Source: an uncultured Rickettsiales bacterium (GTDB taxonomy: Bacteria; Pseudomonadota; Alphaproteobacteria; Rickettsiales; CANDYO01). Taken from it: a stretch of DNA of 64,000 nucleotides. A program made the position numbers and the translations under genes. Below, in pieces: positions 1-64,000 of this stretch. The stretch's first letter is position 1. The number at the start of each line of letters is the position of its first letter. The notes under the pieces were generated by a model that was given only the letters and a program-made list of their open reading frames with translations, was not told where the DNA came from and did no database searches. The stretch is from the NCBI GenBank assembly GCA_964550685.1, contig CAZJZY010000003.1:27775-91774 (forward strand). Reading direction: 5' to 3'.

Positions 1-411
1 AAGATAGCTAATGATGACGAATCTTATTTAGACAAAGTGCAATTGGATGCCAGCATAATATTACTTAAGAATAACCCAAAGACTAGAGCTATTATAGAAG
101 AATGGCTTTCATATTGCGAAGATCCAGAACTGTTAACTGATCTTCCAAGCAAAAATGAATATCCAGATTTTAAAGATCATCGTCACGATCAAGCTATTTT
201 AAGTGTTATGTATCACAAAAATCCTCAAGATTTTTATTTATATGCTCCTTATCCTGCAAGATTAGAATCTTTCATTGCCACAAGAAGAAGAAATCAGTGC
301 AGCATGTTACCTATTACTTTTAGTGATCAAACAAAATTTAGCTGGTTGGATGGAGTACGATATCGCTCAATAATTTGGCTAATCGGCTGCCAAAGATTTA
401 AAGGATATTAA
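1..411 (+). CDS. C-terminal part of a conserved hypothetical protein (possibly glycosyltransferase-like); 5' end lies outside the window
   Basis: The frame of ORF 37..411 stays open back to base 1 (KIANDDESYLDK then VQLDAS...). It contains an HRHDQAILS-type motif. No family assigned with confidence. Confidence 0.4.
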   Translation, partial: KIANDDESYLDKVQLDASIILLKNNPKTRAIIEEWLSYCEDPELLTDLPSKNEYPDFKDHRHDQAILSVMYHKNPQDFYLYAPYPARLESFIATRRRNQCSMLPITFSDQTKFSWLDGVRYRSIIWLIGCQRFKGY

Positions 412-437
412 AAAGGTTCCACATAAAACATTTTTTA

Positions 438-1604
438 TTAAGTGATAAGCTTCGATATAATTTGTAATAATTGCTTGGCTACCTTATCTTTGCTGTCTCT
501 TTTAATTAAATGACGTTTTCCAGTTTTGGTAATAACATGAAGCTCATTGTCATCCTGTCCAAAAACTTGATTATTAGATACATCATTAATTGCAATTAGA
601 TCTAATTGTTTATTATCCAGCTTCTTTAAACCATTATTCTCAAAATTAGAAGTTTCTGCAGCAAAACCTACCATAAAAATATTAGGATATTTCTCCTTCA
701 CGTATGATAAAATATCAGGATTTAGAGTCATTTTAATATTTAGATCAGCAGAGGTTTTTTTAATTTTTTCTGATTGATAATTTGGCTTATAATCTGCGAC
801 CGCAGCGCTTGCAATAAAAATATCATTACTTGCTGCATATTTCATAGCTACTTGAAACATTTCATCAGCGGAAGTTACCTTAATAAAATTTACTCCATTT
901 GGGCTTTGAAGCGCACAAGGACCAGAGATGAGCGTAACTTCAGCTCCCATTCTGAGGGACATTTTTGCAATTGCATAGCCCATTTTACCAGAACTATTAT
1001 TACTAATAAACCTTACTGGATCTATCGCTTCTAAAGTGGGCCCCGCAGTTATTAAAATTCTTCTGTTTCTTAAGGATTTTTTAGTATAAAAACTTTGCAC
1101 ATGTTCTACAATTTCTGTTGGCTCTAACATTCTACCTAAGCCCTCATCACCGCAAGCTTGTTTACCACTATTGGGACCAATCACATGTTTAAATTTTGTA
1201 ATATTTCCTTGAACTAATTTATTCTCCCACATAACTTTATTCATAGCTGGAGCTAGCATGATGGGAGCTTCACTTGCTAAGCAAAGAGTTGACAACAAAC
1301 AATCAGCATAACCATTAGCAAGTTTAGCAATCATATTAGCGGAAGCTGGAGCAACCAATATTAAATCAGCATCTTTGGCTAGAGAAATATGGAGCATCTC
1401 ATCTGCTTTCCCCAGCAAATCGCTATGTAAATGCACTTTGCCAGGAAATAATGACCGTAAGGTTAAAGGTGAAACAAACTCAGTAGCTGAATTAGAAAGA
1501 ACTATTTCAACATCATGCCCATTTTCAATTAGTAGCTTTGCTAGATCTATAGCTTTATAAGCGGCTATGCTTCCTGATATTCCAAGTATAATCATAATTA
1601 TCAT
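438..1604 (-). CDS. coaBC: Bifunctional phosphopantothenoylcysteine decarboxylase / phosphopantothenate-cysteine ligase (CoaBC/Dfp)
   Basis: 388 aa. N-terminal flavoprotein motif GISGSIAAYKAIDL and PAMNxxMW-like APAMNKVMWEN. C-terminal DFP ligase half ITAGPTLEAIDPVRFISNNSSGKMG. Confidence 0.93.
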   Translation of the reverse strand: MIIMIILGISGSIAAYKAIDLAKLLIENGHDVEIVLSNSATEFVSPLTLRSLFPGKVHLHSDLLGKADEMLHISLAKDADLILVAPASANMIAKLANGYADCLLSTLCLASEAPIMLAPAMNKVMWENKLVQGNITKFKHVIGPNSGKQACGDEGLGRMLEPTEIVEHVQSFYTKKSLRNRRILITAGPTLEAIDPVRFISNNSSGKMGYAIAKMSLRMGAEVTLISGPCALQSPNGVNFIKVTSADEMFQVAMKYAASNDIFIASAAVADYKPNYQSEKIKKTSADLNIKMTLNPDILSYVKEKYPNIFMVGFAAETSNFENNGLKKLDNKQLDLIAINDVSNNQVFGQDDNELHVITKTGKRHLIKRDSKDKVAKQLLQIISKLIT

Positions 1605-1664
1605 TTCACTTAATGTAATTAAAAGCTATTATAGGCTAAATTCCTAAAATTGTAAGGATAAATA

Positions 1665-2801
1665 ATGACAGCAATCAAACCTTTAATCTGTGGAATCTCT
1701 GGTCCATTTTTAACTGAAGAAGAGAAAGAGTTTTTATCTAGGATAAATCCTTTAGGTTTTGTGGTCTTTAAAAAAAATCTATTCGATAGAAAGCAAGCAC
1801 TTAAATTAACTAATGAACTAAGGGAAGTTTTAGGCAATAGAAAAGTTCCTATTTTAATTGATCAAGAAGGTGGAAAAGTTCTACGTTTAAGGGAAGAGCA
1901 ATGGAGACAACCACTTGCACCATTAGAGTTAGGAAAATTCGCTTATTTATCTTCAACTAACGCATTAGAAAAAACAAAGCGGCTAGTATACTTAAACGCT
2001 GTTTTAACAGCTATGGACATGCAAGAAATTGGTGTAAATGTAAATTGTGCGCCGGTTGCTGATTTACTATATCCTGGCGCTCATCATATCACTAGCTCTA
2101 GATCGTTTGGACCTAATAATTTTATTACTACAGAATTAGTAAAAGAAGCAGCTTCTGGAATGAAAACATCCTCGGTACAGCCCATAATGAAACATATGCT
2201 TGGCCAGGGCAGAGCAAATGTAGATAGTCATTTTGAAATGCCTGTGGTGGAAGCTTCTTTATCAGAATTGGAAGAAAATGATTTTAAAGTATTTGAGCTA
2301 GCCAAAAATATAGACTGGGGGATGCCAGCTCATATTGTTTATAAGAGTTTAGATCCAACTCAACCAGTAACTTATTCAAAAAAGATAGTAGATTATATTC
2401 GTAATAAAATAGGTTTCAATGGCATTTTAATTTCCGATTGTCTCACTATGAAAGCCTTACCTGAAACTTGGGGTCAAAAAGCTGCAAAATCTGTCAAAGC
2501 TGGCTTGGATTTAGTTTTATATGGCAGTTGTAATCATACAGTAATTCAAGAAATTGTGAATGCCATTCCAGAATTATCGGAAAGTATTTGGGAAAAAGTA
2601 GAAAATAGTTTTAGTAATTTAGAAAAACCAACTAACCTAAATTATCAAGATCTACTGCAAGAATTTGATGAATTATTAATTGAGTTAGAGAGCAGTTTAG
2701 CAAAGCAGAAAAAATCAAAAGATCTGCAATACATCTTGGCAGTTTTACAATCCAGAAACTTAAGTGACGCAGATTACTCGAGTCCATTATATAAAGCTTA
2801 A
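1665..2801 (+). CDS. nagZ: Beta-N-acetylhexosaminidase, glycoside hydrolase family 3 (NagZ-like)
   Basis: 378 aa with ILIDQEGGKVLRL, KHMLGQGRANVDSH and ISDCLTMKAL, the typical GH3/NagZ motifs. Confidence 0.85.
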   Translation: MTAIKPLICGISGPFLTEEEKEFLSRINPLGFVVFKKNLFDRKQALKLTNELREVLGNRKVPILIDQEGGKVLRLREEQWRQPLAPLELGKFAYLSSTNALEKTKRLVYLNAVLTAMDMQEIGVNVNCAPVADLLYPGAHHITSSRSFGPNNFITTELVKEAASGMKTSSVQPIMKHMLGQGRANVDSHFEMPVVEASLSELEENDFKVFELAKNIDWGMPAHIVYKSLDPTQPVTYSKKIVDYIRNKIGFNGILISDCLTMKALPETWGQKAAKSVKAGLDLVLYGSCNHTVIQEIVNAIPELSESIWEKVENSFSNLEKPTNLNYQDLLQEFDELLIELESSLAKQKKSKDLQYILAVLQSRNLSDADYSSPLYKA

Positions 2802-2813
2802 AGAAATTCTAAA

Positions 2814-3692
2814 ATGAAGCAAAATAATTTAATCGGCATCAGTTTCAAATTATTAAATTGCCTATTATTTCCCACCTTAAGTCTAGTAATTATTCATTGC
2901 GTGGCAACAATGCCTATAACTCAAGTATTATTTGCAAGGGTTACTTTAGGAGTAATTATTTGCGCAATCTATTTAAAAATAATTGGTCAGAAGATTCACT
3001 TTAATCTATCTCGTAAAGATTATTTCTTTTATATAATTAGAGCCAGCATAACCTTTGTGGCTATGAAATTCTGGGTATTAGCTATGCAGCGTGTGGGAGT
3101 CACTGAGGCTACAGCCTTAAGCTATACTGGACCTTTTTGGATATTTATAGCAGCTAGATATCTTATTGGCGAAGCATTTAGTTGGAGCAGCTTAATTGCT
3201 ATTATTGCTAATATGATTGGAGTTATTATAGTATTGCAGCCAAAGCTAGAAATTTTGAGCTGGCAGGGCGTTGGCGCTTCACTAGCTTCCCTTTTACTAT
3301 GGGTTTTATATGAGACTATTTGTAAAAAACAAACATCAAATCAACATTATATGCTGCAAACATTTTATGTTTCTCTCTTTGGAAGTATTATAATGGCACC
3401 TTTTGCATTTTACGAATGGCAACCGATTAATCTGGAAACCTTAGGAGTATTTACTCTTTTGGCAGCACTTGGAGTGGCCAATATCACTTCAATATTTATT
3501 GCCTATTCTTTTGCTCCGATGATGGCTATTTCTCCATTTAGCTACGCAAGATTAATTTTTACAGCCCTTCTAACCGCTTGGCTATATCATGCAAATCTTA
3601 GTGCTAATGTATTTATTGGGTCAGCCATTATCTTAGGAGTAAATTCTTATTTTGCTTATCAGATAAACACTAAAGTGTCCAGTAAAACTTAA
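2814..3692 (+). CDS. EamA/DMT-superfamily transporter (10-TM drug/metabolite exporter type)
   Basis: 292 aa, about 10 hydrophobic segments, two-EamA-repeat architecture. Substrate cannot be read from the sequence. Confidence 0.8.
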   Translation: MKQNNLIGISFKLLNCLLFPTLSLVIIHCVATMPITQVLFARVTLGVIICAIYLKIIGQKIHFNLSRKDYFFYIIRASITFVAMKFWVLAMQRVGVTEATALSYTGPFWIFIAARYLIGEAFSWSSLIAIIANMIGVIIVLQPKLEILSWQGVGASLASLLLWVLYETICKKQTSNQHYMLQTFYVSLFGSIIMAPFAFYEWQPINLETLGVFTLLAALGVANITSIFIAYSFAPMMAISPFSYARLIFTALLTAWLYHANLSANVFIGSAIILGVNSYFAYQINTKVSSKT

Positions 3693-4752
3693 CCCTTTGC
3701 TGGACTCCGCAAATAATATCATACGGAACATTATCGGTATGTTTTGCCACTTCTTCTATTGGCAGATCATCTCCCCATAAAGTGACGGGATCACCAACTT
3801 TAGCATCTGGACAGCTTCTAAGATCTATTGTTGCCATGTCCATTGAAACTCTACCAACTATCTGGCATTTTTTCCCGTTAACTAAAACCGGTGTGCCATC
3901 TTTAGCAGTTCTTGGATATCCATCACCATAACCCATTGCCACTACTCCAATAGGCATATCTTCTGGACAAGAAAATCTTGCCCCATAACCAATTTTTTTA
4001 TGCTTCTTAAAGTAAGAAACTTTAATTAATTTTGTCTGTAAAGTCATAACAGCCTTAAGACCTAAATCTGCCGCTGATCTATCAGCAAATGGAGAGATTC
4101 CATATAGAGATATACCTGGCCTTACCACATCATATAAATCATTGGTGAAGTTAAAAATAGCTCCAGAATTAGCAATAGTTTTAGGGCCAGAAAGCTTGGT
4201 GACAAAAGCTCTAAAATTCTTAAGTTGTACTTCATTGAGTGGATGATTTTTCTCCTCAGAGCAAGCTAAATGCGAGATAATTCCAATTGGCTGAATAACT
4301 TGTGGATTTTTACTTAATAATTCATAAGCTGATTCTGCTTCTTCTAGAGCAAAACCTAAACGTCCCATTCCAGTATCAATTTTAAGCCATATTTTAACTG
4401 GCTTCGGTAATTTTATTGATTGTAGCCAATCGATTTGCTGTTTCTCATGAAATATCAAATGAAAGTTTTGACATGAAGCAATTAGTAAATCATCTGGTTC
4501 AAAGGCTCCTGACATCAGAGTGATTGGAGCCTTAATATTAACTTTCCTTAAAGCCAAAGCCTCATCCACAGAAGCTACGCCAAAGCTGGCGACTTTACCA
4601 TCTAAGCGCATTGCTACAGAACGCAGGCCATGACCATATCCATTAGCTTTAATCATTGCAATCACCTCACGGCCCAGAGTTTGTTTTTTTATTACTTCAA
4701 GATTATGAAGGATATTTTCTGTTGATAATATTGCTATAGCTACTCTTGCCAT
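3670..4752 (-). CDS. alr: Alanine racemase
   Basis: 360 aa with the PLP-lysine motif AMIKANGYGHG and the C-terminal GYGDGYPR and VSMDM motifs. The 3' end overlaps the convergent EamA gene by 23 bp. Confidence 0.92.
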   Translation of the reverse strand: MARVAIAILSTENILHNLEVIKKQTLGREVIAMIKANGYGHGLRSVAMRLDGKVASFGVASVDEALALRKVNIKAPITLMSGAFEPDDLLIASCQNFHLIFHEKQQIDWLQSIKLPKPVKIWLKIDTGMGRLGFALEEAESAYELLSKNPQVIQPIGIISHLACSEEKNHPLNEVQLKNFRAFVTKLSGPKTIANSGAIFNFTNDLYDVVRPGISLYGISPFADRSAADLGLKAVMTLQTKLIKVSYFKKHKKIGYGARFSCPEDMPIGVVAMGYGDGYPRTAKDGTPVLVNGKKCQIVGRVSMDMATIDLRSCPDAKVGDPVTLWGDDLPIEEVAKHTDNVPYDIICGVQQRVKFYWTL

Positions 4753-4817
4753 TAATAATTTTCCTTAGGATATGTCTAGATTAAGGATAATATATTGAGC
4801 GCCTCAATGCAAGATCC

Positions 4818-4853
4818 ATAAAAAAAGGGCTTTTTACAAAGCCCTTTATTTTT
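4818..4853 (-). terminator. Rho-independent terminator (usable on both strands) downstream of ORF 4875..5288
   Basis: Perfect 10-bp stem aaagggcttt/aaagcccttt (4824..4847) with a 4-nt loop. It is followed by a T-run on the minus strand and by atttttg on the plus strand. Confidence 0.6.
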
Positions 4854-4874
4854 GAAGCCAATTTTAAGCTTTAT

Positions 4875-5288
4875 CTATTCAGGATGGCATATTCCATTAC
4901 AAACAATAATGCCATCTTCTGCATCTACTATAGTAACTAATGGACGAACAACCTCGTCTACTAATTCGATAAGCGCATTCTTCTGAAGATTTAGACAGTT
5001 CAAATAGGCAACGCTATTAGAATTTTTTAGATATACGCCCATTTCTTGAGTTGAACAGCCAGGAATTCTTGAACCACTCATGCCAATAATTTCTTGAAAG
5101 CCCTTAGCAAAAACATCATATTCTCTATGATTTAGCGAATCTAATATTGTTTTCTCTAAGCCCTTTTTTTCTTGATTTAAAGACCGACTATTACTTGATA
5201 AACCTTCTGTTGTAATAGAATGATAAACTTTCTCTCTTACATCTATATATTGCGCTACTAATTTTTTAATTTTATCTTCTCTAGACAT
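4875..5288 (-). CDS. Hypothetical protein (137 aa), no recognisable family
   Basis: Clean ORF with its own terminator and a 200-bp upstream region. No motif recognised. Confidence 0.5.
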   Translation of the reverse strand: MSREDKIKKLVAQYIDVREKVYHSITTEGLSSNSRSLNQEKKGLEKTILDSLNHREYDVFAKGFQEIIGMSGSRIPGCSTQEMGVYLKNSNSVAYLNCLNLQKNALIELVDEVVRPLVTIVDAEDGIIVCNGICHPE

Positions 5289-5496
5289 ATTATACCTATA
5301 TAGTTTTAAGTTATTCAGCTTCTAGGAGCTAATTAATAGTTATTAATCTAGAGCTTTTGATATGTCAAGGTTATATTGAAAAATTAAAACTTAATGCAAT
5401 TTTTAAAGTGAAAAAATTTTTATTGTGCATATTATTTAGTCTTATGATATCTATAGATATAGAGCAGTTTTTCACAAAGAAAAGAGTTAGTTTATT

Positions 5497-6954
5497 ATGA
5501 CAGCATTTCCATTACTATCCAGCGCAATTTTATGCCCATTATTTGGAGCTTTGTTTATTGTTTTTACAGCAAAAGACGATAAATTGATCAAAATTATTGC
5601 ATTGCTAAGCAGTTTCGCAAGCTTATTGGTGAGTGTTTTAATTTATCTCGGTTTTGATAAATCTGCTGCAGAATTTCAGCTTCAAGAAAGTCATCATCTT
5701 ATAAAATCCTTAAATATGCACTATCATTTGGGAATAGATGGTATTTCAATATTTTTTATTGTTTTAACAACCATTCTAACGCCTATTTGTATTTTAGCTA
5801 GCTGGGACTCCATAAAACTTAGAGTAAAAGAATATATGCTGGCTTTTCTTATACTTGAAGCTTTGGTGATTGGAGTGTTTTGTGCATTAGATTTCATACT
5901 GTTTTACATTTTCTTTGAAGCCATGCTAATTCCAATGTTTTTGCTTATTGGTATTTGGGGGGGGGAGCAAAGAATATATGCAGCGATTAAGTTTTTCCTT
6001 TATACTCTTGCCGGTTCTCTATTTCTTTTAATAGCAATTATTTATATCTACCAAAACACAGGGGAATTAAATATCCTTAATTTATATAACCTTGTACCAA
6101 AATTTTCTAGCCAAGAACAGAGTTTATTATGGTTAGCATTTTTTATATCATTCGCTGTGAAAGTGCCAATGTGGCCAGTCCATACTTGGTTGCCAGACGC
6201 GCATGTGCAAGCACCAACAGCAGGCTCAGTAATTTTAGCTGGTGTTTTATTGAAAATGGGCGCTTATGGTTTTTTAAGATTTTCTTTGCCAATGTTACCT
6301 GAAGCAAGCCATCATTTTAGTCATCTAGTGTTTGCCTTAAGTGCCATCGCAATTATTTACGCCTCAGCAGTAGCTTTTGTTCAAACAGATATGAAGAAGC
6401 TAATTGCCTATTCATCAGTGGCGCACATGGGGTTTGTTACCATGGGGATATTCACTTTTAACCAAATAGCAATCGAAGGCGCTTTAGTGCAAATGATTAG
6501 CCATGGTTTGGTTTCAGCGGCATTATTTCTAATTGTTGGAGTTTTATATGACCGTATGCACACTAAAGAAATAAGTCAATATGGCGGAGTGGTAACTAAA
6601 ATGCCGATGCTCGCTTTCATCTTTATGATTTTTACCATGGCTTCTATTGGCCTCCCTGGCACTAGTGGCTTTATTGGGGAAATGTTGGTGATTGTTGGAA
6701 CCTATCAAGTGAGCGCATTATACGCAAGTCTGGCTGCCACAAGCTTAGTGCTTGGCGCTGCATACATGTTATGGCTTTATAAAAGAGTGATATTTGGGAC
6801 AATTACCAATCCGAAGATAGAAAAATTACAAGATTTATCTTGTAGAGAATGGATAATCTTCATACCATTAATAATCTTAACCATATTATTGGGGGTCTAT
6901 CCAAGTATTATTACTGATGTATTACACGCTCCAGTGCTAAAATTAATAAAATAA
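5497..6954 (+). CDS. nuoM: NADH-quinone oxidoreductase subunit M
   Basis: 485 aa polytopic membrane protein with the WLPDAHVQAPTAGSVILAGVLLKMG antiporter-like motif typical of NuoM/ND4. Confidence 0.95.
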   Translation: MTAFPLLSSAILCPLFGALFIVFTAKDDKLIKIIALLSSFASLLVSVLIYLGFDKSAAEFQLQESHHLIKSLNMHYHLGIDGISIFFIVLTTILTPICILASWDSIKLRVKEYMLAFLILEALVIGVFCALDFILFYIFFEAMLIPMFLLIGIWGGEQRIYAAIKFFLYTLAGSLFLLIAIIYIYQNTGELNILNLYNLVPKFSSQEQSLLWLAFFISFAVKVPMWPVHTWLPDAHVQAPTAGSVILAGVLLKMGAYGFLRFSLPMLPEASHHFSHLVFALSAIAIIYASAVAFVQTDMKKLIAYSSVAHMGFVTMGIFTFNQIAIEGALVQMISHGLVSAALFLIVGVLYDRMHTKEISQYGGVVTKMPMLAFIFMIFTMASIGLPGTSGFIGEMLVIVGTYQVSALYASLAATSLVLGAAYMLWLYKRVIFGTITNPKIEKLQDLSCREWIIFIPLIILTILLGVYPSIITDVLHAPVLKLIK

Positions 6955-7274
6955 TAACCAATACGTAAGGCTGATATTAATGATGTCGATGTCGTAGTGG
7001 CTTTATCAGATCAAAAGCTTTGAGAGGCAATGAGGCACTGAGCTTGTGGATGTTTTAAGGAATGTTCCAAAAGATGTGGCACAGCTATTAGTGGTATGCG
7101 GTGCGCATGATGAACATAAACAGCAATTTTTAAAAGATATTGGATTATCTGTGGCTTCTAAATGATATGTTGGAGGTACATAAAAACATTGACGATGTAC
7201 ATTCATTGAAGGTATCATGATGCCTAAATTTGCAAATAAACACTTAGATAACCCGACGGGCTTAGGTTAAAATT

Positions 7275-8681
7275 ATGTTTGAATATATGAAAGAGATTAA
7301 TGTGTTGTTACCTGAAATATTCTTAGGCCTAGCAGCCTGTGGTATCTTGATGATAGGCGTATTCAGCAAATGCTTCAAATATGCTAATTTACTTTTGGCC
7401 ATAACTTTTTCTATAGCTATATATTTTCTATTAGCTAAAGTTCCAAATGATGCATTAGTTTTTGATGGTTTGTTTAAAATTACCGGATTAATTAAGCTTC
7501 TAAAATTAATGGTTTTGGTTTCTGCTATTTTTTACGCCATTTTAAGTGGTAAAAAACAATCAGATTTATGCTCAATTACAAGGACTGATCTTTTTGAGTT
7601 TCCAGTATTAATTATGCTAGCAGTAACCGGAATGTTATTGCTGCTTTCTGCTAATAACTTCTTAAGCTTCTACGTGTCTTTAGAGCTGCAAAGCCTCTCT
7701 TTATATGTGTTGGCTGCATTTGAAAGAGATGACAGCAAATCTTCCGAAGCTGGTCTAAAGTATTTTATTTTAGGATCTTTCGCTTCTGGCTTATTATTAT
7801 TTGGTATTTCGCTTATCTATGGCTTTACAGGTAATTTAGATTTTGAGAGCCTACAAATGCTTTTAAACAATAATTCAAGCAGCAATATCGCCCTTGGGGT
7901 AATTATTGGCATAATTATGTTCCTAATTGGAATGTTCTTTAAAGTTTCTGCAGCGCCATTCCATATGTGGACTCCAGATGTATACCAAGGCTCACCTACA
8001 ATCGTCACTAGTTTTTTTGCAACAATTGCTAAAGTTGCCACTGTTGGAGTATTGCTAAGAATAACTTCTAACATATTACCAGGTTGGAAAGCAGAACTTC
8101 AAACTATTTTTATTCTAATCACCTGTATTTCAGTATTAGTCGGCTCTATTGGCGCCCTTAAACAAAATAACTTAAAAAGATTATTAGCTTATAGTTCTAT
8201 AGGTCATGTAGGCTATATGGTACTTGCAATTGCTACATTCATTAACGATTTTAGCGTGATAATCTATCTGGGGATTTATGTTACTATGACTTTAGGTGTA
8301 TTTACTATAATCATGAATATTAAATCCGATGGAAAAGATCTTATTGAAATTCAAGATTTGGCTGGGATGTCTAAAGAACATCCTTTGATCGCTGGAGCTA
8401 TGGCAGTATTTATGTTCTCGCTCGCTGGCATTCCTCCATTCGCTGGTTTTTTTGCTAAGTTTTATGTCTTCAGTACAGCTTTAAATGCAGGATTATATAT
8501 AGCTGTATTATTTAGTATGGTTGCAGCAGTTATTGCGGCTTATTATTATTTGCGAATTGTAAAAATAATGTACCTAGATGCTCCAGTAAACAAATTCAGC
8601 AATGAGATGACATATGGAACTATGCTTATTATCATAATTCTTGTGTTGTTTAACTTATTCTATATACTCTTCTCCTATTGA
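7275..8681 (+). CDS. nuoN: NADH-quinone oxidoreductase subunit N
   Basis: 468 aa with FHMWTPDVYQGSPT and LLAYSSIGHVGYM motifs typical of NuoN/ND2. Confidence 0.93.
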   Translation: MFEYMKEINVLLPEIFLGLAACGILMIGVFSKCFKYANLLLAITFSIAIYFLLAKVPNDALVFDGLFKITGLIKLLKLMVLVSAIFYAILSGKKQSDLCSITRTDLFEFPVLIMLAVTGMLLLLSANNFLSFYVSLELQSLSLYVLAAFERDDSKSSEAGLKYFILGSFASGLLLFGISLIYGFTGNLDFESLQMLLNNNSSSNIALGVIIGIIMFLIGMFFKVSAAPFHMWTPDVYQGSPTIVTSFFATIAKVATVGVLLRITSNILPGWKAELQTIFILITCISVLVGSIGALKQNNLKRLLAYSSIGHVGYMVLAIATFINDFSVIIYLGIYVTMTLGVFTIIMNIKSDGKDLIEIQDLAGMSKEHPLIAGAMAVFMFSLAGIPPFAGFFAKFYVFSTALNAGLYIAVLFSMVAAVIAAYYYLRIVKIMYLDAPVNKFSNEMTYGTMLIIIILVLFNLFYILFSY

Positions 8682-8716
8682 TTTAGTTTAATTCCACTAT
8701 ATAAGATGCAAAAAAT

Positions 8717-10393
8717 ATGAGCTTTGATATAAAAAAACATAAGAACGACCTAATTTTTATTCCATTAGGGGGAGCTGGTGAAATTGGCATGAATGTCAAT
8801 TTATACCAATATAAAGGTCAATGGCTGATGGTAGATTTAGGCGCCGGCTTTACAGATGATTATTTTCCAGGCGTAGATCTTATGGTGGCTGAAATAGAAT
8901 ATATCAGTAAACAAAAAGATAAGCTTCTTGGTATAGTATTAACTCACGCACATGAAGATCATTTAGGGGCTGTTCAATATCTTTGGAAAGAGCTGCGTTG
9001 CCCAATTTATACTACTAAATTCACTGCAAATTTTTTAAGAGCTAAGCTTAAAGAAACTGATTTTGGCAGAGATATAAAAATTATTGAGATAGATCCCAAT
9101 AACATAACTCAAATTGGTCCATTTGCAATTGAGACCGTCCCCCTAAGTCATTCAACTCCTGAAATGCAATCTCTAATGATTCGAACTGATTTAGGTAACA
9201 TATTCCATACTGGGGATTGGAAGTTTGATCATAATCCATTAATTGGCGATCCTAATGACCAAGAATTATTAGCTAAATTAGGCAAAGAAGGCGTATTAGC
9301 AATGATTGGCGATTCAACCAATGTGTTTAATGACACATACTCGGGCTCTGAAGGCGATCTACGTGAGAGCATTATTGAGTTGGTTAAAGGTTGTAAAAAA
9401 ATGGTAGTGGTTACTACTTTCGCCTCTAATGTAGCCAGAATGGAAACTATTTTAAAAGCCGCAGAAGCAGCTGGGCGCAAAGTGGTGATGGCTGGAAGAA
9501 GCCTCTGGAGGGTTCTTGAAGCCGCACAAGCAAGCGGATATCTATTAGACATACCTCCTGTATTACGCGCTGATCAAATGGGCAACATAAAGCGTGAGAA
9601 ATTATTGGTTATGTCCACTGGTTGTCAAGGCGAACCGATGGCCGCCACCACTAAAATGGCTAATGGCACCCACCCTAACTTAAAATTATTACCAGATGAT
9701 ACAATAATTTTTTCATCAAAAATTATTCCTGGGAATGAGAAGAAAATTTTTAGATTATTAAATCAATTAATTGCTCAGAAAATAGAAGTCTTCACAGAAA
9801 AGGAACATTTTGTTCATGTGTCTGGACATCCTTCACAAGGAGAATTAAAACTAATGTATGAGTTAATTCGTCCACAAGTTGCTGTACCAGTTCATGGTGA
9901 ATTAATGCATATTCACGAACACATCCGCCTGGCCAAGTCTTGGGGAGTGCCGCACGCAGTGCAAGTTGCTAATGGAGATGTTATTAGACTGGCCCCAGGG
10001 GAGGCTAAAGTAATTGATAAAGTTGAATCTGGATATTTAGGAATTGATGGTCACTTCTTATTGCCTGGCAACTCAAGTATCCTAAAAGCACGTCGTCGCT
10101 TACAAGAATCAGGGGTAGTATTTATTGTTCTAATGTTAAATGATAAAAATAAAATGGTAATGCCTCCAGTAATTAGAGCCCCAGGAGTGTTAGACATGGA
10201 AGAAGATATCGTTATCATCACTAAGATAGCTAAAGAAGTGCACAAAGCCCTAGGGAGCTTTATGGAAATAGTTTCTTACAAGAAACAAAGAGAAGACGTG
10301 GTTGAATCAACTGTGCGCACTGCTGTACGCAGCGTTTTAAAGCAAGAAGTTGGTAAATCACCCATGATAGAGGTAGAGCTAGTTTATTTATAA
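8717..10393 (+). CDS. rnj: Ribonuclease J (metallo-beta-lactamase / beta-CASP RNase)
   Basis: 558 aa with the MBL motif LTHAHEDHLGA and beta-CASP and C-terminal domains. It sits directly after nuoN, as in many alphaproteobacteria. Confidence 0.9.
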   Translation: MSFDIKKHKNDLIFIPLGGAGEIGMNVNLYQYKGQWLMVDLGAGFTDDYFPGVDLMVAEIEYISKQKDKLLGIVLTHAHEDHLGAVQYLWKELRCPIYTTKFTANFLRAKLKETDFGRDIKIIEIDPNNITQIGPFAIETVPLSHSTPEMQSLMIRTDLGNIFHTGDWKFDHNPLIGDPNDQELLAKLGKEGVLAMIGDSTNVFNDTYSGSEGDLRESIIELVKGCKKMVVVTTFASNVARMETILKAAEAAGRKVVMAGRSLWRVLEAAQASGYLLDIPPVLRADQMGNIKREKLLVMSTGCQGEPMAATTKMANGTHPNLKLLPDDTIIFSSKIIPGNEKKIFRLLNQLIAQKIEVFTEKEHFVHVSGHPSQGELKLMYELIRPQVAVPVHGELMHIHEHIRLAKSWGVPHAVQVANGDVIRLAPGEAKVIDKVESGYLGIDGHFLLPGNSSILKARRRLQESGVVFIVLMLNDKNKMVMPPVIRAPGVLDMEEDIVIITKIAKEVHKALGSFMEIVSYKKQREDVVESTVRTAVRSVLKQEVGKSPMIEVELVYL

Positions 10394-10397
10394 TAAG

Positions 10398-10913
10398 CTA
10401 AATAGTGGCTTTTAATAAAGATGATATTTGCGGTATATCTTTCAATTGCTCAACTATTAACTCTTCTCCAGCTTGGTTATTATTTATGATTCTTGCACCT
10501 TCCATAGGTTGAAAAAACTGCCTCATCGAAGAAGCGTAATCAGGCATAATCCAATCACCTCGCTTAACTAAGCGTTGATAAATAACTTCGTCATTAGCAT
10601 CTACTTGAAGAAATATCAATTCCTGCGAGGAAAAATGTTTTTGTATCGTTTCCCTATTTTTTTTACGATATAAAGCCTGGCTAATCACAAGATGTTGGTG
10701 CTTTGCATTAAGCCTTTCAATATTTGCTATAATATTAGATGTAAGATTTTCTAACATTCCTAAGGTGAATATTTTTTTCTCACTGACATATTGCTTCATG
10801 TCTCCTGAAAGCCATTGATCTGCATCCTCGTGATAAAAATTAAAGTACCTGCTTATAACTTTCCCAACATAAGTTTTACCAGATGCAGCTAAACCAAAAA
10901 CAACAATAATCAT
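10398..10913 (-). CDS. Small P-loop kinase (gluconokinase/shikimate-kinase-like AAA_33 type)
   Basis: 171 aa with an N-terminal Walker A, VVFGLAASGKTYVG. Substrate unknown. Confidence 0.6.
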   Translation of the reverse strand: MIIVVFGLAASGKTYVGKVISRYFNFYHEDADQWLSGDMKQYVSEKKIFTLGMLENLTSNIIANIERLNAKHQHLVISQALYRKKNRETIQKHFSSQELIFLQVDANDEVIYQRLVKRGDWIMPDYASSMRQFFQPMEGARIINNNQAGEELIVEQLKDIPQISSLLKATI

Positions 10914-11024
10914 CTATACCAACCTTTGAAATAATCATCTTAGATTATTTATGATATCTAATACATATAATTTTAGATTAACGCAAGGAAAAATGAAAAC
11001 CAACTATATTAAAATAGAAGAGTT

Positions 11025-12713
11025 CTAAAATCTAAAAGATTTACTTCCCATAATTCCAAGAATAGTTTTAGATTCATATTCTATTCCGTCTATTCTATAA
11101 TTTTCTTTCATAGGTTGAGCAATTTCTAATTCTATATTAGCATCATGAGCCAACATAAACCTAAGTCCAGCTCCATAAGAATCAAGATGAGAAATATTAG
11201 TATTACCATATTGCTTCCCGACATAGCCCATATCACGAAATATATATGGTTGAATCACTTGAAATAAAGGATAATCTTCCATTGCTTTGCTATATCTTAA
11301 TTCAATAGATGAAGCAAATAATTTATTTCCACTTAATGTTCCAGATGCATAGCCTCTTCCAAAATCTCTTCCTCCTAAGAAGAACACTTCTTGATCCGGC
11401 AAATAATCATCAGAATGGCCAGCCATAATACGTGAAAAGATACTAAAATTATTAGGCAAAGATTGATCTCTATACATATTTAATGTTGTCATATTAAAAC
11501 GGCTGTCTGGAACGTCTTGTGAATCAGTATAATTCCTAAATTCACCGCCAAGGCCCTGAGAGAAGGCCAAGTTGACGTAGTTACTACCGCCAGCACTATC
11601 TGCAGACATATAATTCAACATAGTGCTGCCAACCCAATATCTTGATTCTATATCTATTCTAGCATAAGGGCGTATCAAATCTGGTAACCTTTGTCCTCTA
11701 CGAGTTGGCCTTGCTATATCAATATCCGCCGTATATCCTTTTGTAGTTTTATAAACAGCTCCTATTTCCCCTTCAAAAGTTTGATTCTCATCAAGATATA
11801 ACGGATGATTAAAAGAAGCATTGTAAGCATTATTTATCCCGTCTTTAACCGGTATGGTATCTTCTTGAGAGCTATTATCTGCAGAATGAGAGATACCTAA
11901 ATTTAAGCTGGTTCCATAGTTGTTGATTATCCTATTATAATTAGTTCCAACTGAATAAAAATGATCTGGATGATTGGTGGTTACGCCATATGTAGTCCAA
12001 GAATCATTGCCTCCAAAAGGAGAAAATACTTGAGCGGACACAACATTTTGCATCTGACCAAGATCAATGTCTCCATAGCTATCAGAGCTAGTATAGATTT
12101 CTGCTTTAGCCTTGGCGATAGTTAAAGCTAAATCCACCTCTCCATCTTCTGTAGGCCTAAATTCGTACTGCACCTGATATCCAGGAATTCTATTCATCAA
12201 AGCTATATATTTTTGGAAATTTTTTATCTTGGCTGGTCTTTCTGCTAAAATTTGTTTTATATATTCATCTATTAAAAGATTCTCTTTCTCATTAGTATAA
12301 ATTATTACATTGTTAATATTAGTCATTTTTACATTAATATTTAGGAAACCTTTTTCTAGATCTTGCTGAACAATAGTAACTTGAGGAAATAAATAATCTT
12401 GCTTTGTAAAATAGTCGATTATTTCCTCAGTTATACTATCTAGTGATATATTTTTACCAATATATTTGATATAAAGAGAATCAAAATTTTCTTGCTCCTT
12501 ATCCTGGACAATAACCTGCATTCTTTTGATCAAAAAATTAGAGTTATCAGTATTCTCAGCGCTATATACATTAATAGAGCATAACAAAATTAATAATAGT
12601 ATATATTTAATAATTGATTTAATCATTATAGTTCTAAAACTTTTACCTGAACTCATATTATAAAGATAGTGTACACAAATTGCTACACGCAATGCAATCA
12701 TTAGTTTGTGCAA
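11025..12713 (-). CDS. Two-partner-secretion outer-membrane transporter (TpsB; ShlB/FhaC/HecB family)
   Basis: N-terminal POTRA-like region and a C-terminal beta-barrel with the FFLGGRDFGRGY loop-6 motif, ending in ...SFRF. The likely true start is Met30 (ATG at 12626), which gives the signal peptide MIKSIIKYILLLILLCSINVYSAEN. Confidence 0.85.
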   Translation of the reverse strand: MHKLMIALRVAICVHYLYNMSSGKSFRTIMIKSIIKYILLLILLCSINVYSAENTDNSNFLIKRMQVIVQDKEQENFDSLYIKYIGKNISLDSITEEIIDYFTKQDYLFPQVTIVQQDLEKGFLNINVKMTNINNVIIYTNEKENLLIDEYIKQILAERPAKIKNFQKYIALMNRIPGYQVQYEFRPTEDGEVDLALTIAKAKAEIYTSSDSYGDIDLGQMQNVVSAQVFSPFGGNDSWTTYGVTTNHPDHFYSVGTNYNRIINNYGTSLNLGISHSADNSSQEDTIPVKDGINNAYNASFNHPLYLDENQTFEGEIGAVYKTTKGYTADIDIARPTRRGQRLPDLIRPYARIDIESRYWVGSTMLNYMSADSAGGSNYVNLAFSQGLGGEFRNYTDSQDVPDSRFNMTTLNMYRDQSLPNNFSIFSRIMAGHSDDYLPDQEVFFLGGRDFGRGYASGTLSGNKLFASSIELRYSKAMEDYPLFQVIQPYIFRDMGYVGKQYGNTNISHLDSYGAGLRFMLAHDANIELEIAQPMKENYRIDGIEYESKTILGIMGSKSFRF

Positions 12714-12782
12714 TAATGATTTTGACTACTGCAACTATTAAATATATAATTTGATAGTATCATAAATTTAAGGAGAGTTTTT

Positions 12783-15452
12783 ATGTTATTTGGCAAAGAT
12801 AATTTAGGCGTTAAGCGTCCTCTGTGTATAGATGGGAAAACTTATCAATATTTTAGCTTAAAGGAAGCTGGTAAAAAATTATCCACCGATTTAGCAAAGA
12901 TGCCTTTCTCTCTAAAAGTTATTTTAGAGAATTTACTTCGATTCGAAGATGGACGAGTGGTAACTATTGATGACATAAAAGCTTGTGTTGCCTGGTTAAA
13001 AAATCAGAAAATTGACCATGAAATAGCTTATACACCTGCAAGGGTTTTAATGCAGGATTTTACAGGCGTTCCAGCAGTAGTAGATTTAGCCGCTATGCGT
13101 GATGCAATTATAGCTTTAGGTGGGAATCCAATAAAAATTAACCCCCTCTCTCCTGTGGATTTAGTGATAGACCATTCAGTACAAGCTGACAAAGCTGGTG
13201 ATAATTCAGCTTTTAAAGAGAATGTGGTTATAGAAATGGAGCGTAATTTTGAACGCTATGAGTTCTTGCGTTGGGGGCAAAAGGCCTTCAGTAATTTCCG
13301 AGTTGTTCCTCCAGGAACAGGAATCTGCCATCAAGTAAATTTAGAATATTTATCGCAAGTGGTTTGGCTTAAAGAAGATTATGCTTATCCTGATACTTTA
13401 GTTGGAACAGACAGTCATACTACTATGGTTAACGGTTTAAGTGTTTTAGGATGGGGGGTTGGAGGCATCGAGGCTGAGGCCGTAATGCTTGGTCAACCGA
13501 TGTCGATGCTTATTCCTGAAGTAATTGGAGTAAAACTGACTGGTAAAATGAAAGAAGGCACTACCGCCACTGATTTAGTTCTTACTCTCACAGAAATGCT
13601 TCGTAAAAAGGGAGTAGTAAATAAATTTGTTGAATATTATGGCCCAGGACTAGATCATTTACCTTTAGCTGATAGAGCAACAATTGCCAATATGGCTCCT
13701 GAATATGGTGCAACTTGTGGGTTTTTTCCTGTAGACAAGGAAACTATTCGCTATTTAGAACTATCTTCTCGTGAGCCACATCGAATAAAATTAGTTGAAG
13801 AATACTCAAAAGCGCAAGGCTTATGGAGAGATTCTAATACTATCGACCCGATATTTAGTGATAATTTAGAATTAGATTTGGGCAGTATCTCGCCTAGTAT
13901 TGCTGGACCTAAACGCCCTCAAGATAGAGTGCTTCTTTCTCAAGGTCCTGAGTCTTTTACAAAAGAATTACCCTCTATGGCTAAAACTAATCAAAGCTTA
14001 GAAAAAAATTCATTAGTTGAAGGAGAAAAATATAAATTAGCTAACGGTGATGTGGTGATCGCGGCTATTACCAGCTGTACTAATACTTCAAATCCTAGTG
14101 TAATGTTGGCAGCTGGTTTAGTAGCTAAAAAAGCTATTGAGCTAGGTTTAAAGCCTAAACCATGGGTAAAAACTTCTTTAGCCCCAGGCTCAAAAGTTGT
14201 CACCGAATATCTAGAAATGAGTGGATTACAGAAGTATCTTGATCAGATAGGATTTAATTTGGTTGGATATGGATGTACTACCTGCATTGGCAATTCTGGC
14301 CCTCTGCAAAAAGAAATAGAAGATTCAATAAGCAAAAATGATTTAGTTGCAGTGGCGGTGCTATCTGGAAACCGTAATTTCGAAGGAAGAATTCACCCTC
14401 TTGTAAAAGCAAGCTATTTAGCTTCCCCTCCCTTAGTTGTGGCTTATGCTTTAGCAGGGTCTATGCAAATTAACTTAACTAAAGATTCCTTAGGGCAAGA
14501 TCAGAATGGAAAAGATGTATATTTAAAGGACATCTGGCCAAGTAACCATGAAATTCAAGAAATAATGAATCAATCGGTTAAAGCTAATATGTTTAAAGAA
14601 AAATATGCTGACGTCTTCACCGGAGATGAAGAATGGAAAAAAATAAAAGTAGATGAGGGTATGAATTTTGCTTGGAAAGATAATAGCACTTATGTGGCTA
14701 ATCCTCCATATTTTACAAATATGTTAAAAACTCCTGGAAAACTATTTGACATTCATGGAGCTAAACTTCTAGCTTTATTTGGCGATAGCATCACCACTGA
14801 TCATATCTCGCCAGCTGGAAATATTTCTAAAAATAGTCCAGCAGGACAATATCTTATGAATAGAGGAGTTCAACCTAAAGATTTTAATTCTTATGGCACC
14901 AGACGCGGCCATCATGAAGTTATGATGCGCGGAACTTTCGCCAATATTAGAATAAAAAATATGTTAGCTCCAGGTACAGAAGGTGGGGTAACTAGATATC
15001 TCCCTACAAATGAAGTGATGAGTATTTATGATGCCGCAATGAAATATAAACAAGATAATAGATCATTAATTATTATGGCTGGCAAAGAATATGGCACAGG
15101 ATCTTCCAGAGATTGGGCGGCTAAAGGAACTCTATTACTTGGAGTTAAAGCAGTAATTGCTGAAACTTTTGAAAGAATTCATAGATCAAATCTAGTTCTA
15201 ATGGGCGTATTGCCCCTAACCTTCAAAGATGGGATAACGCATAAAGCTCTAAATCTTGATGGCTCTGAAGAATTTAGCATTGAAGGAATTAGTGGCAACA
15301 TCACTCCTAAGATGGATGTAATCTGTAATATTAAAAGGACAAATGGAGTTACTGATAAAATTACCCTGCAATGCCGTATTGATACAGAGAATGAAATAGA
15401 TTATATTAAGCATGGCGGAATATTACAATACGTCATAAGAGGATTGCTGTAG
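12783..15452 (+). CDS. acnA: Aconitate hydratase A
   Basis: 889 aa with VVDLAAMRDA, GTDSHTTM, ITSCTNTSNP, CTTCIGNSG and GSSRDWAAKG, the canonical aconitase/IRP motifs. Confidence 0.96.
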   Translation: MLFGKDNLGVKRPLCIDGKTYQYFSLKEAGKKLSTDLAKMPFSLKVILENLLRFEDGRVVTIDDIKACVAWLKNQKIDHEIAYTPARVLMQDFTGVPAVVDLAAMRDAIIALGGNPIKINPLSPVDLVIDHSVQADKAGDNSAFKENVVIEMERNFERYEFLRWGQKAFSNFRVVPPGTGICHQVNLEYLSQVVWLKEDYAYPDTLVGTDSHTTMVNGLSVLGWGVGGIEAEAVMLGQPMSMLIPEVIGVKLTGKMKEGTTATDLVLTLTEMLRKKGVVNKFVEYYGPGLDHLPLADRATIANMAPEYGATCGFFPVDKETIRYLELSSREPHRIKLVEEYSKAQGLWRDSNTIDPIFSDNLELDLGSISPSIAGPKRPQDRVLLSQGPESFTKELPSMAKTNQSLEKNSLVEGEKYKLANGDVVIAAITSCTNTSNPSVMLAAGLVAKKAIELGLKPKPWVKTSLAPGSKVVTEYLEMSGLQKYLDQIGFNLVGYGCTTCIGNSGPLQKEIEDSISKNDLVAVAVLSGNRNFEGRIHPLVKASYLASPPLVVAYALAGSMQINLTKDSLGQDQNGKDVYLKDIWPSNHEIQEIMNQSVKANMFKEKYADVFTGDEEWKKIKVDEGMNFAWKDNSTYVANPPYFTNMLKTPGKLFDIHGAKLLALFGDSITTDHISPAGNISKNSPAGQYLMNRGVQPKDFNSYGTRRGHHEVMMRGTFANIRIKNMLAPGTEGGVTRYLPTNEVMSIYDAAMKYKQDNRSLIIMAGKEYGTGSSRDWAAKGTLLLGVKAVIAETFERIHRSNLVLMGVLPLTFKDGITHKALNLDGSEEFSIEGISGNITPKMDVICNIKRTNGVTDKITLQCRIDTENEIDYIKHGGILQYVIRGLL

Positions 15453-15463
15453 AAGGTTTTTCT

Positions 15464-15838
15464 ATGAGACACAAAAAAAAATCATTACGCAGCATAGATG
15501 ATTTTATTCATGTTGCAGAGAGTTGCCTTGAGATACAAAATAGGCAAAATCCACTGGAAATTGCTAATTTTATTGAAGATTTTCAAGAAGAATTAAGATC
15601 AGATACAACCGAACAAATGCAAACAGACAATAATCCTTATATGAGCAATAGCCCTAGTATGGATGATGATTTTTTAGGTGGAGTTAGCTCCTCTGCTCCC
15701 ATTCTTGAAAGTGAGAACTACCCCTCTCATTGGGAGAGAGATGTCCTCCCCTCTGAAGATTATTTAGATAAAGAAAGCAGAAAATTAAACTTAGAAACTC
15801 TTTTTTTTCCTTTAAAACTGAAAAAAACTAGTAAATAA
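15464..15838 (+). CDS. Hypothetical acidic protein (124 aa)
   Basis: Starts 12 nt after the acnA stop. Low-complexity acidic, Ser/Asp-rich centre. No family recognised. Confidence 0.45.
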   Translation: MRHKKKSLRSIDDFIHVAESCLEIQNRQNPLEIANFIEDFQEELRSDTTEQMQTDNNPYMSNSPSMDDDFLGGVSSSAPILESENYPSHWERDVLPSEDYLDKESRKLNLETLFFPLKLKKTSK

Positions 15839-15973
15839 ATATTTTTATTTAATTTTATTAAAAATTATTGCACTTGACTCTATTTCTTGGTTAGCTTATA
15901 TTAAAATATAAACTTGTTACCTGTTATATCTTTTGTAGTAATTAAAGAGAGCATAAATTTGTAGGCATTCCTA

Positions 15974-16756
15974 ATGAATTCAATAAAAACAAAAATATTA
16001 ATTACTTTAATTGCCTTTCTATGTACTTCATGTGCAAATGTTAACAATGCTAAAATTGACCTCAAAACATTAAACAGCAATCCGGACAAATTTGGCATTA
16101 CAGTTTTTAGAGCTATATATGTTAAAGAGGCTAAAATAGTTGATGCATTTGAAAACAATCAAGCATTACCAAAACAAGAATTAAGTAGCGTCTATATTAA
16201 TGTCAAAAAGAACATTACTCCAGGAGAAAATAACAAGAAAGAAGAATATATAATTAGCCCAACTATGACTGAGGAATCCCCAGAACATCAAAAATTATTT
16301 ATTACCACTTCATACAATGAGAAAGATGAAAAAGTTATCAGTATAAATCCTGACTATTTTTATGCTGTAAAAATGCTTCCTGAGGGAAATTATTATGTAA
16401 ATTCGATAATAATACATAAGGGTATTATACGCCTTGAACAAAATTTTGATATTAAAAACTCTCCAATCAGCTTTAGTGTAAAAGCTAATAAAATTAATTA
16501 CTTAGGTGATCTATTTTTATTTGCCCCCGAAAAAGTTAGCACTATGTTGCCAGCTTATAAATTAAAAACAAAGCTTTTTAATAAAGAAACTGAGACACAA
16601 GACTTTCTTAGACAGTACCATCCTAAAATAGATTTGCTTTTTTATAATAATTTAATTAATAATAAAAAAGATGAGATAACATTAGATTATGTAGACACTA
16701 TACATGGTGGACTTTTAGGTAATATAATCTCTTCAGCTATTGACAGTACATTCTAA
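15974..16756 (+). CDS. Hypothetical lipoprotein (260 aa)
   Basis: N-terminal signal peptide with a lipobox-like LITLIAFLCTSC. No family recognised. Confidence 0.55.
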   Translation: MNSIKTKILITLIAFLCTSCANVNNAKIDLKTLNSNPDKFGITVFRAIYVKEAKIVDAFENNQALPKQELSSVYINVKKNITPGENNKKEEYIISPTMTEESPEHQKLFITTSYNEKDEKVISINPDYFYAVKMLPEGNYYVNSIIIHKGIIRLEQNFDIKNSPISFSVKANKINYLGDLFLFAPEKVSTMLPAYKLKTKLFNKETETQDFLRQYHPKIDLLFYNNLINNKKDEITLDYVDTIHGGLLGNIISSAIDSTF

Positions 16757-16839
16757 GTACTTAACAGATAAAGTATATTCATAAAATAAATTAAAAATAA
16801 TTTCTAGAAATTAGTTTATTCTCAAAATTTAAGGTGGAA

Positions 16840-16872
16840 TAATATAAATTCCCCTAGAAAATATCCAGGGGA
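16840..16872 (-). terminator. Candidate intrinsic terminator of the rpsB-tsf unit
   Basis: GC-rich 6-bp stem tcccct/agggga (16850..16872) about 15 nt after the tsf stop, followed on the minus strand by atttatatt. Confidence 0.4.
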
Positions 16873-16887
16873 TAGGGACTGTATAAC

Positions 16888-17811
16888 TTAATTAGTCATT
16901 GAAGCAACTTCAGCAGCAAAATCTGTCTGAGTACGCTCAATTCCTTCACCAAGTTCATATCTTATAAATGCTTTAAGAGTTATAGATGCGCTAATTTCTT
17001 TAGCAGCCTCTGCTAGAACTTGAGAAATAGGAGTTTTATTATCCATAACAAAAATTTGCTCAAGCAATACTGTTTCTTGATAATATTTCTTTACTCTTCC
17101 TTCAACCATTTTTTCAATTATATTTTCAGGCTTTCCAGAAGCCCTCGCTTGCTCAGAGAAAATTTGCTTCTCACGCTCTAAAGCTTCTGGGTTAACTGAA
17201 GTGATGTCCAAACTTTCAGGGCGGGCAGCGGCAACATGCATAGCAATACGCTTACCTAAGTCTAATAACTTATTTTTATCGCCAGTTGATTCTAATGCAA
17301 CCAACACGCCAATTTTTCCTAAGCCGTCAGAAATAGCATTGTGAACATAAGATGAAACTACGCCTTGATCTACATTGAGATAATTAACTCTACGTAAATT
17401 CATATTTTCGCCAATAACCGCAATATGATCTGTAATAGATTCAGAGATCGTTTGTGATCCTTCAGGATATTTAGCGTTTTTTAGTGCTTCAATATCTTTA
17501 TTGCTGTCCATCGCAACTTTAACAATGTTACGAGCTAAAGTCTGGAATTTATCATTTCTAGCTACAAAGTCAGTTTCAGCATTTAATTAAACAACCGCTG
17601 CCCTATTTCCATCTACTGCAACTGCTACCAATCCCTCTGCCGCTTCACGACCAGATTTTTTAGCTGCTGCTGACAAACCTTTCTTACGCAACCAATCAAC
17701 CGCTTCTTCAAAAACGCCATTGCATTCAACTAACGCTTTTTTACAATCCATCATTCCTGCACCAGATTTCTCACGTAATTCTTTGACTAATCCTGCTGTA
17801 ATTTCAACCAT
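16888..17811 (-). pseudogene. tsf: Elongation factor Ts interrupted by one in-frame TAA (codon 75). Either an apparent pseudogene, a sequencing error, or a read-through gene
   Basis: ORFs 17587..17811 (UBA-like N-terminus [27 protein letters not shown]) and 16888..17511 are in the same frame. Translating across 17587..17589 gives ...NRAAVV*LNAETDFVARNDKFQ..., colinear with a roughly 307-aa EF-Ts. Confidence 0.85.
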
Positions 17812-17812
17812 A

Positions 17813-18709
17813 TTATACCTCTTTTTTCTTTGTCGTTGCCTTTTTAACTACAGGCTTATCTTCTTTGTTTTCTTCTAATTTCTTAACAGAAGTTTTTGTG
17901 GATTTCTTCTTCTCATCTTTATTTTCAGCCTTATTAAGCTGAAGCACACCAGATAAATCAGCCATAGCGCCAATATCAACACCTGAAGCCACTAAAGATT
18001 CTTGTAGACCATATAAAATAGTATCAGCCACTAACCGACAATATAACTTAATTGCCCTAGTTGCATCATCATTACCTGGAATAGGATATGTAATATGATC
18101 TGGATTAGAATTACTATCCAAAATTGCGATTACAGGAATACCAAGCTTTTTAGCTTCTTGAATAGCAAGTTCTTCCATATTAGTGTCAATTACAAATAAT
18201 AAATCAGGAACACCTCCCATTTCTCTAATTCCACCAAGGGATTTTTCTAATTTTTCGATCTTACGAGTGATATCTAATCTTTCTTTTTTGGTGAATTTTA
18301 ATTTGTCTGAGTTTTCATCTGCAATGTCAGCATCAGCTATAGATTTTTCTAATTCATGTAATTTTTTAATAGAGCGATTAATGGTAGGCCAATTAGTTAA
18401 CATTCCACCTAACCAACGGTGATTTACATAATATTGACCACATCTTTTAGCTTCTTCAGAAATAACGTCTGAAGCTTGCATTTTTGTACCAACAAATAAG
18501 ATGCGACCATTGCTTTTAGATACATCATATAGTTTTTCTAGAGCTCCATGTAATAAAGGTAAAGTTTGTTGCAAATCTATAATATGCACACCATCTTTTA
18601 TTCCATAAAGATATGAACTCATTTTTGGGTTCCAACGCATAGTTTTATGACCAAAGTGAACACCAGCTTCAATTAATTCGCTAATGGTAATAGAGGGAAG
18701 TTTTCTCAT
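17813..18709 (-). CDS. rpsB: 30S ribosomal protein S2 with a Lys-rich C-terminal tail
   Basis: 298 aa with [25 protein letters not shown] and [13 protein letters not shown] motifs. Immediately upstream of tsf. Confidence 0.96.
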
Positions 18710-18933
18710 TAAATAAGTCTCCGGTTAAAGTTTAAACATCCATAAAACATCATTAATCTAAAAACTAGACTAACACTTTAAATATAAGGTTTCATGGGCT
18801 AGATTTATGCTATAAATTTAGCATAGGACGATAAGTTAATATAACCTGATGTTCTTGTCAAGAAAAACCGAATTTGCTAAGATTTAAGAAAAAGATTCTA
18901 TAAACACATAAATCTTCAGCTATCAATGAAAAT

Positions 18934-18972
18934 AAACTACTCGGTCCTTTGGGTACGAGAGTAGTTTATTTT
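18934..18972 (+). terminator. Orphan terminator-like hairpin in the rpsB/lysE divergent intergenic region
   Basis: 9-bp outer stem aaactactc/gagtagttt plus an inner gtcc/ggg(t)ac stem, followed by tttatttt. No annotated gene ends here on either strand. Confidence 0.35.
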
Positions 18973-19150
18973 ACCAGAAGCCCCTAAAATGGTAATATAT
19001 AATACCAGTGACAAATCCTCCCTCCAAAAAATACAAATTATAACAGATCGATAGTTATGTATTACACATAGCGATATAAATTTTAAATTGACTTCCTATA
19101 TAAACTCCCTAATTATCTGATATAAATCATTGCTTATAATTGGAGAATTA

Positions 19151-19762
19151 ATGAGCTTTTATTCCGTTGCTTTTCTACAAGGACTAACTCTTTGTTTTAG
19201 TTTGATTATAGCTATAGGAATACAAAATTCTTTTGCCTTAAAACAAGGAATTCTAAAAAGCTATAATCTTTTAATTGCCACTATCTGCTCTCTAGGTGAT
19301 GCAATTCTAATTATCGTTGGAGTTTATGGATTTGGTAAAATATTAGCTACTCACCAACTTCTTTTAGATTTTTTTTATTGGGGAGGTGTTATATTTTTAT
19401 TTGGTTATGGACTAACTTCTTTCTATTCTGCATTTAAAAGTAATAGATTAAATTTAGATAGCCAACCTAGAATCTTAGATTTTAAGGAAGTATTAACTAA
19501 AACCTTAGTAATAACTTTTTTAAATCCAAATGCTTATCTTGATACTTGTATTTTAATCGGCAGTATCAGTACTCAAGTTTTAGAAGAGGAAAAATTTTCA
19601 TTCACTTTAGGGGCCATCTCAGCTTCGTGTATTTGGTTTTTCTTGCTGAGCTTTTGCTCTAGATTTTTGAAGCCATTATTTGAAAAACCAATCTCTTGGA
19701 AAATTCTTGATTTTATGATAGGCTGTTTAATGTTTGCAATAGCCATATCTCTTATCAAATGA
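19151..19762 (+). CDS. LysE/ArgO-family amino-acid exporter
   Basis: About 203 aa and 6 TM segments with an N-terminal FLQGLTLCFSLIIAIGIQN motif. ATG at 19151 is preceded by ggaga; the track ORF begins at an upstream TTG (19130). Confidence 0.8.
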   Translation: MSFYSVAFLQGLTLCFSLIIAIGIQNSFALKQGILKSYNLLIATICSLGDAILIIVGVYGFGKILATHQLLLDFFYWGGVIFLFGYGLTSFYSAFKSNRLNLDSQPRILDFKEVLTKTLVITFLNPNAYLDTCILIGSISTQVLEEEKFSFTLGAISASCIWFFLLSFCSRFLKPLFEKPISWKILDFMIGCLMFAIAISLIK

Positions 19763-21237
19763 AAACATTATATTTCATAGCATTTATCCTAGGATTAATT
19801 TGCTCTTTTGGTCAACCACCATTTAACTATATTACTTCATCTTTATGTTCACTTGCATTATTTTTCTATTTACTTGAAACGATCAAAGAAACTAAAAATA
19901 TTATTCGCTTTTCTTTTCTATTTGGTTATGGATATTGTCTTTATAGTCACCACTGGCTTAGCGAATCAGTTTTAGCTTATGGAGAACGATTATTATGGCT
20001 CTACCCTCTAGGGATCGTTTTTGTTCCAGCCGTATTTGCTCTATATTTTGCTTTAGCTGGATATTTAATTGCTAGATATGCTAAAGGCAATACTCTCATA
20101 ATCGCTTTAGTTTGGCTAGCTGTTGAGTTTTTACGTAGTTATGCTTATATTGAGTCACCTTGGCTACTAATTGGCTATATTTGGTCTGATTCTGATATTA
20201 TAAGCCAAAATGCTTCACTTTTTGCTATTTGGGGCTTAAGCTTTTTAACCATTATTTGGGCTGGGGCAATATGCAAATCTATTGATATCTTTATCAAGAA
20301 AGATTTATCTAATCTATCTATTATATTTGTAGCTTTTATTAGCTTTGTGCTATGTTATCTATATGGAGATTATCGTTTAAATAATCCTCCAGAGCTGATA
20401 GAGCAGAATGCCAGGGTAAGAATTATTCAAGCCAATATCGATCAAAACATATATTCCCGTATGAATAATTATCATGCTAATTTTATAAAACATCTTAACG
20501 CAAGTAAAAATGCAAAAGATAATCATATTGACTATATAATTTGGCCAGAAGGAGCCCATGAATATTCTTTAGATCCAGGTGTATTAAATGCTTTAAAAAC
20601 TATTATCCCCAAAGATGCACTGCTCATTTTAAATGCTACTCGCAGGGAAGGATCCCAGCATTGGAATTCACTATTCGCCATAGGTCATAACGGTAAGATT
20701 TTTGATTACTATGACAAGATGCATTTGGTTGCCTTAGGCGAATTTATTCCCTTTAGAACGGTTCTGCCCTTTATTAATAAAATTACTCCTGGCGGAACTG
20801 ATTATAGTCGAGGTAATGAAAGAAAAGTTATAAATGCACGCCATCCATTTATGCCAAGCGTATGCTATGAAGCGGCTTTTCCAGAGAGCAGCCCACAAAA
20901 GTTTACTTGGATCCTAAACATCACTAATGACGGCTGGTTTGGAACAAGCATTGGGCCTTATCAGCATTTGGCCATTGCAAAATTTAGAAGCATAGAGCAA
21001 GGCGTGCCAATGGCCAGAGCCTCTCTTACTGGAATTTCAGCTATCATAAATAGCTTTGGTCATATAACAAAAACCATCCCTCTTTTAACTGAAGGAATTT
21101 TAGATGCTCAATTGCCTGGCTATATTACAGAATTCACCTTTTACCGGTATTACGGATATTATAGCCTGATTTTACTTATATTAAGTATATTTTTATTAGA
21201 TAGGTTCCTTGACCTTAAGAAGGTCAAGGAAAATTGA
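19759..21237 (+). CDS. lnt: Apolipoprotein N-acyltransferase
   Basis: 492 aa with N-terminal TM helices and a CN-hydrolase domain (IIWPEGA, YDKMHLVALGEFIP, VCYEAAFPE, NITNDGWFG). Its ATGA start overlaps the lysE-family stop. Confidence 0.9.
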   Translation: MKTLYFIAFILGLICSFGQPPFNYITSSLCSLALFFYLLETIKETKNIIRFSFLFGYGYCLYSHHWLSESVLAYGERLLWLYPLGIVFVPAVFALYFALAGYLIARYAKGNTLIIALVWLAVEFLRSYAYIESPWLLIGYIWSDSDIISQNASLFAIWGLSFLTIIWAGAICKSIDIFIKKDLSNLSIIFVAFISFVLCYLYGDYRLNNPPELIEQNARVRIIQANIDQNIYSRMNNYHANFIKHLNASKNAKDNHIDYIIWPEGAHEYSLDPGVLNALKTIIPKDALLILNATRREGSQHWNSLFAIGHNGKIFDYYDKMHLVALGEFIPFRTVLPFINKITPGGTDYSRGNERKVINARHPFMPSVCYEAAFPESSPQKFTWILNITNDGWFGTSIGPYQHLAIAKFRSIEQGVPMARASLTGISAIINSFGHITKTIPLLTEGILDAQLPGYITEFTFYRYYGYYSLILLILSIFLLDRFLDLKKVKEN

Positions 21238-21248
21238 AGGCGCTAGTT

Positions 21249-22739
21249 TTAAGATTGCTCTTTCATTTTTGCTTCAAATAATTTACTTAAGGCAAATACT
21301 GCAGCAATCCAACAAACCATAATTGCTAAGAAAATATATAAAATATCCTCGGTTAAATTAGTTAAATTAGCACCGGGAATGAAAGCTAATAGAAGATATT
21401 GAATGATAGCGCCACCTGATTTTCCAAGTCTTGCTCCAGTAACGTCAACTACTGCTTTACCCTTAACTTTTAACTCATTATCAAGAGGAATATAACTCAT
21501 TTCCTTAGTTGGATCAAATAAAGAGTATTTTGTAGATTTGCTCAATATATTTTGAGCAGCTCCCATAATAACAGCCATCATTAAAGAAGTACTACCTATT
21601 AAAGCTAAGCTTGCCTCGAACATATCTCCAGCTAAAATTAGCAAGAAAAACAATACTCCAGTTACTAAAATCATTATAGGAGTTAAAATTGCACTGGTGC
21701 GCCATTTACAAGCCCTTAGAATATAAACACCGACAATCATTCCAAACATTGAAGTCCAGCCAGTCCACATCTGGAAGCTACCCATAAATGCACTATAGTC
21801 ATTTTGAATGGGGAATTGAATTTTCATTTGATTCTTCCATACACCCTCAACCAAGTTAATGCTGATGCCATAAGCTAATACTAACACAGCAATCAAGCCG
21901 ATATATTTCGAAGTAAAAATATATTTAAAACTATCAATTAAAGACATTTTCACTTTATTTTTTTTCTTCTTTTCTGCCGTAGCATCAAAAAATCTTGCAT
22001 CAGTTAGCACAAATTTGTTCATATACCAAAAAATTGCCATCATAACAATTCCAGCAACAAATACTGAAATCATCAATACTTGCAAAGTATCTTGCCAAGC
22101 CTGAGATTGATCAGCTTGCATTGCATTTGTTATTGAAAAATGCTTTTGCACAAATCCTGCAGTTATAAGACCAATCTGTCCAATAGCGCCAAAAATAGTA
22201 TAAGTGTTTTTTGCTTCACTAACTTTATAAATATGATTAGCAAATTGCCAGAACATTAGTGAAAGCATAGCGCTTCCCCATAATTCAGACATAATATAAA
22301 ATAGAGATGCTCCCCAATTAGAAATCATTAAAAGTGGGTACTTAAATTTAGGATATTCTACGATTGCATTGCTTAAATCTATATTCAATGCGTCTTTCAT
22401 TGGATAAACTAAAAATGCATATCCCATAAAAAACGTAATAAAAAATAGAGTCATCAAGTAAAAAAGCCTCTCACGATTTAGAACATTCGCTAATTTAGAA
22501 TACACTATCATGAAAACAACAGCAGATGGAAATACGCCGAATAGTTTTACGGCACTAATAATTTCAGCTCCCACAACTGGAATTAGAAGAGTATCTTTAG
22601 CTCCTCTTAATACACTATAAACAAAAATTACAATTAGAAATATTAAAGAGGTTGGAAGAACCTTCTTCAGAATATATTCCTGGTTCTCTTTAAAACTATT
22701 ATAATATGACTTTAAATAACTAATAAAACCTAATTTCAT
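21249..22739 (-). CDS. tlc: ATP/ADP translocase (nucleotide transporter, NTT/Tlc family)
   Basis: About 496 aa and 12 TM segments with the KVLPxxLxFLIVxFxYSxLRxxKD N-terminal signature and KSTKYSLFDPTKEMSYIPLDxELKxKGKAxVD. The start is probably the second Met (22739), which is preceded by gaggaa. Confidence 0.9.
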   Translation of the reverse strand: MKLGFISYLKSYYNSFKENQEYILKKVLPTSLIFLIVIFVYSVLRGAKDTLLIPVVGAEIISAVKLFGVFPSAVVFMIVYSKLANVLNRERLFYLMTLFFITFFMGYAFLVYPMKDALNIDLSNAIVEYPKFKYPLLMISNWGASLFYIMSELWGSAMLSLMFWQFANHIYKVSEAKNTYTIFGAIGQIGLITAGFVQKHFSITNAMQADQSQAWQDTLQVLMISVFVAGIVMMAIFWYMNKFVLTDARFFDATAEKKKKNKVKMSLIDSFKYIFTSKYIGLIAVLVLAYGISINLVEGVWKNQMKIQFPIQNDYSAFMGSFQMWTGWTSMFGMIVGVYILRACKWRTSAILTPIMILVTGVLFFLLILAGDMFEASLALIGSTSLMMAVIMGAAQNILSKSTKYSLFDPTKEMSYIPLDNELKVKGKAVVDVTGARLGKSGGAIIQYLLLAFIPGANLTNLTEDILYIFLAIMVCWIAAVFALSKLFEAKMKEQS

Positions 22740-22875
22740 TGAATTTCCTCGTAATAAAATTTTGAACAATGTATTATATAATATTATTATAATTAGTCAA
22801 TAAAATATTAACAAAAATTTATATGCTAAACCTAAAAATATTATTTACGGGAAAGGAGAGGTGTATTTCTACATA

Positions 22876-22908
22876 AAGAAAAACCCCTCAAGAATCAACT
22901 CAAGGGGC
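22876..22908 (-). terminator. Intrinsic terminator downstream of the porin gene
   Basis: On the minus strand, ccccuugag/cuugagggg forms a 9-bp stem (two G-U pairs) with a 6-nt loop, followed by a uuuuucuuu run. Confidence 0.55.
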
Positions 22909-22948
22909 TTTATTTTAGATAAATCTAATTTATATAATTAAATATATA

Positions 22949-24268
22949 TTAGAATTTAACTCTGGTACCAAGAATGAACACAGTAGCTCTTTGTTTTGTT
23001 TCACCATTGATAACTTTCTTTGGTTTAACAGTTGCCATTGTTACTTCAGCAAATGGAGTCATACCAGGAGCTACAGCATAGTCTGCACCTAAAGATACAG
23101 CTGATGTCTTAACTAAAGGATATGAGTTTGTATCACCTTGAGCTGCTTTCTTGTTGCCTTTTTTACCATATAAGTAAGTTAAGCTTGTTGACATAGGTCC
23201 ATTTTTGTAACCTAAACCAGCTGTATACCAGTAAGATGTAAAGTCAGCTTGTTTTGGAGCTAAGCTCTTACCATCATGAGCATAAGATAATGCTGCTGAG
23301 AAACCTTGATATTCAACTACAGTACCAACAGAGTAAGTTTTTAGATCATTTCTAGCTTTTGTAGAAGTATCATACTGCACATTGCTTAAGCTGTAATTTG
23401 CAGATGCAGTGGTTGTAGTAGGATTACCATTAGCATCAACTGTAGTTAAAGTTATAAGACCTTCATCACGAGTATTGAAAGCTTTCTGATCAGCTTTAGC
23501 AAAATCACCAGCTGCACTGAACATTACATTAACGTCATCAAAGCTGTTTTTGTAATTTAATGCCACAGAGAATAAATTCTTAGCTGCTAAAGGACGGCCT
23601 AAATATCTTTGACCATTATCCCTAGAATAACCTTGACCGCCATTATTTTCTAAGTCAGGAGCAAAAGACATACCCAATTGAGCGCCAGAAACACGTGGTG
23701 ACAAGTAAGTGATTTTTCTAGCGCTTTCTCCATAACCATCTAATCTGTTAGACAATGTGTCTGTGTCAAATACTGGAGCACTTCCTAATACTGTATTTTG
23801 ACGAACGTCAATAAATGTACCAAAATCACCAGCTACACCGCCTGTAGCTGAAGCGATAGTTCCAGCATCAACTGACATTAATTTGCTTGCTGCAAAGTTT
23901 GTACCCATTTGTACAGCACCAGCATCTGTGTTCATGTAAATATGTGAACGATCCATTCCTGAATCACTCATGCCGCTAGACAAGTTTGCAACTGTTTGTA
24001 AACGAACTACAGCGCCATATGTCATGCTATCATTTTTTCCTTCAGCTTTAATTGAAGCTTTGTTTGAAGTCATGAATGCTGATGAAGATTGGTTAGGGCT
24101 ATATGTGAATGATTTTTTGTGATCTCTATCACGTTTTACATAACCAGCTTCGAATTTACTGTTACCACCAACAGAAACTTGCATATCTCCGTTGCTAGAC
24201 ATATCAGCAGCCGAAGCTAAACTAGCAAAACCTACTAATGCTGTTGTGCATAATAAAATTTTTTTCAT
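22949..24268 (-). CDS. Outer-membrane porin (alphaproteobacterial general porin type)
   Basis: 439 aa with signal peptide MKKILLCTTALVGFASLASA, alternating beta-strand pattern and a C-terminal ...GTRVKF. Confidence 0.75.
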   Translation of the reverse strand: MKKILLCTTALVGFASLASAADMSSNGDMQVSVGGNSKFEAGYVKRDRDHKKSFTYSPNQSSSAFMTSNKASIKAEGKNDSMTYGAVVRLQTVANLSSGMSDSGMDRSHIYMNTDAGAVQMGTNFAASKLMSVDAGTIASATGGVAGDFGTFIDVRQNTVLGSAPVFDTDTLSNRLDGYGESARKITYLSPRVSGAQLGMSFAPDLENNGGQGYSRDNGQRYLGRPLAAKNLFSVALNYKNSFDDVNVMFSAAGDFAKADQKAFNTRDEGLITLTTVDANGNPTTTTASANYSLSNVQYDTSTKARNDLKTYSVGTVVEYQGFSAALSYAHDGKSLAPKQADFTSYWYTAGLGYKNGPMSTSLTYLYGKKGNKKAAQGDTNSYPLVKTSAVSLGADYAVAPGMTPFAEVTMATVKPKKVINGETKQRATVFILGTRVKF

Positions 24269-24499
24269 AATTTTTACCTTTTCTAAAATTACCGTTATGT
24301 GTTTATACTTCTTTATATTTACTCAGAATATTTTTAACTCATAACGTTACTACTTACAGATGTTAAAATTTTCTGATAACATATTTGTAATACAATGCGG
24401 CAGCGCAGGCAACCAACTTAGAATGTTTTTAGTAAATTTAGCATAGTTTTTAAAAGAACTGTTGCACAAATGTGACTTGGAGAAAATTGAGGAAATATA

Positions 24500-24574
24500 T
24501 GGTGACTCCTACGGGAATCGAACCCGTGTTCCCACCGTGAAAGGGTGGTGTCCTAACCGCTAGACGAAGGAGCC
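24500..24574 (-). tRNA. tRNA-Glu (anticodon UUC), CCA encoded
   Basis: The reverse complement GGCTCCTTCGTCTAGCGGTTAGGACACCACCCTTTCACGGTGGGAACACGGGTTCGATTCCCGTAGGAGTCACCA folds as a cloverleaf. The anticodon loop is CTTTCAC and the T-loop is GGTTCGATTCC. Confidence 0.93.
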
Positions 24575-24675
24575 ATTTTGAACGTAAGGCAGATAACTTA
24601 CCTTAAATGACTTGAAGAAACTTATACTATTTATAAGTACAACGCAAGTGTTAGTTTTAAGTTTTGCAATTATTT

Positions 24676-25068
24676 TTAATTAGATTCTATTATAACAAAA
24701 GCCTGAGCATATTCTGCTTCATTAGACATGCTTACATGAATCTTGACACTATCTCCATAATTTTCTTTTAAAAAACCCTTCAATTTATCACTAAATTCAA
24801 AATAAGGTTTTCCTATAGACGTTTTTAGTATTTCTATATCAAGAAAAGAGGCATATTGACCAATTCCGGTGCCGAGCGCTTTAGAAAAAGCCTCCTTAGC
24901 CGCAAATCGATTAGCCACATATCCAGCAAGCCTAACTATATTTACATTATCGAGTAAGCTTATTTCATTTTTAGTTAATATTTTTTGTAAAAAAGCTCTT
25001 TTACGCCAAATAAGTAACCTCTCAACTCTTTCTACGGCTATAACATCGCTACCAATACCAATAATCAT
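24676..25068 (-). CDS. acpS: Holo-[acyl-carrier-protein] synthase
   Basis: 130 aa with MIIGIGSDVIAVERV and FAAKEAFSKALGTG motifs. Confidence 0.9.
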   Translation of the reverse strand: MIIGIGSDVIAVERVERLLIWRKRAFLQKILTKNEISLLDNVNIVRLAGYVANRFAAKEAFSKALGTGIGQYASFLDIEILKTSIGKPYFEFSDKLKGFLKENYGDSVKIHVSMSNEAEYAQAFVIIESN

Positions 25069-25071
25069 AAA

Positions 25072-25716
25072 TTATTTATGTTTGCCCTCTAGCATCTCAT
25101 TAGCAAAATCCCAATTAACCAAGTGATTCAAGAAAACATCTATATAATTAGGTCTTAAATTTTGATAATCCAGGTAATAAGCATGCTCCCATACGTCAAT
25201 TGTTAGCAAAGCTGTTTTATTGTGAACCATTGGTAAATCTGCATTGCCAGTTTTTATAACAGCTAATTTATTATTTTCATCCAAAACTAACCAGGCCCAG
25301 CCACTACCAAATTGAGTAGCGGCAGCATTTTTAAATTCAGTCACAAAATTTTCATAACCACCAAAATCTTGGTCTATTTTTGTTGCTATTTTACCGTAAG
25401 GCTTTCCGCCTCCATCTGCTTTCATTGAATACCAAAAGAAGCTATGATTCCAAACCTGTGCAGCATTATTAAATATGCCTATTTTACTCGAATTATTATA
25501 ACTCATCATAATAATCTCTTCTAAAGAATTAGAAGCTAAATCTGTATTCTCAACAAACTTATTAAGATTAACTACGTAAGCATTGTGATGCTTCTTATGG
25601 TGATAACTAAATGTATTCGCGCTCATATGCGGCTCCAAAGCATTATCAGCATAAGGCAATCGCGGCAAAGCAAAAGGAAAAGATTTTTGATTAGCTAAAG
25701 AGCAAATATTACTCAT
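25072..25716 (-). CDS. sodB: Fe/Mn superoxide dismutase
   Basis: 214 aa with LPYADNALEPHMS, HHKKHHNAYV and DVWEHAYYLDYQN motifs. Confidence 0.95.
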   Translation of the reverse strand: MSNICSLANQKSFPFALPRLPYADNALEPHMSANTFSYHHKKHHNAYVVNLNKFVENTDLASNSLEEIIMMSYNNSSKIGIFNNAAQVWNHSFFWYSMKADGGGKPYGKIATKIDQDFGGYENFVTEFKNAAATQFGSGWAWLVLDENNKLAVIKTGNADLPMVHNKTALLTIDVWEHAYYLDYQNLRPNYIDVFLNHLVNWDFANEMLEGKHK

Positions 25717-25795
25717 AACATAACTCCATTATTAAAAATACTACATCATGAAAATTAGCACATCAAATTAACCAAGTAAAGTTATATGATATTAT

Positions 25796-27595
25796 TTAAA
25801 GCGTCTCTCTTAATTCCTCTAGCTCCAACCACCTTAGCTCAGCTTTTTCAAGCTCTTCTTTTTTAGCGGACATACTATTGGTTAATCTATTAAAATAATT
25901 GGGATTGCTGGCATATAAATTAGGGTTATCAAGTTCAATCTCAAGCAGTTGAATTTCCTGAGTAAGCTCATCTATTTTATCGGGCAGTAAGCTAAGCTCT
26001 CTTTCGTCTTTATAGGATAATTTATTGTTAGATTTTTCTTTTTTAAAATCTTTTCTAACAATTTTTATTTCTTTATATGGTTTAGTGCTGGCAATATAAT
26101 CATAATATCCACCAACATTATCAGATACTTGCTGATTATCAATAATAATAGTTCTAGTTGCTAGGCGCTCCAGGAAATCTCGATCATGACTCACTATAAG
26201 TAATGTGCCTTTATATTCAGTAAGGATCTCCACTAACATATCCAATGTATCCATATCTAGATCATTGGTCGGCTCATCCAGAATTAAAAAATTACCAGGA
26301 TTAATTAGTAGCTTCGCTAATAATAATCTATTTTGCTCTCCTCCTGAAAGAGTGGAAACTTTGCTATTGGCTTGTTTGCCATCGAATAGAAAATCTTTTA
26401 AATAAGCTACTACATGCCTAGGTTTATTGCCGCTTAAGAATATTGTATCTCCTCCATTAGGGCATAGAGCCCTCCATAATGTATCCTCTGGATTAATTTC
26501 AGACCTAGATTGATCTAAATAACAATATTGTAAATTATGACCAAGCCTTATTTTTCCAGTACTTGGCGTTAAACTCCCGGTAATCAATTTTATAAAAGTG
26601 CTTTTACCAGCTCCATTGCGCCCCATTATTCCAATAACTTCTCCTCTCATGATACTTAAGGAAAAGGGATGAAAGATGTTTTGCTCAGGAAATCTAAAAC
26701 TTACGCCTTCCATTTCAACGATTAATTTAGACTTATTATTTAAAGCGCCAGGATCCAGCTTTATATCATTACCAATGCTGCCAAATCTCGATTTATCACT
26801 TTTTAGCCTCGCTCTCAACTCATGTAAATTTTGTAAACGCTGTTGATTACGCTTCCGCCTAGCGGTAACGCCCTGCTGAAGCCATAAATTTTCTTTATCT
26901 AATTCTTTGCCCAGCTTAGAAAGCTCACGCTCTTCTTGAGCAAAGACTTCTTCACTCCAGCGCTCAAAATCACTAAATCCACGATTGTTATAAAGTAATT
27001 TTCCACGATCAAGCCAAATGGTTTTATTGGAAACATTGCGCAAAAAAGCTCGATCATGACTAACTATTATTAAACCCCCGGAGAAATTATTTAAATATTC
27101 TTCTAGCCATTCAATTGAGCTAATATCTAGGTGGTTGGTTGGCTCATCTAAAAATAATAAATCTGGTTCAATTACTAAGGTTCTAGCTAGATCAGCTCTT
27201 CTTAACTGCCCTCCTGAAAGCTTACTTAAATATTGCCCACCATTTAGACATAATTTCTCCAAGATAATATCAGCTAAATACGACTTCTGATCTAATGTTT
27301 CACTATGGTTAAGAGAAAGGTTCTGCAGCACATATTCATAAACTGTTAAATCTTTTTCAACAATCGGCTGCTGCAATAAATAAGCCAACTTAATCCCAGG
27401 ATGATAATAGATTTCGCCTTTATCTGGTTCTATTTGCCTTGCCATTAATTTTAATAAAGTAGATTTTCCACTACCATTTTTTCCTATCAGGCATATTCTA
27501 TCTCTGCTAGATATTTGTGCGGATATACTAGAAAATAATGGATCCTGACCAAAACTTAAAGATAAGTCTTTAAAATAAAAAATAGGTAAGGACAT
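25796..27595 (-). CDS. uup: ABC-F family ATPase (Uup-like, two ABC domains plus C-terminal coiled coil)
   Basis: 599 aa with two Walker A sites (GKNGSGKST, GRNGAGKST), two LSGGQ-type signatures and a coiled-coil tail. No membrane domain. Confidence 0.85.
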   Translation of the reverse strand: MSLPIFYFKDLSLSFGQDPLFSSISAQISSRDRICLIGKNGSGKSTLLKLMARQIEPDKGEIYYHPGIKLAYLLQQPIVEKDLTVYEYVLQNLSLNHSETLDQKSYLADIILEKLCLNGGQYLSKLSGGQLRRADLARTLVIEPDLLFLDEPTNHLDISSIEWLEEYLNNFSGGLIIVSHDRAFLRNVSNKTIWLDRGKLLYNNRGFSDFERWSEEVFAQEERELSKLGKELDKENLWLQQGVTARRKRNQQRLQNLHELRARLKSDKSRFGSIGNDIKLDPGALNNKSKLIVEMEGVSFRFPEQNIFHPFSLSIMRGEVIGIMGRNGAGKSTFIKLITGSLTPSTGKIRLGHNLQYCYLDQSRSEINPEDTLWRALCPNGGDTIFLSGNKPRHVVAYLKDFLFDGKQANSKVSTLSGGEQNRLLLAKLLINPGNFLILDEPTNDLDMDTLDMLVEILTEYKGTLLIVSHDRDFLERLATRTIIIDNQQVSDNVGGYYDYIASTKPYKEIKIVRKDFKKEKSNNKLSYKDERELSLLPDKIDELTQEIQLLEIELDNPNLYASNPNYFNRLTNSMSAKKEELEKAELRWLELEELRETL

Positions 27596-27627
27596 AAAAA
27601 GTTAACTTTCCTTTTAATAAAACTTGA

Positions 27628-28425
27628 TTAAAGAATGATACGAGATTTAATAATCCTTACAACATTTGCTATAATAAAACATCCTAAAGAAGTAATAACA
27701 ATTGCAGGACCAGTTGGCAAATCAAAAGCAATAGCAGACGTAATTCCTCCAAACACAGAAAAACAGCCTATTATCGTAGCATATGCTATCATCTGTAAAG
27801 GCGTACTACTAATGCTTAAGGCGGCAGAAGCTGGGAGAATAAGCATAGCCGTAACCAAAAGCACTCCAATAATTTTAAAAGATATGGCAATGAACAAAGC
27901 TAAAATTATTGTAAACGTTAGTTTGATTAATTGGCTATTTACTCCTTCAGACTGTAACAATTCTTCACTAATACTAAATAGAATTAGCTTTGACCAATTA
28001 TAATAAAGCCAAATCAATATAATGATTAAACATATAATTAAGCTATAGATATCCTTAATATTGATCACCAAAATATCACCAAATAGATAGCCCATTAAAT
28101 CTAATTTTAATTTGCTGTATGAAGCCAAAATAATAGCTAAAGAAAGCGCGGAATATGATAAAATCCCCAAAGTTGTATCGCTAGAATAACGGGTTTTATT
28201 ACGATTAAAGGCTAAAGCAAAGAGAATGGCAATTAAAATTACAGCTATAGAGATATTAATATTAAATAAAATACCTATTATTACCCCGAGCAGGGAGCTA
28301 TGCGATAAGGCATCTCCAAAATAACTCATATTTTTCCAAAGAACAAAAGATCCTAAGATGCCAGCAATGATTGCTATACCAATTCCGCCGATAACTGCAT
28401 TAACTAAAAAGCTTTCAAACTTCAC
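27628..28425 (-). CDS. znuB: Zinc/manganese ABC transporter permease (ZnuB/ABC-3 family)
   Basis: 265 aa, 8-9 TM segments, with FGDALSHSSLLG and DLPTGPAIV motifs typical of ABC-3 permeases. No znuA or znuC is adjacent. Confidence 0.8.
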   Translation of the reverse strand: MKFESFLVNAVIGGIGIAIIAGILGSFVLWKNMSYFGDALSHSSLLGVIIGILFNINISIAVILIAILFALAFNRNKTRYSSDTTLGILSYSALSLAIILASYSKLKLDLMGYLFGDILVINIKDIYSLIICLIIILIWLYYNWSKLILFSISEELLQSEGVNSQLIKLTFTIILALFIAISFKIIGVLLVTAMLILPASAALSISSTPLQMIAYATIIGCFSVFGGITSAIAFDLPTGPAIVITSLGCFIIANVVRIIKSRIIL

Positions 28426-28700
28426 TTAAAATTATCCGCATAGGAGCGTTTGATCTGCTTCCTAATCTGAGGCTCAATTACTTCATAGGAGTATTCATTA
28501 GAATCAGCAAAGTCTGTAGCTGCTTGTTTAGTTGGGAATTTTAGTTTAACCTCTTCAAGAGTATCATTTGATGAAGTCCAGCCCATAATATTTTCAATTT
28601 CTTTTGTACCGCGTGGAATAAACTCCAACAGCCATTCCTTAGAATTAGCCATTCCTGACTGCATAGTAGTTTTGCTAGGTTTATAAATACGCACTTGCAT
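28422..28700 (-). CDS. NDUFS4-like (ETC complex I 18-kDa subunit family) protein
   Basis: 92 aa: RIYKPSKTTMQSGMANSKEWLLEF...MGWTSSNDTLEEVKLKF matches the conserved NDUFS4/AQDQ region. Its stop overlaps the znuB start by 4 nt. Confidence 0.8.
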   Translation of the reverse strand: MQVRIYKPSKTTMQSGMANSKEWLLEFIPRGTKEIENIMGWTSSNDTLEEVKLKFPTKQAATDFADSNEYSYEVIEPQIRKQIKRSYADNFK

Positions 28701-28743
28701 AAAGCAGCTCCTCTCTTTATACTAAAAATATACCCTTTATCCT

Positions 28744-29013
28744 GTGTTTATGCAAGAGAATCTAGATATGATAAATGACAATAAAAAAATTAGTGACCTA
28801 AGTTTTGAGGAAGCCTTGGCTGAGTTAGAAAAAATTGTGGCAAAACTTGAGAGCGGTAAAGAAAGCTTAGAAAATGCCATTAATGATTATGAATATGGTA
28901 ATGCCCTGCGTGAATATTGTGAAAAAAGACTTGCTGAGGCAAAACTCAAAATTGATAAAATTGTTAAGAAAGAAGATGGATCTATCACCCTAGAGCCGCA
29001 AGAAATTCTTTAA
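28744..29013 (+). CDS. xseB: Exodeoxyribonuclease VII small subunit
   Basis: LSFEEALAELEKIVAKLESGKESLENAI is the XseB core. The start is ambiguous (GTG 28744, ATG 28750 or ATG 28768). Confidence 0.85.
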   Translation: MFMQENLDMINDNKKISDLSFEEALAELEKIVAKLESGKESLENAINDYEYGNALREYCEKRLAEAKLKIDKIVKKEDGSITLEPQEIL

Positions 29014-29117
29014 GATATAAATAATACTGTTTTTTATAATTTTCCATATTATAGTAGAACATCCAGTCTAATTTTAATCTATTAGTTTTGGACATTAATT
29101 ATAAAAAGGAGATTATT

Positions 29118-47226: not shown

Positions 47227-47895
47227 TTAGAACTTGTAGGCGATGCCCAACAATACTTCATTAGCGCGTAGTTTACCAGATTTAGTTGTGGTATTGTTAG
47301 CGCTGCGATTTCCAACATGCGCATTACCAAGTTCAACTTTACCTAAGTCAACAAATTGATAACGTAAATCAATATCAAAACTATTGCTTATTGTGTATTT
47401 AGTACCTAAACCAAGTTTATATGCAAAGCCGCTAGTTTTTTTATTATCGAATCCTATTCTATTATCGCTTTTTGAGTCTATTTTTTGTTCGTTCTTAGCT
47501 ATACCTAAGCCAACAGTAACATAAGGATTAAAACCACTTCCTTTTGTAAAGTCATAATATGCGTTTGCCATAGTTACTAAAGAATTAGTTTTTAAATGTC
47601 CTTCGGTAGTTTTGTTCTTTCCTTCTACATAGTTGTGATACATTCTGTAATCTAAGCTTAAGCCTATTCTAAATTGATCAGTAACTTTAGTTCCAATCTC
47701 AGCACCAAATAATGGAGCTATTCCTGGAGACCCATCATAAGAAAAATTAACATTATTAACTTTTGACTCGTATTTTGTATTCATGGCGAGAGATCCACCA
47801 AGATTGAATTGAGCGTAATATTTATTATCTTCTGCGTTTGCAAAGTTTGCTAGAGCTGTTGCTGCTAGTAAGCCTAAAACCAATGACTTTTTCAT
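47227..47895 (-). CDS. Small outer-membrane beta-barrel protein (OMP_b-brl / Omp25-OmpW-like surface antigen type)
   Basis: 222 aa with signal peptide MKKSLVLGLLAATALANFANA, alternating amphipathic strands and a terminal ...GIAYKF. Confidence 0.75.
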   Translation of the reverse strand: MKKSLVLGLLAATALANFANAEDNKYYAQFNLGGSLAMNTKYESKVNNVNFSYDGSPGIAPLFGAEIGTKVTDQFRIGLSLDYRMYHNYVEGKNKTTEGHLKTNSLVTMANAYYDFTKGSGFNPYVTVGLGIAKNEQKIDSKSDNRIGFDNKKTSGFAYKLGLGTKYTISNSFDIDLRYQFVDLGKVELGNAHVGNRSANNTTTKSGKLRANEVLLGIAYKF

Positions 47896-48010
47896 GAAAA
47901 TACCTTCTTAAAAATTAATAAATAAAATAACTTATATTATTTTATTAAAGTAATTTATAATTAAATTTTTAATAAAAGTCAATATTTAAAGCGATACAAA
48001 AGATTAATTT

Positions 48011-51000
48011 TTATTTTCTTTTGAGGTTTATTTTTAAGTCTACTCCATTGATTTCTGAAATATTTTTGCAATCCTTGAAATCCAATTTAAATTTCTTACC
48101 CAAATCAATTAATACTTCATGATTATTATCGGTAAGAATTTTTAGATTAATGGCGGTTTTTCCTTCTTCTTTTAAGGATAAGATTTCTTGTAGTTTAGCG
48201 ATAACAGTTTTTTCTTTAATTGTTAGATCCAGGCTTTGTAATCTTTCACTCAAATAATCATCAAGCGGAATAACTGTTTGTCCAGTGGCTCTAATTCCAC
48301 CTTCATCTTTACGTATTTCAGCTTTTATCATTAGAGGAATATTTTGTTCAAATAATTTTGCAACTAACTGAAGCAGATCATTATCAAAGAAAGAAATTTC
48401 TATGCTACCAAATCTATCAGAAAGAATGGTCTGTAAATATCTCCCTTTGGGTGATACTTTTGCTTTGCTACTAATTATCATTCCTGCTAATTCCACCATC
48501 GTGTAACCGGTAGGGTGTTCTTCTTTTAGATATTCACTAGTAATTATATCGCTTTGTTCTAAAATATCTTGATAGTAATCTAACGGATGAGATGAGAGAT
48601 AAAATCCAAGGGCTTCAAATTCATAAATTACCTTATCTTTATCTAGCCAATCAGCAATTTTAGATAAGGTAGGTTTATATTGCTCTTTAACATTACTACC
48701 AAATAATCCAATCTGTGAGCTTTGCTTTTCTCTGGCTAAAATATTGTTATAATTGGTCAATATGTCGATGGATATAAATAACTGTTGTCTATTAGAATTA
48801 AGACTATCAAATGCTCCAACTTTAATTAAACTCTCTAACAAGCGTTTATTGAGAATTTTAGCATTTACTCTGCTAGCAAAGTCAAAAATATCTTTGAATA
48901 AACCATGTTCTTCTCTTTCTGCGCATAGTAATTCAACAGCTTGAACTCCAACATTTTTTAAACCACCAAGGCCGTAACGAATAGCTCCATTTTCTATTGA
49001 AAAATGGCTATTTGAAAAATTAACATCTGGAGGTAAAATGTTAATAGCAAAATTTTTAGCTTCTTGTTGAAAGATATTTAGTTTGTCAGTATCATCTATT
49101 TCCAGATTTAGAGAGGCAGTTAAAAATTCCAATGGATAATTAGCTTTAAGGTAAGCTGTTTGATAAGAGATTAGACCATAAGCTGCAGCATGAGCTTTGT
49201 TAAACCCATAGCCTGCAAATTTAGCTACTAAATCAAAAATGCCACTAGCTTGAGATTCATCAATACCATTTTTAATAGCTCCTGAAACAAAAATTTGTCT
49301 CTGGTCATCCATTTCAGCTTTAATTTTTTTACCCATTGCTCTACGAAGCAAATCAGCAGAGCCAAGACTATAGCCGCCCATAATTTGGGCAATTTGCATA
49401 ACTTGTTCTTGATAGATAATAACTCCAAAGGTTTCTTTTAAAACACCTTCTAATGTAGGATGAAGGTAGTCTGGTTGTTGTACCCCATGTTTACAGGCAA
49501 TATAAGTTGGTATATTATCCATTGGACCCGGGCGATATAAAGCTCCCAAAGCTATTATGTCTTCAAAACTATCGGGACGCATTTTACGAAGTGCATCTTT
49601 CATTCCTGAGCTTTCAAATTGGAATACTCCAGTTGAAAGACCTTTTCCTAGCATTGCAAAAACATTAGGATTGTCTAAAGGAATGTTATTTATATCAAAA
49701 CCTGGATTATTCTTCCGAATTAACTTGCTGGCATCATCTATCACTGTAAGGGTTTTTAAGCCCAGAAAGTCAAACTTCATTAATCCCGCTAATTCTCCAT
49801 ATTTCATTGAATATTGGATCACCAACATATTAGATTTATCATCAGCATAAAGCGGAACCAGTTCTTCTAGTGGCTTATCGGCAATCACCACTCCAGCAGC
49901 ATGGGTGGAAGCATGACGATGCAATCCTTCTAATTGTAGAGCAATGCTTAGCAATTTCTCTATTGCTGGATCTTCTTTTTGAGCTTGCCTTAGCAATGGC
50001 TCCATTTCAATTGCTTGCCCTAAAGTTACTGGGTTTACTGCATTAAATGGTACTAATTTAGAAATTCGATCAACTTGAGAATAAGGCAGCTGAAGCACTC
50101 TTCCAACATCTCGAAGTACTGCTCTAGCTTGCAATTTACCAAAAGTGATAATTTGAGCTACTCTGTCTGCGCCATATCTTTCTTGCACATATTTGATTAC
50201 TTCATCACGACGGTTCTGACAAAAGTCTATATCAAAATCTGGCATCGAAATTCTTTCAGGATTTAAAAATCTTTCAAATAAAAGCCCAAATCTTATGGGG
50301 TCAAGATCTGTGATATATAGGCTCCAAGCTACAACCGAACCAGCTCCAGAACCTCTTCCTGGCCCAACTGGAATACCATTTTTCTTGCTCCATTTTATAA
50401 AATCAGAGACTATAAGAAAATATCCAGGAAAACCCATTTTGGCTATTACATTCAACTCAAATTCTAATCTATCAAAATATACTGACTTATCACCTTGAAA
50501 ATTAAGTAATCTTTGCTCTAAGCCTTCTCTGGCTTGTTTAATTAATTCTTCTCCTTCATTATCCCCAGTTTTAGGTAGCATCGGGTCTCTTGATTTTGCC
50601 ATCACCGCGCAGCGCTTAGCTATAACATTAGTATTATTTATTGCTTCTGGTAAATCTGAGAAAAGATAATCCATCTCTAAGCTTGATTTAAAATAATGTT
50701 GAGGAGTGAATTTTTTAGACCCTTCATCATCTGAATATTTTCCTTCAGAGATGCAAGTTAGAATGTGATGAGCCTCATGCATTTTTTTATCAGCAAACAT
50801 CACATCGTTAGTGGCAACGATTGGAATGTCATTTTCATAAGCTAGTTCTAGAAAATAATCTTCTGTTTTAATTTCTTCTGCAAGTCCATGACGCATAATC
50901 TCTAAATAAAAACGATTAGAAAATATTTCCTTTAATTTTAGACAATATGCTTTAGCAAATGCTTTGCTATTCTGCAAAATTGCTTGCCCCACTGGACCAG

Positions 51001-51403
51001 TATGCCCACCACTTAAGCAAATTAAACCATCATTATAATTTTCTAAATCTTCAAGTTTAATATGGCTCATGTGATGATCATATTTAACTAAGAAAGATTT
51101 GCTTACCAGTTTCAGAAGATTTTTAAATCCTTGCTCATTCTGCGCCAGTAAAACTATTTTACTTAATTCGGTATCTGGAACCTGCATGTCAAGCAGGATA
51201 ACGCAGCCCATAATTGGCTGGATTCCAGCTTTTATGGCTGCTAAAGAAAACTCTAAAGAGCAGAATAAATTACCAGTATCAGTAACTGCCAAAGCAGGCA
51301 TGCGGTTTTTCTTAACCAAATCAATTAAATCCTCAATTTTTATTGCTCCTTCGGAAAGCGAGAAGGAAGTATGACAACGAAGATGAATAAAATTTTTAGC
51401 CAT
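48011..51403 (-). CDS. dnaE: DNA polymerase III alpha subunit
   Basis: 1130 aa with an N-terminal PHP domain (FIHLRCHTSFSLSEGA), PDFDIDF catalytic motif, GLLKFDFLGLKTLT and the YGFNKAHAAAY region. Confidence 0.97.
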   Translation of the reverse strand: MAKNFIHLRCHTSFSLSEGAIKIEDLIDLVKKNRMPALAVTDTGNLFCSLEFSLAAIKAGIQPIMGCVILLDMQVPDTELSKIVLLAQNEQGFKNLLKLVSKSFLVKYDHHMSHIKLEDLENYNDGLICLSGGHTGPVGQAILQNSKAFAKAYCLKLKEIFSNRFYLEIMRHGLAEEIKTEDYFLELAYENDIPIVATNDVMFADKKMHEAHHILTCISEGKYSDDEGSKKFTPQHYFKSSLEMDYLFSDLPEAINNTNVIAKRCAVMAKSRDPMLPKTGDNEGEELIKQAREGLEQRLLNFQGDKSVYFDRLEFELNVIAKMGFPGYFLIVSDFIKWSKKNGIPVGPGRGSGAGSVVAWSLYITDLDPIRFGLLFERFLNPERISMPDFDIDFCQNRRDEVIKYVQERYGADRVAQIITFGKLQARAVLRDVGRVLQLPYSQVDRISKLVPFNAVNPVTLGQAIEMEPLLRQAQKEDPAIEKLLSIALQLEGLHRHASTHAAGVVIADKPLEELVPLYADDKSNMLVIQYSMKYGELAGLMKFDFLGLKTLTVIDDASKLIRKNNPGFDINNIPLDNPNVFAMLGKGLSTGVFQFESSGMKDALRKMRPDSFEDIIALGALYRPGPMDNIPTYIACKHGVQQPDYLHPTLEGVLKETFGVIIYQEQVMQIAQIMGGYSLGSADLLRRAMGKKIKAEMDDQRQIFVSGAIKNGIDESQASGIFDLVAKFAGYGFNKAHAAAYGLISYQTAYLKANYPLEFLTASLNLEIDDTDKLNIFQQEAKNFAINILPPDVNFSNSHFSIENGAIRYGLGGLKNVGVQAVELLCAEREEHGLFKDIFDFASRVNAKILNKRLLESLIKVGAFDSLNSNRQQLFISIDILTNYNNILAREKQSSQIGLFGSNVKEQYKPTLSKIADWLDKDKVIYEFEALGFYLSSHPLDYYQDILEQSDIITSEYLKEEHPTGYTMVELAGMIISSKAKVSPKGRYLQTILSDRFGSIEISFFDNDLLQLVAKLFEQNIPLMIKAEIRKDEGGIRATGQTVIPLDDYLSERLQSLDLTIKEKTVIAKLQEILSLKEEGKTAINLKILTDNNHEVLIDLGKKFKLDFKDCKNISEINGVDLKINLKRK

Positions 51404-51506
51404 TGGAAATAGATATAATCCTGATAATGTATTTTTAGAAGTATATCCATTTAGGATTAAAATACTAGAGGCAACTGTTTATTTTTCAGGCAATTTTTCC
51501 TAGATA

Positions 51507-51535
51507 TTGACTATTTAAGCGTAATCTAATATATT
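51507..51535 (+). promoter_or_regulatory. Candidate sigma70-type promoter for trhO
   Basis: TTGACT (51507..51512), a 17-nt spacer, then TATATT (51530..51535), about 36 nt upstream of the trhO ATG. Confidence 0.3.
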
Positions 51536-51571
51536 GATCGCTAAACTATATTAATCTAAAAATCTAAAAAT

Positions 51572-52420
51572 ATGCATACAGATATTCAAAGCACAGAGCC
51601 AGTAATTATCACCACTTTCTATCACTTTATCAATTTTCATAATTTTGAGGATATGAAAGAGCCTTTATTAGCTTTTTGTAAGAAAAATGAGCTGAAAGGT
51701 ACTATATTACTTGCTAGAGAGGGAATTAATTCTACTATTTCTGGACCAAGAGAAGGAATTGATAATTTATATGTATATTTAAAAGAAGATCTTGGAATTG
51801 ATAATTTAGTTTATAAAGAAAGCATCAATGATGCATTACCTTTTCAGAAAATGAAAGTAAATTTAAAGAAAGAGATAGTTGCTTTGGGTGTTGAAAATTT
51901 AGATGTTGAAAACTTAAAAGGTGATTATATAAAGCCGCAAGATTGGGATAATTTTATTGCCCAAGAAGATGTGCTTGTTGTTGATACGCGGAATAAATAT
52001 GAAACTTTACTTGGTAGTTTTAATGGTGCAATTGACCCAAAAACAGATACATTTAGACAATTTCCAAAGTGGGTTAAGGAAAACTTAAATCATATAGATA
52101 AAAATAAGAAAATTGCTATGTTTTGTACAGGTGGTGTGCGATGTGAAAAATCTACAGCCTATATGAAGTCACAAGGATTTAATAATGTATATCATCTTGA
52201 AGGTGGAATTTTAAAATATTTTGAAGATACCGAGGCAAAAGCTTGGCATGGCAGTTGCTTTGTTTTTGATGATAGGGTAGCATTAGATAAAAAGCTAATG
52301 GCAGATAAAGATATTCATTGTGTAAAATGTGATAAAAACATGGACACAGATGATGTGCGTAGATCTTCTTTAGCAGAGCAAATGACTTGTATAAAATGTG
52401 TTGATCATCATGCAGAATAA
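51572..52420 (+). CDS. trhO: Rhodanese-domain protein of the UPF0176/YceA family (tRNA U34 hydroxylase TrhO)
   Basis: 282 aa with the rhodanese active-site loop MFCTGGVRCEK and a C-terminal Cys cluster. Confidence 0.85.
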   Translation: MHTDIQSTEPVIITTFYHFINFHNFEDMKEPLLAFCKKNELKGTILLAREGINSTISGPREGIDNLYVYLKEDLGIDNLVYKESINDALPFQKMKVNLKKEIVALGVENLDVENLKGDYIKPQDWDNFIAQEDVLVVDTRNKYETLLGSFNGAIDPKTDTFRQFPKWVKENLNHIDKNKKIAMFCTGGVRCEKSTAYMKSQGFNNVYHLEGGILKYFEDTEAKAWHGSCFVFDDRVALDKKLMADKDIHCVKCDKNMDTDDVRRSSLAEQMTCIKCVDHHAE

Positions 52421-53258
52421 AAACACTCACATTATTGTTATTGGTAATGAAAAGGGTGGAGCTGGCAAAACCACCACTTCAATGCATTTAATTTCTTCCT
52501 TATTGCATTTAGGATTTAAGGTGAGTTCCTTTGATGCTGATTGTAGGCAGCAATCTTTATCACGCTATTTAGAAAATAGAACTAAGCATTCACAAAAACA
52601 CAATATAACTCTAAAAATGCCAAAGCATTTTATTTTAGCAGAATCAACTGACCGTGAAGTTGAGCAAAGACAAATTCAAGATCATCAGCAATTAAAAGAA
52701 TTAGTTGAAAAAGAATTATCTTCTGCTGATATGCCTGACTTTATCATTATTGATACTCCGGGAAGCAATACTTATCTTTCAAATTATGCTCATTCAGTGG
52801 CTGATACTATAATTACTCCTATAAATGACAGCTTTCTAGATTTAGATGTTATTGCTCAAATTGAAGCAGATACTTTAAAAATTATTCGCCCAAGTTTTTA
52901 TGCTCAATCTATTTGGGAGCAGAAAATGGAGAAAGCAAAGCGTTCTAAAGGGGAGATCAATTGGGTGGTTGTGCGTAATCGTCTTAGTGCTATTGATGCT
53001 AAAAATAAACAGAAAATGTCTGAAGTGTTAGATAAACTTTCAGCAAGATTAGGCTTTAAAGTGGCATCTGGCTTTAATGAAAGGGTTATTTATCGTGAAT
53101 TATTTTTGCATGGCTTAACCTTGCTTGATGTGAAACAGGGGGTGATGGAAATTACGATGAATTTATCACATATTGCTGCGAAGCAAGAATTGAATAATTT
53201 ACTGCGTCAAATCAATGTAGCAAAGTTAAATGAAGCTTTGTTAGCTTTAGAAAGATAA
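52410..53258 (+). CDS. ParA/MinD-superfamily ATPase of the MipZ type
   Basis: Deviant Walker A VIGNEKGGAGKTTTSMH, length about 280 aa, DADCRQQSL and IIDTPG motifs. ATG at 52410 overlaps the trhO end; the track ORF starts at an upstream GTG (52398). Confidence 0.78.
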   Translation: MQNKNTHIIVIGNEKGGAGKTTTSMHLISSLLHLGFKVSSFDADCRQQSLSRYLENRTKHSQKHNITLKMPKHFILAESTDREVEQRQIQDHQQLKELVEKELSSADMPDFIIIDTPGSNTYLSNYAHSVADTIITPINDSFLDLDVIAQIEADTLKIIRPSFYAQSIWEQKMEKAKRSKGEINWVVVRNRLSAIDAKNKQKMSEVLDKLSARLGFKVASGFNERVIYRELFLHGLTLLDVKQGVMEITMNLSHIAAKQELNNLLRQINVAKLNEALLALER

Positions 53259-53259
53259 A

Positions 53260-54348
53260 ATGACAGATGTTTTTCAAACATCACTTCAATCAATAGAATT
53301 ATATAATTTTCGCAATCATAATAGCATTAAATTTTTAGACTTGGGGCCTGAATCTATAGTTATCACAGGCAAGAACGGTATTGGTAAGACCAATATTTTA
53401 GAAGCAATATCTTTGCTTACCTCCTCTAAAGGGCTAAGGGGAGCAAAAATTTCTGAATTGAATAATCAATCTAATCCGTCGCATATGTGGAGAATTACAG
53501 CTCAGGTGAGAAGCATATATGGCTTAAAAGAAATTTCTACTCAGCGCGTTATTAAACCTAATAATAAAAATGACAGTAGAGTTGTGCATATAGATGGCCA
53601 GCCAATTAAAAAAAAAGCTGAGTTATCTGAAATTATAAGAGTGGTGTGGCTAACTCCACCGATGCAGCAATTATTTATTGGTTCTAGTGGTGATAGGCGT
53701 AATTTTTTTGACCAGATAGTGTGTAATTTTTTTCCATCACATAGTAGCCATCTAAGTAAGTATGAGCAATCCACTAGAGAAAGATTAAAACTCTTAAAAA
53801 ATCAACAGAATGATGATCATTGGCTTTCGGCTTTAGAACAAAATATGTGGAACATGGGAGGAGAAATTAGCGATGCAAGAATGAAAACTCTTGGGCTATT
53901 AAATAAAGCAATTGAAGTTAATGAAACTCCATTTCCTAAAGGTATACTTACACTCATAAACGAACCAATTCCAGCTGATTATCCTTTAAGGATAAAAAAA
54001 AATAGGGCTTTAGATGCCGCTTCTGGTAGAACTAATTTGGGGCCACATTTATTTGATTTAGAAGTGACATATAAAACTAAAAATATGCTGGCAAAATTTT
54101 GCTCCACAGGTGAGCAGAAAGCTTTATTGCTCAATATAATTTTAGCCCAAGTTTACGCTCTAATCAATAAACATAAATCGACCCCAGTGTTGCTATTTGA
54201 TGAGATAGTTTCCCATTTAGATAGAGCCAATAGAGCTTTATTATTCGAGCAGATATTATCTATTGGTGCGCAGAGCTGGCTTACTGGAGTCGACCAAAAG
54301 TCTTTTGAAGTGGTGGGAAGTCATATGAGTTTTCTAAGCTTTCCTTAA
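53260..54348 (+). CDS. recF: DNA replication and repair protein RecF
   Basis: 362 aa with Walker A GKNGIGKTNILEAI, SMC signature FCSTGEQKALLL and Walker B LLFDEIVSHLD. Confidence 0.92.
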   Translation: MTDVFQTSLQSIELYNFRNHNSIKFLDLGPESIVITGKNGIGKTNILEAISLLTSSKGLRGAKISELNNQSNPSHMWRITAQVRSIYGLKEISTQRVIKPNNKNDSRVVHIDGQPIKKKAELSEIIRVVWLTPPMQQLFIGSSGDRRNFFDQIVCNFFPSHSSHLSKYEQSTRERLKLLKNQQNDDHWLSALEQNMWNMGGEISDARMKTLGLLNKAIEVNETPFPKGILTLINEPIPADYPLRIKKNRALDAASGRTNLGPHLFDLEVTYKTKNMLAKFCSTGEQKALLLNIILAQVYALINKHKSTPVLLFDEIVSHLDRANRALLFEQILSIGAQSWLTGVDQKSFEVVGSHMSFLSFP

Positions 54349-54454
54349 GGTATTTTATGGATACTTGTATTTCTGGCAAAATTACATTAAGATCTTCTAT
54401 TGCTATGAAGTATTTCTTGTTGAGTTAAATTATGGTTAATTATGAGAGTGGTAA

Positions 54455-55528
54455 ATGAAGTTAGTGAATAGCTATCTTAGTAGGAGTATTGCCCATCCAA
54501 CTGCTTCTATTATGATAATTCTTAGTGCAATTATTCTTCTAACTCAATCTCTAAAATATATTGATTTGGTGGTTACTCACGGAATAAGCAGTTTAGATTT
54601 TTTATATTTATCTATTTTGTTGTTGCCGTCCTTATTATTTGTAATTATTCCAATTTGTTTATTTATAGCAATTCTTTATAGTTTAAATAAACTAAACGCG
54701 CATCGTGAACTTAATATTTTAAAAGGTTTTGGATTAAGTAATTTTGTTATTGCAAAGCCTGTTTTAAAAATTGCCTTAATTGTAACCTTATTTCATTATT
54801 TTGTTGCACTCTATTGGATGCCGGAGGTAAACCATAAATTTAAAGATCTTATGGTGCATGTAAAAGAGAGTTATGTAAGTTTTTTTCTTCAAGAAAAAGT
54901 TTTTAATCATCCTTCTAATGATTTAACTTTTTATATTAAAAATAAAATTGGTAATAATCAATTTGAACATATCTTTTTTCAAGATAAAAATAAGGGCGCT
55001 CCTGTAACTATTATAGCTAAATCAGGGAAAATAATTAAAAAAAATAACCAAATATTTCTAAATTTGACCGATGGAAATCGTCAAGAACTAACTAAAAATG
55101 GTGAACTAAATATATTAAATTTTGATACATTATTATGGCAATTAGATTCAAAGAATTCATCAGAAGGGGAAAGGTCTATAAGTATTCAAGAGAAGCACTT
55201 GCCTGAATTATTGTTTAATGATTTACCAAAAGATTCTAATTTAAAGAAGAAGATGTTTGCTGAAGCTAATCAAAGAATAATTTTGCCTTTTTATAATATA
55301 ATTTTAACTTTATTAGCAATCTCAGCTTTATTGCAAGGAGAATTTAATCGTTCAGGTAAGAGCAAAAAAATTATAATGTTTTCAATATTAGCTGGAGCTT
55401 CGGTAATTATAAATACTAGCTTAATTAACTTAAGCTCTAATTATATGGGCGTTATTGCTTTAAGCTATTTATTTACTTTTTTTATATTTGGAACCTTAAT
55501 ATACTTTCTATTTTATAAGGATGTATAG
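54455..55528 (+). CDS. LptF/LptG-family lipopolysaccharide export permease (YjgP/YjgQ)
   Basis: 357 aa: three N-terminal TM segments, a periplasmic beta-jellyroll-like insert, then three C-terminal TM segments. Confidence 0.8.
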   Translation: MKLVNSYLSRSIAHPTASIMIILSAIILLTQSLKYIDLVVTHGISSLDFLYLSILLLPSLLFVIIPICLFIAILYSLNKLNAHRELNILKGFGLSNFVIAKPVLKIALIVTLFHYFVALYWMPEVNHKFKDLMVHVKESYVSFFLQEKVFNHPSNDLTFYIKNKIGNNQFEHIFFQDKNKGAPVTIIAKSGKIIKKNNQIFLNLTDGNRQELTKNGELNILNFDTLLWQLDSKNSSEGERSISIQEKHLPELLFNDLPKDSNLKKKMFAEANQRIILPFYNIILTLLAISALLQGEFNRSGKSKKIIMFSILAGASVIINTSLINLSSNYMGVIALSYLFTFFIFGTLIYFLFYKDV

Positions 55529-57001
55529 ATGGTATTTAAAAATTTAAATGAATTTATAGATTATTTAGAAAGTGCAGGAGAACTAAAGCGAGTTAAGATT
55601 CCTGTTTCTACTGTTTTAGAAATGACTGAAATTCAGCGCCGCTTATTAAAAACCGAAGGTCCAGCAATCTTATTTGAGAAAGTTACTACGGAAAATGGTG
55701 CGAATTTGATGCCTGTAGTGGTTAATTTATTTGGTACTGTAAGGCGTATTGCTCTAGCTCTTAATAGCACTCCTGAAGAATTAAGGAAAATTGGTCAAAC
55801 TTTGGCCTTTCTAAAACAGCCTGAACCTCCTGGCGGTTGGAAAGAAGCTTTTGCAATGATGCCGATTTTAAAAACTATTTTTGCTATGAAACCCAATTTA
55901 GTTTCTAAAGCCCCATGCCAAGAAATTATTTTAACTGGTGAACAAATTGATTTAAAGCTTCTGCCTATTCAAACTTGTTGGCCTAATGAGCCTGCGCCTC
56001 TGATTACTTGGCCTCTAGTGGTCACTAAAGATAAAAATAGCGGAAAAATAAATGACTATAATCTAGGAATTTATAGGATGCAAGTAGTGGATAATAAAAC
56101 CACTATAATGCGTTGGTTAAAACATCGTGGAGGGGCTGGGCATTACAATGGATATGTTCAAGGCGAAAAAATGCCAGTAGCTGTGGTAATTGGTGCAGAT
56201 CCTGGAACAATACTTGCAGCTGTAACTCCAGTTCCAGAAACTATTTCTGAATATCAGTTCGCTGGGTTTTTGCGTAATAAAGCAGTTGACTTAGTTGATT
56301 GCAAAACCATTCCTCTGAAAGTGCCGGCTGAGGCTGAAATTATTTTAGAAGGCTATATAAATCCTGGAGAGGTGTTGCCGGAGGGGCCATATGGTGATCA
56401 TACTGGCTATTATAATGATATAGAAGAATTTCCAGTATTTCATATTACTGCAATTACCATGCGTAAAAAGGCAGTTTATCTTAGCACTTTTACCGGGCGC
56501 CCACCTGATGAGCCTTCAGTTCTAGGGGTGGCTTTAAATGAGATTTTTATCCCAATAATAAAACAACAATTTCCTGAAATAATAGATTTTTATCTACCTC
56601 AAGAAGGGTGTTCTTATCGAATAGCGATAGTTTCAATTAAGAAGTCATACCCTGGGCATGCTAAGCGAATTATGATGGGAATTTGGTCTTTTTTACCGCA
56701 ATTCATATATACAAAATTTATTTATGTGGTGGATGATGATATTGATTGTCGTGATTGGAAAGATGTGATGTGGGCAGTTTCAACGAGAATGGATCCAGTT
56801 CGAGATATTACAACCATTTCCAATACACCTATCGACTATTTAGATTTTGCTTCTCCTGATTCTGGATTGGGTGGAAAAATTGGCTTTGATGCTACCAATA
56901 AAATTCCCCCTGAGACGAATAGAAATTGGGGAAAAGGATTATCAATGAGCAAAGAAATAAAAGAATTAGTTGATAAAAAATGGGATCAATATGATATATA
57001 G
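55529..57001 (+). CDS. ubiD: UbiD-family (de)carboxylase (4-hydroxy-3-polyprenylbenzoate decarboxylase)
   Basis: 490 aa with NLGIYRMQV, EGPYGDHTGYY and GGKIGFDAT motifs. Confidence 0.9.
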   Translation: MVFKNLNEFIDYLESAGELKRVKIPVSTVLEMTEIQRRLLKTEGPAILFEKVTTENGANLMPVVVNLFGTVRRIALALNSTPEELRKIGQTLAFLKQPEPPGGWKEAFAMMPILKTIFAMKPNLVSKAPCQEIILTGEQIDLKLLPIQTCWPNEPAPLITWPLVVTKDKNSGKINDYNLGIYRMQVVDNKTTIMRWLKHRGGAGHYNGYVQGEKMPVAVVIGADPGTILAAVTPVPETISEYQFAGFLRNKAVDLVDCKTIPLKVPAEAEIILEGYINPGEVLPEGPYGDHTGYYNDIEEFPVFHITAITMRKKAVYLSTFTGRPPDEPSVLGVALNEIFIPIIKQQFPEIIDFYLPQEGCSYRIAIVSIKKSYPGHAKRIMMGIWSFLPQFIYTKFIYVVDDDIDCRDWKDVMWAVSTRMDPVRDITTISNTPIDYLDFASPDSGLGGKIGFDATNKIPPETNRNWGKGLSMSKEIKELVDKKWDQYDI

Positions 57002-57157
57002 CGCCATCTATACTGCCAGTACTTTTCTAGACAAATGCTAGAAAAAAGATAAATATCCAAAAATCTTAGCTCTTATTCAGATCCAATCATAAGGAAGATA
57101 AACTTTTCATAAGCCATTATTTGCAACTTAAGAAAAATATATGCGCAAGTTTTTAGC

Positions 57158-57418
57158 TCAAAGAACAGATAACCATTCCATATATTTATCAATAAATTTT
57201 GATAGTTGTCCATGTTCAATGATATAAACTAAATATATAGTTATAAAAAATGATATAATTGTTGTGATAGTCACTTTTACTCCTAAATATGGATGGTTTG
57301 GAGCTCCAGAATCATAACCAAGCTTTGAAGGAGAAATAGTTTTGATGCTAAATGGTAAAACCATATAAAAAATTACCCACCATACACAAGTAAATACCAC
57401 AATATAAGAAATAAGCAT
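57158..57418 (-). CDS. DUF1467-family small membrane protein
   Basis: 86 aa with two TM segments flanking the GAPNHPYLG motif, as in the alphaproteobacterial DUF1467 family. Confidence 0.7.
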   Translation of the reverse strand: MLISYIVVFTCVWWVIFYMVLPFSIKTISPSKLGYDSGAPNHPYLGVKVTITTIISFFITIYLVYIIEHGQLSKFIDKYMEWLSVL

Positions 57419-57540
57419 TTTTTGCCTCCAGAAAATCTATAATAAAAATATATCAAAATAGTTTTAAAGAAAAGGAAACATTTGAAACTTTCAAGTAATT
57501 GCTTTAGTTTGTTATTATTAGAATTTTTTAAGAAAAATAT

Positions 57541-64000: not shown

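Follow-up and report, generated by a model that had tools for sequence, protein, structure and literature searches.

An in-frame TAA at the invariant Glu75 codon of tsf in a Rickettsiales contig most likely reflects an error in the sequence or a rare, defective allele

Introduction

Does an uncultured Rickettsiales bacterium live with a broken gene for the elongation factor EF-Ts, or is the break a property of its deposited DNA sequence? EF-Ts is normally indispensable, and the tsf gene found in a 64-kb stretch of DNA from such a bacterium (the whole stretch analysed, hereafter the window) is divided into two open reading frames (ORFs) by an in-frame TAA. A first-pass annotation of this DNA had offered three options for the stop codon: a base-call or assembly error, a very recent pseudogenisation with a second tsf copy elsewhere, or tolerated read-through. 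Here we compare the interrupted gene with protein family profiles, with its homologs, with an independently assembled contig from the same genomic region, and with similar defects in other assemblies. Taken together, these comparisons make an error in the sequence, or a rare allele that is defective, the most likely origin of the TAA and speak against new biology.

Results

A Single In-Frame TAA Divides an Otherwise Complete tsf Gene

The features of the tsf region are given below in window coordinates; L001 is a contig from another assembly that carries the intact allele and is described further down.

16888..17811, minus strand: tsf (EF-Ts), 307 codons plus stop, broken at codon 75; assigned by TIGR00116 and by alignment with 1EFU chain B
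17587..17589, minus strand: in-frame TAA at the codon of the invariant Glu75; GAA in L001, GAG in the relatives with 87% identity
17587..17811, minus strand: N-terminal fragment ORF (P0123), 74 aa, ending one codon before the Glu-Leu-Asn-x-Glu-Thr-Asp-Phe-Val segment
17512..17586, minus strand: codons 76-100 (25 codons), outside any ORF; their translation, LNAETDFVARNDKFQTLARNIVKVA, contains the EF-Tu-contacting TDFV motif
16888..17511, minus strand: C-terminal fragment ORF (P0064), 207 aa, starting at Met101 (MDSNKD)
17813..18709, minus strand: intact rpsB for ribosomal protein S2; one base separates its stop from the tsf ATG, and its protein and DNA are identical in L001
16850..16872, minus strand: terminator-like hairpin just past the tsf stop, followed by a T-rich tail; 9-pair stem with 5 G-C pairs, called by consensus match alone

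Both tsf fragments share one minus-strand frame, and their starts are 300 nt apart. When the gene is read through the TAA at 17589..17587, it comprises 308 codons including the terminal stop and specifies an EF-Ts of 307 aa that spans AAVV*LNAETDFVARNDKFQ. This repaired protein matched the tsf profile TIGR00116 over its full length (positions 1-291 of 293) with 315.6 bits, well above the curated cut-off of 104.05 bits. The 74-aa fragment scored 93.8 bits (positions 1-74) and thus stays below the cut-off, and the 207-aa fragment reached 179.8 bits over positions 106-291 only. The repaired protein also aligned end to end with the E. coli EF-Ts from the EF-Tu·EF-Ts complex (1EFU chain B; E=1.4e-62). 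Frame and profile match together bear out the earlier proposal that the two ORFs are colinear parts of one gene of about 307 codons. The integrity of the upstream rpsB, also claimed before, held up as well, since its product covered positions 2-223 of the 225 in TIGR01011 with 313.7 bits. The placement of tsf directly downstream of rpsB recurs in the three relatives with 87% identity (L082-L084).

Both truncated products, P0064 and P0123, are called proteins of one NCBI contig of 100,134 bp, and the stop is therefore also present in the deposited NCBI record. Among approximately 15 billion proteins, they were found only this once, on that single contig.

Glu75 and the Segment That Follows It Are Invariant

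To judge what the stop codon replaces, the position was examined in an alignment of homologs with 63-91% identity. The residue at codon 75 is Glu in every one of these 123 sequences, just as had been presumed for the residue preceding the (V/L)NxETDFVARN motif, and N77, E79, T80, D81, F82, V83, R85, and N86 are invariant in all 124 sequences. At the codon level, where a comparison with related strains had been proposed, codon 75 reads GAA in L001 and GAG in L082-L084. The TDFV segment contacts domain I of EF-Tu and displaces Mg2+ (PMC3747624, PMC9529903). Compared with the relatives of 87% identity, the tsf gene carries 88 synonymous and 41 nonsynonymous codon differences, a ratio that fits long-term purifying selection as judged from these codon counts.

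The Gene as Written Is Very Unlikely to Yield a Complete EF-Ts

Between the stop and Met101, none of the 25 sense codons is an in-frame ATG, GTG, or TTG. Since no in-frame start precedes codon 101, no possible product carries codons 76-100 with the TDFV motif, and only a sense reading of codon 75 would bring the intact TDFV segment into an expressed product. The region upstream of the Met101 ATG (AACATTGTTAAAGTTGCG) shows no obvious Shine-Dalgarno sequence. The first-pass annotation had argued that a restart at the next ATG, 25 codons downstream, would drop TDFV and that the two pieces are unlikely to work as drawn; both statements stand, with the TDFV segment present in neither fragment. Because Glu75 is found in 123 of 123 homologs and the stop strips TDFV from every product, a cell carrying this allele would lack functional EF-Ts.

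We also looked for signs that the stop might be decoded. TAA terminates 36 of the 51 ORFs of at least 100 aa in the window, rpsB and tsf among them, and no other in-frame TAA was found in window genes with full-length family matches. Reassignment of TAA as a sense codon is rejected, given that TAA is the dominant terminator. The stop stands in the context UAA-U, and a U at position +4 is described as lowering read-through in E. coli (PMC5289835). The window contains no suppressor tRNA; its tRNAs, Glu(UUC) and Leu(UAA), do not read UAA. A search for a second tsf, which the earlier annotation had wanted to be genome-wide, was run on the 64-kb window, and no second copy was present there.

An Intact Allele Differs From the Window by One Internal Base

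Through an exact match of the neighbouring S2 protein, we found L001, a contig of 2,966 bp in the Logan assembly of run ERR15459718. In an ungapped comparison, it corresponds to window positions 16540..19505 and deviates only at its own terminal base and at window position 17589. There, L001 has a G (GAA, Glu) where the window has a T (TAA) on the minus strand, which on the plus strand is a change from C to A, and an intact EF-Ts of 307 aa is called on L001. Within tsf, the two sequences show neither synonymous nor other nonsynonymous differences, and there is no second lesion. A single GAA to TAA substitution, as deduced earlier from the motif, is hence what the comparison reveals, all other non-terminal bases of the 2,966 being the same.

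The mismatch at the terminal base of L001 falls on window position 19505, where the window has a T on the plus strand; this is the first base of codon 126 in the ORF for a LysE-family protein (19130..19762). It is either an artefact of the contig tip or a true strain SNP.

Further contigs of run ERR15459718 were sought by exact look-up of Lnt, SodB, MipZ, HU, and the NDUFS4-like protein, and none was found. The absence of these five proteins suggests that the run represents a low-coverage or slightly different population. If ERR15459718 is a different, low-coverage sample containing a sister strain, the T in the window could be a real strain-specific allele. For sister-strain DNA, exact look-ups of the two tsf fragments gave no hit, a contig scan gave only relatives with at most 64% identity, and a 33-mer specific to the strain, in which the variable base was set to N, had no match in JGI metagenomes. 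Since the look-ups, the contig scan, and the 33-mer search yielded no other overlap, L001 is the only independent one. Our literature search found no mention of the run accession.

Stops at the Same Codon Occur Sporadically in Unrelated Assemblies

We scanned 241 million metagenome records for a TAA or TAG directly before x-N-x-E-T-D-F-V-x-R-N and obtained eight matches, which are raw counts and not a rate: three true stops at the same codon, four intron-like cases, and one frameshift. The true stops at the Glu codon are a TAA in L087 (13307-13342, plus strand), a TAG in L089 (1101-1136, minus strand), and a TAG in L091 (2022-2057, plus strand). Each of them interrupts an otherwise intact tsf gene, and they stem from unrelated high-GC Alphaproteobacteria that do not form one clade. 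Most simply, these stops are sporadic assembly errors or rare alleles. With three cases at the same Glu codon, isolated G-to-T nonsense changes recur as a background of assembly data.

The intron-like cases, L085 (2369-2404, minus strand), L090 (314-349, minus strand), L092 (1766-1801, plus strand), and L086 (811-846, minus strand), consist of non-coding upstream DNA that ends in TAG and is followed by an exon reading (V/M)NSETDFVARN. Judged by this sequence pattern, they look like eukaryotic organellar EF-Ts genes with an intron boundary at this codon. Apart from these matches, a very close EF-Ts relative (P0124; 257 aa, from an ENA contig of 3,610 bp) runs out of frame after GKPENIIEKM; its frameshifted C-terminus is another tsf lesion private to one assembly.

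Cooley and Wright (2024, BMC Genomics, PMC11017572) show that internal-stop pseudogenes in bacterial assemblies are in many cases artefacts and that genomes which are nearly identical often do not share them.

No Other Disrupted Gene Was Found in the Surrounding Window

The window has a G+C content of 33% and is 92% coding. A further 59 ORFs were compared with Pfam or NCBIfam, and 49 of them match families essentially end to end; among the remainder, two have weak matches below the curated cut-off and eight have no family match and are hence not judgeable. Of the roughly 60 ORFs examined, tsf alone was found to be disrupted, and no ORF resembles half of its neighbour. General genome decay is thus not the cause of the stop, as no other gene is disrupted in the 64-kb window.

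Several adjacent ORF pairs, lying in one frame or overlapping, were considered as candidates for hidden splits (24676/25072, 30180/30457, 51572/52398, 27628/28422, 54455/55529, 1665/2814, and 10398/11025, besides others). Wherever both members matched a family, they are distinct genes, and this holds for all adjacent same-strand pairs of that kind. Three pair members score below the curated cut-off (1665..2801, 2814..3692, and 10398..10913); the other matched members do so end to end. The ORFs without a Pfam match (111-439 aa) are located at 4875..5288, 15464..15838, 15974..16756, 22949..24268, 29088..30071, 35523..35858, 42847..43578, and 46378..47163. The longest stretches devoid of an ORF of at least 60 aa are 42115..42614 (500 nt) and 18710..19129 (420 nt), and neither of them has a match to Rfam at the gathering threshold.

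Markers of lifestyle, together with a chemotaxis receptor, are encoded at 21249..22769 (minus strand), 59618..63913 (minus strand), 43591..45324 (plus strand), and 33942..35495 (plus strand). The markers are a TLC ATP/ADP translocase, a giant VirB6/TrbL-like protein of 1431 aa, and an ankyrin-repeat protein, and these predicted products point to an obligate-intracellular life of this uncultured, Rickettsiales-like alphaproteobacterium. The methyl-accepting chemotaxis receptor, which has CHASE5 and HAMP domains, is less expected in such a bacterium. Metagenome-assembled genomes labelled "Rickettsiales bacterium" are the nearest named relatives.

The relatives keep the rpsB-tsf-aconitase neighbourhood, and their tsf always has 307 codons. 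Two ORFs that lie between aconitase and tsf in the window (15464..16756) are absent at the matching position in L082 and L084. In the relative with a genome of 1.55 Mb (L083), IS1-family fragments (InsA zinc ribbon, DDE_Tnp_IS1) at 4429-4845 and 7038-7376 flank rpsB-tsf; they are missing from two other contigs with identical tsf.

Discussion

Our analysis reveals a single-base lesion in tsf for which an intact allele exists in independent data, with no other damage in the gene or its neighbourhood and with none of the properties of programmed recoding. The explanation that we favour, with a probability of just under 60%, is that an error of sequencing, assembly, or consensus calling entered the deposited, metagenome-derived contig. 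The G-to-T discrepancy at 17589 would then be one base private to this contig, and the organism itself would carry GAA (Glu75) and produce an ordinary EF-Ts of 307 aa from its rpsB-tsf operon. That the T is such an artefact, and not a rare allele that truly exists, is our inference. Of all single-base changes that could occur in the 2,966 nt shared with L001, about 3% create a nonsense codon in rpsB or tsf; accordingly, one nonsense hit is unremarkable for an error that no selection has sieved and unexpected for a variant exposed to selection, which should purge changes of this kind. Two points speak against the error: the rest of the window is not noisy and contains no other internal stops or frameshifts, and GC-to-TA changes are a common type of genuine mutation in AT-rich intracellular bacteria.

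The same clean window, which argues against a generally error-prone assembly, lends some weight to a real nonsense allele that is either very recent or a minor, segregating variant written into the consensus by the assembler; its carriers would be unfit or inviable, and the population would keep GAA. Both alleles are public on otherwise identical sequence, the mismatch at 19505 may be true strain variation, and deleterious mutations build up in intracellular bacteria whose populations are small. Nevertheless, given an indispensable EF-Ts and the invariance of Glu75 and TDFV, such an allele should not reach majority frequency in a consensus, and the gene bears no trace of further decay. We therefore regard a real nonsense allele as the second most likely reading, well behind an error but clearly worth consideration. 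That the affected gene is a newly decaying duplicate, with an intact tsf elsewhere, draws on the fact that only 64 kb of the genome were covered. Yet the stop sits in the canonical copy, whose rpsB-tsf-aconitase neighbourhood is conserved in relatives; this copy has no other lesion, and no second tsf accompanies it in the window. Moreover, the genome of the nearest complete relative measures about 1.55 Mb, a size at which duplicated housekeeping genes would be unusual. The syntenic position and the absence of other lesions make a decaying duplicate unlikely, and we grant it a slim chance. Should the TAA be real and fixed, with the strain surviving on little or no EF-Ts, EF-Tu would have to release its GDP spontaneously, UAA would have to be read through in traces, or the task would fall to an exchange factor from the host or to a second one; we view this as a very slim chance. 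Least probable of all is a functional stop, be it through read-through, a suppressor tRNA, a split protein, or TAA as sense. The perfectly colinear frame across the TAA is what one would expect of it, but the stop is absent from the identical flanks of L001 and from all 123 homologs, the comparable stops in L087, L089, and L091 belong to unrelated lineages and not to a clade, no ochre suppressor is among the window tRNAs, and the lack of a start before codon 101 leaves TDFV in no product. The UAA-U context, the missing conservation of the stop, and the normal use of TAA as terminator (it ends 36 of the 51 ORFs with 100 aa or more) render tolerated read-through very unlikely. Of the three options put forward in the first-pass annotation, read-through has thus largely lost its footing and the duplicate is improbable, and the choice has narrowed to an error or a recent or minor nonsense allele.

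The stop matters mainly for annotation, since the deposited record now lists truncated "proteins" of 74 and 207 aa where one essential translation factor belongs. A split tsf annotation lowers the apparent completeness of the genome and could wrongly suggest that an intracellular lineage has lost tsf. The locus is correctly annotated as one tsf gene that has GAA at codon 75 and in which a one-base error is suspected. Were the TAA true and fixed, it would amount to natural dispensability of EF-Ts in a genome short of extreme reduction. As it stands, the tsf gene is an ordinary one, and its one-base defect is probably not real.

Once repaired, the gene product resembles the canonical bacterial EF-Ts (TIGR00116/PF00889; 1EFU) in its full length, its invariant NxETDFVxRN motif, and its rpsB-tsf operon; it differs from it in that the gene as encoded is cut at codon 75, with TDFV in neither ORF. 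The locus shares with programmed read-through or recoding an in-frame stop and a colinear frame on either side, but the stop is not conserved, it stands in the strong UAA-U context, and neither a recoding signal nor, among the window tRNAs, a suppressor was found. Host-restricted bacteria such as Rickettsia and Mycobacterium leprae contain many recent nonsense pseudogenes, typically in dispensable functions. The single-step nonsense change in an AT-rich intracellular bacterium is reminiscent of these pseudogenes, whereas the lesion described here is solitary, affects a core translation factor, and is missing from an otherwise identical contig. A further parallel is provided by the spurious stops reported by Cooley and Wright (PMC11017572), with which the tsf stop has in common that it is a single internal stop in an otherwise intact, conserved gene that should be indispensable and that a near-identical, independent assembly lacks it. 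The spurious stops in that study were tied to a raised pseudogene count in poor assemblies, while the 64 kb studied here are otherwise unbroken; with no other broken gene in this stretch, an error at the tsf stop would stand alone and would not point to a bad assembly overall.
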